The position numbers and the translations under genes were made by a program. Positions 1 to 60,485 of a stretch of 60,485 nucleotides of DNA are shown piece after piece. Below the pieces are notes generated by a model that was not told the DNA's origin, made no database searches, and was given only the letters and a program-made list of their open reading frames with translations. Source of the DNA: an uncultured Alistipes sp. (lineage in GTDB: Bacteria; Bacillota; Clostridia; Lachnospirales; Lachnospiraceae). The stretch lies in contig CAYOHM010000001.1 in NCBI GenBank assembly GCA_964403785.1, positions 1 through 60,485 on the forward strand. The letters run 5' to 3'. Positions within the stretch are counted from its first letter, which is position 1, and every line of letters begins with the position of its first letter.

Positions 1-82
1 CCTTAAAATTCCCCCACATAATAAGTAATATATTCCCCACCCACTTCATATATTGAATCAAATTAATGTGGAGATTACATAA

Positions 83-874
83 ATGCAGCAATTATTTTCC
101 CAATTAAAAGAGAAAATTCCAGACAAGCGTAAAGGCAGTATTCTCATTGTGTGCATATTACTGCTGCTGACTATCGCAATCTGCAATATACCTGCTATTC
201 TTAGCGTAAGCAGCAGTGTCGGCGGCCGCGAGCTTCCGATTTACTGCGTTCAGACTAACGAAAAAAAAATTGCTCTTTCATTTGATGCCGCATGGGGAAA
301 TGAGGATACACAAAATATTCTTGATATTCTTGAAAAACACAATGTTAAGGTGACTTTTTTTATGACCGGTGGCTGGGTTGAAAGTTTTCCGGAGGATGTT
401 AAGGCTATATATGCCGCAGGGCATGACCTCGGAAACCACAGTGAAAACCACAAGGATATGCCAACTCTCTCCGACAGCCAGCAGAAGGAGGAAATATTAA
501 AGGTTCATAATAAGGTAAAAGAGCTTACAGGATATGAAATGTTCCTGTTCCGCCCTCCATATGGTTCATACAACAACAACCTTGTCCTAAATGCTAAGGA
601 ATGTGGATATTACACTATTCAATGGGACGTAGATTCGCTCGACTGGAAAAATTATGGTATTGATTCCATTATCAAAACCGTAACCACGCATAAGCATCTC
701 GGAAACGGTTCCATTATTCTGTGTCATAACGGGGCACAATATACTGCACAGGCACTGGACACAATGATTACGAAGCTTAAGGAGCAGGGCTATGAACTGG
801 TCCCAATCTCACAGTTGATTTACCGTGACAATTATCATATGGACCATGAGGGACGACAGATTCCGACGGAGTGA
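83..874 (+). CDS. Polysaccharide deacetylase (NodB homology domain), PdaB-like sporulation deacetylase with N-terminal membrane anchor
   Basis: N-terminal hydrophobic segment. NodB motifs LSFDAAWGNED, VKVTFFMTGGW, GHDLGNHSENH, RPPYG and ILCHNG are present. Confidence 0.85.
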   Translation: MQQLFSQLKEKIPDKRKGSILIVCILLLLTIAICNIPAILSVSSSVGGRELPIYCVQTNEKKIALSFDAAWGNEDTQNILDILEKHNVKVTFFMTGGWVESFPEDVKAIYAAGHDLGNHSENHKDMPTLSDSQQKEEILKVHNKVKELTGYEMFLFRPPYGSYNNNLVLNAKECGYYTIQWDVDSLDWKNYGIDSIIKTVTTHKHLGNGSIILCHNGAQYTAQALDTMITKLKEQGYELVPISQLIYRDNYHMDHEGRQIPTE

Positions 875-889
875 AAGAACCTTTCACAA

Positions 890-930
890 TCAAAAAAGCA
901 GGTACGGGTATATCGCTTACCCATACCTGC
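890..930 (-). terminator. Rho-independent terminator after the NUDIX gene
   Basis: 13-bp stem with one mismatch, GCAGGTACGGGTA (898-910) pairing with TACCCATACCTGC (918-930). On the minus strand it is followed by TTTTTT (891-896). Confidence 0.6.
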
Positions 931-937
931 AAATACC

Positions 938-1744
938 TTATCTGCAGCCCGTATATTTATATAACTCCGGATTTTTTTCGCCAATGGACTTAACCTTACC
1001 TGCTATCTTCTCGTTAAAATCCGCTTTTTTTAATTTTCTGCCCAAAATCGCCTCATAAACCTTCTGAAGGTCGGAAAGTTTAAATTTTGAAGGCACAAGA
1101 TTAAATGCTATATCGGAATCTTCTATCTTTTTCCTCAATCTGAGCAGGCCCTTCAGAACAATCTCGGCGTGGTCAAAAGCCAATGCATCTTCACTCTCCA
1201 GAACCGGAACATATTTTACCAGCTTCACAACACCATTCTTGGAGGTTTCTTTTTTCAACGAGTACTTCATTGTGATATTGTGTTCCTCATTATAAAAAAC
1301 AAGCTCCTTTTGCGTAAGCTTTACATCAAACCAAAGTGCCTCCTTTGCGTCATCACCGGCAGTTACCTCTGCCACAGGCATCAGAGCGACATACGCAATA
1401 TCTATAACTCTCATTCTTGGATCTCTGTCCGGCTCGCTCATTGTATAGAGCTGCTCCATATACACATTCTTAAGGTCTGTTTCTTCCAACAGCTCCCTGC
1501 AGGCAGCGTCATCCGCAGATTCATTTATTTCAACAAATCCGCCCGCAAGTGCAAAACATTCAATAAAAGGATGATTCTTTCTCTGTATTAACAAAACCTT
1601 TAAATTATCCAGTGACTTATCCATACCAAAAATCAGCATATCAACCGTCACGGAAGGTCTGTCATAATCTCCGGGTCTGTAATTTGCCAAAAATTCTTTT
1701 TCGGTTAAACCATCCGCATTTCTCTTTTCACTACTTTGCATCAT
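938..1744 (-). CDS. NUDIX hydrolase with a C-terminal winged-helix-like domain (NrtR-like architecture)
   Basis: Nudix box GFVEINESADDAACRELLEETDL fits Gx5Ex7REUxEExGU except that the last G is D. About 90 aa of C-terminal extension resemble NrtR-type regulators. The 5' end overlaps the RND gene by 14 nt. Confidence 0.75.
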   Translation of the reverse strand: MMQSSEKRNADGLTEKEFLANYRPGDYDRPSVTVDMLIFGMDKSLDNLKVLLIQRKNHPFIECFALAGGFVEINESADDAACRELLEETDLKNVYMEQLYTMSEPDRDPRMRVIDIAYVALMPVAEVTAGDDAKEALWFDVKLTQKELVFYNEEHNITMKYSLKKETSKNGVVKLVKYVPVLESEDALAFDHAEIVLKGLLRLRKKIEDSDIAFNLVPSKFKLSDLQKVYEAILGRKLKKADFNEKIAGKVKSIGEKNPELYKYTGCR

Positions 1745-4700
1745 CGCTCTCCCCCTTTTCTCTCAACTGCTCCATATATTCGGCAGCATCATCCGGCATA
1801 TCGTCAAGATTATCCGAACCGACATCAATCTGAAGCGGTGCTCTCTTGAAAAGTATATCATACATAACCGGTATAATGAACAATGTCATAAGTGTTGCAT
1901 ATGCAAGACCGCCTGATATAACAAGCGCCATTCCCCTGCCCATCTGGCTGCCCATATCATCACCAAAGATAAGTGCTGCCATTGCCAAAATCGTTGTAAG
2001 TGCCGTCATAAGGATTGGGCGCATACGCGTCTTACCGGTCGCGATAAGCGCCTGCCTGCGTTCCATTCCTCCGATTCGAAGCTGGTTGGCATAATCAACA
2101 AACACAATGGCATTATTAACAACAGTACCCAGAAGAACTACAAAGCCCAGAAGTGACATCATCGAAAGCGGCTCACCCGTAAACCAGAGTGCCATAAAAC
2201 CTCCGGTGAATGCAAGCGGAATTGTGAAAAGTACTATAAACGGACTCAGCAGGCTTTGGAACTGTGCGACCATTACAAGATAAATAAAAGCCACACCCAA
2301 AAGCATTACAAGCACCATTTGTTCTACCATTTCATTTACCGTATCAACCTCACCGCCTATGTCAAAGTTGCAGCCCTGAGGAAGACTGTTTTCCTTGTAC
2401 TCCTCAAGCAAAGGTTCAAGCTGTCTTGTAAGAAGTGTTGTGTTATAGCCATCCTCAACTGCTGCCGTCACCGTAATGTATCTTGTCTGATTTTCACGAT
2501 TTATGGTTGTAACGCCTTCTTCTACCTGAAGCTGTGCAAAATCACTGAGCTTATAATCCTTAGTTACCGTATCACCGTCTTCATCCGTTTCACTTACCGC
2601 AAAGGTGCAATCCATAAGATTTTCATAGGTTACGGGCTGAGTGTTGTCCACCACCTCAATATCCATCTCAACACCATCAATCGTAACTGTAAGCGCTGTT
2701 GATGAGGTTGTCATTTTGGCTGAAAGCTCCTGATAAATCTGAGCGACTGTAAGTCCCTTGCTCATTGCTAAATCTTTATCAAGCACCACATGCAGCACAG
2801 GGTCACTTTCCTCCTGTCCGTTTGATATATCAGTATAACCCTCAACCTGTGAAACAATTTCCATAACCTCTTCACTTGTTTCACGCAGTTCATCAAGATC
2901 GGAGCCGTAAATATTGATTGAAAGACCGCTGCCAAGCATACTTGACATTTCCGACATACCTGTTGATATTGAAAAACAGTTCTCAGGATCATCAAGTACC
3001 TCTGCCGCTGCCTTATTCATTTCCGCTACTATGTTATTAACAACACCGCTGCCCGCATTTTCATCCTCCGTGAGCAACATAATCGTATAAGTCAGGTAAT
3101 TATCATCGGATGTACCCGCCGTTGATGTAATAAGACTTTCCGAGCCGCCCGACATTACGCCGACGGAGCCCACACCATCAATAGCTGCAAATTTTTCAAT
3201 AAGCTCGTCAGTTAATGCATATGCCTCCTCCCTGGTTGTATCCTCAGGATACTCTAAGGCTGCCTCAATCTGGTTGCTCGTCATATCAGGAATAAGCACT
3301 ATTCCCATTCTGACTACCTGCCATATACTTAATATAAGAAGTCCTACCGCTATTGCCAGTGGTATTATTTTGACTTTTAGGCAAAATGAAAGAATTCCGC
3401 CATATATCTCCTGAATCTTATCAAACCACGGATGCTGCTTAGCTTTGGAGCTGCGAAGCAGTGTGGAGCCTGCAGCCGGCACTACCGTCATTGCTATAAG
3501 AAGCGATGCCATCAGACAGAAGATAATCGTAATACACATAGGGAGCATTAATTCCCTTACTATACCAGTTGTATAGACCATTGGAAAGAATACACATACC
3601 GTGGTCAGCGTTGATGCAATAATAGCTCCGCTTACCTGTTTTGTACCTGCAACTGCTGCTCTTGCTGCTCCCACTCCCCTGCTGCGGAGTCGGTATATGT
3701 TCTCGATAACTACAATGGAATTATCTACCAGCATACCGATACCAAGCGACAGACCTGATAATGACATCATATTAAGCGATATACCCGAAAAATACATCGC
3801 AATAAGCGCCGTAAGCACCGATAGAGGAATACTGACGGCAACCACAATCGTAGGAAGCACATCCTTTAAAAATATTGCAAGAATGATAATAGCGAGCACT
3901 GCACCAAGAATCATACTCTGAAGTACGCTGTCTACAATAATATTGATGTAATCGCCCTGGTCCATCATCACAAGTATCTTAAGACCCTCATACTTATCCT
4001 CAAGATTTTGGATTGCGCTCTTGCAAGTCTTTGAAACATCATTTGTTCCCGCAGTACTGCTCTTGAATACTGAGAGTATTACTGCCTGTTCACCATTTAA
4101 TCTGGCATAGGACTCACCTGAATTATCTATGACCGTTACATTAGCTACATCGCTAAGTCTTATATCACCAATATCGTCAATGTGGCAGAGAACAATTCCC
4201 GAAAGCTCATCAACACTTTCGTAATTATCGCCCACCTTAACAAGCCATGAATTATCCTCCTCATCATCCACATAACCTGCCGGCATTGAGAAATTCTGTG
4301 CATAGATAAGTGAAGAAAGTGTAGAAAGCGAAAGGAGCTGATCTGCATTAGCGCTGCGCAGAGCTTCAACCTTAGCCTTCTCATACTGCTTTACTCCATC
4401 ATTATAGCTTTCCCAGCCGTCATCAAGCTGTTCCTGACCCTCCTTTAAAGAATCCCAGCCTGAATCAATCTGTTCCTGTGCCGTATCCATTGATTCCTCT
4501 GCTGACTCAAGCTGTGCCTTGGCAGACTCAATTGATGCCTCTCCTGAAGCTATCTGGGCATTTGCAGATCCAAACTGGGCTGCTGCCTGAAGCTTTGCAG
4601 TTTCTAAGCTGGTATAATCAATACCGGTGGCTTCAAGCTGCTGCTTATATTGCGCAATAATTGATTCTGTCACCTGAATCTCTATTTTAAGTGCGGCGAG

Positions 4701-5720
4701 CTCACTCTCATACTGTTCAAGCATCTTCTCTGAAGCAGAGTACAAAGGAGAGGAGATATCCTCCGGAAGACTTTCTTTTATCTGGGCTATTGCAGCTTCA
4801 ATTGCCGCCTGCTGTGACTGCTGGCTTGTAAGCTGTGTTTCATATGAAGAAAGCTGGTCAAGTGCCTGTGACACCTGTGCGAGCTGATTATAGGTATCCG
4901 TTTCAGTCTTATTCAGCTCTTCTTTTTGCTGAGCAAGAGCATCCTTCGAATCACCCCATGTCATCCAGCTTTCAAAAATCTCCTGACGCCCGTCATCCAG
5001 CTCCTTTTGCCCGTCTATAAGCTCCTGCTTGCTGTCATTAAGTTGCTTTTGGGAGTCCTCAAGAGTCTTTTTGGCATCCTCCAAATCCTCCAGTGCATCA
5101 GCCAGCTCATCATTGGCTTTAGCCAGTATCCTGTCATTTAATGCATCGACTTTATTTGCATCAAGCTCCACCTGAATTGACTTTTCAATAAGACCAAGTG
5201 AGGAAACACTTGCCACGCCGTCCTGACGTTCAAGCTGCGGTGTTACATAATCCTCAACAAAAGCAGAAAGCTCCTCAATATCCATTCCTTCATATGCGAC
5301 TGCCAAATACTGCGTAGCCATCATATCCGTACTGATTTCCATAATCGAAGGAGTACCGCACTCTGTCGGAAGGTAATCCTCTATTGAATCTATCGCGCCT
5401 GAAACACGAACCATTGCGCTGTCCATATCCGTGTCATCCTGAAATTCAAGCTCGATAAGTCCGTAATTTTCATTTGCTACCGAATATACATTCTGAACAC
5501 CCGAAACTGTGCCGAGCGCCTCCTCCATCGGCTCGCAGACCTGACTTTCAACCTTCTGCGGGCTGGCTCCCGGGTAGGTTACTATCACAATAAGATACGG
5601 CATACTGATGTCGGGCAGAAGGTCCAGCTTCATTTTGCCCAAACTGACAAAGCCGAGCAGTAACATTACGATAACCATTACAAGAACTGTAAATGGCTTT
5701 TTTACACTAAATTTTGACAT
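1731..5720 (-). CDS. RND superfamily efflux permease (AcrB/ACR_tran family) with a roughly 270-aa coiled-coil insertion
   Basis: N-terminus KKPFTVLVMVIVMLLLGF...LLPDISMPYLIVIVTYPGASPQKVE is typical of AcrB, and the protein has 12-TM topology with two large loops. It is 1329 aa against about 1030-1065 aa for typical members. The extra length is the Q/E/L-rich segment at aa ~196-468. GGGGGAG lies upstream of the ATG at 5720. Confidence 0.9.
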   Translation of the reverse strand: MSKFSVKKPFTVLVMVIVMLLLGFVSLGKMKLDLLPDISMPYLIVIVTYPGASPQKVESQVCEPMEEALGTVSGVQNVYSVANENYGLIELEFQDDTDMDSAMVRVSGAIDSIEDYLPTECGTPSIMEISTDMMATQYLAVAYEGMDIEELSAFVEDYVTPQLERQDGVASVSSLGLIEKSIQVELDANKVDALNDRILAKANDELADALEDLEDAKKTLEDSQKQLNDSKQELIDGQKELDDGRQEIFESWMTWGDSKDALAQQKEELNKTETDTYNQLAQVSQALDQLSSYETQLTSQQSQQAAIEAAIAQIKESLPEDISSPLYSASEKMLEQYESELAALKIEIQVTESIIAQYKQQLEATGIDYTSLETAKLQAAAQFGSANAQIASGEASIESAKAQLESAEESMDTAQEQIDSGWDSLKEGQEQLDDGWESYNDGVKQYEKAKVEALRSANADQLLSLSTLSSLIYAQNFSMPAGYVDDEEDNSWLVKVGDNYESVDELSGIVLCHIDDIGDIRLSDVANVTVIDNSGESYARLNGEQAVILSVFKSSTAGTNDVSKTCKSAIQNLEDKYEGLKILVMMDQGDYINIIVDSVLQSMILGAVLAIIILAIFLKDVLPTIVVAVSIPLSVLTALIAMYFSGISLNMMSLSGLSLGIGMLVDNSIVVIENIYRLRSRGVGAARAAVAGTKQVSGAIIASTLTTVCVFFPMVYTTGIVRELMLPMCITIIFCLMASLLIAMTVVPAAGSTLLRSSKAKQHPWFDKIQEIYGGILSFCLKVKIIPLAIAVGLLILSIWQVVRMGIVLIPDMTSNQIEAALEYPEDTTREEAYALTDELIEKFAAIDGVGSVGVMSGGSESLITSTAGTSDDNYLTYTIMLLTEDENAGSGVVNNIVAEMNKAAAEVLDDPENCFSISTGMSEMSSMLGSGLSINIYGSDLDELRETSEEVMEIVSQVEGYTDISNGQEESDPVLHVVLDKDLAMSKGLTVAQIYQELSAKMTTSSTALTVTIDGVEMDIEVVDNTQPVTYENLMDCTFAVSETDEDGDTVTKDYKLSDFAQLQVEEGVTTINRENQTRYITVTAAVEDGYNTTLLTRQLEPLLEEYKENSLPQGCNFDIGGEVDTVNEMVEQMVLVMLLGVAFIYLVMVAQFQSLLSPFIVLFTIPLAFTGGFMALWFTGEPLSMMSLLGFVVLLGTVVNNAIVFVDYANQLRIGGMERRQALIATGKTRMRPILMTALTTILAMAALIFGDDMGSQMGRGMALVISGGLAYATLMTLFIIPVMYDILFKRAPLQIDVGSDNLDDMPDDAAEYMEQLREKGESDDAK

Positions 5721-5741
5721 TATACTTACTCCCCCAATATA

Positions 5742-7397
5742 TTACGCATTCTTTACCGTACTACGGGTTTTGGCCTCCTCAAGCGCAAATGCAATATTAA
5801 TTGCGTGGTCACCAACTCTCTCAAGCCCCGAAACGACATCAGAAAAATAAATTCCTGCCTGTGCACTGCATTTACCCTGATTAAGTCGGTAAATATGTGC
5901 ATTCTGAAGATTTCTTTCCATCTGGTCAATCTTATCCTCAAGCTCATTAATTTCCTGCATCCTTGCGGTATTTCCGGTGACAAACATATCAAGCGATTCA
6001 TCCAGAATCGTATTAATAAGCTCCATCATCTCAGCGAGCTCCTTCTTACTGCTTTCGGACATCTGAATCTCATTCTCATACATCTGAGGAATTATTTCTG
6101 CGATGCTGTCGGCGTGGTCACCGATACGCTCAATATCATTTACTACATGAAAATATGCAGCGAGCAGATTAGAATCGGCGATAGGAAGTGTATTCTGATT
6201 AATCTTTACAAGGTAATCACTTATCTGCTCGTCAAGAAAATCTATGTATTTCTCCATTTCAAATACCTTCTTGCTCTTCTCCTCATTATTTTCAAGAAGA
6301 CATTCAACCGCAAGATTAAGGTTATCAACTGCCATTTTAGCCATACGCTCCATTTCCTGAACCGCCAGATACATTGCAACCGCCGGATTTGGAAGGCTGT
6401 GACCCGTTGTAATATATCTTAATGAGAAGTTGTTATCAGAACCAACCGTATCCTCTCCCGGAACAAGTACAAATGTAAGCTTTATAATAAGGTCCATAAA
6501 AGGATAGAACACTATTACCTGGAATACCTTAAATAAAAAGTGCGTAAGAGCTACATTACGTCCTAAATCCGAGGTGTGACCCGCACATATTCTTACTATA
6601 TTCTCAATTATATCTCCAAATAACATAAGGAGTATAAACATTAATATTGTACCGAAAACATTGAATAATAAATGAATGAGAGCAGCTCTCTTGGCGTTCT
6701 TGCTGTTTCCGATTGCTGCAAGTACTGCTGAGGTGCAGGCACCGATATTACAGCCCAAAATAACAAACATACAAGCTCTCAAATCGACAAGTCCCTGTGA
6801 AGCCATAACAACCAGTATACTGACAGTTACTGAGGAACTCTGAACCACTGACGTAATTACAAGTCCGAGAATTAATGCAAGCAGCGGATTTGTGAAATTA
6901 GCGAGGAAATTAATAACCGCCTGATTATCACTTAGCGTTCCCATTGCTGAGGACATACTGCTGATGCCCACAAAAAGTACGCCGAAACCCATAACCACAT
7001 CACCGTATTTACGGACTTTATTGTTTTTGAAGAAATTAATCATTATCGCACCGGCAAACACAAAAACCGGAGCAATCGAACTAAGCTTAAAGGATACAAG
7101 AAGTGCCGTTACTGTTGTACCGATATTAGCACCCAGTATGATTCCGCAGGCTTCTGTAAGCTTCATAAGTCCTGAATTAACAAAATTTACAACCATTACG
7201 GTCGCCGCACTCGATGACTGAATGACCGCCGTAAAAAAACAGCCCACCAAAAGTCCGAGGAACTTATTCTTGGTAAAAGCTTCAAGTATTTTACGCAGCC
7301 TATTACCGGCAACCTTCTCGATACCCCGACCCATAAGATTCATTCCGTAAATAAACAAACCAAGGCCGCCCATCAACTCAATCGCAACAAGACCCAT
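5742..7397 (-). CDS. Na/Pi cotransporter family protein with C-terminal PhoU-like repeats
   Basis: N-terminal polytopic NptA-like half (QSSSATVMVV and QSSSVTVSILV repeats). C-terminal helical half carries two PhoU-type motifs, NDIERIGDHA and SGLERVGDHA. Confidence 0.88.
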   Translation of the reverse strand: MGLVAIELMGGLGLFIYGMNLMGRGIEKVAGNRLRKILEAFTKNKFLGLLVGCFFTAVIQSSSAATVMVVNFVNSGLMKLTEACGIILGANIGTTVTALLVSFKLSSIAPVFVFAGAIMINFFKNNKVRKYGDVVMGFGVLFVGISSMSSAMGTLSDNQAVINFLANFTNPLLALILGLVITSVVQSSSVTVSILVVMASQGLVDLRACMFVILGCNIGACTSAVLAAIGNSKNAKRAALIHLLFNVFGTILMFILLMLFGDIIENIVRICAGHTSDLGRNVALTHFLFKVFQVIVFYPFMDLIIKLTFVLVPGEDTVGSDNNFSLRYITTGHSLPNPAVAMYLAVQEMERMAKMAVDNLNLAVECLLENNEEKSKKVFEMEKYIDFLDEQISDYLVKINQNTLPIADSNLLAAYFHVVNDIERIGDHADSIAEIIPQMYENEIQMSESSKKELAEMMELINTILDESLDMFVTGNTARMQEINELEDKIDQMERNLQNAHIYRLNQGKCSAQAGIYFSDVVSGLERVGDHAINIAFALEEAKTRSTVKNA

Positions 7398-7450
7398 ATT
7401 TTCTCTCCTGACACTTGTAAAATCTTCCTTTTTTTAATCACACGTGTAAT

Positions 7451-7480
7451 ATTATATTATATATGTGAAGATTTTGTAAA
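7451..7480 (-). promoter_or_regulatory. Candidate sigma-A promoter for the Na/Pi-RND-NUDIX unit
   Basis: Read on the minus strand: TTTACA (7475-7480), an 18-nt spacer, then TATAAT (7451-7456). It lies about 55 nt upstream of the ATG at 7397. Confidence 0.4.
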
Positions 7481-7486
7481 CTATTA

Positions 7487-8716
7487 TTAAAATTTTGACA
7501 TTTTTGTCTTATTCTTCATAATTGCGACTTCTTCGGCAGCAATCTCCTCATCACTGTATCTTGCCTTCTCATAAATATGTGTTATCTCTTGTGCATTTTC
7601 GTCCCAGCCGAGCTTATCCCTTGATATTTCCTGCGGAGAAGCTGTCCTGCTGATTTTTCCGTTCTTTTTGGTCCTGCTCTTTATTAATTTATAATATATT
7701 CTTCTTATCTTGCGGTCATTACCCTTAACTGTGTCAAAAACTCCTGTCCTATTAACAATTTCCGCGGCATCCTTTGACAAAACCGGTTTTATAAACTCTT
7801 TAACATCCGCGCCAGTGCTTTTATAATATTTAAAGCTTAAGACTGCCTTAAAAAGTATAACTAGCATAAATACCAGAATTACAGCAGCAAATAAGCCTGC
7901 AGCAACATTAAGAATCACCGTTCCCTGTGACATTTCCATATCAATTCCTGCCAACGGTCCCTGTGCTGCCGACGCGTTTGTATGCTCGATTATCTTCGTT
8001 TCGATGTCGCTGCTGTTTTGCGGCAGCTTTATCTTAAAGATACTAAGCAGTCCCAGAAGAAGCTTCCACAGTATATTAAGAAATCCCCACATAATTCCCT
8101 CCAGCCTAAGGTATGGGATTACAGCCATCACAATAACGCAAATAAGAATAAATACCGTCATCATAACTGAATTTACACTTATTGACTGCTCTGCATTAAA
8201 GCTTTTTACTGAAGCATTTTCCGACACAAGCTTGTTAAGATTCGAAATATTGTACCAAATCATATATGCAATAATGTAGATAAGCGTTCCGTAAAAGGGT
8301 ACGGTTGTTGCACTCTCCGCACCTATGGTAAAGCCCAGAAGATAGCAGGCGAGCAGGATTCCCACATCCAGAAGTATAACCGGAGCTTCCTTACTCCTGT
8401 GAAGCGAATAATACATAAGCACAATTGCAGGTACGAATACAAGCACCTTATCCTCAAGAGCACCCTCAACAACAAATAACACCGACATCGCAGCCGCCAG
8501 ATGCAGGATGAGCGCCAGCCTGCCATTACCGATAAAGGTTTTGACCAGATAATACGCTATAACCACAACGCCAATATAAAGCGTATTAAAGGTCTGAAAC
8601 GTTTCATATCCCATAAATCCGTGCAAAATAAAATTAACTGCGCTTACCGCAACACAAATTTGCATAAAAAGCTGCAAAAAATTCAAAATAAAATTAAAAA
8701 ATACATTATTTTTCAT
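7487..8716 (-). CDS. Polytopic membrane protein with a C-terminal DUF4129-like cytoplasmic domain
   Basis: About 8 hydrophobic helices, then a tail (RKIRRIYYKLI...SPQEISRDKL...ITHIYEKARYSDEE) that resembles DUF4129. Its start overlaps the DUF58 stop by 11 nt. Confidence 0.6.
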   Translation of the reverse strand: MKNNVFFNFILNFLQLFMQICVAVSAVNFILHGFMGYETFQTFNTLYIGVVVIAYYLVKTFIGNGRLALILHLAAAMSVLFVVEGALEDKVLVFVPAIVLMYYSLHRSKEAPVILLDVGILLACYLLGFTIGAESATTVPFYGTLIYIIAYMIWYNISNLNKLVSENASVKSFNAEQSISVNSVMMTVFILICVIVMAVIPYLRLEGIMWGFLNILWKLLLGLLSIFKIKLPQNSSDIETKIIEHTNASAAQGPLAGIDMEMSQGTVILNVAAGLFAAVILVFMLVILFKAVLSFKYYKSTGADVKEFIKPVLSKDAAEIVNRTGVFDTVKGNDRKIRRIYYKLIKSRTKKNGKISRTASPQEISRDKLGWDENAQEITHIYEKARYSDEEIAAEEVAIMKNKTKMSKF

Positions 8717-9839
8717 TGACAGTCACCTTCCATGGAAATACGCTCACCGACGGGCAGCCGTTTAAATCAAAATCCTCTGTATAAGTATATGGCAAAATCC
8801 ACATTGCTCCATTTGTTCTGATTGCAAGCTCTTCCATTGCTTTTTGCAGCGCATCAGTCTTTACAACGGAAATAAGCACATATAATGTATTTTGGTCCGC
8901 TTTCAATGCCTCATCTCTTGCAATTTCAACAAAATTCCGTTTTGCAAGCTTAAGGTCTATTCGTGCAAGGCTGTTTAACACCGTGTCCATATGCTCCGGT
9001 GACACAGCACTGTCGACGCTTACCATCTGTTTTGAGCAAATGTCGCAGCCGTTGCTTATGATTCTGACACCAATACGGTTAGCAAGCAATTTCGCGCAAA
9101 GTCCTGCTGCCACCGAAATACACTCCTCCGGCATCAGGTCCGATTCCCAGTTAGTTTTGGCTTCAAGATTTAACAGAATACATATTTCCTGACTTGATGT
9201 GTAATCATGCATATTTACCTTAAAATCGCCTGTTTTTGCGGAAGCCTTCCAGTTAATCGAGCCATAGGTATCACCCGTTGTATAGTCCCGAATCCCGCGA
9301 AATTCAAAGGGGTCCTCATATAAATATCTTCTTGTAAGAAGCTCGCCCATAATCTTTTTAAACGGAATATCAAGCCTGTCCGAATCCGCCGGTGCGGGGA
9401 ATACCGTAAGCTCTGTATAAAGTGATATATGCTTTACATACTGTGTATCAAGAAAAAGATTGGAGGATACCTCATCCGCCTCGGTGATTGTATAAAATCC
9501 GCGCTTTGCACATTTAAAGCTTAATGTTCGTGTGATTTTCTGAAAGAACAGCAGTGAAAAGACGTCATTCTTGTAACATTGATCCGATACCGAAAAATCT
9601 TCATCAATATCCGTAAAATCAAGATTACGGCTGACAATAAATTTCAACTGCAGCATAAGAAGAGGCAGCACTTTGTTATTGGTGATTACCTCAACAAGAT
9701 TTACCGTTTCACCTTTTACTGCCTTGTTTTTTGAAAAATCTATGCTAACCTTTAGATTATTGCTCCAGAATTTTTCATAAATAAGATTCTGCAGCAAATA
9801 AACTGCTGCAGCACCCGCTAATATTATAAATAGAATCAT
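8706..9839 (-). CDS. DUF58 domain protein (vWA-like partner of MoxR ATPases)
   Basis: N-terminal TM helix and the DUF58 core FEFRGIRDYTTGDTYGSINWKASAKTGDFKVNMHDYT. There is a 4-nt overlap with the moxR-like gene. Confidence 0.85.
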   Translation of the reverse strand: MILFIILAGAAAVYLLQNLIYEKFWSNNLKVSIDFSKNKAVKGETVNLVEVITNNKVLPLLMLQLKFIVSRNLDFTDIDEDFSVSDQCYKNDVFSLLFFQKITRTLSFKCAKRGFYTITEADEVSSNLFLDTQYVKHISLYTELTVFPAPADSDRLDIPFKKIMGELLTRRYLYEDPFEFRGIRDYTTGDTYGSINWKASAKTGDFKVNMHDYTSSQEICILLNLEAKTNWESDLMPEECISVAAGLCAKLLANRIGVRIISNGCDICSKQMVSVDSAVSPEHMDTVLNSLARIDLKLAKRNFVEIARDEALKADQNTLYVLISVVKTDALQKAMEELAIRTNGAMWILPYTYTEDFDLNGCPSVSVFPWKVTVNEK

Positions 9840-10780
9840 TCCCTATCCCATGCCTCTGTCGGAACTGCAATTTTCCCGATTATTTCCGTGATTATTGTAT
9901 TGCAGTAATTACCCGCATTTCTTCCTGATGTGAGTGAAATTCTATGTGCAAATACCGGAACGGCAAGTGTCTTAATATCCTCAGGTATAACATAACTTCT
10001 TCCCTGAATATACGCATACGCTCTTGCCGCATTCAGCATCGCAAGTGTTCCTCTGGTGCTGACACCTATTGCAACGTTAGGGTTATTTCTTGTACTCTCA
10101 ACGATTCCGGCTATGTATTCAATAAGGTCCCTATGTATGAATACCTTCTTAATGTCCTTCTGAACCTTAATAATCTCCTGTGCATCCATAACCGAAGAAA
10201 GTGTTTCTGCCGGATTGTCTGCCAAAAACCTGTTCATTATCTGTATTTCTTCATCAACAGAAGGAGTTCCCATTGAAATCTTGAGCAGAAATCTGTCAAG
10301 CTGTGCCTGAGGAAGCTGAAAGGTTCCAGCCGTTTCGATTGGATTTTCTGTGGCAATGACAAAAAAAGGATTGTCAAGCGGATAAGTAACACCATCAATC
10401 GTTACCTGCTTTTCCTCCATACACTCAAGCAGACTTGACTGTGTTCTCGGAGTTGCTCTGTTTATCTCATCAGCAAGCAGTATATTGGTAAATACCGGAC
10501 CCTTCTTTAGCTGAAACTCGGAGGACTTCTGGTTATAAATATTAAGTCCCGTGACATCAGCCGGAAGAAGATCCGGAGTAAACTGAATCCTTTTAAAATC
10601 AAGATTTACTGATTTAGCAAGGGATTTGGAAAGCATTGTCTTGCCTGTTCCGGGCACATCCTCCAAAAGAACGTGTCCGCCCGCAGCAAATGCCGTGAGC
10701 ACAAGCTCAATAACATCCGATTTGCCGACGATTACTTTTTGTATATTTGCCTTAATATCCGTTATAGCCGCCATAAACAT
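9836..10780 (-). CDS. MoxR-family AAA+ ATPase
   Basis: Walker A PGTGKTMLSKSLA, RIQFTPDLLPADVTG, and Walker B/sensor LLADEINRATPRTQSSLLECMEE. The start may instead be the ATG at 10774, which has better spacing to GAAAGGG. Confidence 0.9.
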   Translation of the reverse strand: MFMAAITDIKANIQKVIVGKSDVIELVLTAFAAGGHVLLEDVPGTGKTMLSKSLAKSVNLDFKRIQFTPDLLPADVTGLNIYNQKSSEFQLKKGPVFTNILLADEINRATPRTQSSLLECMEEKQVTIDGVTYPLDNPFFVIATENPIETAGTFQLPQAQLDRFLLKISMGTPSVDEEIQIMNRFLADNPAETLSSVMDAQEIIKVQKDIKKVFIHRDLIEYIAGIVESTRNNPNVAIGVSTRGTLAMLNAARAYAYIQGRSYVIPEDIKTLAVPVFAHRISLTSGRNAGNYCNTIITEIIGKIAVPTEAWDRE

Positions 10781-10786
10781 CCCTTT

Positions 10787-11560
10787 CTAGTTACCACATT
10801 CGACACTTATCCTGTTAAATATCTTCATAATTTCTTCCGTATTAAGCGTGCGCTTTTCTTCTCCGGTCTTATCCATAATTACATTGCCCTCATGCATCAT
10901 GACAAGCCTGCTGCCATACTCCACCGCATATCTCAGATTATGAGTGACCATAAGTGTTGTGAGCTTTTTTTCTTTTACTATTTTATCGGTAAGCTGCATT
11001 ATAATCTCCGCTGTTTTAGGGTCAAGCGCAGCCGTATGTTCATCAAGTATCAGAAAATCAATGGGCGTCATCGTTGCCATAAGAAGCGATACTGCCTGAC
11101 GCTGGCCTCCGGAAAGTGCACCGACCCTGACATTTAATTTATCCTCAAGGCCCAAGCCCAGCGGTGCAAGCATTTCTTTATACGCTTCAATCCTTGCCTT
11201 GTTGACACATTGACCAAGCCCATAGGTTTTGCCCTTGTTCTCTGCAATCGCCATATTTTCAAGGATTGTCATGGACGGGCAGGTTCCCCTTGACGGGTCC
11301 TGAAAAACACGTCCTATCTTTTTATGTCTTATGTAATCCTTCTGTCTGGTAATATTATCACCATTGATGACAACATCGCCATCTTCAACATCTATACTTC
11401 CGCATATGACATTAAGAAGCGAGGTCTTACCGGAGCCGTTGCTTCCCACTACGGAAACAAATTCTCCGTCCATAACCTTAAAATTAAAATCCCTGAAAAG
11501 GCACATTTCATTGACAGTGCCCATATTGTAATATTTAGTGACATTTATTAATTCCAGCAT
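10787..11560 (-). CDS. ABC transporter ATP-binding protein of the PF04392-type uncharacterised importer
   Basis: Walker A GSNGSGKTS, signature LSGGQRQ and Walker B FLILDEHTAALD. It overlaps the permease gene by 1 nt. Confidence 0.9.
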   Translation of the reverse strand: MLELINVTKYYNMGTVNEMCLFRDFNFKVMDGEFVSVVGSNGSGKTSLLNVICGSIDVEDGDVVINGDNITRQKDYIRHKKIGRVFQDPSRGTCPSMTILENMAIAENKGKTYGLGQCVNKARIEAYKEMLAPLGLGLEDKLNVRVGALSGGQRQAVSLLMATMTPIDFLILDEHTAALDPKTAEIIMQLTDKIVKEKKLTTLMVTHNLRYAVEYGSRLVMMHEGNVIMDKTGEEKRTLNTEEIMKIFNRISVECGN

Positions 11561-12435
11561 TACTTCACCCTCCTCTTTCTCTCGTTTCCGAGCACGAGAA
11601 TAATAAGGAACAGCACTGCTGTCACAAGCTTTAAATCCCTCGACTCAAGACCTGCACGAATTGCAAGCGCAACGCAGCCCTTGTAGATAAGAGAGCCTAC
11701 AACAACACTTGAAGTAACACTTAACCACGTAACATTCTTAAAAATACTCGTTCCGATAATTACGCTGGCAAGACCTATAACCACTGTACCGGTACCCATC
11801 GAAACATCAAAATATCTCTGCTGCTGTGCAAAAATACAGCCGCTAAGCGTTACAAGACCATTGGCAATGGCAAGTCCCATAATCCTTATCCTTCCCTTAT
11901 CAACACCAAGGGAAGTAACCAGTGTGTCATTATCACCTACGGCACGAAGCATAAAGCCTGCCTTGGTTTTAAGAAAAGCATCCAGAATAAGCTTTGTAAT
12001 GATTGTCAGTACCAAAGTAACAATTACAACTCTGTACTTTGACAGCCCACCCGACAGAATATTATTGACAAAATCATTGTCAAAAATATTCTGTTTCGTG
12101 TATATCGGAAAGTTTGCTTTGCCTGCAATATGAAGATTAACCGTATAAAGCGCTGTCATCATAATAATACCTGACAAAAGGTCCCTGACCTTAAGCTTTA
12201 CATGGATAAGTCCCGTGATAATTCCTACCAAAGCCCCCGATGCAAACGCAATCGGCAGCGTAAGGTACGGATTAACCCCTTTATCTATAAGGACAACTGC
12301 TATTGCAGCTCCCATAGGGAAGCTACCGTCCACCGTAAGATCCGCAAAATCAAGAATTTTATACGTTATGTATACACCCAGAGCCATAATTGCATAAATA
12401 AGGCCCTGTTCAAATACGCTTAGCAAAAGAGTCAT
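11560..12435 (-). CDS. ABC transporter permease
   Basis: 291-aa polytopic protein translationally coupled to the ATPase. It looks like the branched-chain/BMP-type permeases that accompany PF04392 binding proteins. Confidence 0.8.
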   Translation of the reverse strand: MTLLLSVFEQGLIYAIMALGVYITYKILDFADLTVDGSFPMGAAIAVVLIDKGVNPYLTLPIAFASGALVGIITGLIHVKLKVRDLLSGIIMMTALYTVNLHIAGKANFPIYTKQNIFDNDFVNNILSGGLSKYRVVIVTLVLTIITKLILDAFLKTKAGFMLRAVGDNDTLVTSLGVDKGRIRIMGLAIANGLVTLSGCIFAQQQRYFDVSMGTGTVVIGLASVIIGTSIFKNVTWLSVTSSVVVGSLIYKGCVALAIRAGLESRDLKLVTAVLFLIILVLGNERKRRVK

Positions 12436-12456
12436 TTTACACCTCTACACTGTTTA

Positions 12457-13476
12457 TTACTGTGCCGTAATCGTATCAAATTTCTGGTATGCGCTGTTTA
12501 CAAAATCAGAATCAAGCGTGAGAGAAATCTTCTCCGCTGCCGCCGTATTCACATAAAGACTCGGCTCTGAAATTACTTCAAAATTCATTTCTGAAGCCTT
12601 TGCCTCTCCCTTTAATACCTTTGCCGCCATCACACCTGTCTGTTTGCCAAGTTCGTAATACTCCAGACCCATTGATGCAACACAGCCTGCCTTAACCTGC
12701 TCTACTTCACTTCCGAACACAGGAATACCTGCTTCGTTAGCTGCTGCCAGGACTGTCTGAAGTGCAGAAACAACCGTATTATCCGTAAGATTGGTGATAC
12801 AGTCAACCTTGCCCACCATATCCTTAGCTGCAAGCTCTACTTCACTAATCTGGTTGATACCGGTTACCACAATCTCAAAGCCGTAATTTTCTGCATTTGC
12901 CTGATATTCAGCAATCGTAGAAACCGAATTTGTCTCACTTGTTGTGTATATAATGCCAATCTTCTTGGCATCAGGCATAATCTTTCTAATCATTTCAAGC
13001 TGTGCTGTTACCGCTAATGCATCGGATGTACCTGTAATGTTGCCAACCGGAACGCCATCCTCATTTGCAAGACCTGCTGCAACCGGGTCTGACACTGCGG
13101 TATAAATTACAGGGATATCCGTGTTAAGGCATGAATTGTAAGCTGACATTGCCGATGGTGTGGCAATACCGCAAATAAGATCAACCTTCTGTGAAACATA
13201 GCTGTCAGCGATTGTACTTGCCGTAGCAGTGTCCGCCTGTGCATTATCATAAAGCACCTTAAGATTGGTTCCTTCTATGATGCCCTCCTGTGCAAGCCCT
13301 GCAAGAAATCCTTCACGGCAGTTATCAAGAGAACCATGCTCTGCGAACTGTGAAATACCTATGGTATAAGTTACCTCGCCGTTGGATGCAGTACTGTCCG
13401 TACTGCCATTGCAGCCTGCAAGTACACTCATACCCATTGCAGCAGTCATAAAAGCTGCCAAAATTCTTTTTTTCAT
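12457..13476 (-). CDS. ABC transporter substrate-binding lipoprotein (ABC_sub_bind, PF04392-like)
   Basis: Signal peptide plus lipobox MKKRILAAFMTAAMGMSVLAGC. GGAGGA lies 6 nt upstream of the ATG at 13476, so the ORF-track start at 13527 is probably too long. The fold looks periplasmic-binding-like (YTIGISQF..., KIGIIYTTSE). Confidence 0.8.
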   Translation of the reverse strand: MKKRILAAFMTAAMGMSVLAGCNGSTDSTASNGEVTYTIGISQFAEHGSLDNCREGFLAGLAQEGIIEGTNLKVLYDNAQADTATASTIADSYVSQKVDLICGIATPSAMSAYNSCLNTDIPVIYTAVSDPVAAGLANEDGVPVGNITGTSDALAVTAQLEMIRKIMPDAKKIGIIYTTSETNSVSTIAEYQANAENYGFEIVVTGINQISEVELAAKDMVGKVDCITNLTDNTVVSALQTVLAAANEAGIPVFGSEVEQVKAGCVASMGLEYYELGKQTGVMAAKVLKGEAKASEMNFEVISEPSLYVNTAAAEKISLTLDSDFVNSAYQKFDTITAQ

Positions 13477-13577
13477 AATTTCCTCCATAAACTCCTTTAA
13501 AATTTTATCAGGATTTATTATAATCATACTTTGCAGATTATTTCAATCTGTTTTTACTGTGTCTACACATTTTGCAT

Positions 13578-14462
13578 TTATGCTAAATATTCGTCAAATC
13601 TGTCAGTTGTATCGTTCTGGAAAACAACTCCGATAACGCCCGGGCCGGTGTGTGCACCGATTGCGCAGCCTATTCTTCCCTCCAGAATATCCTTAACATT
13701 GTATTTATCCTTAAGCTGCTGCCTGATATTTTCGCAATCCTCCCTGCAGGTTCCGTAACAGCTTGCGATAACCTGCTTATCCAGATTCTTTCCCTTTTCA
13801 CCTACCATTTCAATAAGACGTTTTTGAGCACGTTTCCAGCCGCGGATTCTCTCAACCGCCTGTAAAGAACCATTCTCGTCCACAATGATAATCGGTTTTA
13901 TATCAAGAACCGTTCCGGCAAGGAAGGATGTACGGCTAAGTCTGCCGCCCTTAAATAAATATTCAAGCTCATATACTATGATAACATGCTCCATATGCTC
14001 GCAGAAATAGTTTGCTGCCTCGATAATAAGCTCCTTCGGAGCACCGTTTTTCTGCATTTTAAGAAGTCTTTCCACAACAAGACCATAGCCCAGTGAGGCG
14101 CACTTGGAATCAATTATCGTCATTTTGAAATCAGGATATTTTTCCCTTACCTCCTCATAGGCAAGGTTGGCTGCCTGAAAGGTACCCGCAATTCCGGTGG
14201 AGAAGCATATGTAAAGCACCTCATCTCCCCTTTCGGCATACTTGCTAAAATGCTGTTCAAACATATACTGGCTTATATGATATGTCTTGATATCCTTGTT
14301 CTCAGCCTGAATTTCATAAAATTCATCCGGAAAAATACTCTCACCGTCCAAATAATCCACACCATCAATTGTTACCGGTGTAGGCATCACATAAAGGTTA
14401 TATTCATCTATTACATTCTTTGGTACATCCGACGCCGAATCCGTGATTATAAAAAATGCCAT
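13578..14462 (-). CDS. DegV family fatty-acid-binding protein
   Basis: N-terminus FFIITDSASDVP, then ISQYMFEQHF and SKCASLGYG, at the typical length of about 290 aa. Confidence 0.9.
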   Translation of the reverse strand: MAFFIITDSASDVPKNVIDEYNLYVMPTPVTIDGVDYLDGESIFPDEFYEIQAENKDIKTYHISQYMFEQHFSKYAERGDEVLYICFSTGIAGTFQAANLAYEEVREKYPDFKMTIIDSKCASLGYGLVVERLLKMQKNGAPKELIIEAANYFCEHMEHVIIVYELEYLFKGGRLSRTSFLAGTVLDIKPIIIVDENGSLQAVERIRGWKRAQKRLIEMVGEKGKNLDKQVIASCYGTCREDCENIRQQLKDKYNVKDILEGRIGCAIGAHTGPGVIGVVFQNDTTDRFDEYLA

Positions 14463-14607
14463 CTTAAGCCCCCTGTTATTCTAAATAATCAATTTATTAT
14501 ACCACTATATTATTCATTTGTCTTGAAATTTACAAAAATTTAATACTTTTTTAACCATTATGCTGTTTTCACATATAATGTTAATGAACAATGAAAAAGG
14601 ACTTTTT

Positions 14608-14799
14608 ATGGAAACAAATTGTTCTCATTCTAATTCCATTCCTTACAAACTTAATGAGGACCTTGCCGGCTTTGTTGCGGCTATGGCGTATGTACCGTGG
14701 CAGTATTTTACAAATGTCTATGAACCATGCAAGGGGCTGAGGCGGGGCACAATTTTTCCTGAGCTTGATAAACCTTTTGAAGGGAGATGTGTAAGATGA
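14608..14799 (+). CDS. cotJA: Spore coat-associated protein CotJA
   Basis: MAYVPWQYFTNVYEPCKGLRRGTIFPELDKPF is the CotJA signature. The ATG at 14608 has AAGGA upstream. The start position remains uncertain, since the ORF is open from 14560. Confidence 0.8.
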   Translation: METNCSHSNSIPYKLNEDLAGFVAAMAYVPWQYFTNVYEPCKGLRRGTIFPELDKPFEGRCVR

Positions 14800-15110
14800 A
14801 CAACAGAAACAGATATATGCCGCCCAATATGAACGGATGTGGAATCCAGCCGCAAAACCTCCCTTCAAGGTGCGCACTTTTAAATTCAATTTATGAAATC
14901 GGATTTTCACTTGACGATATGATTCTCTACTTAGATACTCATCCGAAGGATACCTCGGCATTAAACTACTATCACAAGCTTCACAAGGAATATCATGAGC
15001 TTGTAAAGCTGTATACTATAAATTACGGACCTCTGTACGCCAAAGACGTACACAATGAAAAGTATTTCAGCTGGGTTGACAATCCTATGCCTTGGGAAGG
15101 AGATATGTAA
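14796..15110 (+). CDS. cotJB: Spore coat protein CotJB
   Basis: LLNSIYEIGFSLDDMILYLDTHPKDTSALNYYHKLHKEYHELVKLYTINYGPL. It overlaps the cotJA stop. GGGAG lies 9 nt upstream of the ATG at 14796. Confidence 0.85.
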   Translation: MNNRNRYMPPNMNGCGIQPQNLPSRCALLNSIYEIGFSLDDMILYLDTHPKDTSALNYYHKLHKEYHELVKLYTINYGPLYAKDVHNEKYFSWVDNPMPWEGDM

Positions 15111-15112
15111 GT

Positions 15113-15724
15113 ATGTGGCAATATGAAAAAAGATTACAATATCCTGTAAATATCAAAAAATGCGACCCCAATATGGCTGCTCTCATCATAAGCCAGTTTG
15201 GCGGACCTGACGGCGAGTTGTCCGCGTCGATGCGCTATCTCTCGCAAAGATATGCAATGCCATACAAGGAGGTTTCCGGACTTCTTACCGACATCGGTAC
15301 GGAGGAGCTTGCGCATCTTGAAATTATCGGCACTATCATATACCAGCTTACGAGGAATCTCTCTCCTGATGAAATCAAGGCTTCAAATTTTGACGCTTAC
15401 TACGTGGACCACACCACAGGTCTGTGGCCTCAGGCAGCGGGCGGAATTCCAAACAATGCCTGTGAATACCAGTCAAAGGGTGACCCAATCACAGATCTTT
15501 TCGAGGATATGGCAGCAGAGCAGAAGGCACGTTCCACCTATGAAAACCTCCTCAGGCTCATAAAGGACCCGGATGTGGCTGACCCAATTAAATTTTTGCG
15601 TGAACGCGAGGTTGTCCACTTCCAGAGATTTGGTGAAGGACTGAGAATCGTGCAGGATAACCTTAACAGTAAGAACTTCTATGCATTTAACCCTGCTTTT
15701 GATAACACCTGCAGAAATAATTAA
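15113..15724 (+). CDS. cotJC: Spore coat protein CotJC (manganese catalase family)
   Basis: MWQYEKRLQYPVNIKKCDP...FGGPDGELSASMRYLSQRY...EELAHLEIIG closely parallels Bacillus CotJC as I recall it. GGAGA lies 10 nt upstream. Confidence 0.9.
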   Translation: MWQYEKRLQYPVNIKKCDPNMAALIISQFGGPDGELSASMRYLSQRYAMPYKEVSGLLTDIGTEELAHLEIIGTIIYQLTRNLSPDEIKASNFDAYYVDHTTGLWPQAAGGIPNNACEYQSKGDPITDLFEDMAAEQKARSTYENLLRLIKDPDVADPIKFLREREVVHFQRFGEGLRIVQDNLNSKNFYAFNPAFDNTCRNN

Positions 15725-15760
15725 AAAAAGCCTCAGTGCATTACTGCACTGAGGTACTTT
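15724..15760. terminator. Bidirectional rho-independent terminator between the convergent cotJC and transglutaminase-like genes
   Basis: Perfect 10-bp stem CCTCAGTGCA (15731-15740) pairing with TGCACTGAGG (15745-15754). It is flanked by an A-run upstream and a T-rich stretch downstream. Confidence 0.8.
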
Positions 15761-16857
15761 TAGTTATAGGTTATTGAAATGTCATATACTACAAACTCCG
15801 TCTTTTGCAGATAATTGAATGTTGCACTCATTCCTACTTCCGTTTTGTTAAGAATCTCATAAAGGGCATCACCATCCAGAGCCTCCCCGTAATAAAGAAA
15901 TTCTATTTTCTCGGCTTTATTAGCCACCTTTTCTTTTATAAAGTCCTCAAGCTCCTGACGGTTATAAAGCTGTGCCATCCCACTCATCATATAATATGCA
16001 TAAGCTCCGCCCATCGCTTTCGGATAATTATCCTCATCCCAGGTATGGTCAAGCTCCATATCTGCATCCGACACGTTAAAATACTTGTGGGATATACTGC
16101 CGTCACCGCCAACAGGATCATCCCAGGTGACATCCACATGATACCAGATTCCATCCAGGCTTACCATATTCCAGCCATGATTCCCTTCATTTGCGGTTCC
16201 GTTGACCGCTATATTCTCAATTCCAAGCATATCCAGCAGAGTTTTAAAGCTTTCCTGGTACCCACCGCAGTTGGCCTTGCCTTTAATAAGAGCATCATAG
16301 GCGGTTGTTGTGGTATCTGCCGAATCATCATACTCTACATTGGAAACAAGATAATCATGTATTGCGAGCTCATTCTCATAATCGGTGTAAGCCTTGGATG
16401 TACATGAGCCGAGAATATCACAATACTTATCAAACAGCTCAAGCTGTGTGGCGCTTAAAATCGTTGTATCGTTATTTTCAAAGGCAGCAACTATCGGATA
16501 TGAATCCCAATACGAAAGCGTGACTACTACGTTAAATCCACTCTGGGCAATCGTGTACTCAGCCTGTACCGAATTAATTCCGTCATATGCCTTAGTCCAT
16601 GTATCAGGTATAATCATCGCCTCATCCGATACATTAAAATAGCATGTTGTCTTGTTGCTTCTCATTGTTTCAAGGAACATATCTTCTATTTCACTCTCCG
16701 TCCTTACAACGGAGTACATGTCCTCGTTTGTTACCTTGATTGGTTCCGTCGGTGCTTCGTAGCTGTCAGCAATCTCTCTGATTCTGCTGCATCCCCCGAA
16801 CAGCAGGCATACCGAACCCATCGCAGCTATGACCATAAATTTCTTGAATACCTTCAT
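15760..16857 (-). CDS. Transglutaminase-like (papain-fold) domain lipoprotein
   Basis: Lipobox LLFGGCS. The Cys-His-Asp core reads KANCGGYQESF...GNHGWNMV...WYHVDVTWDD. Confidence 0.8.
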   Translation of the reverse strand: MKVFKKFMVIAAMGSVCLLFGGCSRIREIADSYEAPTEPIKVTNEDMYSVVRTESEIEDMFLETMRSNKTTCYFNVSDEAMIIPDTWTKAYDGINSVQAEYTIAQSGFNVVVTLSYWDSYPIVAAFENNDTTILSATQLELFDKYCDILGSCTSKAYTDYENELAIHDYLVSNVEYDDSADTTTTAYDALIKGKANCGGYQESFKTLLDMLGIENIAVNGTANEGNHGWNMVSLDGIWYHVDVTWDDPVGGDGSISHKYFNVSDADMELDHTWDEDNYPKAMGGAYAYYMMSGMAQLYNRQELEDFIKEKVANKAEKIEFLYYGEALDGDALYEILNKTEVGMSATFNYLQKTEFVVYDISITYN

Positions 16858-16944
16858 ATTTCCTCCTATTGGCGAAATTACCAGTTTATTATACCATAAA
16901 ACGCCGCAAAGTAAAGAAATTCACCAAAAATACATAAATATCCC

Positions 16945-18642
16945 TCAGCTTCCCGCAAGAACCAGAAAGGTATTTATAAGGTCCAGCTTGCCATATCCCC
17001 ACTCCCTGTTTGGATATGAAAGATTTTTGTCGCGTCTTGCTCCGATTTTCAGAAGCGCCTTTATATCGGATGTATTAAAAATCGAATACTGTGAATTTCT
17101 GTTGCGCCATTCAAACATTAACGCTGCGGCTCCGGCAACATGCGCTGCGGCAATACTGGTCCCGCTTCTTCGTGTATAAAGATTATGCCCCGCACCGGCA
17201 ACAGGACCATAAATATCAACTCCCGGTGCTGCTATATCCGGCTTTACCATATTATTAGCAGTATTTCCCCTGCCCGAATTAATCCATATGGAGTTATTCC
17301 TGTAATCATAGGCTGTTGTTGTGATTACATACCCTGAAGCTGACGGCATAAGCAGCGTGGTATATGGTGAAGAATTAAGAAAATATACCTCATTATCCAA
17401 AAATGTATCTATCGGCAGCCACATATTATAATATCCTGCAAGCGAATTGTCATCATAAACCCTTATCCTCCAAACTCCCGCAGTAGGATTTTTAAACCTC
17501 AGGCTTATAACCTGCCCTCCGTCCATGGTTTCTATAAGTTTGTGGTAGTAATAGATAATTGTATTTTCCAAAATAAAGCTTATATTGCGTGAATACATAT
17601 AGCTTGCCGGTATTCTGGATATTTTTTCTCCTGAAGGTGATATTATTTCAACAGAGAAAATATCCGGCTGCTGTCCCCACAGCTCGAGTGAAAAACCGCT
17701 TACCCTGGTTCCCACAACCAGTTCAACCGTTTCAAAGTTTTCCCCGTCTGCTATCTTACCCTGGAAATGGTGCCGTGAGCTGCCCTCATTGCCGATAGCT
17801 GCCGTTACGGCTGTATTCGCCATATTTGCCGCCTGTGAAAGATACTGTGACAAAACGCTTCCGCCGGTATGCGGTCCCATGGAGCTTCCCATACCAAAAT
17901 TAATCACAAGAGGCATATTAAATTCAGCCGCCTTACGTGTAAGGTAGCTGATTCCAAGCATTATATCACTCTCACTGTATGCAATGGCTGCCTCCTGCAC
18001 CTGATGAAAAGCCTTAAGCGCCTTCTTCGCCTGTCTGAGCTTAACCGCAATTATACTGCTTTGCGGTGCAGCACCGGCAAATGAATCGTTGGTCCTGCTT
18101 CCCGCAGCAATTCCTGCCACAAAGGTCCCATGTCCTATGTCATCCCTTTGAGGTACAATTTCGTATGGATTTTGTGAGCGTATAGCCTGGTTAATTTGAG
18201 CACGGTCATATTCAATGCCATAATCAAAGCCCGTCGGTGCTCCTTCTCCCTGTGCACTCTGGTCCCATATCGACAAAAGCCTTGTATTTCCCAATTCATC
18301 CAGAAACGCTTCATGAAGATAATCAATTCCGGTATCTACAAAACCAATCAGCACTCCACGTCCCTTAAGACTTAATGCACTTTGATTCTGCACCTTTAAT
18401 ATTCCCGACTCCGCCATGCTTTCCTGATCCATTAAACCATAGAGCTTGGGAATCGTATAATACCCATAGGTACCATAATTTAATGGAGGAATGTCATTGA
18501 TATTCAGATAAAGCACCGCCCAGTTTTCATCCACCTTCTGATAGCAAATGTCACTATATTGTTCAAGAAAATTGACACTCCCTCGATAACGCAGCAGAAT
18601 ATCTATATATTCCTGAGACGCAATATTATCCCCGCAGGACAT
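16945..18642 (-). CDS. S8 subtilisin-like serine peptidase, candidate Csp-type germination protease
   Basis: Intact triad motifs GFVDTGIDYLH (Asp), GHGTFVAGIAAG (His) and SGTSIAAAHVAGAAALM (Ser). The 565-aa length and the N-terminal YIDILLRYRG...WAVLY prodomain-like segment resemble clostridial Csp proteases. The Csp assignment is tentative. Confidence 0.8.
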   Translation of the reverse strand: MSCGDNIASQEYIDILLRYRGSVNFLEQYSDICYQKVDENWAVLYLNINDIPPLNYGTYGYYTIPKLYGLMDQESMAESGILKVQNQSALSLKGRGVLIGFVDTGIDYLHEAFLDELGNTRLLSIWDQSAQGEGAPTGFDYGIEYDRAQINQAIRSQNPYEIVPQRDDIGHGTFVAGIAAGSRTNDSFAGAAPQSSIIAVKLRQAKKALKAFHQVQEAAIAYSESDIMLGISYLTRKAAEFNMPLVINFGMGSSMGPHTGGSVLSQYLSQAANMANTAVTAAIGNEGSSRHHFQGKIADGENFETVELVVGTRVSGFSLELWGQQPDIFSVEIISPSGEKISRIPASYMYSRNISFILENTIIYYYHKLIETMDGGQVISLRFKNPTAGVWRIRVYDDNSLAGYYNMWLPIDTFLDNEVYFLNSSPYTTLLMPSASGYVITTTAYDYRNNSIWINSGRGNTANNMVKPDIAAPGVDIYGPVAGAGHNLYTRRSGTSIAAAHVAGAAALMFEWRNRNSQYSIFNTSDIKALLKIGARRDKNLSYPNREWGYGKLDLINTFLVLAGS

Positions 18643-18705
18643 ATATTAAAACATCCTTTAACCTTCTTTAGTTCATTTTATTCATATATATGCCGCATTA
18701 GAAGT

Positions 18706-20073
18706 CTAGCAGCCACGCATTTGAATTACGGGTCCGCCTTTTTTCTCAATATAATCGGAGGTTATGATTACCCGCCCTATATCAGGGTCCTTCGGAATCT
18801 CATACATAATATCAAGCATATATTCCTCAATAATCGCTCTTAACGCTCTTGCACCTGTCTTCTTTTCAAGGGCTTTCTTGGCAATGGCTCTCAATGCATC
18901 ATCTTCAAAGCAAAGCTCAACCCCGTCCATATCCAGAAGCTTTTTGTACTGCTTTGTAATTGCATTTTTAGGCTTGCAAAGAACCGACATAAGCATTTCT
19001 TCGGTCATTTCACTCAATGTAAATACAATAGGAAGTCTTCCGATAAACTCCGGAATAAATCCAAATTCTCTCAAATCCTCAGCAGTAACCATGGATATAA
19101 GGTCCTCACCGTCATATTTGTCCTTAAGGTCGGCATTAAAGCCCATTGAAGTAGTTTTACTGATTCTTGAACGTATGATTTCCTCAAGGTCCGGGAATGC
19201 ACCGCCGCAAATAAATAAAATATTCTGTGTATCTACGGACACAAGGGGAACCATGGCATTTTTGCTGTTAGAGCCGACAGGAACCTCAACCACGCTTCCT
19301 TCAAGCAGCTTTAAAAGTCCCTGCTGTACGGATTCGCCATTTACATCACGGGTTGTTGTGTTTTTCTTTCTTGCAAGCTTATCTATCTCATCAATAAATA
19401 TAATTCCATGTTCCGCTTTTTCTACATCATTATCCGCCTCAGCAAGAAGCTTTGACACTACAGACTCTATATCATCACCGATATAGCCTGCCTCTGTAAG
19501 TGATGTCGCATCTGCAATGGCAAGCGGCACATTAAGCAGCTTTGCAAGGGTTTTTACAAGATATGTCTTGCCGCAGCCCGTAGGTCCTATCATAAGCATA
19601 TTGGATTTTTCAATTTCTATTTCATCCTTCTCGCCCAAAACTCTCTTATAGTGGTTATAAACACCGACCGAAATCACTTTCTTGGCATACTCCTGCCCCA
19701 CCACGTACTCATCAAGCTTTTCCTTTATCTTATGAGGCGCAGGTATCTCCTTAAGCGTCAGCTCAGGCAGCTCATCCCTATCATCTTTTTTTCTTTTCTT
19801 GATTTTCTGACTTTTAGGAACCTCATGGCTCATATCGCCAAAATTCAAAAAACCGATTCCCGGGAAATTATTATTCTTGAGTATATCGTCAAGATTAACA
19901 TTTCCTGACAAGGAATCAAAGGACCTTTGCATACAATCTGAACAAACATCCATATTACCCGGCAGACTGATTAATTTGCCGCATTTGCTTTCAGGTCTTC
20001 TGCATATATAACATACTTTTTCATATTCGTCATTATCCTGTTTTTCTTTATCAATACGATCCTGTTCTGACAT
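18706..20073 (-). CDS. clpX: ATP-dependent Clp protease ATP-binding subunit ClpX (paralog-like, not next to clpP)
   Basis: Zinc ribbon CYIC...CSDC, Walker A GPTGCGKT, pore loop GYIG, Walker B IIFIDEIDK, and an MGF loop in place of IGF. GGAGGTGC lies upstream of the ATG at 20073. The longer ORF-track start at 20142 would run through a terminator hairpin. Confidence 0.88.
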   Translation of the reverse strand: MSEQDRIDKEKQDNDEYEKVCYICRRPESKCGKLISLPGNMDVCSDCMQRSFDSLSGNVNLDDILKNNNFPGIGFLNFGDMSHEVPKSQKIKKRKKDDRDELPELTLKEIPAPHKIKEKLDEYVVGQEYAKKVISVGVYNHYKRVLGEKDEIEIEKSNMLMIGPTGCGKTYLVKTLAKLLNVPLAIADATSLTEAGYIGDDIESVVSKLLAEADNDVEKAEHGIIFIDEIDKLARKKNTTTRDVNGESVQQGLLKLLEGSVVEVPVGSNSKNAMVPLVSVDTQNILFICGGAFPDLEEIIRSRISKTTSMGFNADLKDKYDGEDLISMVTAEDLREFGFIPEFIGRLPIVFTLSEMTEEMLMSVLCKPKNAITKQYKKLLDMDGVELCFEDDALRAIAKKALEKKTGARALRAIIEEYMLDIMYEIPKDPDIGRVIITSDYIEKKGGPVIQMRGC

Positions 20074-20132
20074 AAAGCACCTCCGTATAAGCCTTTGTAT
20101 GATTATATACTTTTTGAGCCATAAAGTAAAGA

Positions 20133-20167
20133 AAGAGACCATTCCAATATTTGTATGAAATGGTCTC
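20133..20167 (-). terminator. Probable terminator after htrA
   Basis: 9-bp stem GAGACCATT (20135-20143) pairing with AATGGTCTC (20159-20167) around a 15-nt loop. A T-rich tract follows on the minus strand (TTTCTTTACTTTAT). Confidence 0.5.
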
Positions 20168-20212
20168 CTTCAAAAAGAAAAAGGGATAAATTATATATAG
20201 ATAATGCCGGTG

Positions 20213-21676
20213 TTAATTGGCACTTCTATTTCCTAAAACAAGCTCTACGCTCTCAAGCGTATATTCACCGTTAACCAGACGATAATACTCAAGCTTTACC
20301 GTTTCACCGGCCTCATAATATGTCATAAGCTCTTTGAGCTGGTCAAACGATTCTACTTCCTCTCCGTCAAAGGAAACAATAATATCGTTCTTTAAAAGTC
20401 CCGACTGTTCTGCAGGCGTACCATCCCCCACCTTTGTAATGAGGATACCTTCAGGCCATCCATAATTCTGGCTGATTGATGACGAAATATCCATTCCCGA
20501 TATTCCAAGATAACCTATCTTATCGTCATCCACCTTTTCACGTACAACCCTGTTCATAAGACTGTCTATAATATCTGCTACTGATGAAATAGGTATTGCA
20601 TAACCCATACCCTCTACTGATTCATCCGCATTCTTGGCAGAGGTTATTCCGATAAGCTGTCCGTCCGTATTAAGAAGTGCTCCTCCGCTGTTGCCCGGAT
20701 TGATTGCAGCATCAGTCATTATAAGATTATCATATTCCTTGCCTGAAATAGTAATTGTCCTGTCAAGTGCACTTATCCAGCCGACTGTTGATGAAACGCC
20801 CTCACCCAGCGCGTTACCTACTGCAACTACCGGCTGACCCATCATAAGATTATCTGAATCGCCTATTTCTATTATTGAAATCTTTGAAAATGTATCATCC
20901 GATATATCGCTTAGCTTTACTGCAATCACGGCGATATCCTTACTGCTCTTTGAGCCCTTAACTACTGCCTGTGCCTCGGTTTTATCCGGGAATATTACAG
21001 TGAGCGTATTTGTGTCATCCACAACATGTGCATTCGTTACCAGGAGAAGCTCCGTGTCATTCTGTCCGATTATTACGCCGGTACCTGAGACCTGAGATTC
21101 CGTTGTATAGCTTCCTCCAAAAAATGGGCTTACATTATAGCTCTGCGTCACGGTTCCCTGTATTTCCACCACCGATGCCGTTGCGCTGTTAACTATCTTG
21201 GACATATCCATAACTGCATATGTAGCAAGACTCGACGTACTATCCGTCTTATTTACAACAATACCGCTTGATTCGCCGGCTGTATCCGTCGTAATAGTCG
21301 TTTTACTGCCAAATACTTTATCTGCCGCATAATTTACTCCGTAAAAAACACAGCCCGCCACAAGTCCAAATGCAGCAGCCATACCGACAAATTTAACACC
21401 TTTGAAAAATCTACCGTTAGATTTCGGTTTTGCATCTATATACTCGGAAGCTGCCCTTGGCGCTTCACGTGTTTCTGTCACTTCCACATACTCTGTTTCT
21501 GCTTTTACCTGATCTGTTTCTTTTGAAGAGTCAGTGCTCTGCGTATTGTTTGAAATACTAAAATCATAAACTCTTTCCTTGGGTGTGCTCTGTTCCGATT
21601 CGTTTTCAGAACCGGCTTTTCCATCGCCCTCTAAAATATTTTTTTCTTCAAAACTATATTCGTCTGTATCAAACAT
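20213..21676 (-). CDS. htrA: HtrA/DegP-family trypsin-like serine protease with PDZ domain
   Basis: Membrane anchor, then TNAHVV (His), DIAVIAV (Asp), NPGNSGGALL (Ser) and a C-terminal PDZ-like domain. AAAGGAGA lies 8 nt upstream of the ATG at 21676, although the ORF is open from 21742. Confidence 0.88.
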   Translation of the reverse strand: MFDTDEYSFEEKNILEGDGKAGSENESEQSTPKERVYDFSISNNTQSTDSSKETDQVKAETEYVEVTETREAPRAASEYIDAKPKSNGRFFKGVKFVGMAAAFGLVAGCVFYGVNYAADKVFGSKTTITTDTAGESSGIVVNKTDSTSSLATYAVMDMSKIVNSATASVVEIQGTVTQSYNVSPFFGGSYTTESQVSGTGVIIGQNDTELLLVTNAHVVDDTNTLTVIFPDKTEAQAVVKGSKSSKDIAVIAVKLSDISDDTFSKISIIEIGDSDNLMMGQPVVAVGNALGEGVSSTVGWISALDRTITISGKEYDNLIMTDAAINPGNSGGALLNTDGQLIGITSAKNADESVEGMGYAIPISSVADIIDSLMNRVVREKVDDDKIGYLGISGMDISSSISQNYGWPEGILITKVGDGTPAEQSGLLKNDIIVSFDGEEVESFDQLKELMTYYEAGETVKLEYYRLVNGEYTLESVELVLGNRSAN

Positions 21677-21772
21677 TTTACATTTCTCCTTTCGTTTTGA
21701 TGTATTCATCTTAACAACAGATTGTGTACTATTTGTGTTCAATTTATGTGAATTTTGTGTTGAATTTTGATG

Positions 21773-21800
21773 AAAAAACGACAGGGTAGTCCACCCTGCC
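21773..21800 (-). terminator. Rho-independent terminator after the phosphohexomutase gene
   Basis: Read on the minus strand: GGCAGGGT-GGACT-ACCCTGTC followed by GTTTTTTCA. Confidence 0.75.
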
Positions 21801-21814
21801 GCAAAATAACCATT

Positions 21815-23542
21815 CTATTGTCCTACCGTCCTAAGTACAGCCTGCGTAAGCCCTGCAAGTCTGTTATCCGCGTCCTCGAAGCTGTCGCCCTTAACTCCCA
21901 TATAGAACTTTATCTTCGGCTCAGTTCCTGAAGGTCTTGCACAGCACCATGCAGAATCATCAAGTTCAAAGTACAGCACATTAGAATTAGGAAGTCCTGT
22001 TTCTTTTATCGAACTAGTTGAAAGGTCACGAATTTCATTATTCTTGTAATCCCTCACCCTCAATACCTTGTAACTGCCAAACTCTGCCGGAGGATTGCTT
22101 CTTAAATCATTCATTATCTGTGCAATCTTAGCTGTTCCTTCAACGCCCTTTAGGGTGACTGACCTTAGGTCCTCCTTGAAATATCCGTACTTTTCGTAGA
22201 TGTTAAGCATCTGCTCCCAAAGGCCCAAATTCTTGGATTTATAATACGCCGCCGCCTCACAAAGAGACATAACAGCTACAACTGCATCCTTATCCCTTGC
22301 ATGTGTACCGACAAGGCAGCCATAGCTTTCTTCAAAGCCGAAGCAATATTCATTTGAACCGCTTTGCTCAAATTGCTTAATCTTCTCGCCTATATACTTG
22401 AAGCCTGTAAGCACTTCAACAAGCTCCACATTATATTCCTTTGCCACGGCATCCGCCATATTGGTTGATACTATTGTCTTTACAAGAGCACCATTCTTTG
22501 GAATCATATTTTTTTGCTTCTTTTGTGAAAAAAGGTACTCCGCGATAAGCATTCCCGACATATTTCCGGTAAACGGCATATATTTGCCTGTTTTTGAATC
22601 CTTGGAATATACACCAAGTCTGTCTGCGTCCGGGTCCGTAGCCAGCACAATATCGGCATCAACCTTCTTGGCAAGCTCAAGTGCAAGTGCAAAAGCCTTC
22701 GGGTCCTCAGGATTTGGATAACTAACCGTTGAAAACTCCGAGTCAGGCTTTTCCTGCTGAGGTACTACAAACACATTTTCAAATCCAAGCTCTCTTAATA
22801 CTCTTCTTACCGGAACATTTCCTGTTCCGTGAAGCGGCGTGTATACAATCTTAAGCTCCTTGCCCTGCTCCTTAATCACCTCAGGATTAACAATCTGTGT
22901 CTTTAATGCCGCAATATATCTGTCATCCAGCTCATAACCGATTACATTGTAAAGCCCTGCAGCTCTTGCAGACTCCTCATCAGTTTCTTTGACCTCTTTC
23001 CAGTCAGTTACCGCCATAACCTCCGTTATAATCTGCTTATCCTTAGGCGGCGTAATCTGTGCGCCATCCTCCCAGTATACCTTATATCCGTTATATTCGG
23101 CAGGATTGTGGCTTGCCGTTATAACGATACCTGCAATACATCCAAGCTCTCTTACCGCAAAAGAAAGCATTGGTGTTGGCCGCAGGGATGGGAAGATATA
23201 TGTCTTAATTCCGTTTGCATTAAGACAAAGTGCAGCCTCCTTTGCAAATTCCAAGGACATTCTTCTCGAGTCATATGCAATTGCAACGCCCCTTGCAGCC
23301 GCATTTTCTTTATTTATAAAATTTGCAAGTCCCTGTGTTGCTTTCCTGACAGTGTAAATATTCATTCTATTGGTGCCGTTTCCGATTACACCACGAAGCC
23401 CGCCGGTACCAAATTCAAGGTCCCTGTAAAATCTGTCCTCTATTTCAGCCTCATTGTCCTCAATGGATTTGAGCTCATTTCTTGTTTCTTCATCGAAATA
23501 GTCATTATTGAGCCATTTTTCGTAATTTTCACGATATGACAT
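21815..23542 (-). CDS. pgcA: Phosphoglucomutase/phosphomannomutase, PgcA-type alpha-D-phosphohexomutase
   Basis: 575 aa. Active-site loop ITASHNPAEYNGYKVY, metal loop ATDPDADR and sugar loop GFEESYG. Confidence 0.88.
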   Translation of the reverse strand: MSYRENYEKWLNNDYFDEETRNELKSIEDNEAEIEDRFYRDLEFGTGGLRGVIGNGTNRMNIYTVRKATQGLANFINKENAAARGVAIAYDSRRMSLEFAKEAALCLNANGIKTYIFPSLRPTPMLSFAVRELGCIAGIVITASHNPAEYNGYKVYWEDGAQITPPKDKQIITEVMAVTDWKEVKETDEESARAAGLYNVIGYELDDRYIAALKTQIVNPEVIKEQGKELKIVYTPLHGTGNVPVRRVLRELGFENVFVVPQQEKPDSEFSTVSYPNPEDPKAFALALELAKKVDADIVLATDPDADRLGVYSKDSKTGKYMPFTGNMSGMLIAEYLFSQKKQKNMIPKNGALVKTIVSTNMADAVAKEYNVELVEVLTGFKYIGEKIKQFEQSGSNEYCFGFEESYGCLVGTHARDKDAVVAVMSLCEAAAYYKSKNLGLWEQMLNIYEKYGYFKEDLRSVTLKGVEGTAKIAQIMNDLRSNPPAEFGSYKVLRVRDYKNNEIRDLSTSSIKETGLPNSNVLYFELDDSAWCCARPSGTEPKIKFYMGVKGDSFEDADNRLAGLTQAVLRTVGQ

Positions 23543-23566
23543 CCTTATTCCTCCATACTGCCTGTT

Positions 23567-24799
23567 TTATTTTTTGGTAATCACAACCGCAACCACGTAC
23601 TCACCCGAAGGATTACAATTATTGGTACTGCCGACATAGAGCTTGACTGATTTATTGCCCTGTGTAAGACCCGACACATCAACACTGCAATTTATATCCG
23701 CAGCATTAATTTCCTCCAAATCTGATTTAAGACCTGAATAGGTAACTGTAATGCTGTCCCTCAAAAATGAATACTCATACTGCTCATTTGCATTTACCAG
23801 ATTAATATTCTTTGTTTCAATATCCAGAGTGCGCGTGACAACCTGTTGTACTTCAACAGTAACCTCTGCTGCCACCTCCGACATCACCTTTACAGTGCTC
23901 GGAATATAATGTCCCAGTCTTATTGAGAATACCTTGCTGCTGTCCAAATCAGAAACATCTATGAGCTCGGCAGGAACATCTATACTTTCTATTTCCGACA
24001 GTGCAGCCACCGTTCCGGCAATCGTAACTTCATCTATGGTACTTGTAATACCTGCAACCTTATAGCCGTCCCTGATGGTGCCTGTATATGCGTAGTTTAC
24101 CGGAACAGTTTTTTGAGCAAGTATAGGAACCTTAAGCTTAACTGTATCCTTGCTTAATACAAGATTGCTTGCATCAATCCTATTGCCGTCTTCATCATAT
24201 AATTTCAACGCCACATTATCAGTAATATCGAGGGATGCCCCCTCAACATCATATTCTGCCACAACATATGCTATTTTCTCAATTATGGATTCAGCCCCCG
24301 TAATCTTTACTGACATAGGCGAAACATCATAATCGCCGACAACATATCCGTCAGCAGGAGTTCCTGAAAAAACAGCACCTACATTCATTGTGATTGTTTC
24401 GCGGTTTTCAATGCTTAGCTTAACCGACGGAGTTCTTAACGTAATCGTCAAATCATCCGCGGATATTGTCGCCTTCGTGCAGACAACATCTATGTCAACA
24501 TAGTCCGATAACGGGCTTATCGTACTTAAATCAGCACTTGCATAAAAATCAGACGCCGTCAGATTATCTGTCTTGGAAATAGGCCCGTCAACAACGATTG
24601 TTATACTGCTGCCCTCAATGACATCGAAAGTATAGCCCAATTCTGTCAGAGTTTCCGCATTTATGATATTGACAGGTACACCATATATCGTCTTTGGTGT
24701 GGACGGATCAATAACATTAATTATCGTAATCCAAATCAAGAAAGCTACCATAACGGAAAGGAGCTTCAAGCCGAGATTATTTAGAAGTTTTTCTTTCAT
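23567..24799 (-). CDS. cdaR: YbbR-domain protein CdaR (regulator of diadenylate cyclase CdaA)
   Basis: N-terminal anchor LGLKLLSVMVAFLIWITIIN followed by four repeated beta-rich YbbR-like modules. It overlaps the cdaA 3' end by 23 nt. Confidence 0.85.
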   Translation of the reverse strand: MKEKLLNNLGLKLLSVMVAFLIWITIINVIDPSTPKTIYGVPVNIINAETLTELGYTFDVIEGSSITIVVDGPISKTDNLTASDFYASADLSTISPLSDYVDIDVVCTKATISADDLTITLRTPSVKLSIENRETITMNVGAVFSGTPADGYVVGDYDVSPMSVKITGAESIIEKIAYVVAEYDVEGASLDITDNVALKLYDEDGNRIDASNLVLSKDTVKLKVPILAQKTVPVNYAYTGTIRDGYKVAGITSTIDEVTIAGTVAALSEIESIDVPAELIDVSDLDSSKVFSIRLGHYIPSTVKVMSEVAAEVTVEVQQVVTRTLDIETKNINLVNANEQYEYSFLRDSITVTYSGLKSDLEEINAADINCSVDVSGLTQGNKSVKLYVGSTNNCNPSGEYVVAVVITKK

Positions 24800-25655
24800 T
24801 TCCCAACCTTCCTTTCCACAATTTGAATGATTTTACATCTATTGTCTTTTTCTGAACATACATAAGCTTGCTGCGAAGTGAATCTGCATCAACATTATGA
24901 AGAAGCTCTCCGCCCACTGCCAATGAAATTTTTCCGGTTTCCTCCGAGACAATAATCGTAAGGCTGTCAGAAACCTCACTGATTCCAACACCCGCCCTAT
25001 GCCTTGTGCCAAGAGCCTTGCTTAATTTGTTATTGTCGGAAAGCGGAAGATAACAGGTCGCCGAAACCACACGGTCTCCACGCACAATAACTGCACCGTC
25101 ATGAAGCGGCGTATTATGCTCAAAAATATTTATAAGGAGCTGACTTGAAACAACTGCATCAATATCAATTCCCGTTTTCTCATATTCACTTAAAACTACA
25201 TTCTGCTCAATAACAATCAGCGCACCTGTCTTGGCCTTTGCGAGCTCCACGCATGCCCTCACAAGCTCATCCACGGTTCTGTTGCTGAATCTCTCGCCCT
25301 TATCCTTACTGTCATCAAAAGGCAAAATACGCATAAAAATCTGCTGCTGGCCTAACTGTTCAAGAGCACGCCTCAACTCAGGCTGAAAAATTATTACAAT
25401 CGCGATAATGCCGACACTTAAAATATTACTTTCAATCCAAAGAATAGTTTTAAGATCAAAGATTACAACAAACAATGTGAACACGCCAAGAACAAGGATG
25501 CCCTTAAAAAGCATCCACGCTCTGGTATCCTTAATCCACACCAATACATAATACAATAAAATTGTAATAATCAATATTTCCACTATATCCGATACTGTTA
25601 TCTGTGGAACATACCAACCGGTTATTTTTTTGAATAATTCAGCAATCTTATCCAT
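24777..25655 (-). CDS. cdaA: Diadenylate cyclase CdaA (DisA_N/DAC domain)
   Basis: Three N-terminal TM helices, then GALIVIE, TPLHDGAVIV and LGTRHRAGVGISE. Confidence 0.92.
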   Translation of the reverse strand: MDKIAELFKKITGWYVPQITVSDIVEILIITILLYYVLVWIKDTRAWMLFKGILVLGVFTLFVVIFDLKTILWIESNILSVGIIAIVIIFQPELRRALEQLGQQQIFMRILPFDDSKDKGERFSNRTVDELVRACVELAKAKTGALIVIEQNVVLSEYEKTGIDIDAVVSSQLLINIFEHNTPLHDGAVIVRGDRVVSATCYLPLSDNNKLSKALGTRHRAGVGISEVSDSLTIIVSEETGKISLAVGGELLHNVDADSLRSKLMYVQKKTIDVKSFKLWKGRLGNERKTSK

Positions 25656-25680
25656 ATACTATTCCGCCTATAAAATCTGT

Positions 25681-26655
25681 TTAAAATTCAAATTCGTCTA
25701 TATCATCGCGTACCGTTCTGGTCTGCTTTGGCTGTGTGTTTATCTTCTTTACGCGTACATTTTTATTGTTGGTACTGTACTTAGGTACCGCCTTTACATA
25801 GTAATAATAAGTATCATCCTCAAACTGTACCTTCTCAGTCCCCTTGTAATCTACGCCAAAGAAAACCACATACATAATATAACCTATAATTATGGAGAAA
25901 ATAAGTCCAAGTAAAATTCCTAAAAATCCAATACTGGTTGAGAAAATAACATTGCCGACCATAAGCATCACAAAATCGGTAAGTGAGCCTGCAACAATCG
26001 CATAAATCCACGAATAGTCCACTGACAGCCTTCTTATCACATAGACAATTATAATCGTAAGTGCGAAGCTAAGTGCTATGAGAATTATTTCCTTGTTCAT
26101 TGCACCTGTGATAACCGTTTTGAAATTCTCGAAAATGTCCGTTTCTTCGGCTGCTACTGCAACTGCCAGCGCATATTCCTTGGAAAAATCAATAATATAG
26201 TAGAGAATAACACCGAATATAATCGGAATAACTGTAAAAACACCTGAAATAAGCCCTGCTGCAACCGGAAGCACATACGGCATCTTAAGCATACAGCACA
26301 GTATTGTAAGCGTAAACCATGCACTTTCCTTGGAGGTAAATCTAAAATAGAACAAATACATTACAAGACATATCAGTAATGTTACTACTGCCAGCTCCAT
26401 TGATAAGCCATAAAGCTGTGCTATGATTACAAGGGATACCAAAAGCACCGTTGCCCCGTTAGGCAGGAGAGCACACATAAAAGAAATAACAAAGACCACA
26501 AATAAATTGTCAAGGCTCTTCATATATCCCGTGCTTGAATTAACCATACAAATCGTAATAAATGCCAACAAAAACTTTATTATAGGATTTATGAATACAT
26601 CATTTTTCCCGTAGAAGCCTTTTAATTTTTCTTTAACTTGTAGAAGTCCTGACAT
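25681..26655 (-). CDS. Polytopic membrane protein, family not recognised
   Basis: 324 aa with about 8-9 hydrophobic helices and a basic/acidic tail. It ends 25 nt upstream of cdaA. I see no diagnostic motif. Confidence 0.6.
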   Translation of the reverse strand: MSGLLQVKEKLKGFYGKNDVFINPIIKFLLAFITICMVNSSTGYMKSLDNLFVVFVISFMCALLPNGATVLLVSLVIIAQLYGLSMELAVVTLLICLVMYLFYFRFTSKESAWFTLTILCCMLKMPYVLPVAAGLISGVFTVIPIIFGVILYYIIDFSKEYALAVAVAAEETDIFENFKTVITGAMNKEIILIALSFALTIIIVYVIRRLSVDYSWIYAIVAGSLTDFVMLMVGNVIFSTSIGFLGILLGLIFSIIIGYIMYVVFFGVDYKGTEKVQFEDDTYYYYVKAVPKYSTNNKNVRVKKINTQPKQTRTVRDDIDEFEF

Positions 26656-26671
26656 TAAAATATCCTCCAGC

Positions 26672-27076
26672 TTACTTATTAGTCATTTTCTGCAAATTCT
26701 TAAGACCTGCAAATTCATATTTTACTTTTTCAAATGATTTATTATACTTGTGATTATAAAAAACAAGAGAAACTACCAAAAAGAAAATAATCACATAAAC
26801 ATAATACTTTAACGCACCGGATGCATAGGTAAGTATATCCGTAACTGCCGTCTCGACCAGGAGCTCCTCCAGATGTCCCAGAACATAAATCGCCACCAGC
26901 AGCATATAGCCCAAGGTTGTTGTCAGGGCTGTATATACCATATGCAGAGTAATATAGTCCGCTTTAAAATTTCCGGCTGCAATATCAATTTCCTTGGCAT
27001 TATGCTTTTCAAATATAGCAATATCCGTCATCATCTTAATCTTTTTTTCATTTAACATTATTTGCCACGCTTTCAT
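26672..27076 (-). CDS. Small membrane protein (2-3 TM), family not recognised
   Basis: 134 aa, with a 16-nt gap to the next gene. The hydrophobic segments are TTTLGYMLLVAIYVLG and VYVIIFFLVVSLVFY. Confidence 0.5.
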   Translation of the reverse strand: MKAWQIMLNEKKIKMMTDIAIFEKHNAKEIDIAAGNFKADYITLHMVYTALTTTLGYMLLVAIYVLGHLEELLVETAVTDILTYASGALKYYVYVIIFFLVVSLVFYNHKYNKSFEKVKYEFAGLKNLQKMTNK

Positions 27077-27122
27077 TTTACAAAGGTTATTATATCATAA
27101 ATCAACCATAATGCACTATTTT

Positions 27123-28241
27123 TTAATTATATATAACAATCTGCGAATGTCCCGAATCACTTGGCACAACAACCCTGACCACCCTGCCGTCCGCACTCAT
27201 GGTCTGGTCCGTTGACGCTGTCATATATGTATTCCAAATACTTGACGCTGATTCCGGAAGAAGCACATTTAAGACTTCGGAAATTGCCGTGTCGAATCCG
27301 GCACTTCTCTCCTTTATATATATATGTGTCATATTGGATGATATTATTATTTCACCAAGGTATGTATTATTTTCCTGATATACATATGTATTATCCAAAT
27401 ATTTATCAAATCCATACTCCGGCAAATCTGCGGCAATCTGGGTACTTAAAATTTTAACGCCGTCATACTCCTGTGTAGTCTGAAGTACCTGAGCTGTTGT
27501 CGCCTGCGTCTTTGACGTTGCAGAATTTGACGCTGTTGTTGCTGTGTTTGATGAATTTGATGTTGTTGCAGATGTCTGTGCATTTGACGTTGTTGCAGCC
27601 GTACTTGACACATTTGATGCTGTTGTAGCCGTCTGTGCATTTGATGCCGTTGCAGACGTACCTGACGTATTTGCTGCTGTTGTCGGGGCATCACCTGTAT
27701 TTGACTGCGTTGTGTCCTGTGCAGATGCAGTTTCCCTGTCAACCGATGTGCCGGTCTGAGTTTCATTTGCCGAATCTCCCACAAACAAACTGTATGACGG
27801 CAGACTAAGCATTGAATTATTTTCATCCGCAACACACTCTATTGCAATGGAATCATATACGGACGCAAAATTAGCCGTAAGTGCAGCCACACCTACTCCA
27901 ACAGCCTGTAAATTTCCGTTTTCATCAATAGTAATTACATTCTGGTCACTGCTGTTCCAAATCACACCGCTTGTCGAGCCGCTTGGATAAATTGTAGCTG
28001 TAACCGTAACCTTTGTCCCCACCGGTATCATACAGCTCTCCATATTTATCTTTATCGAAAGCTGCTCTGTGGCAATCTCATCGCTAATCAGGTTGGGATT
28101 ATATCTTTCCTGTGTAGTTTTAGTTGTTCCCTTCATATATGCATAAAGGACCACAGCCAGTGTGACCATAGCCAATGCCAGAAATGTTATCAATATCGTA
28201 AGTATCGGTGATATACCCTTTTTCTTTGATTTCTTTGCCAT
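27123..28241 (-). CDS. Membrane-anchored Ig-like (Big_2) domain protein with a Thr/Ser/Ala/Asn-rich linker
   Basis: Basic N-terminus plus TM helix. The Big_2-like segment reads VTATIYPSGSTSGVIWNSSDQNVITIDENGNLQAVGVGVAALTA. A low-complexity region of about 100 aa follows, then a C-terminal domain I do not recognise. Confidence 0.7.
   Translation of the reverse strand: MAKKSKKKGISPILTILITFLALAMVTLAVVLYAYMKGTTKTTQERYNPNLISDEIATEQLSIKINMESCMIPVGTKVTVTATIYPSGSTSGVIWNSSDQNVITIDENGNLQAVGVGVAALTANFASVYDSIAIECVADENNSMLSLPSYSLFVGDSANETQTGTSVDRETASAQDTTQSNTGDAPTTAANTSGTSATASNAQTATTASNVSSTAATTSNAQTSATTSNSSNTATTASNSATSKTQATTAQVLQTTQEYDGVKILSTQIAADLPEYGFDKYLDNTYVYQENNTYLGEIIISSNMTHIYIKERSAGFDTAISEVLNVLLPESASSIWNTYMTASTDQTMSADGRVVRVVVPSDSGHSQIVIYN
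27471..27773 (-). repeat. Degenerate tandem repeats encoding the T/S/A/N-rich linker
   Basis: The unit TTTGA(C/T)G(C/T)TGTTG(C/T)AG recurs about every 30 nt on the plus strand. It translates on the minus strand to TSGTSATASNAQTATTASNVSSTAATTSNAQTSATTSNSSNTATTASNSATS. Confidence 0.8.
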
Positions 28242-28336
28242 TACATTTCTCCAATATAATAATTATTTATACTTGTTCCCCATATTTTATTGTATATTCA
28301 TAAATTCTTTCAGTCAATAACATTTTGCTCATCCAA

Positions 28337-28370
28337 GCAAAAAAGCAGCTACCCCTATGGGTAACTGCTC
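28337..28370 (-). terminator. Rho-independent terminator after hup
   Basis: Read on the minus strand: AGCAGTTACCC-ATAG-GGGTAGCTGCT followed by TTTTTTG. Confidence 0.85.
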
Positions 28371-28396
28371 TTACTGTAAATTAACAGCCGCCTAAA

Positions 28397-28693
28397 TTAC
28401 TTCTTCTTGCTCTTTTTTGCTGTGTTGACAGCATCCTTTAAAGCCTTACCAGCCTTAAACTTTGGAGCCTTGCATGCTGCAATCTTGATTTCCTTGCCAG
28501 TCTGTGGGTTCTTACCTGTTCTTGCTGCTCTCTGTGCTACTTCAAAAGTACCAAAGCCAACTAACTGAACCTTTCCACCCTTAGCTAATTCTTCTGTTAC
28601 TGCCTCAACAACAGCCTTAACTGCTGCTTCAGAATCCTTCTTAGAAAGCTCTGCCTTCTCAGCTACTGCTGCTACTAACTCTGTCTTATTCAT
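28397..28693 (-). CDS. hup: HU-family nucleoid protein with a short Lys-rich C-terminal tail
   Basis: [20 protein letters not shown]...[45 protein letters not shown], plus an extra TAKKSKKK. Confidence 0.95.
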
Positions 28694-28801
28694 TGATTTT
28701 CTCCTTTATAAATTAATTATTATCATCACATATTAATGATATAATGATAGCTTAATAAAAACGTAAAACCATTATGTCTTACAAACAAATATGCTGCAGG
28801 C

Positions 28802-29212
28802 CTATCTTGCCTTTGAAAGCTTTGCAGGCTTTGCCGCTTTCTTTGCAGGCTTTTCTGCAGGTTTCTCAGTCTTATTCGTACTGACATTCTTCTGCTTAGC
28901 AATTCTGCTAAGCACGGACGCTTTATCAATGCTTCCCTCAACCTGAATCTTTGCAGAATTATTTGCTTCGATTATATCAAGCTTTCCTGCTGCTATGTCA
29001 GCAATCTCCTGTGCCGTGGCAATAATAACTGCATCCCTGTCATAATATTCATACGGCTGCACATCAACCTTACCATCAGCAATCTCAAGATAAAAAGCAC
29101 CTTCACCCTCACCATATACATTAAACTGAACCGCTACATGCTCATTAACAGTGCTGACATCTGCTGACAGATATGCCTTCTTCACACTACTAACTAATTC
29201 ACTATAAGTCAT
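28802..29212 (-). CDS. SCP2 (sterol-carrier-like) domain protein with a Lys/Ala/Pro-rich basic tail
   Basis: SCP2 pattern VQFNVYGEGEGAFYLEIADGKVDV...AAGKLDIIEANNSAKIQVEGSIDKASVL, then the tail KTEKPAEKPAKKAAKPAKLSKAR. Confidence 0.75.
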   Translation of the reverse strand: MTYSELVSSVKKAYLSADVSTVNEHVAVQFNVYGEGEGAFYLEIADGKVDVQPYEYYDRDAVIIATAQEIADIAAGKLDIIEANNSAKIQVEGSIDKASVLSRIAKQKNVSTNKTEKPAEKPAKKAAKPAKLSKAR

Positions 29213-29365
29213 CTCTTATTCCTTCCCCGAAATATAATAAAAATCCCGAAAGCGCCTAAAACAACGCTTTGTTTGAATTTATCACAATATAGTTCATTTG
29301 TAAAGCGTTTTAATAAAATTTTCAGATTTTACCGCATTTTTCTGCATTTTTTTACATATTTGTGT

Positions 29366-29410
29366 AAAAAAATAAGAGATTATCATTTTACTGACAATCT
29401 CTTATTTTTT
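29366..29410. terminator. Terminator after the sugar ABC operon, symmetric enough to be bidirectional
   Basis: 11-bp stem AATAAGAGATT (29371-29381) pairing with AATCTCTTATT (29396-29406). An A-run lies to the left and a T-run to the right. Confidence 0.7.
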
Positions 29411-29436
29411 ATTATGCTTATTGACATTCTGCAAAA

Positions 29437-30285
29437 TTACTCTTTAACGGCACCTACGTTAACGCCCTGTACAAAATAATCCTGACAGATTGGATAAATA
29501 ATCATAAATGGAATGATTGCAACAATAACGGCAGCATTCTGAATTGTACTATCAGCAAGCTTACCATTTGTAGCAGGAACATCACTATCCATAACCAATG
29601 TACGCAGCTTCATCTGGAAGTTAAACAATGAGTTGTTTGTAATATAAAGCTTGAAGTTGGTGTAATCGTTCCAGAATGTAACTGAGAACATCAAACCAAT
29701 TGAAGCAAGTGCTGCCTTTGACAATGGAAGTACAATCTTAAAGAAAATTCCCATTGGTGAGCAGCCATCAATCTCAGCCGCCTCAAACAATGACGCCGGA
29801 ATGCCTTCAAAGAAGTTCCTCATCAATACCAGGTTGTATACGTTAATTGACAATGGAAGAATTACAGCCCAAAGCGTATTCAAAATATGAATCTTATTGA
29901 TAACCAAATATGTAGGAATCATACCACCACTGAAAATCATTGTAAACAAAAGCATATATGCAAAGAAGTTTCTGCCCGGCATCTCCCACTGAATCAAAAC
30001 ATATGCACCCAGTGTAGACAGGAGTAAGCCTAAAAACGTACCCGCAATCGTTACAACAATCGAAATCAGGAACGGCTTATACAATGAAGCTCTTGTTGCA
30101 ATCATTACATATCCACCGAACGTGAAATCATGCGGCCATAATCTCATACCATATGAACTAGACGCATCTAATGAGTCAACTATAACCTTCCAAATCGGAA
30201 TCAGGATAATCAATGAAATCAAAATAAATACAATTCCATTCACAATAGGGAAAGCTTTAATCTTTTTCTTTTTCTTATTATTCAT
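29437..30285 (-). CDS. Carbohydrate ABC transporter permease (LplC/MalG-like)
   Basis: 282 aa with 6 TM helices. The EAA loop reads EAAEIDGCSPMGIFFKIVLPLSK. Confidence 0.9.
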   Translation of the reverse strand: MNNKKKKKIKAFPIVNGIVFILISLIILIPIWKVIVDSLDASSSYGMRLWPHDFTFGGYVMIATRASLYKPFLISIVVTIAGTFLGLLLSTLGAYVLIQWEMPGRNFFAYMLLFTMIFSGGMIPTYLVINKIHILNTLWAVILPLSINVYNLVLMRNFFEGIPASLFEAAEIDGCSPMGIFFKIVLPLSKAALASIGLMFSVTFWNDYTNFKLYITNNSLFNFQMKLRTLVMDSDVPATNGKLADSTIQNAAVIVAIIPFMIIYPICQDYFVQGVNVGAVKE

Positions 30286-30300
30286 CTGCTTGCCCTCCTA

Positions 30301-31761
30301 CTATACAATACCACGGCCACGGACCTTCTTAGATGCCCAGTCACAGCCAAGTACGAGAATACATCCTACAAATGATTTAAACAAACCAACTGCAGTTGTA
30401 TAACCGAAATCATTAGCACCACCGCTACCAAATGACATATCGTAAATATATGTCTGTATTACATCTGCAACATCGTTTACAAGGTCATTCTTCAAAACGA
30501 ATACAGATTCAAAAAGGTTCATAACCTTTGCAAGATTCAAAATAAATACAGTGATGATTGTATTAGCTAAAGCCGGCAATGTGATATAACACATTCTGTT
30601 CCATCTGTTAGCGCCATCAATCTGCGCTGCTTCATAAAGTTCAGGGCTGATACCCGAAAGTGTTGCCAGGAAGAGAATTGTGCCCCAACCTGTATCCTTC
30701 CAGACATTGATTACATAGTAAACGCCACGCCAGGTGTTTACATTGCCCAACCAGTAAACCGGTTCATCAATAATTCCGAGTGTGACAAGAACCTGATTTA
30801 CCAGACCTACGTTACCTGTATGTGATAACAACATACGGAAAATAGCTGCAACTACTACCCACGACATAAAGTGAGGTAAGTAGATAATTGTCTGAACTGT
30901 CTTTTTAAACCAGATGTTCTGAATTTCGTGTAAGAGCAGTGAAATAATTACTGCCATACCTGTATTTAAAATCAACTTGAGGATACTGAGTTCAAGTGTA
31001 TTTCTAAATGCATGCCAGAACTTCGGTTCTTTGAACATACTATAAAACTGATATAAACCTACATATGTAGGATCCTTAACTTTGTAAATAGTAAAAGCAT
31101 AACGGATACCAAGCATTGGCCAGTAGTTAAATATCAATATAAAAATCAAAACCGGTAAGAACATAACATAGAACCAGCCATGTATCTTTATTCTGGCCCA
31201 TACTGTTCTGTCATTAGTAAAGTACCTTGTATCATACTCCACTCTTTTTCTAAACTTAAGTATGTCGAAAAAGCATCCGGCTACCGCTATAATCAAACCG
31301 ATAATAGTAACCCAAACGCCGCAAACAATGCCATACTTTGGATCTGATAAAAAACTGCTTAAATCATTAAGTACTACTGCAAATATAACAGCTGCAACTG
31401 CAGTAGATATAATAGAGAAAATCTCTTTCTTCAGTACAACGAGTATACAGGTCACTACCAGCGCTGCAATAAACGCATACCATAGATACTCGTGATAATC
31501 ATACTGATATACAGTCTTAGCTTTGTGCATAAAGCTCATAAAGCTGTATGCATCTTTAATATTATCCAGTAATTTGAGCTTTCCCTCTGGCTTTTCAATA
31601 TTCTGGATATAAGGAAGTAAACTACCAATGAAAGCTATAACAGCACCAGCGATTGCTAAAACACGCACATTTTTAGGTGGCTGGTATACTCTTGTTCCAC
31701 ACTGCGGACACTTTTTTGCCTTCTTAGGTAATTCAGTGCCACATGCCTTACATTCCGCCAT
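30301..31761 (-). CDS. Carbohydrate ABC transporter permease (LplB/MalF-like) with an N-terminal zinc-ribbon plus about 4 TM helices
   Basis: The C-terminal ~300 aa are a standard permease (EAAQIDGANRWNRMCYITLPAL). The N-terminal ~190 aa start with CKACG...CPQCG followed by four hydrophobic helices. Confidence 0.85.
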   Translation of the reverse strand: MAECKACGTELPKKAKKCPQCGTRVYQPPKNVRVLAIAGAVIAFIGSLLPYIQNIEKPEGKLKLLDNIKDAYSFMSFMHKAKTVYQYDYHEYLWYAFIAALVVTCILVVLKKEIFSIISTAVAAVIFAVVLNDLSSFLSDPKYGIVCGVWVTIIGLIIAVAGCFFDILKFRKRVEYDTRYFTNDRTVWARIKIHGWFYVMFLPVLIFILIFNYWPMLGIRYAFTIYKVKDPTYVGLYQFYSMFKEPKFWHAFRNTLELSILKLILNTGMAVIISLLLHEIQNIWFKKTVQTIIYLPHFMSWVVVAAIFRMLLSHTGNVGLVNQVLVTLGIIDEPVYWLGNVNTWRGVYYVINVWKDTGWGTILFLATLSGISPELYEAAQIDGANRWNRMCYITLPALANTIITVFILNLAKVMNLFESVFVLKNDLVNDVADVIQTYIYDMSFGSGGANDFGYTTAVGLFKSFVGCILVLGCDWASKKVRGRGIV

Positions 31762-31824
31762 TTTATTACCCTCTTTCTGTTTAAGTGTGTAGTATTGATA
31801 TTACGAGTCTCCCCGTAAAAACTT

Positions 31825-31858
31825 GGAGTATCTTCGGGATTGCTCCCAAAGATACTCC
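31825..31858 (-). promoter_or_regulatory. Intercistronic stem-loop between the binding-protein and permease genes
   Basis: Perfect 10-bp stem GGAGTATCTT (31825-31834) pairing with AAGATACTCC (31849-31858). Only a weak U-tract follows on the minus strand. It could be a partial terminator or an mRNA-stability element that raises binding-protein stoichiometry. Confidence 0.55.
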
Positions 31859-31907
31859 GCAATTATTCATTTGTGCAATTATGAGGAGCTCTAAACACCC
31901 TTATAAA

Positions 31908-33452
31908 TTAGTTGTTAAGAGAATCCAAAATAGCTTCGATTTCTTCGCCGCACTCTGAAGCGTATGTTGCCATAGCGTCATCAACTGTGATATCGCCCTT
32001 TACAACCTTAGCTACAAGCTCTGATCTAGAATTCCAGATCTTAGCAGAGTAATCTGTGAAAGCTTCTGTCTTCTTAATAGCAGGAGCCTGCTTAGATGTT
32101 CTGTTGAAGATTTCCATAGCTTCGATAGCTTCAGCCTTTGCTGAAGAAAGACCTACGTCAACACCATTGTTGTAGTCTGAAGCATACTCGCCTAACTTAA
32201 GCATTGGGTCGATATGGTTCTTTGTACCAGCCTTGTCTGTTGACTTACGGTTAAGCTGTGTAAATGTTGTTCCATCATATGTGTAGTGTGTTCCTTCTGA
32301 ACCATACTCCCAAAGCATCTGGCATTCGCCACCATCAAGCATCTTCTGTAAGAAGTACTCGAATACGCCTTCTGGGTTCTCACATGATGTTGTGATACAC
32401 CATAACGGTGTAAATCTGTTAAGGTAAGCACCTACTTCTGCAATTGGCTCCAATACAGCAAGAGTTTCTGTCTCAGCAGCTGCATAGTTGTTAGCCTTCT
32501 GGATGTTAGTAATAAGGTTACCTCTCCAAGTACCAGCCCAGTATGTGAATACGCCAAACTGATCTTCTTCATATAATGTACGGCATTCCTTTGTTGTTAA
32601 TGTGAAGATATCACCAGCAAGGAGGCCATCCTTGTATGCATCAGCTAATCTCTGAAGGGCATCCTTCATAGCATCCTCTGAGAAACCATCAACCCAAACG
32701 CCATCCTTTTCATAGAATTCTGGGTATGCATCCTGATAGAATTCTGGAAGGTAGTTGATGTATGGAGCTTCAGTACCGATAACGCCTGCCGCTGCAACTG
32801 GAGCCTTGCCTGTTGCTTCCTTCATCTTAACGAGCATATCATAGTACTCAGCATATGTTGTAGGTAATGTAGTGATACCTGCTGCATCTAACCAAGACTG
32901 CTTGATATATGTAAGACATCCGTTACCCTGCTGAGGAATGAATCCGTAAAGACCAAGCTCGCCGTCTTCGCCTGTAACCTTATTAGCTTCAAATAAAGCT
33001 TCAGCGCTGTCTACTAAACGGCCTGAGTTCTTAACTTCTGAATTATCCCAAGCTTCTGTCATATCCCAAAGGTAACCAAGTGAAGCATATGTTGCATATG
33101 AATCATATGGAAGTAATACTACATCCGGTAAGTTAGTACCTGTTGTGAATACGTTGCTAACCTGATCTGCGTATCCTGAGTGATCCGGACGAATCCACTC
33201 TAATGTGATACCTGTTGCTGCTGATAAGTCGTCGTAGAATGCCTGAGCATCGTCATCCTCTGTAATAACAGTACCATCACACATGATAGTAATCTTAGAT
33301 GGCTTTTCTACAACCTTTGCTGTTGTTGTCTCTTCAACTGCTGCTGTTGTCTGATCATTTGCTGTTGTCTGTGTATCTGTTGTTTCAGAACCACAAGCTG
33401 TTAAACCAAACACCATAGAAGTTGCTAAGAGAGCTGAAATAAGTTTTTTCAT
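31908..33452 (-). CDS. Extracellular solute-binding lipoprotein (large LplA-type, CUT1 family)
   Basis: Lipobox GLTACGS and a T-rich linker, 514 aa. It is the first gene of the three-gene ABC operon, which has no ATPase gene. Confidence 0.85.
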   Translation of the reverse strand: MKKLISALLATSMVFGLTACGSETTDTQTTANDQTTAAVEETTTAKVVEKPSKITIMCDGTVITEDDDAQAFYDDLSAATGITLEWIRPDHSGYADQVSNVFTTGTNLPDVVLLPYDSYATYASLGYLWDMTEAWDNSEVKNSGRLVDSAEALFEANKVTGEDGELGLYGFIPQQGNGCLTYIKQSWLDAAGITTLPTTYAEYYDMLVKMKEATGKAPVAAAGVIGTEAPYINYLPEFYQDAYPEFYEKDGVWVDGFSEDAMKDALQRLADAYKDGLLAGDIFTLTTKECRTLYEEDQFGVFTYWAGTWRGNLITNIQKANNYAAAETETLAVLEPIAEVGAYLNRFTPLWCITTSCENPEGVFEYFLQKMLDGGECQMLWEYGSEGTHYTYDGTTFTQLNRKSTDKAGTKNHIDPMLKLGEYASDYNNGVDVGLSSAKAEAIEAMEIFNRTSKQAPAIKKTEAFTDYSAKIWNSRSELVAKVVKGDITVDDAMATYASECGEEIEAILDSLNN

Positions 33453-33528
33453 TGAAAATAAACCCTCCTTTTTGGTTTTCCGCGGGTTTTAACCCACGCG
33501 TCAAGAATATTATTTTATTGACAATGCT

Positions 33529-33557
33529 ATAATAACATTTTTGTGTGATTTTAACAA
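33529..33557 (-). promoter_or_regulatory. Candidate promoter of the sugar ABC operon
   Basis: Read on the minus strand: TTGTTA (33552-33557), a 17-nt spacer, then TATTAT (33529-33534) preceded by TGT. Confidence 0.35.
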
Positions 33558-33933
33558 GACCATTTTTTTATATTTATTAATATATTTTGAACTTTTTTTG
33601 AACTGTGTCCGCAAGTCCGCGTAAATACGGCATTTTACGATTTGTGAATTTTTTATTTCCCCTTTTTTTCTTATAATTTTTCTTCTTATAATTTTATGAT
33701 TTTTCTGATAATTAATAGTGATTTTTACTAATTTTTTCTTGTTTATTCGAAATTTATTTAGGACTTATTCCCTACGGTCCGCGCAAATTCACCGCAAAAA
33801 CCACTTAATTGTACATTTTTCCCATTATCGCAAATATTCTATTGTATTTCTATGGACTTACCTGTATTCTTTATAGTATACTCTATGTATATTATATAAT
33901 TTTGTAGATTATCGGGTTTTTAAGGAGTCATAT

Positions 33934-34836
33934 ATGGATTTTTTAAGATTATTAAGTTTTTACAGGCTGGATTTTTTGGATGTTTTCTTCAGATATGTTT
34001 CATATATTGGTGAGGTCACTGTATTTCTTCCTATTATATGTATTATTTATTGGTGTTTTAATAAAAAACTTGCCTACAAGGCTTTATTTTCTTTTTTTGT
34101 TTCCGGTTATATCGCCCAGGGAGCCAAAATCATATTCCGTATTCCTCGTCCGTGGGTAATTGACCCTGAATTTACACCTGTCAGCTCTGCTCTTGATACT
34201 GCAACAGGATATTCATTTCCAAGCGGACACACCCAAAGCTGTGCATCAATTTTTATCACATTTGCAACCAATATTAAAAATAAAGTTTTTTCTATGATTA
34301 TGTACGGCTTAGTATTACTGATGATGTTTTCAAGGATGTATCTGGGTGTGCATACACCTCTTGATGTCTGCTGTGCGCTGGCAATTGCCGTCATTACGGT
34401 GATTTTTATAAATGTCATTTCCAAAAACTACGTGCTGCCGGGCAGTACCAAGCTCGCCCTGCTCATCGTGTCACTTCTCTTATCCGTGGGGATGTGTCTT
34501 TATGCACTTCTCCTCGTATACTGGAATGTTTCTACGATTGAGCTTGTTGAAGACTCGGTTATTTTCGCATTTAGTATGGCAGGCTTTTCTATCGGTGCAT
34601 ATATAGAGGACAAATACATTAACTTCGGCACAAAATGCCTGAGTATTTTCCGACAGATAATAAAAATCTTCATCGGTCTGCTCGGAACAGCCGTTATTTA
34701 TTATCTGTTCAGCATGCTTAATATACCGCATATACTGAGAAGCTCGCTGAGAAACTTTGTGATATGTATTTGGGCTACCTGCATTTTCCCTATATTCATA
34801 AAGTTCATTCAGAAGAAGAATTACAGTGAATTATAG
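33934..34836 (+). CDS. PAP2-family membrane phosphatase
   Basis: Motifs KIIFRIPRP, SFPSGHT and SRMYLGVHTPLDV. The protein is polytopic. AAGGAG lies upstream of the ATG. Confidence 0.88.
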   Translation: MDFLRLLSFYRLDFLDVFFRYVSYIGEVTVFLPIICIIYWCFNKKLAYKALFSFFVSGYIAQGAKIIFRIPRPWVIDPEFTPVSSALDTATGYSFPSGHTQSCASIFITFATNIKNKVFSMIMYGLVLLMMFSRMYLGVHTPLDVCCALAIAVITVIFINVISKNYVLPGSTKLALLIVSLLLSVGMCLYALLLVYWNVSTIELVEDSVIFAFSMAGFSIGAYIEDKYINFGTKCLSIFRQIIKIFIGLLGTAVIYYLFSMLNIPHILRSSLRNFVICIWATCIFPIFIKFIQKKNYSEL

Positions 34837-35475
34837 TATCACAGCTTTTCCCTTGACAATAATAAATTTAACGTTTCCGGCATCTGAAATATCAGCCTGT
34901 CCGTTGGTTATTTCGGTTATCTTTTTAATAACAGCCTGCCTGTTGGTTATTTCGGTAAGCAGTACAGTTTCTACCTTGTCGGTATATTCACTTTCGCGGA
35001 TGAATATGCCTTCTTCAGGTTTTGAGCCCAATCTCTGTATTTTACCGGCTCCCGTGTAATCCGAGATTACCTTTAGCATAATCCCGTCTTTTTCTTCAGC
35101 AATCAGCGCATTTTCTATTGCCTCCTTTACCGACTGCTGGTAAGCTCTCACAAGACCTCCCGTTCCGAGCAGTGTACCGCCGAAGTATCTGGTGACAATA
35201 ACAAGCACATTTGTTATATTTTCATTTAACAGGACCTCCAGCATTGGCTTTCCTGCCGTTCCCTGTGGTTCGCCATCATCACTATATCTGCATATCTGTG
35301 CATTACTTCCTATTATATAGGCATAGCAATTATGTCTTGCATCCCAATATTTCTTTTTTGTCCTTTCTATTATCTCGTTTGCCTTCTCCTCGCTTTCCAC
35401 CGGAACAAGGAGTGATATAAAACGTGACTTTTTCTCAATCACTTCGCCATTGCCTTCTTCAAATACAATCCGCAT
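34831..35475 (-). CDS. yigZ: YigZ/IMPACT-family protein (UPF0029)
   Basis: IEKKSRFISLLVPVESEEKA..., ARHNCYAYI, DDGEPQGTAGKPML and VIVTRYFGGTLLGTGGLVRAY. Confidence 0.9.
   Translation of the reverse strand: MRIVFEEGNGEVIEKKSRFISLLVPVESEEKANEIIERTKKKYWDARHNCYAYIIGSNAQICRYSDDGEPQGTAGKPMLEVLLNENITNVLVIVTRYFGGTLLGTGGLVRAYQQSVKEAIENALIAEEKDGIMLKVISDYTGAGKIQRLGSKPEEGIFIRESEYTDKVETVLLTEITNRQAVIKKITEITNGQADISDAGNVKFIIVKGKAVIL
34893..34958 (-). repeat. In-frame 39-bp tandem duplication near the yigZ 3' end
   Basis: CAGCCTGTCCGTTGGTTATTTCGGTTA (34893-34919) and CAGCCTGCCTGTTGGTTATTTCGGTAA (34932-34958) match at 24 of 27 positions. They encode TEITNRQA and TEITNGQA. Confidence 0.85.
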
Positions 35476-35638
35476 ATTTCATCCTCTTTTAAGCTTAATT
35501 TCACACATCTATTTTAGATTATTTTTTTTGATATGTATAGCTTTTTTATATATGACTATAATCCATATGTAGCTTAATATATTTGATTATTCAATTCTTT
35601 TCTGTTATACTTACTTCATATTTATGAGGAGGCATAAA

Positions 35639-38335
35639 ATGAACTTTAAACAGGAGCATATTACTCACCGTAAGAAAGAGCTGACCTCTCTTTCCAGAAG
35701 ATTTTTCAGCTCTTTCAGAGGCATTATTGTTAAATTATGTATTTTTGCCGTTGTTTTTATCGCCGTGGTAGGATGTTCGATGGGATTCGGTATGGTTTCA
35801 GGCATTATAGCCAATACCCCCGACATTGAAACCATTGATGTTTCGCCCACTAAATTTGCCACCAAAATATACGATAACCAGGGCAATGAAATAGAAACAT
35901 TAATATCGGAGGGTTCCAACAGAGTTTATGTATCTTTGGACCAGATACCCGAAACTCTCCAGCATGCATTCATTGCCGTCGAGGATGAACGTTTTTATAC
36001 CCATAACGGCATTGACCTGAGAGGTATCGCAAGAGCTGCTTCGGTTGCAGTTAAAAATATGGGACTCAGTGAGGGTGCAAGTACAATCACGCAGCAGCTT
36101 ATCAAGAATACCGTATTTAACGCATACAACGAAAGCACTCTTGAAAAAATCGAAAGAAAAATTCAGGAGCAGTACCTTGCGGTACGTCTTGATTCCGAGA
36201 TGGGCAAGGATGCCATTTTGGAAAATTACCTCAATATCATCAATCTCGGGAACGGCAACCTCGGCGTGCAGGCAGCCGCCAATAACTACTTTAACAAGGA
36301 CGTTTCCGAATTGACGCTGTCAGAATGTGCGGTAATTGCCGGAATCACTAAAAACCCCGTCGGGTACAATCCGATAAATCATCCTGACGATAACAGGAAG
36401 CGTCAGCTGGAGGTCTTAAATCATATGCGTGAGCAAAATTATATTACTCAGGCAGAATATGATGAGGCCGTAAATGATGATGTTTATTCAAGGATTCAGG
36501 ATATACATGTTGAATCAACCGGAAATTCCGTTTACTCGTATTTTACGGATGCTTTGATTGACTCACTCATTGATGATTTAAAAACGCAGCTTGGATATAC
36601 CGAAAATCAGGCAACCAACCTTATTTACAGCGGAGGTCTTGCAATTTATTCAACCCAGGATACGCAAATGCAAAAGATTGCCGACGATATCCTGAATGAC
36701 CCGGATAACTACCCTGACAATACCTCAGTTTCAATTTCGCTGGATCTTACCGTAGTTGATTCTGCCGGAAAGAAGCGCTACCTGACGCATTACAGCCTAC
36801 TTAATTACTATCAGAAGGATTTGGGATATACGAATTATTCACTTCTTTTTTCCAACGAGGAGGAAGCTCGCGAGGCTGTTGATGCATATGAGGAATCACT
36901 CGAGGATTCCGGTTACACAGTTGAGTATGAAGCGCTTTATTATACTCTCCAGCCGCAGATTTCATTCTCGCTTATGGACCAGAAAACAGGTGAGGTCAAG
37001 GTCATTGTCGGTGGACGTGGAACTAAGGAGACAAGCCGTTCAATGAACAGAGCCACCAACACATACCGTTCTCCAGGTTCTACAATCAAGCCGCTTGTAG
37101 ATTACGGACCTGCACTTGATGCAGGCGGACTTACTCTGGCAACGGTATTTGATGACTGTCCGTATTATTATAAGTCCAGTGGTCAGATAGTAACCAACTG
37201 GAACAAAAAGTACAAGGGTCTTATGACAATGCGAACAGCCCTTAAACTTTCAGAAAACGTTCCTGCCGTAAAATGTTTAGCACAGATTACACCAAGCCTC
37301 GGCTTCTCATATTTGCAGCAGTTTGGTTTAAGTACTCTCGTATCACCTAATGAAGCCATAAATGGCGTACATGATGTTACGGAAGCTCTTGCAATCGGCG
37401 GTATGACACTTGGTGTTTATAACATTGATATGTGTGCTGCGTATGCAACCTACGCCAATGACGGAGTTTACACAAAGCCCGTATATTACACAAAGGTTTA
37501 CGACCACAGCGGTAACCTGCTTATAGACAATACAAATCTTGATACGCACAGGGTTGTAAAATCCACAACCGCATGGCTTATGACAAGCGCTATGCAGTCA
37601 GTTGTAAACGAAGGTACCGGTACCAAGGCAAAAATCAGCAATCAGCCGGTAGCCGGCAAAACCGGTACAAGTAACTCGGACGGTGATTTATGGTTTGTAG
37701 GTTATACCCCATATTACACGGCAGCGATTTGGACCGGTTATGATGATGACAGCTCACGCGCCGTAAAGGTTGAGCATACCGCACTCTGGTCGAAGATAAT
37801 GACCAAGATACACGAGGATTTGCCAACCAAATCCTTTGATGAGCAGCCAAGTGATATAGTAGAAGTTCAGGTTTGCTCACAGTCCGGAATGCTTCCTGCA
37901 GCCGGTCTTTGTGAAAATGACGAAAGAGGCAGCCAGATTATCACGGAATACTTTGCAAAAGGAACAGAACCGACAGAAACCTGTACTGCTCATGGTTACT
38001 ACCAGATATGCGGCGAAACAGGTAAGCTTTCAGTCGGCACCTGCCCTGCAACTACAAGACTTATGGTAAAAAGACCGGCAAACGGTTCCAAGGCAGCGGA
38101 TGACTATGTGGTCGACTCCAAGGTTGATTTAACCGTACCGGATGCAGCGTACACAATTCCATATGAATTGGCGGATGCAGTTTGTCCTGTACATGGCGCG
38201 TGGTATCTTGAGCAGTTGGGTATAAGCACCGGTGCATCCATAGACGATTTCTCATCATCTGAAAATTATGAAGACGATTCAGGTAATGAAGATAATTCAA
38301 ATAATGAAGATAATTCAGGTTCAAACGAGGAATAG
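35639..38335 (+). CDS. Class A penicillin-binding protein (PBP1A family; glycosyltransferase GT51 plus transpeptidase)
   Basis: GT51 motifs EDERFYTHNGID, GASTITQQL and RKIQE. Transpeptidase motifs SPGSTIKP, SEN and KTGTS. GAGGAGG lies 6 nt upstream of the ATG at 35639. The acidic C-terminal tail contains NEDNS repeats, from an 18-bp direct repeat at 38285-38317. Confidence 0.92.
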   Translation: MNFKQEHITHRKKELTSLSRRFFSSFRGIIVKLCIFAVVFIAVVGCSMGFGMVSGIIANTPDIETIDVSPTKFATKIYDNQGNEIETLISEGSNRVYVSLDQIPETLQHAFIAVEDERFYTHNGIDLRGIARAASVAVKNMGLSEGASTITQQLIKNTVFNAYNESTLEKIERKIQEQYLAVRLDSEMGKDAILENYLNIINLGNGNLGVQAAANNYFNKDVSELTLSECAVIAGITKNPVGYNPINHPDDNRKRQLEVLNHMREQNYITQAEYDEAVNDDVYSRIQDIHVESTGNSVYSYFTDALIDSLIDDLKTQLGYTENQATNLIYSGGLAIYSTQDTQMQKIADDILNDPDNYPDNTSVSISLDLTVVDSAGKKRYLTHYSLLNYYQKDLGYTNYSLLFSNEEEAREAVDAYEESLEDSGYTVEYEALYYTLQPQISFSLMDQKTGEVKVIVGGRGTKETSRSMNRATNTYRSPGSTIKPLVDYGPALDAGGLTLATVFDDCPYYYKSSGQIVTNWNKKYKGLMTMRTALKLSENVPAVKCLAQITPSLGFSYLQQFGLSTLVSPNEAINGVHDVTEALAIGGMTLGVYNIDMCAAYATYANDGVYTKPVYYTKVYDHSGNLLIDNTNLDTHRVVKSTTAWLMTSAMQSVVNEGTGTKAKISNQPVAGKTGTSNSDGDLWFVGYTPYYTAAIWTGYDDDSSRAVKVEHTALWSKIMTKIHEDLPTKSFDEQPSDIVEVQVCSQSGMLPAAGLCENDERGSQIITEYFAKGTEPTETCTAHGYYQICGETGKLSVGTCPATTRLMVKRPANGSKAADDYVVDSKVDLTVPDAAYTIPYELADAVCPVHGAWYLEQLGISTGASIDDFSSSENYEDDSGNEDNSNNEDNSGSNEE

Positions 38336-38340
38336 ACTTA

Positions 38341-38364
38341 AGGGGCTTTCGTATGAAAGCCCCT
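38341..38364. terminator. Terminator hairpin between the convergent PBP1A and spoVAE genes
   Basis: Perfect 10-bp stem AGGGGCTTTC-GTAT-GAAAGCCCCT. Only a modest T-rich tract follows on the plus strand. Confidence 0.65.
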
Positions 38365-38372
38365 AATTATAT

Positions 38373-38729
38373 TTATTTCTTCATTTTAGGGTCACAAAGC
38401 AAAGCTGCAATATACCCGAATAACAAAGCCGCAGATATACCTACTGCCCCTGCTTTAAGACCTCCCATAAAGGTTCCGAGAAGTCCGTTTTCATCAACAG
38501 CTTCCTTAACTCCCTTCCATAACACATTTCCAAAGCCGCAAAGCGGAACCGAAGCTCCGGCTCCGGCGAATTCAAGAAATGGCTCATATATGCCTAAAGC
38601 ACCAAGAACGGCACCCGTACATACCAGCAAAACCATAATTCTTCCCGGCATCAGCTTGGTTTTATCCATAAGGAGCTGAGCAAAAAAACAAATAATTCCG
38701 CCAATTAAAAAAGCCTTTAAATAATCCAT
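38373..38729 (-). CDS. spoVAE: Stage V sporulation protein AE (SpoVAEb-type)
   Basis: 118 aa. MDYLKAFLIGGIICFFAQLLMDKT..., PFLEFAGAGASVPLCGFGN. Confidence 0.9.
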   Translation of the reverse strand: MDYLKAFLIGGIICFFAQLLMDKTKLMPGRIMVLLVCTGAVLGALGIYEPFLEFAGAGASVPLCGFGNVLWKGVKEAVDENGLLGTFMGGLKAGAVGISAALLFGYIAALLCDPKMKK

Positions 38730-38735
38730 ATCACA

Positions 38736-39773
38736 CTATTCCCTCTCTAAAATAATTCCGTGTGCTATTCCAGGCACAGAATGTCCTTCATTGTAGCTCA
38801 CCGGTGAAACAAGAGCCCCTGTTGGTATAAACAAAACTCTTTTCCATACACGGGCTTTTATTTTTTCCAAAATATGGCTGCACAGAACAACCGCACTGCA
38901 CCCACAGCCGCTTCCACCCGAATGTGTATCCTGTTTTTCATTGTCATACACCATAAGTCCGCAATCCATATATCGCCCGCTTATGTCATATCCCTGCTGT
39001 TTTACAAGATTAATTATTATGTCACGCCCGACACTTCCCAAATCTCCTGTAATAATTTTGTCATAGTAATCCACGCAAGCACCCAAATCTTTTAAATTTG
39101 CACACACTAAATCCGCTGCTGCAGGTGCCATACAGGCACCCATATTCATACTGTCCTTTACACCGTAATCAACTATTTTACCCGTTGTTATTCCTGCAAT
39201 TCTTACATTTGGCGCATCACTTGCCGGTGAGGGCTCTTTTCCTATCATAACCGCACCGCACCCGGTAACCGTCCATGTAGCGGAAAGAGGTCTTTGATTG
39301 CCATATGCAAGCGGAAATCTAAACTGTTTCTCCGCACTGGCAAAGTGGCTTGATGCCACCGCGATTGTTCTGTCCGCATATCCGGCATTTACCGCCATGG
39401 ATGCCAGAGCCATAGTTTCTCCCATAGTAGAGCATGCCCCATAAACACCAAAAAACGGCACATTATACTTTATAAGTCCAAATGTACTTCCAATCAACTG
39501 TCCCAGCAAATCACCTGCAAAAATATATCTTATGTCCTCTGTGACAAGATTGGATTTTTTAAGGAGCTTATCCACCGTTTTGGTCTGAAGATTGCTTTCT
39601 GCCTCCTCCCACGTATTCATTCCAAACATCGGGTCCTCGCATACCTCATCAAACAAATCCTTAAGCGGACCCTCTCCCTCCTTTTTGCCCACAATACAAG
39701 CCGTGTTTTGTATATAGGGAGGGTTTTTAAACAATATACTTTGTTTTCCCTTTATTTCACTGTTTTTTTCCAT
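38736..39773 (-). CDS. spoVAD: Stage V sporulation protein AD (thiolase-fold DPA-binding subunit)
   Basis: KGKQSILFKNPPYIQNTACIVGKKEGEGPL..., GVYGACSTMGE..., GGSGCGCSA. GGAGG followed by T7 sits immediately upstream of the ATG at 39773. The ORF-track start at 39920 would overlap ilvE and cross a terminator. Confidence 0.9.
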   Translation of the reverse strand: MEKNSEIKGKQSILFKNPPYIQNTACIVGKKEGEGPLKDLFDEVCEDPMFGMNTWEEAESNLQTKTVDKLLKKSNLVTEDIRYIFAGDLLGQLIGSTFGLIKYNVPFFGVYGACSTMGETMALASMAVNAGYADRTIAVASSHFASAEKQFRFPLAYGNQRPLSATWTVTGCGAVMIGKEPSPASDAPNVRIAGITTGKIVDYGVKDSMNMGACMAPAAADLVCANLKDLGACVDYYDKIITGDLGSVGRDIIINLVKQQGYDISGRYMDCGLMVYDNEKQDTHSGGSGCGCSAVVLCSHILEKIKARVWKRVLFIPTGALVSPVSYNEGHSVPGIAHGIILERE

Positions 39774-39810
39774 AAAAAAACCTCCAAATATTTTTATTAG
39801 TATTTGGAGG
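39774..39810 (-). terminator. ilvE rho-independent terminator whose 3' arm is the spoVAD Shine-Dalgarno sequence
   Basis: Read on the minus strand: CCTCCAAATA-CTAATAAAAA-TATTTGGAGG, a perfect 10-bp stem, followed by TTTTTTT and then directly by the spoVAD ATG. Confidence 0.8.
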
Positions 39811-39849
39811 TTTATAATTTCTATTAGAAAATTTTTAATTTGGCAATAA

Positions 39850-40875
39850 TTACATAATCTTGTAAATCCAGCCCTTAGGAGCTTCAATACGTCCCATCTG
39901 GATACCTGTGAGAGTATCATAAAGCTTCTGGGTTACAGGACCCATCTGTGTCATACCTGTTGGAATACAGATTTCATTGCCGTGGTCAACAATCTTGCCA
40001 ACCGGCGAAATGACAGCCGCAGTACCGCAAAGACCACACTCAGCCATATCCTTTAATTCGTCCTTATGTATCCTTCTCTCCTCAACTTCAAGACCCAGAT
40101 AATCCTTGGCAACAGTAAGGAGTGAACGTCTTGTGATTGATGGAAGAATTGTGCTTGACTTAGGAGTAACTACCTTGCCATCCTTTGTCACAAAAATAAA
40201 GTTAGCTCCGCCTGTTTCCTCTACATAGGTTCTCGTTGCAGCATCAAGATACATATTCTCATCATAGCCCTGATTATGTGCATCAACTATGGCATGAAGG
40301 CTCATTGCATAGTTAAGTCCTGCTTTGATATGTCCGGTTCCGTTAGGAGCTGCACGGTCAAAATCACAAACACGTATGGTAAGCGGCTTTACACCACCCT
40401 TAAAGTAAGGTCCGACAGGAGTTGTGAATATTCTGAACTGATACTCTGTTGCAGGCTTTACACCGATAACTGCATTGCTTCCGAACATATATGGGCGGAT
40501 ATAAAGTGTTGCACCCGTTCCGTAAGGAGGAACATAAGCTGCATTAGCCTCCACCGTTTTGATAACTGCATCAACAAACTTATCCTGTGCAAATACAGGC
40601 ATCTCAAGTCTTTTGCAGGAATTCTCCATACGCTCTGCATTCAAATCAGGACGGAAGGTTACTATATGTCCATCCTCCGTAGTATATGCCTTCATACCCT
40701 CAAAACAGGTCTGTGCATACTGAAGTACGCCCGCGCACTCGCTAATCACCACATTGGAATCTGAAATGAGAGCGCCCTCATCCCAAGCTCCGTCCTTGTA
40801 ATTAGAAACAAATCTCTTATCTGTCTCAACATAGCCAAAACCAAGATTGCCCCAGTCAATATTTTTCTTTTCCAT
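39850..40875 (-). CDS. ilvE: Branched-chain amino acid aminotransferase
   Basis: MEKKNIDWGNLGFGYV..., FEGMKAY, YIRPYMFG and ETGGANFIF, about 341 aa. The ATG at 40875 is preferred over the ORF-track start at 40983. Confidence 0.9.
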   Translation of the reverse strand: MEKKNIDWGNLGFGYVETDKRFVSNYKDGAWDEGALISDSNVVISECAGVLQYAQTCFEGMKAYTTEDGHIVTFRPDLNAERMENSCKRLEMPVFAQDKFVDAVIKTVEANAAYVPPYGTGATLYIRPYMFGSNAVIGVKPATEYQFRIFTTPVGPYFKGGVKPLTIRVCDFDRAAPNGTGHIKAGLNYAMSLHAIVDAHNQGYDENMYLDAATRTYVEETGGANFIFVTKDGKVVTPKSSTILPSITRRSLLTVAKDYLGLEVEERRIHKDELKDMAECGLCGTAAVISPVGKIVDHGNEICIPTGMTQMGPVTQKLYDTLTGIQMGRIEAPKGWIYKIM

Positions 40876-41098
40876 GATTTGAACCCTTTCTGTATTATAA
40901 AATATACGAGTGCCAAAAACTTTTTGCCGCCCGTTTGTAAAACAATCTTTGTTAATCATAACTCTAACCTTATTTAACGTCAAGTAATTATAATTAAATT
41001 CAACATTATAATAATTTATAAAGAATCTGTGAACTTTATTGAAATAATTGAATTTTTATGCTAAATTGTGTGTAAATTATTTACAGGGGGTATTTATC

Positions 41099-41833
41099 AT
41101 GACTAACTATAACGAATACACAGATTATGATGATGATAATGACAGTAAAATGCTGCGTGGAAAGCTTCTTGCAGCTAATTTTGAGGAGAATGTAATCGCA
41201 CAGTCCTATGCTTTTATGTTCGTTGCGCTTCTTATCACGGCATTTACAGCATACTATGTAGCTTCATCACCCGTTATTTTTAACAAGCTTTATTATTCAC
41301 CGTTCACTCTTATTGTGTTATGCATTTCCGAGCTTGTTATCGTAATGGCAGCCAACTTTACACTGTCAAGGAATGCCGTTATTCCAAGTGCAGTACTTTT
41401 TACGGTATATTCCGTGATAAATGGTGCAACCTTGTCAAGTATTTTTATCATCTATGAAATAGGCAGTATATATACAGCCTTTATCGCTTGTTCATTGATG
41501 TTCGGTGCAATGTCGCTTTACGGATTAGCCACCAAAAAAGACCTTACTTCCATAGGAAGCCTTTGTTTTACGCTGCTTTTGGGATTAATTATTGCAGGTG
41601 TGGTTAATATTTTTCTTGGCAGCTCCGTTTTGGATACACTTCTGTCCGTTGTTGGAATCGTTATTTTCGTGGGTATCATTGCATATGACACACAGAAGAT
41701 TAAATCCATGATTTATTATACGGATTCGGAGAACATTACCTGCATCGCACTTATGGGAGCGCTTGAATTGTACCTTGATTTCATCAATCTTTTTCTCAGG
41801 CTGCTGCGACTTTTTGCCAGACGCAGGGATTAA
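41099..41833 (+). CDS. Bax inhibitor-1/YccA family membrane protein
   Basis: 7 TM helices. The C-terminal motif reads YDTQKIK...ALMGALELYLDFINLFLRLLRLF. The ATG at 41099 is preceded by CAGGGGG. Confidence 0.88.
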   Translation: MTNYNEYTDYDDDNDSKMLRGKLLAANFEENVIAQSYAFMFVALLITAFTAYYVASSPVIFNKLYYSPFTLIVLCISELVIVMAANFTLSRNAVIPSAVLFTVYSVINGATLSSIFIIYEIGSIYTAFIACSLMFGAMSLYGLATKKDLTSIGSLCFTLLLGLIIAGVVNIFLGSSVLDTLLSVVGIVIFVGIIAYDTQKIKSMIYYTDSENITCIALMGALELYLDFINLFLRLLRLFARRRD

Positions 41834-41848
41834 AAGCGTTTTATTAAA

Positions 41849-41892
41849 TAAAAAGTGTCCCTTTATCGAAGCGATAAAAGGACACTTTTTTT
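41849..41892. terminator. Bidirectional terminator between the convergent BI-1 gene and the spoVAA-AC unit
   Basis: 14-bp stem with one mismatch, GTGTCCCTTTATCG (41855-41868) pairing with CGATAAAAGGACAC (41872-41885). AAAAA lies on the left and TTTTTTT on the right. Confidence 0.85.
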
Positions 41893-42079
41893 ATAATGGA
41901 AATGTGCCTATCTTTTCAACAAGCTGTTCCATTTCATCCTTAGATTTTACATTTCTTGCCTCATTGATAACATCCCTTCTTTGTTCCTCCGTCATCCCTG
42001 CGAAGGCGTTCATAGCGCAAATATTCTCAATCATAGATAGAGAAAATGCTATCGGCATCTGGTCACTTTCCTGTTCCAT
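41891..42079 (-). CDS. Small acidic hypothetical protein (62 aa), last gene of the spoVAA-AB-AC unit
   Basis: The ORF starts 12 nt after the spoVAC stop. It is predicted helical (MTEEQRRDVINEARNVKSKDEMEQLVEKIG). I do not recognise the family. Confidence 0.45.
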   Translation of the reverse strand: MEQESDQMPIAFSLSMIENICAMNAFAGMTEEQRRDVINEARNVKSKDEMEQLVEKIGTFPL

Positions 42080-42091
42080 TGTTAAATCCCC

Positions 42092-42562
42092 CTACCAAAA
42101 ATTTAAGAGCGTTCCTGCCCAATATATAATTCCTAAGCCCCAGCTCGTCACAAGGCCGTATAGAATAACCGGACCGGCAATTTGAAATATCCTGCATCCG
42201 ACACCGAATACCCAGCCCTCTTTCTTAAATTCCATTGCCGGTGCACAAACACCGTTTGCAAAGCCCGTAATCGGCACCAGTGCTCCGGCGCCACCCCACT
42301 TCACTATGCTTGGAAAGATATTAAGGCACGTTAATATCACACTTAGCAAGACCAGAATAACCGTCTCCCACAGTCCCGCCGTCTTGTTATCAAGTCCCAT
42401 ATTCATAAATATGTTCATTATGAACTGGCCCAAAGTACAGATGATACCACCCGTTATAAATGCGTTGACCGCATTCTTCAAAAAATTGTGCGTCGGAGTT
42501 ATCTTTTCAACATATTCATTATATATTTTGTTTCTTTCCTCCTGCTGCAAATTCTCCTGCAT
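42092..42562 (-). CDS. spoVAC: Stage V sporulation protein AC
   Basis: YVEKITPTHNFLKNAVNAFITGGIICTLGQ..., GAGALVPITGFANG. 156 aa. Confidence 0.9.
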   Translation of the reverse strand: MQENLQQEERNKIYNEYVEKITPTHNFLKNAVNAFITGGIICTLGQFIMNIFMNMGLDNKTAGLWETVILVLLSVILTCLNIFPSIVKWGGAGALVPITGFANGVCAPAMEFKKEGWVFGVGCRIFQIAGPVILYGLVTSWGLGIIYWAGTLLNFW

Positions 42563-42600
42563 ACAATTACCCTCCTCGTATTTTTTAGTTTCTCAATTCC

Positions 42601-43011
42601 TTATTTCAAAAAGAAATATACAAGCCCTCCTATACCTTTTCCAATTGCCATCATAAGAATTATAAAGCCGAGCCCCTCCTTTAATTTCGTTCTCATGATA
42701 AATACGGGTATGGTCTTTATAACCTCAGCCAGTGCCACAGCCAGACAGCCTGAATAAATGCCGCCGACTATACCATAAATTATATAAAACGGCAATTTAA
42801 ACGGTATGTGTATACTGTATACCCACAGCACATTTCCGAGTGTTGCGCCCCAGATAACACATTCTTCATATAATCTTATTTTGCTTGCGGAATGTGTGCG
42901 CTGTGCCATTCGGTTTATTATTCCGAGAGTTGTGATAAGGGCATACACCCCGCCGGATACAAGAAGTCCCGCCGAAAATCCCATTAAACCCCTTATAATA
43001 TCAAACATCAC
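42601..43011 (-). CDS. spoVAB: Stage V sporulation protein AB
   Basis: 136-aa membrane protein directly after spoVAA with an 11-nt overlap. Its size, topology and position match SpoVAB. Confidence 0.75.
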   Translation of the reverse strand: MMFDIIRGLMGFSAGLLVSGGVYALITTLGIINRMAQRTHSASKIRLYEECVIWGATLGNVLWVYSIHIPFKLPFYIIYGIVGGIYSGCLAVALAEVIKTIPVFIMRTKLKEGLGFIILMMAIGKGIGGLVYFFLK

Positions 43012-43618
43012 TCTCCTCCTTTAAACGCGAGGCTCTGTCAACAATGGCACTATTTATATCAGTTTCATAGCTTCGCATTTGAACTTCAACCGGAGTTGGT
43101 ACATTATCCAGACGTTTACCGGCAAAATGGTTGTAGAAAATACAAATACCTCCGGTCAGACCTATGCTGTAACACAGTTCAATTACCCCCGTACTTTGGT
43201 TATCTCCCGTAAGCTCGTATAATTTTTCAAAAAGTTCATTTATATTAATATCATTGTTGTATGCCATAATAGTAAACATACTTCCCATAAATACAACAAT
43301 GCATATGGCAATCACCTTGACAACATCAATAAAATTCTTCTTAGGCTTTTTTCTTTTATAGTCAACTATAAAATCGCTTTCGCCCTCGTTACTTACGTCA
43401 ACCTCCGGACATTTTTTCTGAATCAGCTCTATCACTCTAAGCACGGAGAAAACAAAGGTCTTTTCCTTCACGTCCGGAACATTGAGGATAATGATATCTG
43501 AAACCATTTGTTTTATATTTTCATCCTTGCAAAATACAGAACCAACATCCTTAATGCGCACATCCCTTTTATAAACGGCTATGTTCTGGTCAAATTTAAC
43601 ATATACGGTTTCAGGCAT
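43001..43618 (-). CDS. spoVAA: Stage V sporulation protein AA
   Basis: VYVKFDQNIAVYKRDVRIKDVGSVFC..., 205 aa, with a central TM helix. It occupies the operon position upstream of spoVAB and spoVAC. Confidence 0.8.
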   Translation of the reverse strand: MPETVYVKFDQNIAVYKRDVRIKDVGSVFCKDENIKQMVSDIIILNVPDVKEKTFVFSVLRVIELIQKKCPEVDVSNEGESDFIVDYKRKKPKKNFIDVVKVIAICIVVFMGSMFTIMAYNNDININELFEKLYELTGDNQSTGVIELCYSIGLTGGICIFYNHFAGKRLDNVPTPVEVQMRSYETDINSAIVDRASRLKEESDV

Positions 43619-43668
43619 AAAAAAACCTCCATCACAACTTTAGTTAATACTATTGTTGTAAATGAAGG
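43619..43668 (-). terminator. Terminator-like hairpin after yajC whose 3' arm carries the spoVAA Shine-Dalgarno sequence
   Basis: Read on the minus strand: CCTTCATTTACAAC-(16-nt loop)-GTTGTGATGGAGG. The stem is about 13 bp with a G-U pair, one mismatch and one bulge. TTTTTTT and then the spoVAA ATG follow. Confidence 0.55.
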
Positions 43669-43696
43669 TTTTAATTATTCAGGTAAATTTTAGAAA

Positions 43697-44002
43697 TTAA
43701 TTTGCTTTCTCGATTTCAACGATGGCGTCCTTCTTCATAGGAATACGGCAGTTCTTGTTATTGCCGAACTCAACAATTACCGTATCGTCTGAAATCTCTA
43801 TAACTACGCCGTAAAAGCCGCTGGATGTGAGAACGTAATCACCGGTTGCAAGTGTGGACATCATATCTTCATGCTTTTTCTGCTGTTTTTTCTGCGGACG
43901 TATTGCGAAAAAATACATCATTCCAAAAATCAAAACTACATACAAAACCATTATAAGCCATCCGCCGCCTGTTGAAGCTGTTGTACTGTCAAGTAATATC
44001 AT
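43697..44002 (-). CDS. yajC: Preprotein translocase subunit YajC
   Basis: Single TM helix, then RPQKKQQKKHEDMMSTLATGDYVLTSSGFYGVVIEISDDTVIVEF. Confidence 0.9.
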   Translation of the reverse strand: MILLDSTTASTGGGWLIMVLYVVLIFGMMYFFAIRPQKKQQKKHEDMMSTLATGDYVLTSSGFYGVVIEISDDTVIVEFGNNKNCRIPMKKDAIVEIEKAN

Positions 44003-44086
44003 TTTAAATTCCTCCTGATTCTCATTTTACAAAAATTCTTTATAAATATACCATAAAAAATATGGAAACTCAATATATCGGCAATA

Positions 44087-45232
44087 TTATTTATCATTCT
44101 CATTACCGTATGTCTTAAGCAGTTCAAGCCTCTCGTGTTTAAACTGAGAGTATCTGCCTTCTTCTATCGCACCTCTTATATCCTCCATCAAATGATTATA
44201 GAAATACAGATTATGGAGTACGCACAGTCGCATACCAAGCATTTCCTTGGCTTTAAGGAGATGTCTTATATATGCTCTTGAGTATGTTCTGCAGGTAGGG
44301 CAGTTACAGCCCGTCTCTATTGGTTCATTGTCAGTTTCGTATTTGGCATTAAAAAGATTTATCTTGCCAAGCTTAGTGTACGCATGACCATGACGCCCGT
44401 TTCTTGACGGATATACACAGTCAAAGAAATCCACACCTCTGTCCACCGCCTCCAGAATATTTGCCGGAGTACCTACTCCCATAAGATATGTCGGCTTATT
44501 CTGCGGTAGAAATGGTACTGTTTTTTCGATGATATTATACATTTCCTCATGGCTTTCACCAACCGCAAGACCGCCCAATGCGTATCCGTCCAGCTCCATA
44601 TCGGCTATTGTCTTGGCATGTTCGATTCTTATATCCTCATAGGTGCCTCCCTGATTAATTGCAAAAAGAAGCTGGTGCTTATTAATCGTGTCATCAAGGG
44701 AATTAAGTCTTGCCATCTCCTTCTTGCAGCGTTCAAGCCACCTTGTGGTTCTATTTACCGAATTAATCATATAATCTCTTGGTGAAGGGTGCGGAGCACA
44801 CTCATCAAATGCCATTGCAATCGTAGAGCCCAGATTGGATTGAATTCTCATGCTTTCCTCAGGTCCCATAAAAATCTTATGTCCGTCAATATGTGAGTTA
44901 AAATAAACTCCCTCCTCCTTAATCTTGCGAAGTCCCGCAAGGGAGAACACCTGAAATCCGCCAGAATCAGTCAATATAGGTTTATCCCATACCATAAACT
45001 TATGAAGTCCGCCCATTTTTTTGACTATTTCATCACCGGGTCTTACATGAAGGTGATATGTATTGGATAATTCAACCTGTGTTCCTATCTCATTAAGGTC
45101 CATAGTTGATACAGCGCCCTTGATAGCTCCAATAGTTCCCACATTCATAAACACCGGCGTTTCAATTATCCCATGGACTGTGTGAAAACGGCCCCTCTTA
45201 GCTCTTCCGTCAACTTTTATCAATTCATACAT
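44087..45232 (-). CDS. tgt: tRNA-guanine transglycosylase (queuine tRNA-ribosyltransferase)
   Basis: RAKRGRFHTVHGIIETPVFMNVGT, LTDSGGFQVFSL and GLAVGE, with the zinc site CNCPTC...H. Confidence 0.95.
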   Translation of the reverse strand: MYELIKVDGRAKRGRFHTVHGIIETPVFMNVGTIGAIKGAVSTMDLNEIGTQVELSNTYHLHVRPGDEIVKKMGGLHKFMVWDKPILTDSGGFQVFSLAGLRKIKEEGVYFNSHIDGHKIFMGPEESMRIQSNLGSTIAMAFDECAPHPSPRDYMINSVNRTTRWLERCKKEMARLNSLDDTINKHQLLFAINQGGTYEDIRIEHAKTIADMELDGYALGGLAVGESHEEMYNIIEKTVPFLPQNKPTYLMGVGTPANILEAVDRGVDFFDCVYPSRNGRHGHAYTKLGKINLFNAKYETDNEPIETGCNCPTCRTYSRAYIRHLLKAKEMLGMRLCVLHNLYFYNHLMEDIRGAIEEGRYSQFKHERLELLKTYGNENDK

Positions 45233-45234
45233 AA

Positions 45235-46341
45235 CTATTCTCTCATTTTCTTATAAAATTCTGCAATCAGGTCCATTCTTGAGGTCATATTGGCAAAAAG
45301 CTCATCCACAACCACCAGACCTGCCATTGCTTCAACCACAACAACTGCTCTCGGTACAATCATCGGGTCATGACGTCCGTTAATTGAAATCTCTATCTCC
45401 TCACCGGACTTGTTTACGGTTTCCTGTACTGCCGCAATGGAAGGCGTAGGCTTTACTGCTGCCCTGAAAACAATCTGTCCGCCGTCACTTATACCGCCCA
45501 AAATTCCGCCTGCGTTATTGGTTTTCTTATATACTCTGCCGTCCTTAAGCGCAAATGCATCATTATTGGTAAGTCCGCTTTTTCTGGCAGCCTCAAAGCC
45601 AATACCCACTTCAAAGCCCTTAACCGCACCTATCGACATAACAGCCTTGGCAAGATTGGCATCAAGCTTTTCAAAGCAGGGGTCTCCCAGTCCTGCCGGT
45701 ACACCGTCAATAACACATTCGATAATACCTCCGACGGAGTCCTTTTCCTGCATCTTTTTCTTGGCAAATTCCTCTACTTCCTTCGCCGCATTTGCATCCG
45801 GCATATAAAATGCGTTATTGGCACATTCCTCCAAATTAAAGTCCTTTATTGCAATGCCGCCTATTTCCTTAGCGTATGCATTTACCTTAATTCCCATACT
45901 CTCAAGTATCTTAAGTGCGACTGCACCTGCCGCCACTCTGCCGATAGTTTCCCTGCCGGAGGAACGTCCTCCTCCTCGGTAATCTCTAAAGCCATACTTC
46001 TCGTCAAAGGTATAATCTGCATGACCCGGGCGGTAATAAGACGCAATCTGTGAATAATCCGCAGACCTCTGTGAAGTGTTATAAATCACCATTGATATAG
46101 GCGTTCCTGTCGTCTTTGCCTCAAACACTCCGGATAAAATCTGAACAATGTCATCCTCCTTCCTCTGTGTTGTGAAGCCCGACTGCCCCGGTTTCCTCCT
46201 GTCAAGGTATTTCTGGATATCTTCCTCACACAACGAAAGTCCCGCAGGACATCCGTCAACTACAACACCTATGCCCTTGCCGTGGGACTCGCCCCATGTA
46301 GAAATCTTAAATAAATTGCCAAATGTAGAACCTGCCGCCAT
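45235..46341 (-). CDS. aroC: Chorismate synthase
   Basis: FKISTWGESHGKGIGVVVDGCPAG, GGGRSSGRET and GRHDP. Confidence 0.95.
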   Translation of the reverse strand: MAAGSTFGNLFKISTWGESHGKGIGVVVDGCPAGLSLCEEDIQKYLDRRKPGQSGFTTQRKEDDIVQILSGVFEAKTTGTPISMVIYNTSQRSADYSQIASYYRPGHADYTFDEKYGFRDYRGGGRSSGRETIGRVAAGAVALKILESMGIKVNAYAKEIGGIAIKDFNLEECANNAFYMPDANAAKEVEEFAKKKMQEKDSVGGIIECVIDGVPAGLGDPCFEKLDANLAKAVMSIGAVKGFEVGIGFEAARKSGLTNNDAFALKDGRVYKKTNNAGGILGGISDGGQIVFRAAVKPTPSIAAVQETVNKSGEEIEISINGRHDPMIVPRAVVVVEAMAGLVVVDELFANMTSRMDLIAEFYKKMRE

Positions 46342-46360
46342 ACTCTATCTCCCATCCTCA

Positions 46361-46792
46361 CTAGAACATCTTTCTTATGTACTGTATCATACCAGGTCCA
46401 AGATTAGGTGTCGGTCTTGCCATAAAACCGTGAAGCTTATAAAAACCTTCTCGTCCCTTTGCACACATAAGACACAGCATCATTTCTGTGCCCTCCTGTG
46501 TAATGCTGTCAACATATTCAACTAATCTTCCAAGAACCTTGCTGCCGATTCCCCGTCCCTGAACCGCGGGAAGAATCACCAAATCCTGAACATAGCATAC
46601 AACTGCACCGTCCCCGACAATCCTGCCCATTCCCACGGGCTTACCGTCAAGGTATGCTACCACATTGAAAAGACAATTATCCAGCGCCATTTGGGCCTGT
46701 TTTTCGGAAAGCATCTTCCAGCCAACCTGTTTTCTAAGATTCATATATGTATCTATATCCAACTGATTTTCTTTAATTTCCAACATATCCAT
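46361..46792 (-). CDS. GNAT-family N-acetyltransferase
   Basis: 143 aa with the acetyl-CoA motif LVILPAVQGRGIGSKVL. Confidence 0.85.
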   Translation of the reverse strand: MDMLEIKENQLDIDTYMNLRKQVGWKMLSEKQAQMALDNCLFNVVAYLDGKPVGMGRIVGDGAVVCYVQDLVILPAVQGRGIGSKVLGRLVEYVDSITQEGTEMMLCLMCAKGREGFYKLHGFMARPTPNLGPGMIQYIRKMF

Positions 46793-46996
46793 TATCCTGC
46801 TTTTATCCCAGTTAACTTACTTTATTTACGTTCAGCAACTGAACGCCGAATTTTATTATACAGCAAATACCGTTTTATTTCCACATAAGTTTTTATCACT
46901 TAATAAAGTTAGTTTCTTTTTGCATAAATTGAATTGATTTGCCGTTTTTGATAAAATTAGATTAATTAATTTAGGTCAATTTCGGAGGCTGAGCAT

Positions 46997-49900
46997 ATGG
47001 AACAAGATTCGATTATTTCCACCAAAGCAAATACCTTATATGCACTTTCCAAGATACTTACACGTTCCAAAATCGAGGAAATGTTCATCCTTTATATCGG
47101 TGACTACGAAAAGGACAAGCTTTTGGTATGTCATCAGATAATGGACAAATTCCGCGGCACACGAATCGTTGTAAGAAGCTCTTATTCCAACGAGGATTCC
47201 ATGCAGCGTTCAAATGCAGGAAGATACAAGAGTATTCTTGACGTTGATTCGTCCAATGACGAGCAGATTATGAACTCGATTGAGGAGGTAATCCGTTCCT
47301 ACCGTAAGGACAGCTCCGAAAGCAATGAAAGCTTTGAATATGAGCAGGTGCTTATACAGCGCCAGTCAGAGGACGTTGTTATAAGCGGCGTGCTTTTTTC
47401 AAGGGACATACATGGAAACCGCCCATATTACCTGATAAACTATGATGATAACGGTTCTACCGATTCCGTAACAAGCGGTCAGGGCGGTTCTTCACTATGG
47501 ATTGCAAGGGACTGTGTTCCTTCCAGCCTTCCAAGTCCGTGGCAGGAGCTTATTCTGTCCGTTCAGGAGGCTGAATCAATTCTTGACGGGCTTACCATTG
47601 ATGTGGAATTTGCCATAAACAGCCGAAACGAAATTACGCTTTTCCAGATAAGACCTCTGGTTGCGTCAATCCGTCAGGAGCGCAATATGGAGGATGCTGC
47701 CTACTTTTCTCTTAAGAAGAAGCTTAAAGAGCAGTATTTAACCTATGAAAACAAGCTTGACCACTGTCCTATGATGTTCTCCGATATGGCCTTCTGGAAT
47801 CCTTCGGAAATAATCGGTGCCAATCCTCATCCGCTTGATTATTCACTCTATCTCAAGATTCTTACCAGTCATGCGTGGAATGAAGGAATCAGGGTTCTGG
47901 GTTACCGCACCGTAAATGAGGACCTTATGTATCAGCTTGGCAACAAGCCATATATAAGTCTGGATTACTCATTTTATTCACTGATTCCGTCAGACCTGCC
48001 CGAATACCTCGTGCATAAATTAGTGGCTCTCTACAAAAAAAGACTGACTGACAACCCTACGTCACATGATAAAATCGAGTTTGAAATAATATATAATACA
48101 TATGATTTCTGTACGGATAAAAATACCCTTTCGCTTCTTAACGAAGGCTGGAGTAATGATGAACGCAATATATTAATCAACTCTCTGCGCAAATTAACCA
48201 TCCATACGATATCAAACCAACGCGAATATATCAGGGATGACCTTGACAGCCTGCATAAGCTCGAGCTTATGCGCTTAAGAAGCGAGGAGGCATTTCAAAA
48301 GGAAATTTCTGCAGGTGAGCTTGTAAATGAGATTTCCAGACTAATTGACGGAATATGCTACTACGGCACACCACAGTTTGCAAGACAGGCAAGAATTGCT
48401 TTTATGTCAAGGGCATTCTGCCGTTCACTTGTAGAGAGCAGCCATTTTACGGAGGATGAAATGGACTCCTTTATGAGTGGTGTAACCACCGTGTCCTCAG
48501 AGTTTGAGCATGACTTTAAAAGCTTCACCAACGGACAGCTTTCCAAGAAGGAATTTGACAAAAAATACGGACATTTAAGAAGCGGTACCTATGATATACT
48601 GAGCGACTGCTACGCCGATATGAATTTCAGGTCAATGGCCGGCAAACATCCGGCTTGTGCAGATGAACACCATATTTCAAGTACACTCAATTACGAGAGG
48701 CTTCAGGCTGCGCTTACCGATTCCTGTCTGCCCTTTGACGCCATATATTTTTGCCAGTTTCTTAAAATGGCAATTGAGCAGCGTGAATTTTTTAAATTTG
48801 AATTTACCCGTTCATTAAGTCTTGTTCTTGAAATGATAAAAAAACTCGGCACGCTTATAGACATAAAACGTCAGGATTTATGCTGGCTCACCATAGATGA
48901 TATTTTAAAGCTGCGCGGCAAGGTAAATGAGCTGTCAGCAGATAATGATTTGGAGAAATTAATTGCAAAGCGAAAGGAGCTTCACAAACAGCAGACTTCA
49001 CTTATACTTCCGGATGTCATCACCGGACCCATAAGTCTTGATATGATATTTGTCTATGAAGCACGCCCTAATTTCATCACTTCCAAGGTGATTGAAGGCG
49101 AAGTGGTAAACCTTGAGGAGGAGCCTCTTGCAGATATTTCCGGCAAAATAGTTGCCGTAACCAAGGCAGACCCCGGGTTTGAGTGGATATTCGCCAAGGG
49201 TATAAAGGGCTTCATCACCAAATACGGCGGTGCAGCCTCCCACATGGCAATCAGATGCGCAGAATTTGAAATTCCTGCTGCAATCGGCTGCGGTGAAAAA
49301 ATATACTCACAGGTTTCGAAGATGTCCTACATTGAGCTCGACTGCAACAATGGTAAAATCTCCGAAGGTATCCAGTACTCCGACCTGCACGCTCTTATTA
49401 CACAGCGCGAGGGAACAAACCAGTACGGTGATTTTACGGATGTACTTGAATCTGCATACATAAGATTTTATGAGCTTATGGGCTTTATTCCAAAACCTGT
49501 TTCAAACCATACAAAAAACTTTGAAAAGCTCTTTGATGAACCGATTGACCTGCTTATAGTTGTCGGCGGCGGTGCCTTAAATCCGTCCCTTTATGACAGG
49601 CCTCACAATGAAGAGCTTCAGCCGCACAGAGATGTAACCGAGGAAAAGCTCATTCGCTACTGCATTGCCCATAAGATACCGATAATTGCTACCTGCCGCG
49701 GTATGCAGTATGTAAATGTACTTCTGGGCGGAAGGCTTCACTACCACCCACAGCTTAAGACTCCACACCCGCGAGGAGTTGACCATCCCGTGTACTTAAT
49801 AAACGAGAAGCGCACAATTATGGTCAATAACTACCACAATGACTGTATTTACACTGAGGACCTTGCACCTTGTCTTACGCCTTTTGCAGTTGATACGGAC

Positions 49901-50044
49901 AATAATGTTGTGGAAGCGTATGTTTCTGAGGAAATGAAAATCCTTGGGCTCCAATGGCATCCCGAAAGACCGTTTGAAACCTCTCTTGCATATGAAGAAA
50001 CACGAAAAATCATTATGAACTTTATGAATACCCACATAAAGTAA
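46997..50044 (+). CDS. Multidomain fusion: PPDK_N-type ATP-grasp, ~460 aa unassigned, PEP-utilising swivel phosphohistidine domain, C26/class-I glutamine-amidotransferase-like domain
   Basis: aa 1-225: STKANTLYAL..., VVRSSYSNEDS...NAGRYKS and LFQIRPL, which look PPDK/PpsA nucleotide-binding-like. aa ~690-790: ADPGFEWIF...KYGGAASHMAIRCAEFEIPAAIGCG, the swivel domain with His749. aa ~795-1015: PIIATCRGMQYVNVLLGG (Cys900) and LGLQWHPE (His988, Glu990). GGAGG lies 8 nt upstream of the ATG. Confidence 0.8.
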   Translation: MEQDSIISTKANTLYALSKILTRSKIEEMFILYIGDYEKDKLLVCHQIMDKFRGTRIVVRSSYSNEDSMQRSNAGRYKSILDVDSSNDEQIMNSIEEVIRSYRKDSSESNESFEYEQVLIQRQSEDVVISGVLFSRDIHGNRPYYLINYDDNGSTDSVTSGQGGSSLWIARDCVPSSLPSPWQELILSVQEAESILDGLTIDVEFAINSRNEITLFQIRPLVASIRQERNMEDAAYFSLKKKLKEQYLTYENKLDHCPMMFSDMAFWNPSEIIGANPHPLDYSLYLKILTSHAWNEGIRVLGYRTVNEDLMYQLGNKPYISLDYSFYSLIPSDLPEYLVHKLVALYKKRLTDNPTSHDKIEFEIIYNTYDFCTDKNTLSLLNEGWSNDERNILINSLRKLTIHTISNQREYIRDDLDSLHKLELMRLRSEEAFQKEISAGELVNEISRLIDGICYYGTPQFARQARIAFMSRAFCRSLVESSHFTEDEMDSFMSGVTTVSSEFEHDFKSFTNGQLSKKEFDKKYGHLRSGTYDILSDCYADMNFRSMAGKHPACADEHHISSTLNYERLQAALTDSCLPFDAIYFCQFLKMAIEQREFFKFEFTRSLSLVLEMIKKLGTLIDIKRQDLCWLTIDDILKLRGKVNELSADNDLEKLIAKRKELHKQQTSLILPDVITGPISLDMIFVYEARPNFITSKVIEGEVVNLEEEPLADISGKIVAVTKADPGFEWIFAKGIKGFITKYGGAASHMAIRCAEFEIPAAIGCGEKIYSQVSKMSYIELDCNNGKISEGIQYSDLHALITQREGTNQYGDFTDVLESAYIRFYELMGFIPKPVSNHTKNFEKLFDEPIDLLIVVGGGALNPSLYDRPHNEELQPHRDVTEEKLIRYCIAHKIPIIATCRGMQYVNVLLGGRLHYHPQLKTPHPRGVDHPVYLINEKRTIMVNNYHNDCIYTEDLAPCLTPFAVDTDNNVVEAYVSEEMKILGLQWHPERPFETSLAYEETRKIIMNFMNTHIK

Positions 50045-50134
50045 ATAATCCGGCTTATTTACTAAAAACTTGACGCACCTTACATATTATGGTACTTTTA
50101 TAAACATCTAAACTTAAATAGAGAGGAAAAACAA

Positions 50135-51682
50135 ATGACATCATCATCTATCGGAATCCTGGTCATCATTGCTTTATATCTTATAATGATGGTTGCCATC
50201 GGTATTTTATTTTCAAAGACAAACAACGATACCGGTGATTATTATCTGGGCGGCAGGAAGCTCGGTCCCTTTGTAACAGCTATGAGTGCTGAAGCTTCTG
50301 ACATGAGCAGCTGGCTTCTTATGGGTCTTCCCGGCGTTGCATACCTCACCGGCCTGTCGGATGCAGTGTGGACCGCTGTCGGACTTGCAATCGGTACATA
50401 TTGTAACTGGCTCATTGTAGCAAAACGTTTAAGGAAATATTCAGTTAAGGCAAATAACGCCATTACCATTCCTGAATTTTTTTCAAACAGATATCACGAT
50501 AAGAGCAAATCACTTCTTGCGATTTCTGCCATATTCATCGTAATATTCTTCATACCATATACAGCTTCGGGCTTTGCTGCATGCGGCAAGCTTTTCTCCA
50601 CACTTTTCGGCATTTCCTATATGAAAGCAATGCTTATAAGTGCAATAGTTATCGTGGCTTATACGGCTCTTGGAGGGTTTCTGGCTGCCAGTACAACCGA
50701 CCTTATTCAGAGTATAGTTATGTCACTTGCTCTTTTGATTGTTGTTGTATTTGGTATCTCAGAGGCAGGCGGTGTCAGTGCAGTTATCGATAACGGCAAA
50801 TCACTTGCAGGCTACTTATCGCTTACAAGTATACACAATGTAACTACGAACAGCTCATCACCTTACGGCTTTATTACGATAATCTCCACCCTTGCCTGGG
50901 GACTTGGTTACTTCGGAATGCCCCATATCCTGCTTCGTTTTATGGCTATTAAGGACGAGAAAAAGCTGACACTTTCAAGAAGGATTGCTACAATCTGGGT
51001 AATAATTTCAATGGGAGTTGCTATTTTCATCGGTGTTATCGGCAACCAGTTAAGCAGTATAGGTATTATCGACAAATTTACAACCTCCTCAGATTCAGAA
51101 AAGATTCTCATAAAGCTCGCAGAGCTTTTGAGTAAGTCAGGTATTTTGGGAATCATATTTGCAGGTATAATTCTTGCAGGAATTCTTGCATGTACGATGT
51201 CGACGGCTGATTCACAGCTTCTTGCCGCATCTTCAAGTATTTCCCAGAACCTCCTCAGAGATGTTTTCGGATTTAAGCTCTCAGATAAGGCAAGCATACG
51301 GGCAGCAAGAGTTACTGTTATCGCCATTGCAGTCATCTCCGTATTCCTTGCATCAAACCCTGACAGCTCAGTATTTTCAATTGTTTCGTTTGCATGGGCA
51401 GGATTTGGTGCAGTGTTTGGTCCGATTATGCTGTTTTCATTGTTCTGGAAACGCACGAATAAAAATGGTGCACTTGCCGGAATGATTTCAGGCGGTGTAA
51501 TGGTTTTTGTCTGGAAATACTGCATAAGACCTCTTGGCGGTGCATGGGATATTTATGAATTGCTTCCGGCATTTATTGTATCATGTATATTCATCATTGC
51601 TGTAAGTCTTCTTACAAAGGCTCCTTGTGAAGCTATCATTAAGGAATTTGAGGAAGTAGACGCTGAATGTAAATTAAACTAA
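50135..51682 (+). CDS. putP: Sodium/proline symporter (SSS family)
   Basis: DYYLGGRKLGPFVTAMSAEASDMSSWLLMGLPG... The protein has about 13 TM helices and is 515 aa. Confidence 0.88.
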   Translation: MTSSSIGILVIIALYLIMMVAIGILFSKTNNDTGDYYLGGRKLGPFVTAMSAEASDMSSWLLMGLPGVAYLTGLSDAVWTAVGLAIGTYCNWLIVAKRLRKYSVKANNAITIPEFFSNRYHDKSKSLLAISAIFIVIFFIPYTASGFAACGKLFSTLFGISYMKAMLISAIVIVAYTALGGFLAASTTDLIQSIVMSLALLIVVVFGISEAGGVSAVIDNGKSLAGYLSLTSIHNVTTNSSSPYGFITIISTLAWGLGYFGMPHILLRFMAIKDEKKLTLSRRIATIWVIISMGVAIFIGVIGNQLSSIGIIDKFTTSSDSEKILIKLAELLSKSGILGIIFAGIILAGILACTMSTADSQLLAASSSISQNLLRDVFGFKLSDKASIRAARVTVIAIAVISVFLASNPDSSVFSIVSFAWAGFGAVFGPIMLFSLFWKRTNKNGALAGMISGGVMVFVWKYCIRPLGGAWDIYELLPAFIVSCIFIIAVSLLTKAPCEAIIKEFEEVDAECKLN

Positions 51683-51687
51683 ATTAA

Positions 51688-51724
51688 GAAACGCCCGACT
51701 GTGTCGGGCGTCTTTTTATTTTAT
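51688..51724 (+). terminator. Rho-independent terminator after putP
   Basis: ACGCCCGAC-TGT-GTCGGGCGT (51691-51711) followed by CTTTTTATTTT. Confidence 0.9.
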
Positions 51725-51732
51725 GAAATTTA

Positions 51733-51963
51733 CTAATCATCAAACTCAACGGTGACATAAAAGCCCCTGTCATTTCGTATAATATCCTTTACCGTACCTT
51801 CAAACACTGTTAATCTCTCATTATTCTTGTAATTTTTGCTCATTGCAAGCGCAGGATTTATGGTGTAATAATAGGAGCTTGGCAGGACGCCTTCACTCAC
51901 GGTTACTTTATCGCCCACATTCAGCAGATTCTCTCTCTCCATTTTAAATTCCATCTCACGCAT
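51733..51963 (-). CDS. Small hypothetical protein (76 aa or shorter)
   Basis: The ORF starts 22 nt downstream of the M15/Ldt gene and looks beta-rich (GDKVTVSEGVL..., RLTVFEGTVKDI..., GFYVTVEFDD). I do not recognise the family, and the start codon is uncertain. Confidence 0.45.
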   Translation of the reverse strand: MREMEFKMERENLLNVGDKVTVSEGVLPSSYYYTINPALAMSKNYKNNERLTVFEGTVKDIIRNDRGFYVTVEFDD

Positions 51964-51985
51964 AATACATACCTCAGTTCAGATA

Positions 51986-53359
51986 TTAATAGTTCATTAT
52001 CTCATCGTTTGTTCCTATGATGATTTTGCAGTCCTTGTGTATATTATTAAGAACCTTTATCATCATATCCTCCGAAATGGCAATGCATCCGGCAGTATAA
52101 TCACCCGATGCCACGTGGAGAAATATCGCTGAGCCCTTCATAGGAACACAATCCGAATTATAATCCAAAGCAAGCACATAGTTATACATTGGAGCATTGT
52201 CTATTATATGCTCCGCTGAATTCCATGCAAGCCCTGTTTCATTAGTTGTAACAAACTTATTATAATACTCGGAATCTGAATCATCAACCCAGTAGTAACT
52301 GTCATCAACCTTGGTATATGTATATCTGGTACCCGGATTTGACTTAATTCCAAATGCTGTTGTAAAACTGTATATTCCCTTCGGAGTTATCATTTCTCCC
52401 TCACTTGCCGTACCGATTCCGTATTTTGCGACAAGTGCCTGTGTTGAAAACAATTCCCTCCATACTCCGTCTGCATCCTTTACATGCATTGATAATTCAC
52501 CCGTAGTCTCGCCCTCTGCTGCCTCTACTATTATGAGCTGTCCCGCATCGGACGCCACATTTAACTTACTCACATAATCATATGGCAGCTCACCGGTTAA
52601 ATTCTCGTCAAAAGGAGGTACAAAGTCATCATCTCCACCATAGCTGTCATTATCAGTAAAATCCCACCATTCACCTTTATATCCGGTAAAACCGTATTCC
52701 TTCATCACATCCTCAAGAAGCTGTGCATTCGCCGCCGCTTCATCATCACAGTCACTGTAATCCCTGTCTGCGAGTGTCGAAAAAGAGTCAAATTCCGTTG
52801 GCATATGCACCTCATCACCATTTAAGTCCACCAACGTGATATCCATTGTAAGTCCTGTATTATGCCCTGCCACTCCCTTTGCCGGATTGGCAACATAAAC
52901 TGCATTGGGGTATACCTCCCAAAGTCTTACCTGTGCCTCATAAGGTCTGTAAGCATCCCATATCTTCAGTCCATAACCCATTGAATTTAATTTTTCCTGA
53001 ACCTTCACAAGCTTCTTTACAGTTCCGCACCGCAGATACGCCTCACTGAAGTCATATATTCTTTCACCGGTAAAATTATTGGCCGTTGCGTATCTTAAAT
53101 CCACCACAAGGTTCGGAATATAATCCTTAAGGCGCACGAAATCCCCGTCATCAATATCCTCAAGCGGAATGATTTCAGTCTGAACTATCTGGGCAGTGCT
53201 CTCCGTATTTACGGCAGTTGCACTTTCCGATGCCTGTATTGAGTCTTCTGTGGCTTCTGTTATAGATATTGTCGGAAGTTCCTCTGTGTTTTCTGAGCAG
53301 CCGCACAAAAACATCGTCATTAAAACCCCTGATATAAATGTTTTATATAATTTATTCAT
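51986..53359 (-). CDS. Exported lipoprotein fusing a VanX/DdpX-type M15 D-Ala-D-Ala dipeptidase-like domain to a YkuD-type L,D-transpeptidase domain
   Basis: Signal peptide and lipobox-like MTMFLCGCS. M15D motifs DLRYATANNFTG, WDAYRPY and GHNTGLTMD (H166, D173), plus GEWWDF where VanX has EWWH. Ldt motif SAIFLHVASGDYTAGCIAI (H415, C425). Confidence 0.8.
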   Translation of the reverse strand: MNKLYKTFISGVLMTMFLCGCSENTEELPTISITEATEDSIQASESATAVNTESTAQIVQTEIIPLEDIDDGDFVRLKDYIPNLVVDLRYATANNFTGERIYDFSEAYLRCGTVKKLVKVQEKLNSMGYGLKIWDAYRPYEAQVRLWEVYPNAVYVANPAKGVAGHNTGLTMDITLVDLNGDEVHMPTEFDSFSTLADRDYSDCDDEAAANAQLLEDVMKEYGFTGYKGEWWDFTDNDSYGGDDDFVPPFDENLTGELPYDYVSKLNVASDAGQLIIVEAAEGETTGELSMHVKDADGVWRELFSTQALVAKYGIGTASEGEMITPKGIYSFTTAFGIKSNPGTRYTYTKVDDSYYWVDDSDSEYYNKFVTTNETGLAWNSAEHIIDNAPMYNYVLALDYNSDCVPMKGSAIFLHVASGDYTAGCIAISEDMMIKVLNNIHKDCKIIIGTNDEIMNY

Positions 53360-53628
53360 AACTGCTCCCTATTATTTTTCGCTAATTGAATTATATTTGC
53401 AATATTGCTCATTACATGCTCATAGCCGCCTTTTATATGTGGCTTTGAACAATTCATACAGCTCTTTACGCCGCTTTGCGTATATACAAAGTCGCCCCCG
53501 CATTTATCTCCCAGGGTATACAGCGGACAATAGCAAAAAAGACAGTTAAATTCTCCTTCATCCGATATTTTATGACATGGAAAATATTCGCACATTCTGT
53601 TTTGAATAAATTTATAATTATCCATCAA
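53356..53628 (-). CDS. Cysteine-rich small domain protein (PF04071-like)
   Basis: 90 aa with 9 Cys in the pattern CEYFPCH...CLFCYCPLY...C...CMNC. Its stop overlaps the start of the M15/Ldt gene (ATGA). Confidence 0.7.
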   Translation of the reverse strand: MMDNYKFIQNRMCEYFPCHKISDEGEFNCLFCYCPLYTLGDKCGGDFVYTQSGVKSCMNCSKPHIKGGYEHVMSNIANIIQLAKNNREQL

Positions 53629-53763
53629 TTACCACCCCGCCTTAGTTTCGCAATCACTTAATAAATATAGTTATAGTTATCTTGAAAAAAAATACTTTTT
53701 ACTGTATAATTATCTCATATATTTTTATAAGAATCAATTTTATTCATGAAAGGATTTATACAT

Positions 53764-54684
53764 ATGCGACTAATTACACGTTCAGATTTTGATGGTCTTG
53801 CATGCGGTGCTCTTCTTAAAGAAGCCGGAATCATTGATTCTTGGAAGTTTGCGCATCCTAAAGACCTTCAGGATGGTTTGGTTGAAATTGATGAAAATGA
53901 CTGTCTTGCCAATGTACCGTTTGTTGAGGGCTGCGGACTTTGGTTCGACCATCATTCAAGTGAGTTTGAAAGAAATCAGCTGGAGGGAAAATACAAAGGT
54001 GAAAGCCGTGTTACTCCTTCCTGTGCCAGAATCATATATGAGTACTATGGCGGAAAGGAACGTTTCCCACAGTTCGACGAAATGATGATTGCCGTTGATA
54101 AGGTTGATTCAGGGCATCTTACGATTGATGAGGTTATGAATCCGCAGGGATGGATTTTGATAGGTTTCCTTATGGACCCGAGAACAGGTCTTGGCCGTTG
54201 GAGACAGTTCACTATTTCCAATTATCAGTTAATGGAATTGCTTATGGATGCATGCCGTACAATGTCAACTCAGGAGATTCTTAACTTACCGGATGTCAAG
54301 GAAAGAATCGAGGTTTACAACGAGCAGACAGAAAAGTTCAAGGAAATGGTTACAAAGTACACACGTACCGAGGGTAACGTAATTATTTCCGACCTTCGTG
54401 GCGTTGACCCTATCTACACCGGTAATCGTTTTATGATTTACAGTATGTATCCTGAACAGAATATATCTGCATGGATTGTAAGCGGACGCGGCGGCAAGGG
54501 CTGTTCTGCGGCTGTCGGTTACAGTATTCTTAACAGAACATGCGATGTCAATGTCGGAAGTCTTATGCTCAAGTACAACGGAGGCGGTCACAAGGCAGTT
54601 GGCACATGCCAGTTCACTGACGAGAATATGGAAACAGACCTTCCAAAGATGCTTGCTGAGCTTTGCGAGTTGTCTAATAAATAA
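53764..54684 (+). CDS. DHH/DHHA1-family phosphoesterase (NrnA/exopolyphosphatase-related)
   Basis: Motif I SDFDGLACG, motif III WFDHHSS and DHHA1 GGGH (YNGGGHKAVG). AAAGGA lies upstream of the ATG at 53764. Confidence 0.7.
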   Translation: MRLITRSDFDGLACGALLKEAGIIDSWKFAHPKDLQDGLVEIDENDCLANVPFVEGCGLWFDHHSSEFERNQLEGKYKGESRVTPSCARIIYEYYGGKERFPQFDEMMIAVDKVDSGHLTIDEVMNPQGWILIGFLMDPRTGLGRWRQFTISNYQLMELLMDACRTMSTQEILNLPDVKERIEVYNEQTEKFKEMVTKYTRTEGNVIISDLRGVDPIYTGNRFMIYSMYPEQNISAWIVSGRGGKGCSAAVGYSILNRTCDVNVGSLMLKYNGGGHKAVGTCQFTDENMETDLPKMLAELCELSNK

Positions 54685-54726
54685 TTGTGAAGCAGACAAT
54701 CCTTATTTTTAGGGAGGATATTTGTG

Positions 54727-55512
54727 ATGGAATTTCGTCCATGCATAGATATACATAACGGCAAGGTCAAGCAGATTGTTGGCGGTTCACTGACGGACAG
54801 CGGGGCTGCAACCAATTTTGAGTCAGATTATGACGGTGCATATTATGCCCGTCTTTATGCAAAGCGCAAGCTCACCGGCGGTCACGTTATACTGCTCAAT
54901 CCCGCGTCATCCGAATACTATGAAGCGGATAAGCAGCAGGCATTGTCCGCCCTTAGTGCCACGCCCGGGCTTCTTCAGATTGGCGGCGGTATAAATGACT
55001 CAAATGCCAAAGAATTTATTGATGCCGGTGCATCCCATGTAATCGTCACCTCGTATGTATTTAAGGATGGCAAAATTAATTACGATAACATCAATAAGCT
55101 GGTATCCGCAGTCGGCAGGCAGCATATTGTATTTGACCTGAGCTGCCGTAGGAAGAATCAAAAATACTACATCGTTACCGACCGCTGGCAGAAATTTACT
55201 GATGTGGCAATAGACGATGCAGTTCTTGATGAATTTTCTTCATATTGTGATGAATTTCTTATTCATGCAGCGGATGTGGAGGGTAAATGTAACGGTATCG
55301 AGGAGGAATTGGTAAGAATTCTTGATTTGTGGCTTGCCTCCTCTGATAAGGATTTTGCCGTAACCTATGCGGGTGGTGTCGGAAGCTATGATGATATACG
55401 AACATTAAAACAGCTTTCACACAACAAAATCAACATTACCATTGGAAGTGCACTTAATCTTTTTGGCGGAGAGCTTGATTTTGACCGTATTCTTGATATT
55501 ATAAATGAATAA
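54727..55512 (+). CDS. hisA: ProFAR isomerase of the eukaryote-like His6 type (HisA)
   Basis: FRPCIDIHNGKVKQIVGGSL..., LQIGGGIND, VIVTSYVF and EFLIHAADVEGKCNGIEEEL parallel yeast His6 as I recall it. Confidence 0.85.
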   Translation: MEFRPCIDIHNGKVKQIVGGSLTDSGAATNFESDYDGAYYARLYAKRKLTGGHVILLNPASSEYYEADKQQALSALSATPGLLQIGGGINDSNAKEFIDAGASHVIVTSYVFKDGKINYDNINKLVSAVGRQHIVFDLSCRRKNQKYYIVTDRWQKFTDVAIDDAVLDEFSSYCDEFLIHAADVEGKCNGIEEELVRILDLWLASSDKDFAVTYAGGVGSYDDIRTLKQLSHNKINITIGSALNLFGGELDFDRILDIINE

Positions 55513-55514
55513 AT

Positions 55515-55550
55515 AACCGGTGTGCCGGGCAAACTGCCGACACACCGGTT
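55515..55550. terminator. Bidirectional terminator between the convergent hisA-like and fucO genes
   Basis: Perfect 10-bp stem AACCGGTGTG (55515-55524) pairing with CACACCGGTT (55541-55550), with AT-rich flanks. Confidence 0.7.
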
Positions 55551-55566
55551 ATATTTATGCCAGATT

Positions 55567-56712
55567 TTACATAAGACTCTTATAAAGCTCTGCGATTTCT
55601 TCTACTGAGGTATCCCTCGGATTTCCCGGACGGCATGCATCATCAAATGCAGACTGTGAAAGGAACGGTATATCTTCAGGCTTAACAATTTCCTTAAGGT
55701 CGGCAGGGATTCCGACATCCTTAGAAAGCTTCTTAACTGCATCAATAGCAGCCTTGCGATACTCCTCCTGAGTCATCTTATCCGTACCTTCAACGCCCAT
55801 AGCCTTCGCAATGTCGCGATACTTCTCGCCTGTTGCAGGTGCGTTGTATTCCATAACCGTTGGAAGAATGATTGCATTTGCAACGCCGTGAGGTGTGTCA
55901 TATAAAGCTCCGAGAGGATGTGCCATAGAATGAACAATTCCAAGACCTACATTGGAGAAGCCCATACCTGCTATGTACTGGCCAAGTGCCATGCCCTCTC
56001 TTCCTTCCGGCGTGTTATCAACCGCACCTCTCAGGCTCTTTGAAATAATCTCTATCGCTTTGATATGGAACATATCGGATAATTCCCATGCACCCTTTGT
56101 AATATATCCTTCAATAGCATGTGTGAGAGCATCCATACCGGTTGCTGCCGTAAGTCCCTTTGGCATTGTTGACATCATTTCAGGGTCAACAACTGCCACC
56201 ACAGGAATATCATGCACATCCACACAAACCATCTTACGGTTCTTCTCAACATCAGTGATTACATAATTAATGGTAACCTCTGCTGCCGTACCTGCTGTTG
56301 TAGGAACTGCAATGATAGGTACTGCCGGCTTAGTTGTAGGAGCAACTCCCTCAAGGCTTCTGACATCCGCAAACTCAGGATTGTTAATAATGATGCCGAT
56401 TGCCTTAGCTGTATCCATTGATGAACCACCGCCGATTGCAATCAGATAATCAGCTCCTGCTGCCTTGAATGCAGCCACACCACTCTGAACATTCTCGATG
56501 GTAGGATTAGGCTTGATATTTGAATATAATTCGTAGGCAAGCTCCGCGCCGTCCAGCACATCCAGCACCTTCTTTGTTACACCGAATTTAACAAGGTCTG
56601 GGTCTGAGCAAACTAATGCCTTCTTAAATCCTCTTGCCTTTGCTTCATCTGCGATGCTCTTAATAGCACCTGCTCCGTGGTATGATGTTTCATTGAGTAC
56701 AAAACGATTCAT
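55567..56712 (-). CDS. fucO: Iron-containing alcohol dehydrogenase, lactaldehyde reductase (FucO)-like
   Basis: NRFVLNETSYHGAGAI..., IAIGGGSSMDTAK, with metal His residues in AMTHAIEGY and VHSMAHPLG. AAAAGGAGAG lies 9 nt upstream of the ATG at 56712. Confidence 0.85.
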   Translation of the reverse strand: MNRFVLNETSYHGAGAIKSIADEAKARGFKKALVCSDPDLVKFGVTKKVLDVLDGAELAYELYSNIKPNPTIENVQSGVAAFKAAGADYLIAIGGGSSMDTAKAIGIIINNPEFADVRSLEGVAPTTKPAVPIIAVPTTAGTAAEVTINYVITDVEKNRKMVCVDVHDIPVVAVVDPEMMSTMPKGLTAATGMDALTHAIEGYITKGAWELSDMFHIKAIEIISKSLRGAVDNTPEGREGMALGQYIAGMGFSNVGLGIVHSMAHPLGALYDTPHGVANAIILPTVMEYNAPATGEKYRDIAKAMGVEGTDKMTQEEYRKAAIDAVKKLSKDVGIPADLKEIVKPEDIPFLSQSAFDDACRPGNPRDTSVEEIAELYKSLM

Positions 56713-56750
56713 ATTATACACTCTCCTTTTATATCGCAGGTTATCCCTGT

Positions 56751-57656
56751 TTATTTTATCCTCTCATATATCTCCTGAATCTCCTTCTGCGTAGCAAGTT
56801 CAGTGGAAAAAGCGCTTGCAGTCCCCGCTGCCACAGCCAGTTTCAGCGCCTTGTCATATCCCAGCTCTGCAAGCATTCCTGTCAAAAAGCCCGCCACCAT
56901 GGAATCACCTGCGCCAACCGTATTTACCGCGTTCCCCCTCGGAGCCATACAGGTATATATTTTCCCGTCCTCCGATGCGAGTACCGCCCCCACTTCACCT
57001 AGAGATATAATTGCATTTACAGCTCCCATATCACGAAGTCTTTTGGCATATACTTTAGCCTCTTCGATTGTGTGAACCCTTACGTCAAACAATGCATAAA
57101 GCTCATCCTGATTGGGCTTAACAAGATATGGATGCAGATTTATCAGATTATGAAGCATCCGTCCATCCGTATCTACAACAGTTTTAATCTTTTTCTTAGT
57201 CAGATATTTAATTATATCGGAATATATATTCTGCGGAATTGATGCCGGAATACTTCCCGAAAGCACCACTATATCGTCCTCTTCCACCTCTTCAAGGATA
57301 TTCCAGAGTTCATCTATATATTCCTTTTCTATCTTTGGACCCTGTGCATTGATTTCCGTTTCTTTTCTGTCCTTAATCTTAACATTAATTCTTGACTGCC
57401 CCTCAGGCAGCTCAATGAATCTGCTGTCGCATCCTTTCTCCTTAACCTTCCTCACGATTTCCTGTCCGGTAAATCCTGCCACGAAGCCAATCGCCGTATT
57501 ACTTACCCCCAGCGTGTTAAGTATAAAGGATACATTTATGCCCTTACCGCCTGCAAGTATAGTATCCGAAACTGCTCTGTTGGTAGCTCCTATATTAAGA
57601 TTTTCAACATTCACCACATAGTCAAGTGATGGATTAAATGTCACCGTATAAACCAA
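56751..57656 (-). CDS. fruK: PfkB-family sugar-phosphate kinase (1-phosphofructokinase or tagatose-6-phosphate kinase)
   Basis: VYTVTFNPSLDYVV, AGGKGINVS and NTVGAGDSMVAGF. Confidence 0.8.
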   Translation of the reverse strand: MVYTVTFNPSLDYVVNVENLNIGATNRAVSDTILAGGKGINVSFILNTLGVSNTAIGFVAGFTGQEIVRKVKEKGCDSRFIELPEGQSRINVKIKDRKETEINAQGPKIEKEYIDELWNILEEVEEDDIVVLSGSIPASIPQNIYSDIIKYLTKKKIKTVVDTDGRMLHNLINLHPYLVKPNQDELYALFDVRVHTIEEAKVYAKRLRDMGAVNAIISLGEVGAVLASEDGKIYTCMAPRGNAVNTVGAGDSMVAGFLTGMLAELGYDKALKLAVAAGTASAFSTELATQKEIQEIYERIK

Positions 57657-57713
57657 ATCAGACCACTCCCCGTTATGTAATTAAGGCAGACTTACGGGGG
57701 CTGCCTTATGCTC

Positions 57714-58316
57714 CTACCTCATTGCCTTCTTAATTGCATCAAGAAGCTCATCATATGTTTCATAAGCCGGAAGCTGCGGATTGTCGGCTTTAATCTTATC
57801 CGTACTCTTAAATAAAAAGCCTGCTTTACTTGCCTTAATCATTCCAAGGTCATTGTAGCTGTCACCGCTTGCTATCGTATCGTATCCGATGGACTGAAGT
57901 GCCTTAACGGTTGTAAGCTTTGACTGTTCGCATCTCATTTTAAAGCCTGTAATCTCACCATTATCGGCAACCTCAAGTGAATTGCAGAAAATTGTAGGCC
58001 AGCCTAATTTCTTCATAAGCGGAGTGGCGAACTGTGAAAAAGTGTCGCTGATGATAATCACCTGCGTTATTGAGCGAAGCTCGTCCAAAAACTCCTTAGC
58101 GCCCGGAATCGGGTCAATCTTGGCAATGGTGTCCTGAATTTCCTTAAGTCCAAGGCCATGCTCCTTTAAAATGCCGATACGCCACTTCATAAGCTTATCA
58201 TAATCGGGTTCATCCCTTGTAGTCTTCTTTAATTCAGGAATACCGCTTTCCTTTGCAAATGCAATCCAGATTTCCGGTACTAAAACGCCTTCCAAATCCA
58301 AACATGTAATATACAT
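57714..58316 (-). CDS. thrH: ThrH-type HAD phosphatase (phosphoserine phosphatase/homoserine phosphotransferase)
   Basis: ITCLDLEGVLVPEIWIAFA..., IIISDTF and ASGDSYNDLGM closely parallel Pseudomonas ThrH as I recall it. Confidence 0.8.
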   Translation of the reverse strand: MYITCLDLEGVLVPEIWIAFAKESGIPELKKTTRDEPDYDKLMKWRIGILKEHGLGLKEIQDTIAKIDPIPGAKEFLDELRSITQVIIISDTFSQFATPLMKKLGWPTIFCNSLEVADNGEITGFKMRCEQSKLTTVKALQSIGYDTIASGDSYNDLGMIKASKAGFLFKSTDKIKADNPQLPAYETYDELLDAIKKAMR

Positions 58317-58425
58317 TTTAATTCTCCTCTATTTATGTGTTTTATTAGGCGATTCCGAAGCTTTAGCAGCTTCAAAATCTACTCTTATTGTACCATAATC
58401 GAATTTTATTCTCAATAGACATTGT

Positions 58426-59205
58426 TCATAACAGTTTCCTGAGTTCACGGCTTCGTTTTATTTTGCGAAGCCATCCCATAAATCTGTTATAAAACCAAAA
58501 CGACTCCACTAAAATTATGTTAGCCCATCCGAGCTTATCCTTGGTAGTGCCGACATAACGTTTTCCTCCGACGGCTGTTGTTTTTTTAGTTTTAATATAT
58601 TTGATAAGGTCAGTTTCCTTTTTGATATCCGTTTTAAAATCGGTATAGCCCATTCCCACACATTCCGGTCTGTGTGCATCACTTCCTCCAAGAACCGGAC
58701 AATGATAAAACTGTGCGAGCATTTGTGCCCTTTCATTGCTTTCACTGTCCTCGCAGGCATTAAAGCCCTCCAGAAAATCGAATTTTGCAGCAACAGCCGT
58801 ATGCCTTCTGAATATTCCCGTGTTAAATACGCTCAAATGCTTTTCTCCGCACGGATGAGCAGGACCCAGTATCCCGCCATACTTATGAACAATATTTATA
58901 AGCATATAGACCGAAAGACCTCTGTACTCCAATATCCTGAGATGTATATTTTCCGGCATAATAACCAGCATATGACCCGCGTCAATCGTATCATATTCTA
59001 TTCCCTTAAGGACTACAAAATCCTTATGTTTTCTGCCCCTTACGGTATTTTGCCATGCACGGTAGCCGTTATAGGAATCGTGGTCTGTTACAAGCATCCC
59101 ATTAAAGCCCTTGCTTTTTAAGATGGATATATACTCTTCAATCGGAATTTTGCTGTCCACAGAGCCCTCTTTTGTGTGACAGTGCATATCAAATCGTACC
59201 TGCAT
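58426..59205 (-). CDS. PHP-domain metal-dependent phosphoesterase
   Basis: FDMHCHTKEGSVDS, LVTDHDSYNGY and GGSDAHRPE. Confidence 0.8.
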   Translation of the reverse strand: MQVRFDMHCHTKEGSVDSKIPIEEYISILKSKGFNGMLVTDHDSYNGYRAWQNTVRGRKHKDFVVLKGIEYDTIDAGHMLVIMPENIHLRILEYRGLSVYMLINIVHKYGGILGPAHPCGEKHLSVFNTGIFRRHTAVAAKFDFLEGFNACEDSESNERAQMLAQFYHCPVLGGSDAHRPECVGMGYTDFKTDIKKETDLIKYIKTKKTTAVGGKRYVGTTKDKLGWANIILVESFWFYNRFMGWLRKIKRSRELRKLL

Positions 59206-59243
59206 ATCTCTGCCCCCGCATTCTTATAAATTATTTTTCCTGT

Positions 59244-60485
59244 TTAGTACGATTCTATACTATCCGTATCAAACATTTCCTCCAGATAATTATCGTACCA
59301 GCTAAGGCACGCCCCGTGCCATTTTTCCCATTTATCCTGCAGCTCATCTCTCATTGCAGATAAATCAGCTTCGCCGGTTTCAGTATTTTCTATAATCCAA
59401 TTATACTCATTATAGCACTTTTCGTAATCCTCCTGCACCTTAAAAAGCGGTTCTGCCAAGAGCTGCAATTTCCAGTCTTTATATGCCTCATCATTTGTAA
59501 GCTGTCTGCTCTCATGCCTTTCAGACCTGGGTACTGCTTTAAGTCCCTCAATAAGAGCCTGGTCCTTTGCACTTATCATTCCCGGAATTATCCCGATTTT
59601 TTCCTGGCGGCTCCTATAAATATAGTGCTCATAGTTAAACGGATAATACTGTGCCTGTCCGTCCTGAAATAGTAATATTGCATCTGCGACCTGCGAAATA
59701 AAATATCTGTCATGCGATACGAACAGTATAGTACCCCTGTATTTTCTAAATGCCTCCTCCAGCACTTCCTTAGCCTGAATATCCATATGGTTTGTAGGCT
59801 CATCCAGCACCAGAAAATTAGGCTTCATATTTAATATCTCCGCCAACACCAGCCGTGCTTTTTCACCACCCGAAAGCTGCGTTACCTTTTTGGATGCATC
59901 CGCGCCGGTAAACAAATACATAGCAAGTATCCTTCTGGTTTCCTTTTCGGTCATTGCAGGAAACAATTCACGAAAATGCTCCAGCACGGTCTTATCCGAC
60001 ATTATTTCTGCCGTCTGCTGGTCAAAATAACCTATTTTTATCTGGTTTCCTATCGTAACAGTTCCCTTAAACGGTTCAATAACACCCGCAACGGTCTTTA
60101 AAAAGGTGCTTTTTCCTGTTCCGTTCTCGCCTATTACACCTATTTTCTGCCCACGGCGGATTCTTATTGACATTTCAAGAAGCTCCGAGTTATATCCGAT
60201 TTTTAATTTATCCGTTTCCAGCGGCCATTTGCTGCCCAGCTCCTGCGGAATTATATCATTTATACTGATTATATCGGACATTTCCTGTGGTTTGGCAAGT
60301 TTTTCCATTCTATCCAGTATCGTTTTTCTGGACCTTGCAAATGCGGCTTTACGCGGCTTGTTTTTAAATTGTTCAATCAGACCATCGAGTCTTTGAATTT
60401 CCTTAAGCTGCTGCTCATACTCCTTTTTCTGTATTGCAAGATTTTTCTGCTTCTGCATACGATATTGCGTGTAATTTCCGGAATA
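59244..60485 (-). CDS. ABC-F family ATPase, 5'-truncated by the window edge
   Basis: The reading frame is open to position 60485. Visible parts are the inter-domain linker, the second NBD (GENGTGKST, LSGGEKARLVLA, FLVLDEPTNHMD) and a C-terminal helical extension. Confidence 0.85.
   Translation of the reverse strand, partial: YSGNYTQYRMQKQKNLAIQKKEYEQQLKEIQRLDGLIEQFKNKPRKAAFARSRKTILDRMEKLAKPQEMSDIISINDIIPQELGSKWPLETDKLKIGYNSELLEMSIRIRRGQKIGVIGENGTGKSTFLKTVAGVIEPFKGTVTIGNQIKIGYFDQQTAEIMSDKTVLEHFRELFPAMTEKETRRILAMYLFTGADASKKVTQLSGGEKARLVLAEILNMKPNFLVLDEPTNHMDIQAKEVLEEAFRKYRGTILFVSHDRYFISQVADAILLFQDGQAQYYPFNYEHYIYRSRQEKIGIIPGMISAKDQALIEGLKAVPRSERHESRQLTNDEAYKDWKLQLLAEPLFKVQEDYEKCYNEYNWIIENTETGEADLSAMRDELQDKWEKWHGACLSWYDNYLEEMFDTDSIESY

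Follow-up and report, generated by a model that had tools for sequence, protein, structure and literature searches.

A predicted coiled-coil hairpin in the docking subdomain of AcrB-type RND pumps from monoderm Clostridia

What has been added to an AcrB-like pump that is some 270 residues too long, and what might the addition do in a bacterium with a single membrane? The question is raised by one gene in a 60,485-nt stretch of a contig of an uncultured Alistipes sp., placed by GTDB in the Lachnospiraceae; this whole stretch of DNA is referred to below as the window. The gene (1731..5720, minus strand) is an open reading frame of 1329 aa encoding an RND permease of the AcrB/AcrD/AcrF type. A sequence-only reading of the window had called the product AcrB-like, and profile and structure searches bear this out. 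Pfam ACR_tran (PF00873) matches with 651.8 bits against a gathering cut-off of 28, in two pieces that reach profile position 1019 of 1021. Solved HAE-1 pumps match the permease in sequence at E-values down to 7e-78, and a Foldseek search with a moderate-confidence model of the permease returned AdeJ, MtrD, AcrB and CmeB at E ~1e-36 and TM ~0.5, which points to an AcrB-like fold of the body. The permease scores below the cut-off of every curated NCBIfam RND subfamily tested (TIGR00915, 340.9 against 940; NF033617, 525.1 against 1250; NF000282, 413.2 against 1250; TIGR00914, 401.6 against 701). Its match to the MMPL profile is weak (35 bits) and overlapping, so that the body is not assigned to the MmpL type.

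The pump shares with the HAE-1 permeases AcrB, MexB, AdeJ and MdtB the full-length ACR_tran profile, 12 transmembrane helices, and two large external loops forming the PN1/PN2/DN and PC1/PC2/DC subdomains. The residues of the AcrB proton relay (D407, D408, K940 and R971) are only partly retained. By alignment, the TM4 pair D666-N667 (3720..3725, minus strand) corresponds to AcrB D407-D408, and N1202-N1203 of TM10 (2112..2117, minus strand) to K940-N941, while R1232 of TM11 is the conserved equivalent of R971. The TM4 Asp and the TM11 Arg are thus kept in both, whereas AcrB D408 and K940 are both Asn in the pump, leaving D666, N667, N1202 and R1232. In an alignment of 41 sequences D666-N667 is invariant and the TM10 Asn-Asn pair is present in at least 90%.

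The neighbours of the gene lie on the same strand. Downstream, a gene for a Nudix protein with an NrtR winged helix (938..1744, minus strand) overlaps the end of the RND gene, stop codon included, by 14 nt; it is probably co-transcribed with the RND gene and is followed by a terminator-like hairpin at 930-898. Upstream, a gene for a Na/Pi cotransporter-PhoU fusion (5742..7397, minus strand) ends 21 nt before the RND start, and a promoter-like site is found near that gene at 7480-7451.

The position of the extra residues was determined by aligning the permease with the authentic E. coli AcrB sequence using MAFFT. The insertion falls between AcrB F196 and Q197. This junction is part of the loop joining beta1 to alpha1 in the DN funnel/docking subdomain, which belongs to the first large loop. 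The extra residues comprise aa ~195-465 (~270 aa; ~4329..5135, minus strand), and relative to AcrB they are aa 197-464 (4329..5132, minus strand). The split Pfam and PDB alignments agree with this placement. The second piece of the ACR_tran match covers aa 460-1289 on profile positions 195-1019, and against MdtB (9lyq) residues 4-194 of the pump pair with 15-206 and residues 466-1295 with 211-1026; all of the excess therefore sits in one block. The earlier placement of the block at the start of the docking subdomain is thereby upheld, and the sequences flanking the insert in the alignment with AcrB, among them RIWMNPNELNKF, agree with those given in the sequence-only reading. Residues 465-483 (4272..4328, minus strand), directly after the insert, comprise the alpha1 helix of DN and the QNFSMPAGY motif, and are equivalent to AcrB 203-220; eight of the nine motif residues (Q475, N476, F477, M479, P480, A481, G482 and Y483) are invariant in our alignment of family members (alignment A1), and S478 varies. 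The second large loop has no comparable insertion, as the sequence-only reading had noted: the 830 pump residues after the insert align with 816 in MdtB.

We modelled two spans of the 1329-aa pump with AF2, a focused one of aa 120-600 and a longer one of aa 1-1200, the latter giving a moderately confident model (pLDDT 65, pTM 0.43). In the focused model the insert forms an antiparallel two-helix hairpin ~19 nm long with pLDDT 87-94. The ascending helix (aa 188-316, 129 residues, ~19 nm; 4773..5159, minus strand) is predicted there as one continuous helix at the same pLDDT; the longer model agrees, except that confidence is low at 237-251, where the helix is broken. By DSSP of both models the tip is a loop, SLPEDISS (aa 317-324; 4749..4772, minus strand), which contains P319, is polar and lacks Cys. 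P325 is the first residue of the descending helix (aa 325-456; 4353..4748, minus strand), which in both models has a kink at 365-368 and runs into DN alpha1. The models and tests of the symmetry of the sequence together argue for the antiparallel coiled-coil hairpin that had been proposed, not a disordered linker. The accompanying statement that the block contains no Pro does not hold, as P319 and P325 flank the predicted tip. Among the best 50 structural matches of the focused model in the PDB there was no analogue of the hairpin; all that matched was the DN/PN2 body, which aligned with that of known RND pumps over ~140-150 columns. The six residues A, E, Q, L, S and D make up 67% of the insert, which has 3 Met and a net charge of -35, and its domain matches in Pfam and NCBIfam are to generic coiled-coil families alone.

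The heptads indicate how such a hairpin would be held together and how it changes length. Heptads of the xxxLxxG type are found at 231-237, 238-244, (250-256), 387-393, 415-421, 422-428, 429-435 and (436-442), so that they occur at both ends of the block, as originally described with coordinates one residue off, and face each other. Eight of the 10 Gly in the block have a hydrophobic residue at i-3, where shuffled sequences average 2.4 and none of 2000 reach 8. Alignment A1 resolves two extension blocks of 35 aa and five heptads each, one of xxxLxxG type in the ascending arm (aa 228-262; 4935..5039, minus strand) and one of xxxLxxG(W) type in the descending arm (aa 415-449; 4374..4478, minus strand), which form a mirror-image indel pair. 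The ascending block is restricted to the long-insert subgroup of that alignment. The same pairing is visible in 152 distinct inserts of 180-442 aa, in which heptad counts of the N and C halves correlate (rho 0.66), the total heptad count follows insert length (rho 0.87), and 237 of 370 prolines pile up at the midpoint, in the central 20% of relative length. The two arm lengths co-vary and the tip lies at relative position 0.47 +/- 0.06. Short-insert relatives have the hairpin and lack the paired xxxLxxG heptads, so these heptads are an optional extension module and not the defining feature of the insert.

What is conserved is a seam of a and d positions, in the descending helix A379-F383-A386-I390-G393-I397...L404-A407-M411-A414. 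Family-wide, the basal segments have one of LIVMFYW at position a in 86-100% of cases and A, G or S at position d in 81-94%; the residues at e and g are polar and vary, and heptad periodicity continues throughout the insert. A second hydrophobic stripe was looked for in the heptads across the family and was not found. A core with one small residue (position d) and one large hydrophobic residue (position a) per heptad suggests a coiled coil of the Alacoil type, an antiparallel coiled coil with Ala or another small residue at one core position and a large hydrophobic residue at the other. As judged from sequence, then, the coiled coil is of this tight kind with a small residue in the core, and its length changes as the two arms gain or lose heptads in step. 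Insert positions outside the seam diverge far faster than the pump body, and the poor conservation of the surface and tip of the hairpin leaves no particular functional surface that could be named.

The xxxLxxG heptads had been ascribed to the TIGR03057-type repeat known from YhgE/Pip proteins, and this attribution could not be sustained. The TIGR03057 model (28 residues, cut-off 18.6 bits), which was defined on the EsaA/YueB/PIP (YhgE/Pip) group, matches neither end of the insert at E<=10, and membership was rejected on this ground; on a repeat-rich FtsX protein it gives just 14.8 bits. No YhgE/Pip domain is among the Pfam and NCBIfam matches of the pump or the insert. Beyond its own family, the insert is instead closest in sequence to Firmicute MacB/FtsX-type ABC permeases, which account for 36 of 40 sampled matches. 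Those with long ELxDG arrays have the xxxLxxG type in common with the insert, and in both the arrays belong to an extracytoplasmic domain of a transporter, MacB being of a class that is served by adaptor hairpins in diderms. The MacB/FtsX permeases differ in having an unrelated transporter fold and in being dimers, whereas the relatives of the pump are trimers, and the similarity may reflect shared repeat composition, not common descent. The EsaA, YueB and PIP proteins nevertheless resemble the pump in general build, having a long helical ectodomain that runs "there and back again" over at least 20 nm and passes through the Firmicute wall (20 nm and wall-spanning in the description of EsaA), but they have a beta-domain tip, are dimers and are not transporters of the pump's class.

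How common the insertion is among such pumps was surveyed in Clostridia, over 67 loci and 240 listed protein clusters with inserts of 180-442 aa. The insert is at the same site in the 120 + 120 homologues listed and in 64 of 64 loci in which both flanks could be located. Carriers belong to the Lachnospiraceae, Oscillospiraceae, Ruminococcaceae, Anaerovoracaceae, Proteiniclasticum and Caldicoprobacterales. Judging from these homologues, the architecture is not rare but the rule in a large clade of Clostridia. Cultured carriers include Lachnospiraceae bacterium NC2008 and Proteiniclasticum species such as Proteiniclasticum aestuarii, and some homologues carry the pre-computed Pfam accessions PF28019, PF27881, PF24161 and PF28256. 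A literature search did not find a published description of an AcrB-type pump with such a hairpin.

The HAE-1 permeases of Gram-negative bacteria lack the ~270-aa hairpin and work in tripartite assemblies, while the host of this pump is a monoderm, and the observation that no gene for a membrane fusion protein (MFP) or outer membrane factor (OMF) is adjacent extends beyond the window. Among the window neighbours there is no MFP or OMF, the adjacent genes being those for the Nudix/NrtR and Na/Pi-PhoU proteins, and when open reading frames within 5 kb of the pump gene were clustered over the 67 loci no MFP or OMF family recurred. What does recur are TetR regulators (12 + 11 = 23 loci); the other neighbours are unrelated housekeeping genes. 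A phmmer search with AcrA, a search of limited sensitivity, returned nothing in the window or the 67 loci. The pump thus does not have the gene arrangement of a tripartite RND system in the window or at these loci, though an adaptor might be encoded at another place in the genome. The adaptors AcrA, MacA and Spr0693 likewise set an antiparallel two-helix hairpin, their alpha-hairpin, above an RND or MacB pump, but they provide six hairpins per pump as a separate protein, where this pump would have three, covalently joined to the permease itself. A homologous origin of the insert and the AcrA hairpin was rejected, as blastp gave only E > 3.

Two further groups of pumps can be compared. SwrC (YerP) of Bacillus subtilis and FemT of Staphylococcus aureus are AcrB-like pumps of monoderm Firmicutes without a TolC-type channel; a length of ~1050-1065 aa would leave no room for the insert. 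Descriptions of both note their close resemblance to Gram-negative pumps and do not mention a helical extension. The comparison with mycobacterial MmpL transporters that had been drawn proved apt: MmpL4, MmpL5 and MmpL10 are of the RND superfamily, have a built-in antiparallel hairpin of ~200 residues that points toward the wall, and act in a host without TolC. Their coiled coils were described in 2025; those of MmpL5 and MmpL10 reach into the wall and are needed for efflux or trimer formation. That of MmpL5 is an antiparallel coiled coil of 196 aa, modelled as a 13-nm hexameric barrel and essential for efflux; its heptads are bifaceted (type I/II), its lumen is lined with Met, and its tip is hydrophobic, conserved and disulfide-bonded. 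MmpL5 also has MmpS as a partner. None of these features is seen in the pump, and the Met/Cys signature is absent from the family, whose inserts average 0.09 Cys and have a polar tip. The body of the MmpL proteins is of the MMPL/HAE-2 type and that of the pump is ACR_tran, and the MmpL coiled coil is in the second loop (PD2) where the pump hairpin is in the first (DN). These differences in body, site and coil make the two independent, convergent acquisitions.

Several readings of the insert can be weighed against this evidence. That there is no structured feature at all, the block being a low-complexity or disordered linker or an artefact of assembly or annotation, is hardly credible: the biased composition and the generic domain matches fit it, but the heptad periodicity and the confident helix prediction do not, and hundreds of independent assemblies carry the insert in frame at the same site. 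A protein identical to the pump was also found on an independent contig, and gut metatranscriptome contigs hold parts of the gene, insert included, with pieces inside the insert that show no joints. A closed conduit, with the hairpins of the trimer joined in a six-helix alpha-barrel through whose lumen substrates pass out, as proposed for MmpL5, would suit a trimeric HAE-1 body with its insert in the funnel subdomain, has the MmpL5 barrel as precedent and would explain the lack of adaptor genes nearby. We consider it unlikely. A single conserved a/d stripe, with polar and variable e and g positions, speaks against a barrel of the MmpL5 kind; 3 Met, almost no Cys, a polar variable tip and a charge of -35 are unlike the MmpL5 coil; and insert length varies more than two-fold among relatives.

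If the hairpins are not the wall of a tube they might be an assembly or anchoring device outside the substrate path, driving trimerisation or wedging into peptidoglycan, a reading that we think rather improbable. MmpL10 no longer oligomerises when its coiled coil is removed, conservation of a structural seam with a surface free to vary is what such a role would leave, and the repeat type is shared with MacB/FtsX proteins, which work by mechanotransmission and not as a tube. AcrB-type pumps trimerise without any such domain, however, and a strongly acidic hairpin with one stripe offers no evident surface for association with its neighbours. The remaining alternative, that the hairpin is a docking mast or exposed element whose tip binds some wall or S-layer partner, a TolC-like protein being one example, or is recognised by phage or host and driven to rapid change, has little to recommend it overall. 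It draws on an MFP-RND-TolC-like operon in C. difficile, where the TolC-like protein co-fractionates with surface-layer proteins, on the EsaA, YueB and PIP ectodomains of similar build that serve as phage receptors, and on an insert that evolves faster than the body and is very variable in length, but a tip that is short and polar and lacks conservation is poorly suited to a specific partner, and the 67 loci hold no recurring candidate partner gene.

The explanation that we tentatively prefer, at somewhat less than an even chance, is that the hairpins are three rods around the mouth of the funnel which replace the adaptor and outer channel and form an open or loose stalk in the inner wall. The beta1-alpha1 loop of DN would have grown into a rigid antiparallel coiled-coil hairpin of ~130 residues per arm. 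If the pump is trimeric like its relatives, and since this loop is on the membrane-distal face of DN, three rods would encircle the opening of the exit funnel and extend into the wall zone; the direction of the hairpins and the contacts between them are here inferred from topology. With a single conserved a/d stripe, a sealed six-helix tube is less likely than three rods that are each self-contained. Taking the place of the adaptor and outer channel that diderm pumps have as separate proteins, the rods could make up a stalk, open or loosely associated, by which the exit path is kept free and led from the membrane through the inner cell wall, and amphiphilic substrates would be kept from falling back into the membrane. 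With a wall thickness of 30-50 nm, as given in the EsaA literature, a 19-nm hairpin would not span the wall. The MacB/FtsX dimers, which share the heptad type and in which a tube is impossible, suggest that the role may be mechanical or structural and not that of a substrate path. A broader proposal, which is possible but doubtful, is that in monoderm Clostridia a built-in mast of tunable length has taken over from the adaptor and duct that are separate parts in envelope-spanning pumps, that this mast is made of a modular heptad cassette (a large hydrophobic residue with Gly/Ala) and grows as the two arms receive matching additions, and that the same solution arose independently on AcrB-type RND pumps and on MacB/FtsX permeases, converging with the MmpL coiled coils. 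Were this true, mast length would track the wall architecture of each lineage.

RND pumps of monoderms are poorly understood and are usually viewed as leftovers from diderms or as lone workers. A predicted 19-nm hairpin, conserved in a large clade with many gut members and placed exactly at the site of contact with adaptor and channel in the pumps of diderms, suggests a distinct way of handling a thick wall, and the AcrB-type stalk would be a second, independent case beside the coiled coils of MmpL4, MmpL5 and MmpL10. The change of length by paired heptads is also a clear example of how a coiled-coil hairpin evolves. These pumps are abundant in Lachnospiraceae and Oscillospiraceae of the human and animal gut, often beside TetR genes, and they may therefore matter for the tolerance of these bacteria to bile acids, fatty acids and drugs.

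The window pump is encoded by a single ORF of 1329 aa at 1731-5720 on the minus strand. Pfam ACR_tran matched the protein with 651.8 bits in two pieces, residues 460-1289 falling on profile positions 195-1019, and the alignment with the solved MdtB structure was also split once, pairing residues 4-194 with MdtB 15-206 and residues 466-1295 with MdtB 211-1026. All of the excess length therefore lies in one block of approximately 270 residues, as the sequence-only reading had it, and the MdtB alignment agrees with its further statement that the second large loop carries no comparable addition. With the authentic E. coli acrB gene as reference, the block was placed between AcrB F196 and Q197, its upstream flank being the strand ...YAMRIWMNPNELNKF and its downstream flank the first helix of the DN docking subdomain. 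The flanks, coordinates and heptads read earlier by eye proved right to within one residue, and the sole factual slip was the claim that the block has no Pro, as P319 and P325 lie within it.

The protein is a member of the ACR_tran family, yet in profile searches it falls short of the curated cut-off for every NCBIfam RND subfamily. Alignment with AcrB shows that its proton relay has D666-N667 in TM4 (3720-3725, minus strand), where D407 is kept and D408 is replaced by Asn, and N1202-N1203 in TM10 (2112-2117, minus strand), where K940 is replaced by Asn; R971 is retained. In the 41-sequence family alignment D666-N667 never varies, and the TM10 Asn-Asn hardly does (at least 90%). Because D408 and K940 are both Asn, this clade may couple to protons, or to another ion, differently from AcrB. 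The C-terminus (residues ~1295-1329, 1731-1835 in the window) is a strongly acidic cytoplasmic tail, DVGSDNLDDMPDDAAEYMEQLREKGESDDAK, in which DDxPDD is kept in the family consensus.

AlphaFold2 was run twice with the 41-sequence alignment. The model of residues 1-1200 had modest overall confidence (pLDDT 65, pTM 0.43) and had two helices on either side of a loop at 317-324, at 188-236 and 252-316 before it and at 325-364 and 369-456 after it. The focused model of residues 120-600, with pLDDT 87-94 across the insert, made the ascending arm one unbroken helix (188-316), left the loop as before and ended in a slightly kinked descending helix (325-456), which continues into the DN alpha1 helix and the motif QNFSMPAGY. 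This motif is nearly invariant in the family alignment, S478 being the only varying residue. At 1.5 A per residue, the 129 residues of a predicted arm would span approximately 19 nm.

Four tests made without a structural model agree with these predictions, and with the earlier expectation of a helical hairpin rather than a disordered linker. Pro falls in the central fifth of the insert in 237 of 370 cases (152 distinct inserts of 180-442 aa), with the Pro tip at relative position 0.47 +/- 0.06. The distances from start to Pro tip and from tip to end increase together, mean arm lengths in five length classes being 90/106, 121/129, 165/158, 155/200 and 184/215 residues. Blocks 228-262 and 415-449, found only in the long-insert subgroup of the family alignment, are mirror-image segments of 35 residues, or five heptads, each and fall on the xxxLxxG patches; in short-insert forms the hairpin is present but the paired xxxLxxG heptads are missing. 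Counts of [hydrophobic]xxG in the N and C halves of the insert are correlated (rho 0.66), as are the total count and insert length (rho 0.87). This is the pattern expected of an antiparallel hairpin whose two arms grow by matched gains of heptads; a linker or globular domain would not account for the four results.

In the basal segments, position a is a large hydrophobic residue in 86-100% of cases and position d is Ala/Gly/Ser in 81-94% across the family; the other positions are polar or charged and variable. The xxxLxxG heptad is the extreme form of this large-hydrophobic-a/small-d pattern. The family heptad analysis found no second conserved stripe on the insert, and a single narrow stripe is characteristic of two-helix antiparallel coils with tight packing, the 'Alacoil' class. 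Divergence is much faster at non-seam insert positions than in the pump body, with identities of 60 vs 82%, 45 vs 66% and 25 vs 41% for relatives grouped in three tiers. The insert has a net charge of -35, comparable to the remaining ectodomain, essentially no Cys and a polar, variable tip.

An exhaustive phmmer search with the insert only returned 441 representatives at E<=1e-3, and 36 of 40 sampled matches were Firmicute FtsX/MacB_PCD ABC permeases with long ELxDG arrays in their external domain. The closest non-RND relatives (P0247-P0292) are proteins of 800-1600 aa whose extracytoplasmic domain carries very long ELxDGxxELxDG heptad arrays; our literature search found no description of this permease architecture. 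These matches are not the YhgE/Pip-type proteins with which the repeat was linked previously, and Pfam and NCBIfam profile searches found no YhgE/Pip domain in the window protein or its insert. The curated TIGR03057 model gave nothing on the insert at E<=10, and only 14.8 bits (cut-off 18.6) on one repeat-bearing FtsX protein.

Among RND pumps, a same-site insert was present in each of the window protein's 120 best homologues (274-442 aa), in all 120 listed relatives of a short-insert form, and in the pump ORFs of all 64 loci from species-representative genomes in which both flanks could be located (180-404 aa). The loci represent Lachnospiraceae, Oscillospiraceae, Ruminococcaceae, Anaerovoracaceae, Proteiniclasticum and Caldicoprobacterales, among others, and the databases label the proteins merely 'efflux RND transporter permease subunit'. 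Some longer relatives, among P0009-P0021, have pre-computed Pfam accessions (PF28019, PF27881, PF24161, PF28256) that are absent from, or were not reproduced with, the Pfam copy used. In P0012 the tip region of the hairpin is much enlarged and includes non-helical sequence, so long-insert forms may carry a small cap domain.

At 67 loci, we clustered the ORFs lying up to 5 kb from the pump gene. No adaptor or outer-channel family recurred among these neighbours, and an AcrA phmmer search found nothing in the 67 loci or in the window, in line with the earlier remark that no membrane-fusion or outer-membrane-factor gene is adjacent. TetR regulators were the only functionally suggestive recurring neighbour (12 loci upstream, 11 downstream), lying directly beside the long RND gene in distant relatives (L017-L063; for example 7382-8008 in L043 and 11789-12442 in L024), consistent with toxic compounds being expelled by an inducible pump. 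No TetR gene lies at the window's own locus, where the pump is flanked on the minus strand by a Na/Pi cotransporter fused to PhoU domains (5742-7397, 21-nt gap) and by a Nudix plus NrtR winged-helix protein (938-1744) that overlaps the stop end of the pump gene by 14 nt. With a strong promoter-like site before the first gene (7480-7451) and a strong terminator-like hairpin with a 13-bp stem after the last (930-898), 898-7480 resembles an operon of three genes. It is unusual to find an NrtR-type regulator downstream of an efflux pump. An identical pump protein occurs in the same gene order on an independent contig (L001). Gut metatranscriptome contigs cover parts of the pump gene, including the insert, without joints, and weakly suggest expression, since such contigs may contain carried-over DNA. 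Also on the minus strand is a cluster of mutually overlapping reading frames (7487-10780) for a MoxR-type AAA ATPase (9836-10780), a DUF58 protein (8706-9839) and, without family match, a multi-pass membrane protein of 409 aa (7487-8716). Almost all 2-kb bins have negative GC skew, which sums to -4.45 over the 60 kb, and the identified real genes of the first 12 kb are all on the minus strand except the first (83-874, plus strand), which fits co-oriented genes on a single replication arm.

The closest functional parallel to the hairpin is the coiled coil of MmpL4/5/10; as RND family, loop and heptad signature all differ, the two are convergent. Descriptions of the AcrB-like pumps studied in Bacilli, SwrC and FemT, mention no such extension, structure matches to both models include no solved structure with a hairpin at this site, and open-access papers and bioRxiv preprints gave no description of the architecture. 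Given that range of sources, and that public AlphaFold models of such proteins probably exist, it may be known informally. A sealed six-helix tube has been proposed for MmpL5 from its bifaceted heptads, Met-lined lumen and conserved hydrophobic, disulfide-bonded tip; these features are all absent here, and we consider such a tube unlikely for the window pump. By analogy, the hairpins might instead serve in assembly or anchoring, for which the MmpL10 coiled coil provides a precedent, or in docking or as an exposed surface, as a comparison with EsaA/YueB/PIP and the TolC-like protein of C. difficile would suggest.

Sequence and models together describe an AcrB-type permease in which the DN beta1-alpha1 loop is predicted to have grown into a long, rigid two-helix hairpin; its position is conserved, its length varies, and no adaptor gene was found nearby. 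Like its relatives, the pump would be trimeric. Since strand beta1 ascends from PN2, its end and the loop after it would lie on the membrane-distal face, so that three hairpins would surround the funnel mouth and project into the wall zone. We tentatively read them as an open or loosely associated stalk, standing in for an adaptor and duct, that would convey the exit path away from the membrane.

Follow-up and report, generated by a model that had tools for sequence, protein, structure and literature searches.

The closest described system to the locus analysed here is found in Campylobacter jejuni, in which four activities encoded by cj1418-cj1415 make a phosphoramidate donor. Cj1418, earlier annotated as PEP synthase or PPDK, is an L-glutamine kinase (EC 2.7.3.13) and the first enzyme of the MeOPN capsule modification; its products are described as N5-phospho-L-glutamine, AMP and Pi. 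Cj1417 of the same organism is a gamma-glutamyl-CDP-amidate hydrolase.

Phosphorus-nitrogen bonds are rare in biology, and to our knowledge the Campylobacter capsule is the only case in which their formation by the glutamine-kinase route has been characterised. In the canonical order, Cj1418 is followed by Cj1416, Cj1417 and Cj1415: the cytidylyltransferase turns phosphoglutamine into CDP-L-glutamine, and the fragment then released is cytidine diphosphoramidate. In C. jejuni, the transferase step is needed before hydrolysis. Our literature search returned nothing relevant on the kinase family PRK05849, nor on phosphoramidate in connection with Lachnospiraceae. Kinase and hydrolase are already known as separate enzymes in Campylobacter; what is new is a fused version of the two without nearby pathway genes, which we describe from a 60,485-nt stretch of gut Lachnospiraceae DNA (the window).

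RESULTS

Gene and domain organization of the fusion

The fusion protein is encoded by a single ORF with a good Shine-Dalgarno sequence, just as the original prediction had read it (Table 1). Each of the four parts proposed there was recovered by Pfam and NCBIfam: PPDK_N was matched at aa 55-148 (38.5 bits, cutoff 27), PEP-utilizers at 716-786, Peptidase_C26 at 815-990 and GATase at 882-990, and in the AF2 model aa 1-225 are beta-rich and aa 226-690 helical. The catalytic motifs GGAASH749, ATC900RGMQ and QWH988PE990 are intact and correctly numbered, and H749, C900, H988 and E990 are invariant in an alignment of 41 homologues. No Pfam match to the PEP/pyruvate TIM-barrel domain (PF02896) was obtained in the fusion protein, as predicted, and the worry that aa 226-690 might be an ordinary barrel of this kind was borne out neither by Pfam nor by fold search. 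Family-wide conservation extends to R60, S61, S62, E66, D67, Q121, E204, Q217 and R219 of the ATP-grasp domain and to the central-domain motifs W267-N268-P269-x-E271, Y524-x-H526-L527-R528 and R596-E597-x-x-K600-F601.

Table 1. Features of the fusion locus in window coordinates
Feature	Position	Strand	Evidence
Promoter-like site 5' of the fusion gene: TTGAAT, 17 nt, TAAAAT, TG extension	46929..46957	+	Consensus scan; pattern match only
Shine-Dalgarno sequence GGAGG, ATG 8 nt further on	46984..46988	+	Sequence reading
Kinase-hydrolase fusion gene, complete uninterrupted ORF including stop, 1015 aa	46997..50044	+	ORF calling; >120 full-length homologous clusters
ATP-grasp nucleotide-binding domain, PPDK_N type, aa 1-225	46997..47671	+	Pfam, NF004508, AF2
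Central mainly helical domain, aa 226-690, presumed glutamine-binding/phosphoryl-acceptor site	47672..49066	+	NF004508, AF2, RPH position
Phosphohistidine swivel domain, aa 695-790 (His749 codon 49241-49243)	49079..49366	+	Pfam PEP-utilizers; H749 invariant
C26/class-I GATase-fold gamma-glutamyl amidohydrolase domain, aa 797-1015	49385..50041	+	Pfam, NCBIfam, Foldseek
Triad codons Cys900, His988, Glu990	49694-49696, 49958-49960, 49964-49966	+	
PutP-type Na+/solute symporter gene	50135..51682	+	TIGR02121, 532.9 bits vs equivalog cutoff 515.5
Strong terminator-like hairpin, 9 pairs (7 G-C), then T run	51691..51711	+	Terminator scan

Rifampin phosphotransferase (RPH) structures 5HV1 and 5FBS are the closest solved structures found by Foldseek (E 1.7e-17), and in the alignment with the family profile positions 510-788 pair with RPH residues 570-865. 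The order of ATP-grasp domain, substrate-binding domain and C-terminal swivel His is that of RPH-Lm, as had been suggested, with the central domain placed by Foldseek and profile searches where RPH has its rifampin-binding domain; the swivel domain of PEP synthase (2OLS) lies instead at 366-458. Identity to RPH-Lm is however just 13-14%, the substrate domain differs, and RPH has no hydrolase domain. Membership of either family was rejected: the RPH model NF041857 reaches 23.1 bits where its cutoff is 999, architecture and fold alone being shared, and PEP-synthase models reach 27-48 bits where their cutoffs are 598-976, with PF02896 missing and the swivel placed after the substrate domain. Pfam, alignment and Foldseek thus agree with the earlier description of a small-molecule dikinase covalently joined to a gamma-glutamyl hydrolase domain with an intact Cys-His-Glu triad.

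Family assignment of the kinase half

The central region had at first been assigned to no family, but it lies inside a single match to NF004508 (PRK05849), which covers aa 4-789 in one stretch with 740.5 bits against a curated NCBIfam cutoff of 501 and takes in profile positions 8-786 of 789. We take Cj1418 to be a member of PRK05849. A relative carrying the JGI name 'glutamine kinase' (P0323) is 32% identical to the fusion over 791 aa (E 3e-127), and at its locus the kinase gene is followed by C26 and then NTP-transferase. When a homology search was seeded with the kinase of L090, the locus whose partner hydrolase is most Cj1417-like, proteins named 'glutamine kinase' were returned, with no Campylobacter protein among the matches. 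The kinase family comprises 1412 clusters at 50% identity with E below 1e-30, and no structure of it is present in the PDB. At least 90% conservation in both the canonical group and the clade of the window protein is seen at 104 kinase positions, and the window clade departs from the canonical group at only 2 of the positions that this group conserves.

The kinase half is therefore most likely a Cj1418-type L-glutamine kinase, with glutamine specificity as a prediction from sequence. This comparison with Cj1418 is an indirect one, through NF004508 and relatives named glutamine kinase. Both proteins combine PPDK_N with PEP-utilizers and have no TIM barrel, the window protein matches the family model end to end, and members of the family are encoded beside a C26 hydrolase. 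Unlike Cj1418, the window protein has the hydrolase as its C-terminal domain, and its gene lies outside glycan clusters with no Cj1416 or Cj1415 homologue nearby. The domain combination had been regarded as uncharacterised, but its halves correspond to Cj1418 and Cj1417, which have been characterised separately. The names 'gamma-glutamyl-gamma-aminobutyrate hydrolase family protein' and 'PEP-utilizing enzyme', under which databases list the fusion protein, are misleading.

Family assignment of the hydrolase half

For the C26 domain (aa 797-1015), the best-scoring NCBIfam model is NF045546, the Cj1417-type gamma-glutamyl-CDP-amidate hydrolase, matched with 70.8 bits over profile positions 5-182 of 198, a score that does not reach the equivalog cutoff of 250. 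All 43 operon-encoded hydrolases tested, each encoded beside a kinase of this family, match this model; at about 60-182 bits, these hydrolases from outside Campylobacter also stay below 250. A stand-alone hydrolase encoded directly downstream of an unfused kinase (L008) matches the window domain with 158 bits (E 5.6e-48), and sequence comparison places the domain as orthologous to such stand-alone hydrolases encoded just downstream of unfused kinases. With the canonical operon-encoded hydrolases it shares 24 conserved positions, the triad and 21 further ones. Foldseek matched SpuA, Lin1909 and PuuD with target-normalised TM-scores of 0.66-0.71; these members of peptidase family C26 share fold and catalytic triad with the domain but are stand-alone proteins of polyamine catabolism, and the PuuD-type gamma-glutamyl-GABA hydrolase model NF008471 was rejected because its 38.8 bits fall short of its cutoff of 266 and lie below the score of the Cj1417 model.

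The domain has the Cys-His-Glu triad of Cj1417, and it differs from Cj1417 in the clade-specific residues V855, H870, C889 and R926 and in that the clade has no nearby cytidylyltransferase to make CDP-L-glutamine. Canonical H925, S945 and H977 are also replaced in the window clade. These replacements were considered as a sign of a changed substrate and dropped because the nearest canonical relatives with an adjacent NTP-transferase gene (L008, L013, L016 and L035) share N945/S977 and likewise have no His at 925.

Origin of the fusion

The same four domains occur in >120 clusters of 989-1040 aa with 54-100% identity, and the fused proteins of this lineage form one clade in the tree. Isolates with the fusion include Hominiventricola aquisgranensis CLA-AA-H78B and Coprococcus ammoniilyticus H1_22. 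Coprococcus relatives encode kinase and hydrolase unfused as an adjacent pair, and a sister subclade has the kinase alone. The window gene is a member of one gut-Clostridia clade, a lineage that is common in the gut, and the fusion arose by merger of a kinase gene with the hydrolase gene next to and behind it. That a frameshift or misassembly joined two genes, a doubt raised with the original prediction, could draw on the unfused Coprococcus arrangement; it is practically out of the question, since >120 independent clusters from many samples carry the fusion, joined at the same point and of similar length, and group as one clade.

A second kinase-C26 fusion of 1022 aa, matched by the same family models and also uncharacterised, is found in Paenibacillus hexagrammi (WP_235119547, P0190). 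Its kinase part is ~35% identical and the tree indicates a separate fusion event. In contrast to the window gene it is part of a full cluster, in which genes for APS-kinase-like, NTP-transferase, glycosyltransferase and PEP-mutase proteins are also found; in this glycan cluster it lies between the APS-kinase-like and the NTP-transferase gene, the latter 5 nt downstream.

Genomic context

Eighty GTDB loci were listed in a genome survey in which partners were sought within 10 kb of the kinase. Kinase and C26 hydrolase are adjacent genes in 49 of the 80, and in 41 of the 80 a separate C26 and a separate NTP-transferase gene accompany the kinase, most often arranged kinase, hydrolase, cytidylyltransferase, with an APS-kinase-like gene also present in 21 of these 41. 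The activities predicted for these four genes are those of cj1418-cj1415, the route to the phosphoramidate donor. Across the family the kinase is nearly always accompanied by hydrolase and cytidylyltransferase genes, in both bacteria and archaea; no Campylobacter locus is among the 80 listed.

The fusion gene of the window stands apart from these clusters. A six-frame search of the 60-kb window at E<=10 found no homologue of the cytidylyltransferase (NTP-transferase, HIGH-motif) or of the APS-kinase-like protein, and in none of the 40 clade loci listed does either gene occur within 6-10 kb; the Pfam lists of L001-L007 and L011 agree in showing no cytidylyltransferase. Of the elements of the CDP-phosphoramidate pathway, the window thus has kinase and C26 together, but neither a Cj1416-type gene nor a Cj1415-type gene or glycan context. 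When neighbours within 6 kb were clustered for the 40 clade loci, no conserved partner gene emerged beyond subclade synteny and an SSF symporter (8 loci). The neighbours of the fusion gene in the window are aroC, tgt, yajC, spoVA genes, a GNAT gene and putP; these surroundings are housekeeping genes and contain no glycan cluster.

The symporter gene putP follows after 90 nt and, as had been noted, this gap contains no terminator-like site. It is probably co-transcribed with the fusion gene, and the hairpin behind it is the predicted end of the fusion-putP transcription unit. It was originally suggested that PutP could import the substrate and that the linkage should be surveyed. The survey found an SSF symporter near the kinase in 8 of the 40 clade loci listed, in two different arrangements; putP also stands beside the fusion in a relative of 81% identity and is absent from relatives of 55-58% identity. 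Neither the importer role nor a recurrent linkage is supported by this, and a functional link between putP and the fusion gene is doubtful.

The symporter bears on whether the enzyme acts on something other than glutamine, as in the generic model of the original prediction: another amide or amine, possibly imported by PutP, might be phosphorylated and its gamma-glutamyl conjugate cleaved by the C26 domain. Probable co-transcription in the window and in the 81%-identity relative, the 8 symporter-bearing loci and the C26 score well under the NF045546 equivalog cutoff would all fit. We consider this improbable, since the family-conserved kinase residues, central domain included, are almost unchanged relative to canonical clusters, most of the clade lacks the linkage, and by its score the PutP gene is one for a proline transporter.

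DISCUSSION

We propose that the fusion protein is probably a bifunctional enzyme, first making a phosphorus-nitrogen bond and then processing it, in which the amide nitrogen of glutamine would be phosphorylated and the gamma-glutamyl C-N bond cleaved. By homology, the ATP-grasp domain would bind ATP, from which His749 of the swivel domain would accept phosphoryl groups, giving N5-phospho-L-glutamine, AMP and Pi. Cys900 would then attack the phosphorylated glutamine derivative at its gamma-carbonyl, the nitrogen-phosphorus fragment would leave with formation of a gamma-glutamyl thioester, and His988 and Glu990 would finally hydrolyse the thioester to L-glutamate. One of two mechanisms first put forward, phosphorylation and cleavage of a gamma-glutamyl compound in either order, comes close to this best-supported chemistry; what changes is that the compound is probably L-glutamine and that phosphorylation would precede cleavage. 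The other, an amidotransferase channelling glutamine-derived ammonia, was rejected, as the protein has no synthase domain and its best matches are gamma-glutamyl hydrolases.

Because no transferase gene lies nearby in the window or in the clade, the substrate of the clade's hydrolase could be either CDP-L-glutamine or phosphoglutamine. With CDP-L-glutamine as substrate, the fusion would catalyse steps 1 and 3 in the cytidine-diphosphoramidate pathway, which we hold to be possible but not favoured; a Cj1416-type enzyme, and possibly a Cj1415-type enzyme and a transferase, would then be encoded elsewhere in the genome, and the product might decorate an envelope glycan, a proposal that is equally tentative. 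The Paenibacillus fusion occupies exactly such a setting, the 24 positions shared with canonical hydrolases and the N945/S977 variant shared with the transferase-linked L008, L013, L016 and L035 are in keeping with this route, and an LCP-family or Polysacc_synt gene adjoins the fusion in some loci. Moreover, as the clade is monophyletic, 0 of 40 listed loci with partners represents one event and not 40 losses. Against unlinked partners stand their absence within 10 kb in the listed clade members and from the 60-kb window, and the housekeeping rather than glycan character of the fusion's neighbours. Relocated 'orphan' Cj1416-type transferases were also sought: three NTP-transferase clusters were sampled from the 120 closest matches, two of them seen on many contigs, and all three belong to complete canonical clusters in which kinase, hydrolase and APS-kinase-like genes are present as well, no orphan being seen among them.

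With phosphoglutamine as substrate, there is some chance, though well short of an even one, that the clade works without any cytidylyltransferase and turns glutamine and ATP into free inorganic phosphoramidate, or uses the N5-phosphoglutamine made from them as such. N5-phosphoglutamine might be cleaved directly by a phosphoramidate synthase (conceivably Gln + ATP + 2 H2O -> Glu + phosphoramidate + AMP + Pi), or phosphoglutamine might be the functional product; we regard these routes as tentative too. The locus partners have been lost clade-wide, yet both catalytic centres are invariant in the clade across 51% to 100% identity, and in the fusion the hydrolase is held immediately behind the swivel domain. 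The clade-only residues H870, which lies in an insertion, and R926, both beside the conserved core, could bind bare phosphoramidate, though these roles are speculative. Complete canonical clusters occur separately in gut Lachnospiraceae, and therefore the fusion would represent a distinct lineage. On the other side, the C. jejuni pathway requires the transferase step before hydrolysis, the kinase-alone subclade implies that the hydrolase is dispensable or encoded elsewhere, and free phosphoramidate has no established physiological use; neither it nor phosphoglutamine is known to be a physiological metabolite.

On the evidence of sequence and gene context, abundant gut Lachnospiraceae carry a derived, fused version of the two enzymes from which the canonical genomic context has been lost. 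Should the fusion supply an unlinked pathway, phosphoramidates may be found on the envelopes of gut commensals, as in Campylobacter. Acting alone, it would supply free phosphoramidate or phosphoglutamine, and without a transferase this would give abundant gut commensals a dedicated source of a small phosphorus-nitrogen phosphodonor unconnected to capsule decoration.

Architecture of the fusion gene

The fusion gene is a single unbroken ORF, and the motifs and residue numbers of the original prediction proved exact when checked on the translation. No PEP/pyruvate TIM barrel was matched by Pfam in the 1015-aa protein, and H749, C900, H988 and E990 showed no variation in 41 homologues. A database search found the four-domain fusion, 989–1040 aa long, in >120 protein clusters with 54–100% identity; most of these come from MAGs of Lachnospiraceae, Butyrivibrio and other Clostridia. 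Because >120 clusters carry the same four domains, the fusion is real and common, and an assembly artefact as its source is ruled out. The predicted four-part ORF is confirmed.

Features of the fusion gene, its surroundings and related loci
Feature	Position	Strand	Basis or remark
Fusion gene	46997–50044	+	1015 aa
Promoter-like site	46929–46957	+	upstream of fusion gene
Shine–Dalgarno GGAGG	8 nt upstream of ATG	+	read from sequence
PPDK_N	aa 55–148		Pfam
PEP-utilizers	aa 716–786		Pfam
Peptidase_C26	aa 815–990		Pfam
GATase	aa 882–990		Pfam
spoVA genes	38373–43618		spoVAA, spoVAB (Pfam); apparent spoVAC, spoVAD, spoVAE (read from sequences)
456-aa protein	51986–53359	-	VanX-type D-Ala-D-Ala dipeptidase domain on aa 72–238 only
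312-aa protein	53746–54684	+	DHH-like 'FDHHSS' motif
HisA-like protein	54724–55512	+	eukaryote-type hisA model TIGR02129, 318 bits
HAD-family hydrolase gene	L001 13051–13674		6 nt after fusion gene
LytR-CpsA-Psr gene	L011 8427–9992		9 nt upstream of fusion gene
Paenibacillus hexagrammi locus L010	CP090978 5955835–5978903		fusion and complete cluster
Extended Firmicutes cluster	L010 8136–13847		also in L095–L102
Vibrio alfacsensis plasmid pVa1 locus L093	NZ_CP032095.1 90218–95899		N-terminally extended kinase and C26 gene

Family and fold of the kinase half

Residues 4–789 match NCBIfam NF004508 (PRK05849), a model currently named 'hypothetical protein', scoring 740.5 bits where the curated cutoff is 501. 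Since this match runs in one stretch, the helical region aa 226–690, which had been considered unassignable, is the central domain of the NF004508 family. The closest solved structure to the AlphaFold2 model of the fusion protein (mean pLDDT 79) is rifampin phosphotransferase (RPH; 5HV1 and 5FBS, E 1.7e-17, ~890 aligned columns, 14% identity), and positions 510–788 of the kinase-family profile align with RPH residues 570–865. The swivel His is therefore C-terminal as in RPH, whereas that of PEP synthase is central, and the RPH-like structure proposed from sequence is borne out by both fold search and profile alignment. Membership in the RPH, PEP synthase and PPDK families themselves was rejected, as each fails on its own family models.

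An exhaustive search with aa 1–795 as query retrieved 3591 clusters at 50% identity, 1412 of them below E 1e-30, in three architectures: stand-alone proteins of ~780 aa, N-terminally extended forms and, rarely, fusions to a C-terminal GATase. In the extended forms the added domain is a nucleotidyltransferase with one of two folds that are unrelated to each other, the TagD/RfaE-II HIGH-motif type (genome loci L013, L016, L034, L035, L040 and L047–L060) and the GlmU/LicC type (L069, L070, L076, L081, L082, L087 and L091). Many kinases so extended still have a separate Cj1416-type NTP-transferase gene downstream, so such systems would hold two nucleotidyltransferases.

Gene context of the canonical pathway

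Directly downstream of P0127, a stand-alone relative (43% identical), lie a 201-aa C26 gene and then a 254-aa NTP-transferase gene, and a marine locus holds an APS-kinase-like gene in addition to these three. The matches listed in a genome search with the kinase-family alignment comprised 80 GTDB loci; among them, 41 carry the kinase with separate C26 and NTP-transferase genes within 10 kb, and 21 of these 41 also have an APS-kinase-like gene. The usual order, in bacteria and archaea, is kinase, C26, NTP-transferase, at times followed by the APS-kinase-like gene. In Campylobacter jejuni, Cj1418 is described as L-glutamine kinase, Cj1417 as gamma-glutamyl-CDP-amidate hydrolase, Cj1416 as CTP:phosphoglutamine cytidylyltransferase and Cj1415 as cytidine diphosphoramidate kinase, which jointly produce the donor for O-methyl phosphoramidate capsule decoration. 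The gene set found here is that of these four activities.

Relatives of the kinase bear the JGI name 'glutamine kinase'; one of them can be aligned with the window kinase along 791 residues (32% identity, E 3e-127), and its locus again has the order kinase, C26, NTP-transferase. We take the window kinase to be the probable counterpart of Cj1418 on the basis of the family model, database names and gene context. At 104 kinase positions, conservation reaches 90% or more in canonical members as well as in those of the window's clade (a gut-Clostridia lineage of 40 loci), and only two canonical-conserved positions are changed. This unchanged constraint argues for the same phosphorylation chemistry, with probably the same substrate, and it counts against a different substrate for the fusion enzyme, a reading that we regard as improbable and less likely than either phosphoglutamine route considered below.

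Several loci extend this picture. In Firmicutes, a conserved cluster (L095–L102 and L010) runs kinase, APS-kinase-like, unknown of ~190 aa, Formyl_trans_N, C26, unknown and NTP-transferase, within glycan loci that also hold LicD, sulfatase-family and glycosyltransferase genes. A single transferase sequence, P0456, turns up in 367 indexed blocks of the collection, and phosphoramidate-type clusters of the canonical kind therefore seem to be widespread in gut metagenomes. The kinase and C26 genes of the plasmid locus L093 lie inside an exopolysaccharide cluster that includes a CDP-glycerol glycerophosphotransferase-family gene as well as PEP-CTERM/XrtA genes, and their PGAP names, 'PEP-utilizing enzyme' and 'gamma-glutamyl-gamma-aminobutyrate hydrolase family protein', both mask the pathway.

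The hydrolase domain

The best NCBIfam match of aa 797–1015 is gamma-glutamyl-CDP-amidate hydrolase (70.8 bits; PuuD, 38.8 bits), the model that all 43 operon-encoded hydrolases match, with a top score of 182 bits. The C26 protein next to P0127 matches the window domain with 158 bits (E 5.6e-48). The window-clade hydrolase retains the triad and 21 other positions common to canonical hydrolases, and H925, S945 and H977, which those conserve, are replaced. We rejected these replacements as a sign of altered substrate: the nearest canonical hydrolases, whose loci still have the transferase gene, also have N945/S977 and lack His at 925, so the changes are undiagnostic. Truly clade-specific residues are V855, H870 (within an insertion), C889 and R926 only.

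Origin of the fusion and absence of nearby partner genes

When 88 kinase domains were placed in a neighbour-joining tree, all Lachnospiraceae fusions formed one subclade, implying a single fusion event. Hominiventricola aquisgranensis CLA-AA-H78B (L029) is an isolate with the fused form. The sister of this subclade is Coprococcus, with the same two genes adjacent and unfused, as in C. ammoniilyticus H1_22 (L042); the next group has the kinase alone, and all three are nested within gut-anaerobe loci of HIGH-cytidylyltransferase-kinase, C26 and NTP-transferase. The kinase-alone subclade (L036, L038, L041, L043, L045, L046 and L051) lacks C26, NTP-transferase and APS-kinase-like genes up to 10 kb from the kinase, shows conserved synteny with apparent pyrH, cdsA, dxr and rseP (read from sequences), and carries an SSF symporter 1–2 kb upstream of the kinase.

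No cytidylyltransferase or APS-kinase-like gene lies within 6–10 kb in any of the 40 window-clade loci, and no homologue of either was found in the six-frame translation of the 60-kb window, even at E<=10. As the clade is monophyletic, the lack of these genes counts as one evolutionary event and not 40. Clustering of neighbours in the clade loci gave no conserved partner gene.

It is possible, though we lean against it, that an unlinked transferase cytidylylates the intermediate between the kinase and hydrolase reactions. A second, independent kinase–C26 fusion, in P. hexagrammi, sits within a complete cluster that contains APS-kinase-like, NTP-transferase, glycosyltransferase and PEP-mutase genes, and the fused architecture is thus compatible with the canonical pathway. 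The lack of a transferase gene near the fusion tells against such a supply. Close Cj1416-type homologues are very common in gut metagenomes. All three sampled clusters of them belong to complete gene clusters inside glycan loci, each with a kinase, a hydrolase and an APS-kinase-like gene of its own, and none was an orphan able to serve the fusion. Alternatively, the hydrolase might cleave phosphoglutamine directly to free phosphoramidate, a route that we hold equally tentatively.

Besides PEP mutase, the P. hexagrammi cluster encodes a second NTP-transferase, an aminotransferase and a TPP-dependent decarboxylase; these four are phosphonate-pathway genes, so one glycan locus may install both P–C and P–N groups.

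Neighbouring genes

The fusion gene lies among housekeeping genes (a GNAT gene, aroC, tgt, yajC, spoVA genes and putP). The downstream gene scores above the equivalog cutoff for PutP, and its co-transcription with the fusion gene is probable, because the 90-nt gap has no terminator and a strong one follows putP. PutP had been suggested to import the substrate; a symporter of this kind occurs near the kinase in 8 of the 40 clade loci, in two different arrangements, which gives little support to that role or to an imported substrate. In some relatives a HAD-family hydrolase gene follows the fusion gene, in others a LytR-CpsA-Psr gene precedes it, and L001 and L005 have a Polysacc_synt/MurJ-like gene nearby; these genes may hint at a connection with the cell envelope or with phosphatase activity.

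Elsewhere in the window, the spoVA genes indicate that the source organism forms spores. The 312-aa protein has no match in Pfam or NCBIfam, nothing matched the C-terminal ~220 residues of the VanX-type protein, and the match of the HisA-like protein to a eukaryote-type model is unusual for a Clostridia genome. The remaining genes, read from translations, are housekeeping, transport and envelope genes, and no glycan-decoration cluster is among those of the window.

Discussion

The original prediction was right about the architecture and about a logic of phosphorylating and cleaving a gamma-glutamyl compound. The combination that it did not recognise as characterised is, however, no unknown one, as the fusion halves are probable counterparts of two characterised phosphoramidate-pathway enzymes. 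By homology, the most likely sequence of steps would begin with ATP binding by the ATP-grasp domain; His749 would then be phosphorylated and swing over to the central domain, and Cys900 would cut the gamma-glutamyl C–N bond of the phosphorylated species, yielding a nitrogen–phosphorus product and glutamate. What is new here is the fused lineage itself, which is widespread among gut Clostridia and has lost the gene neighbourhood usual for these enzymes.
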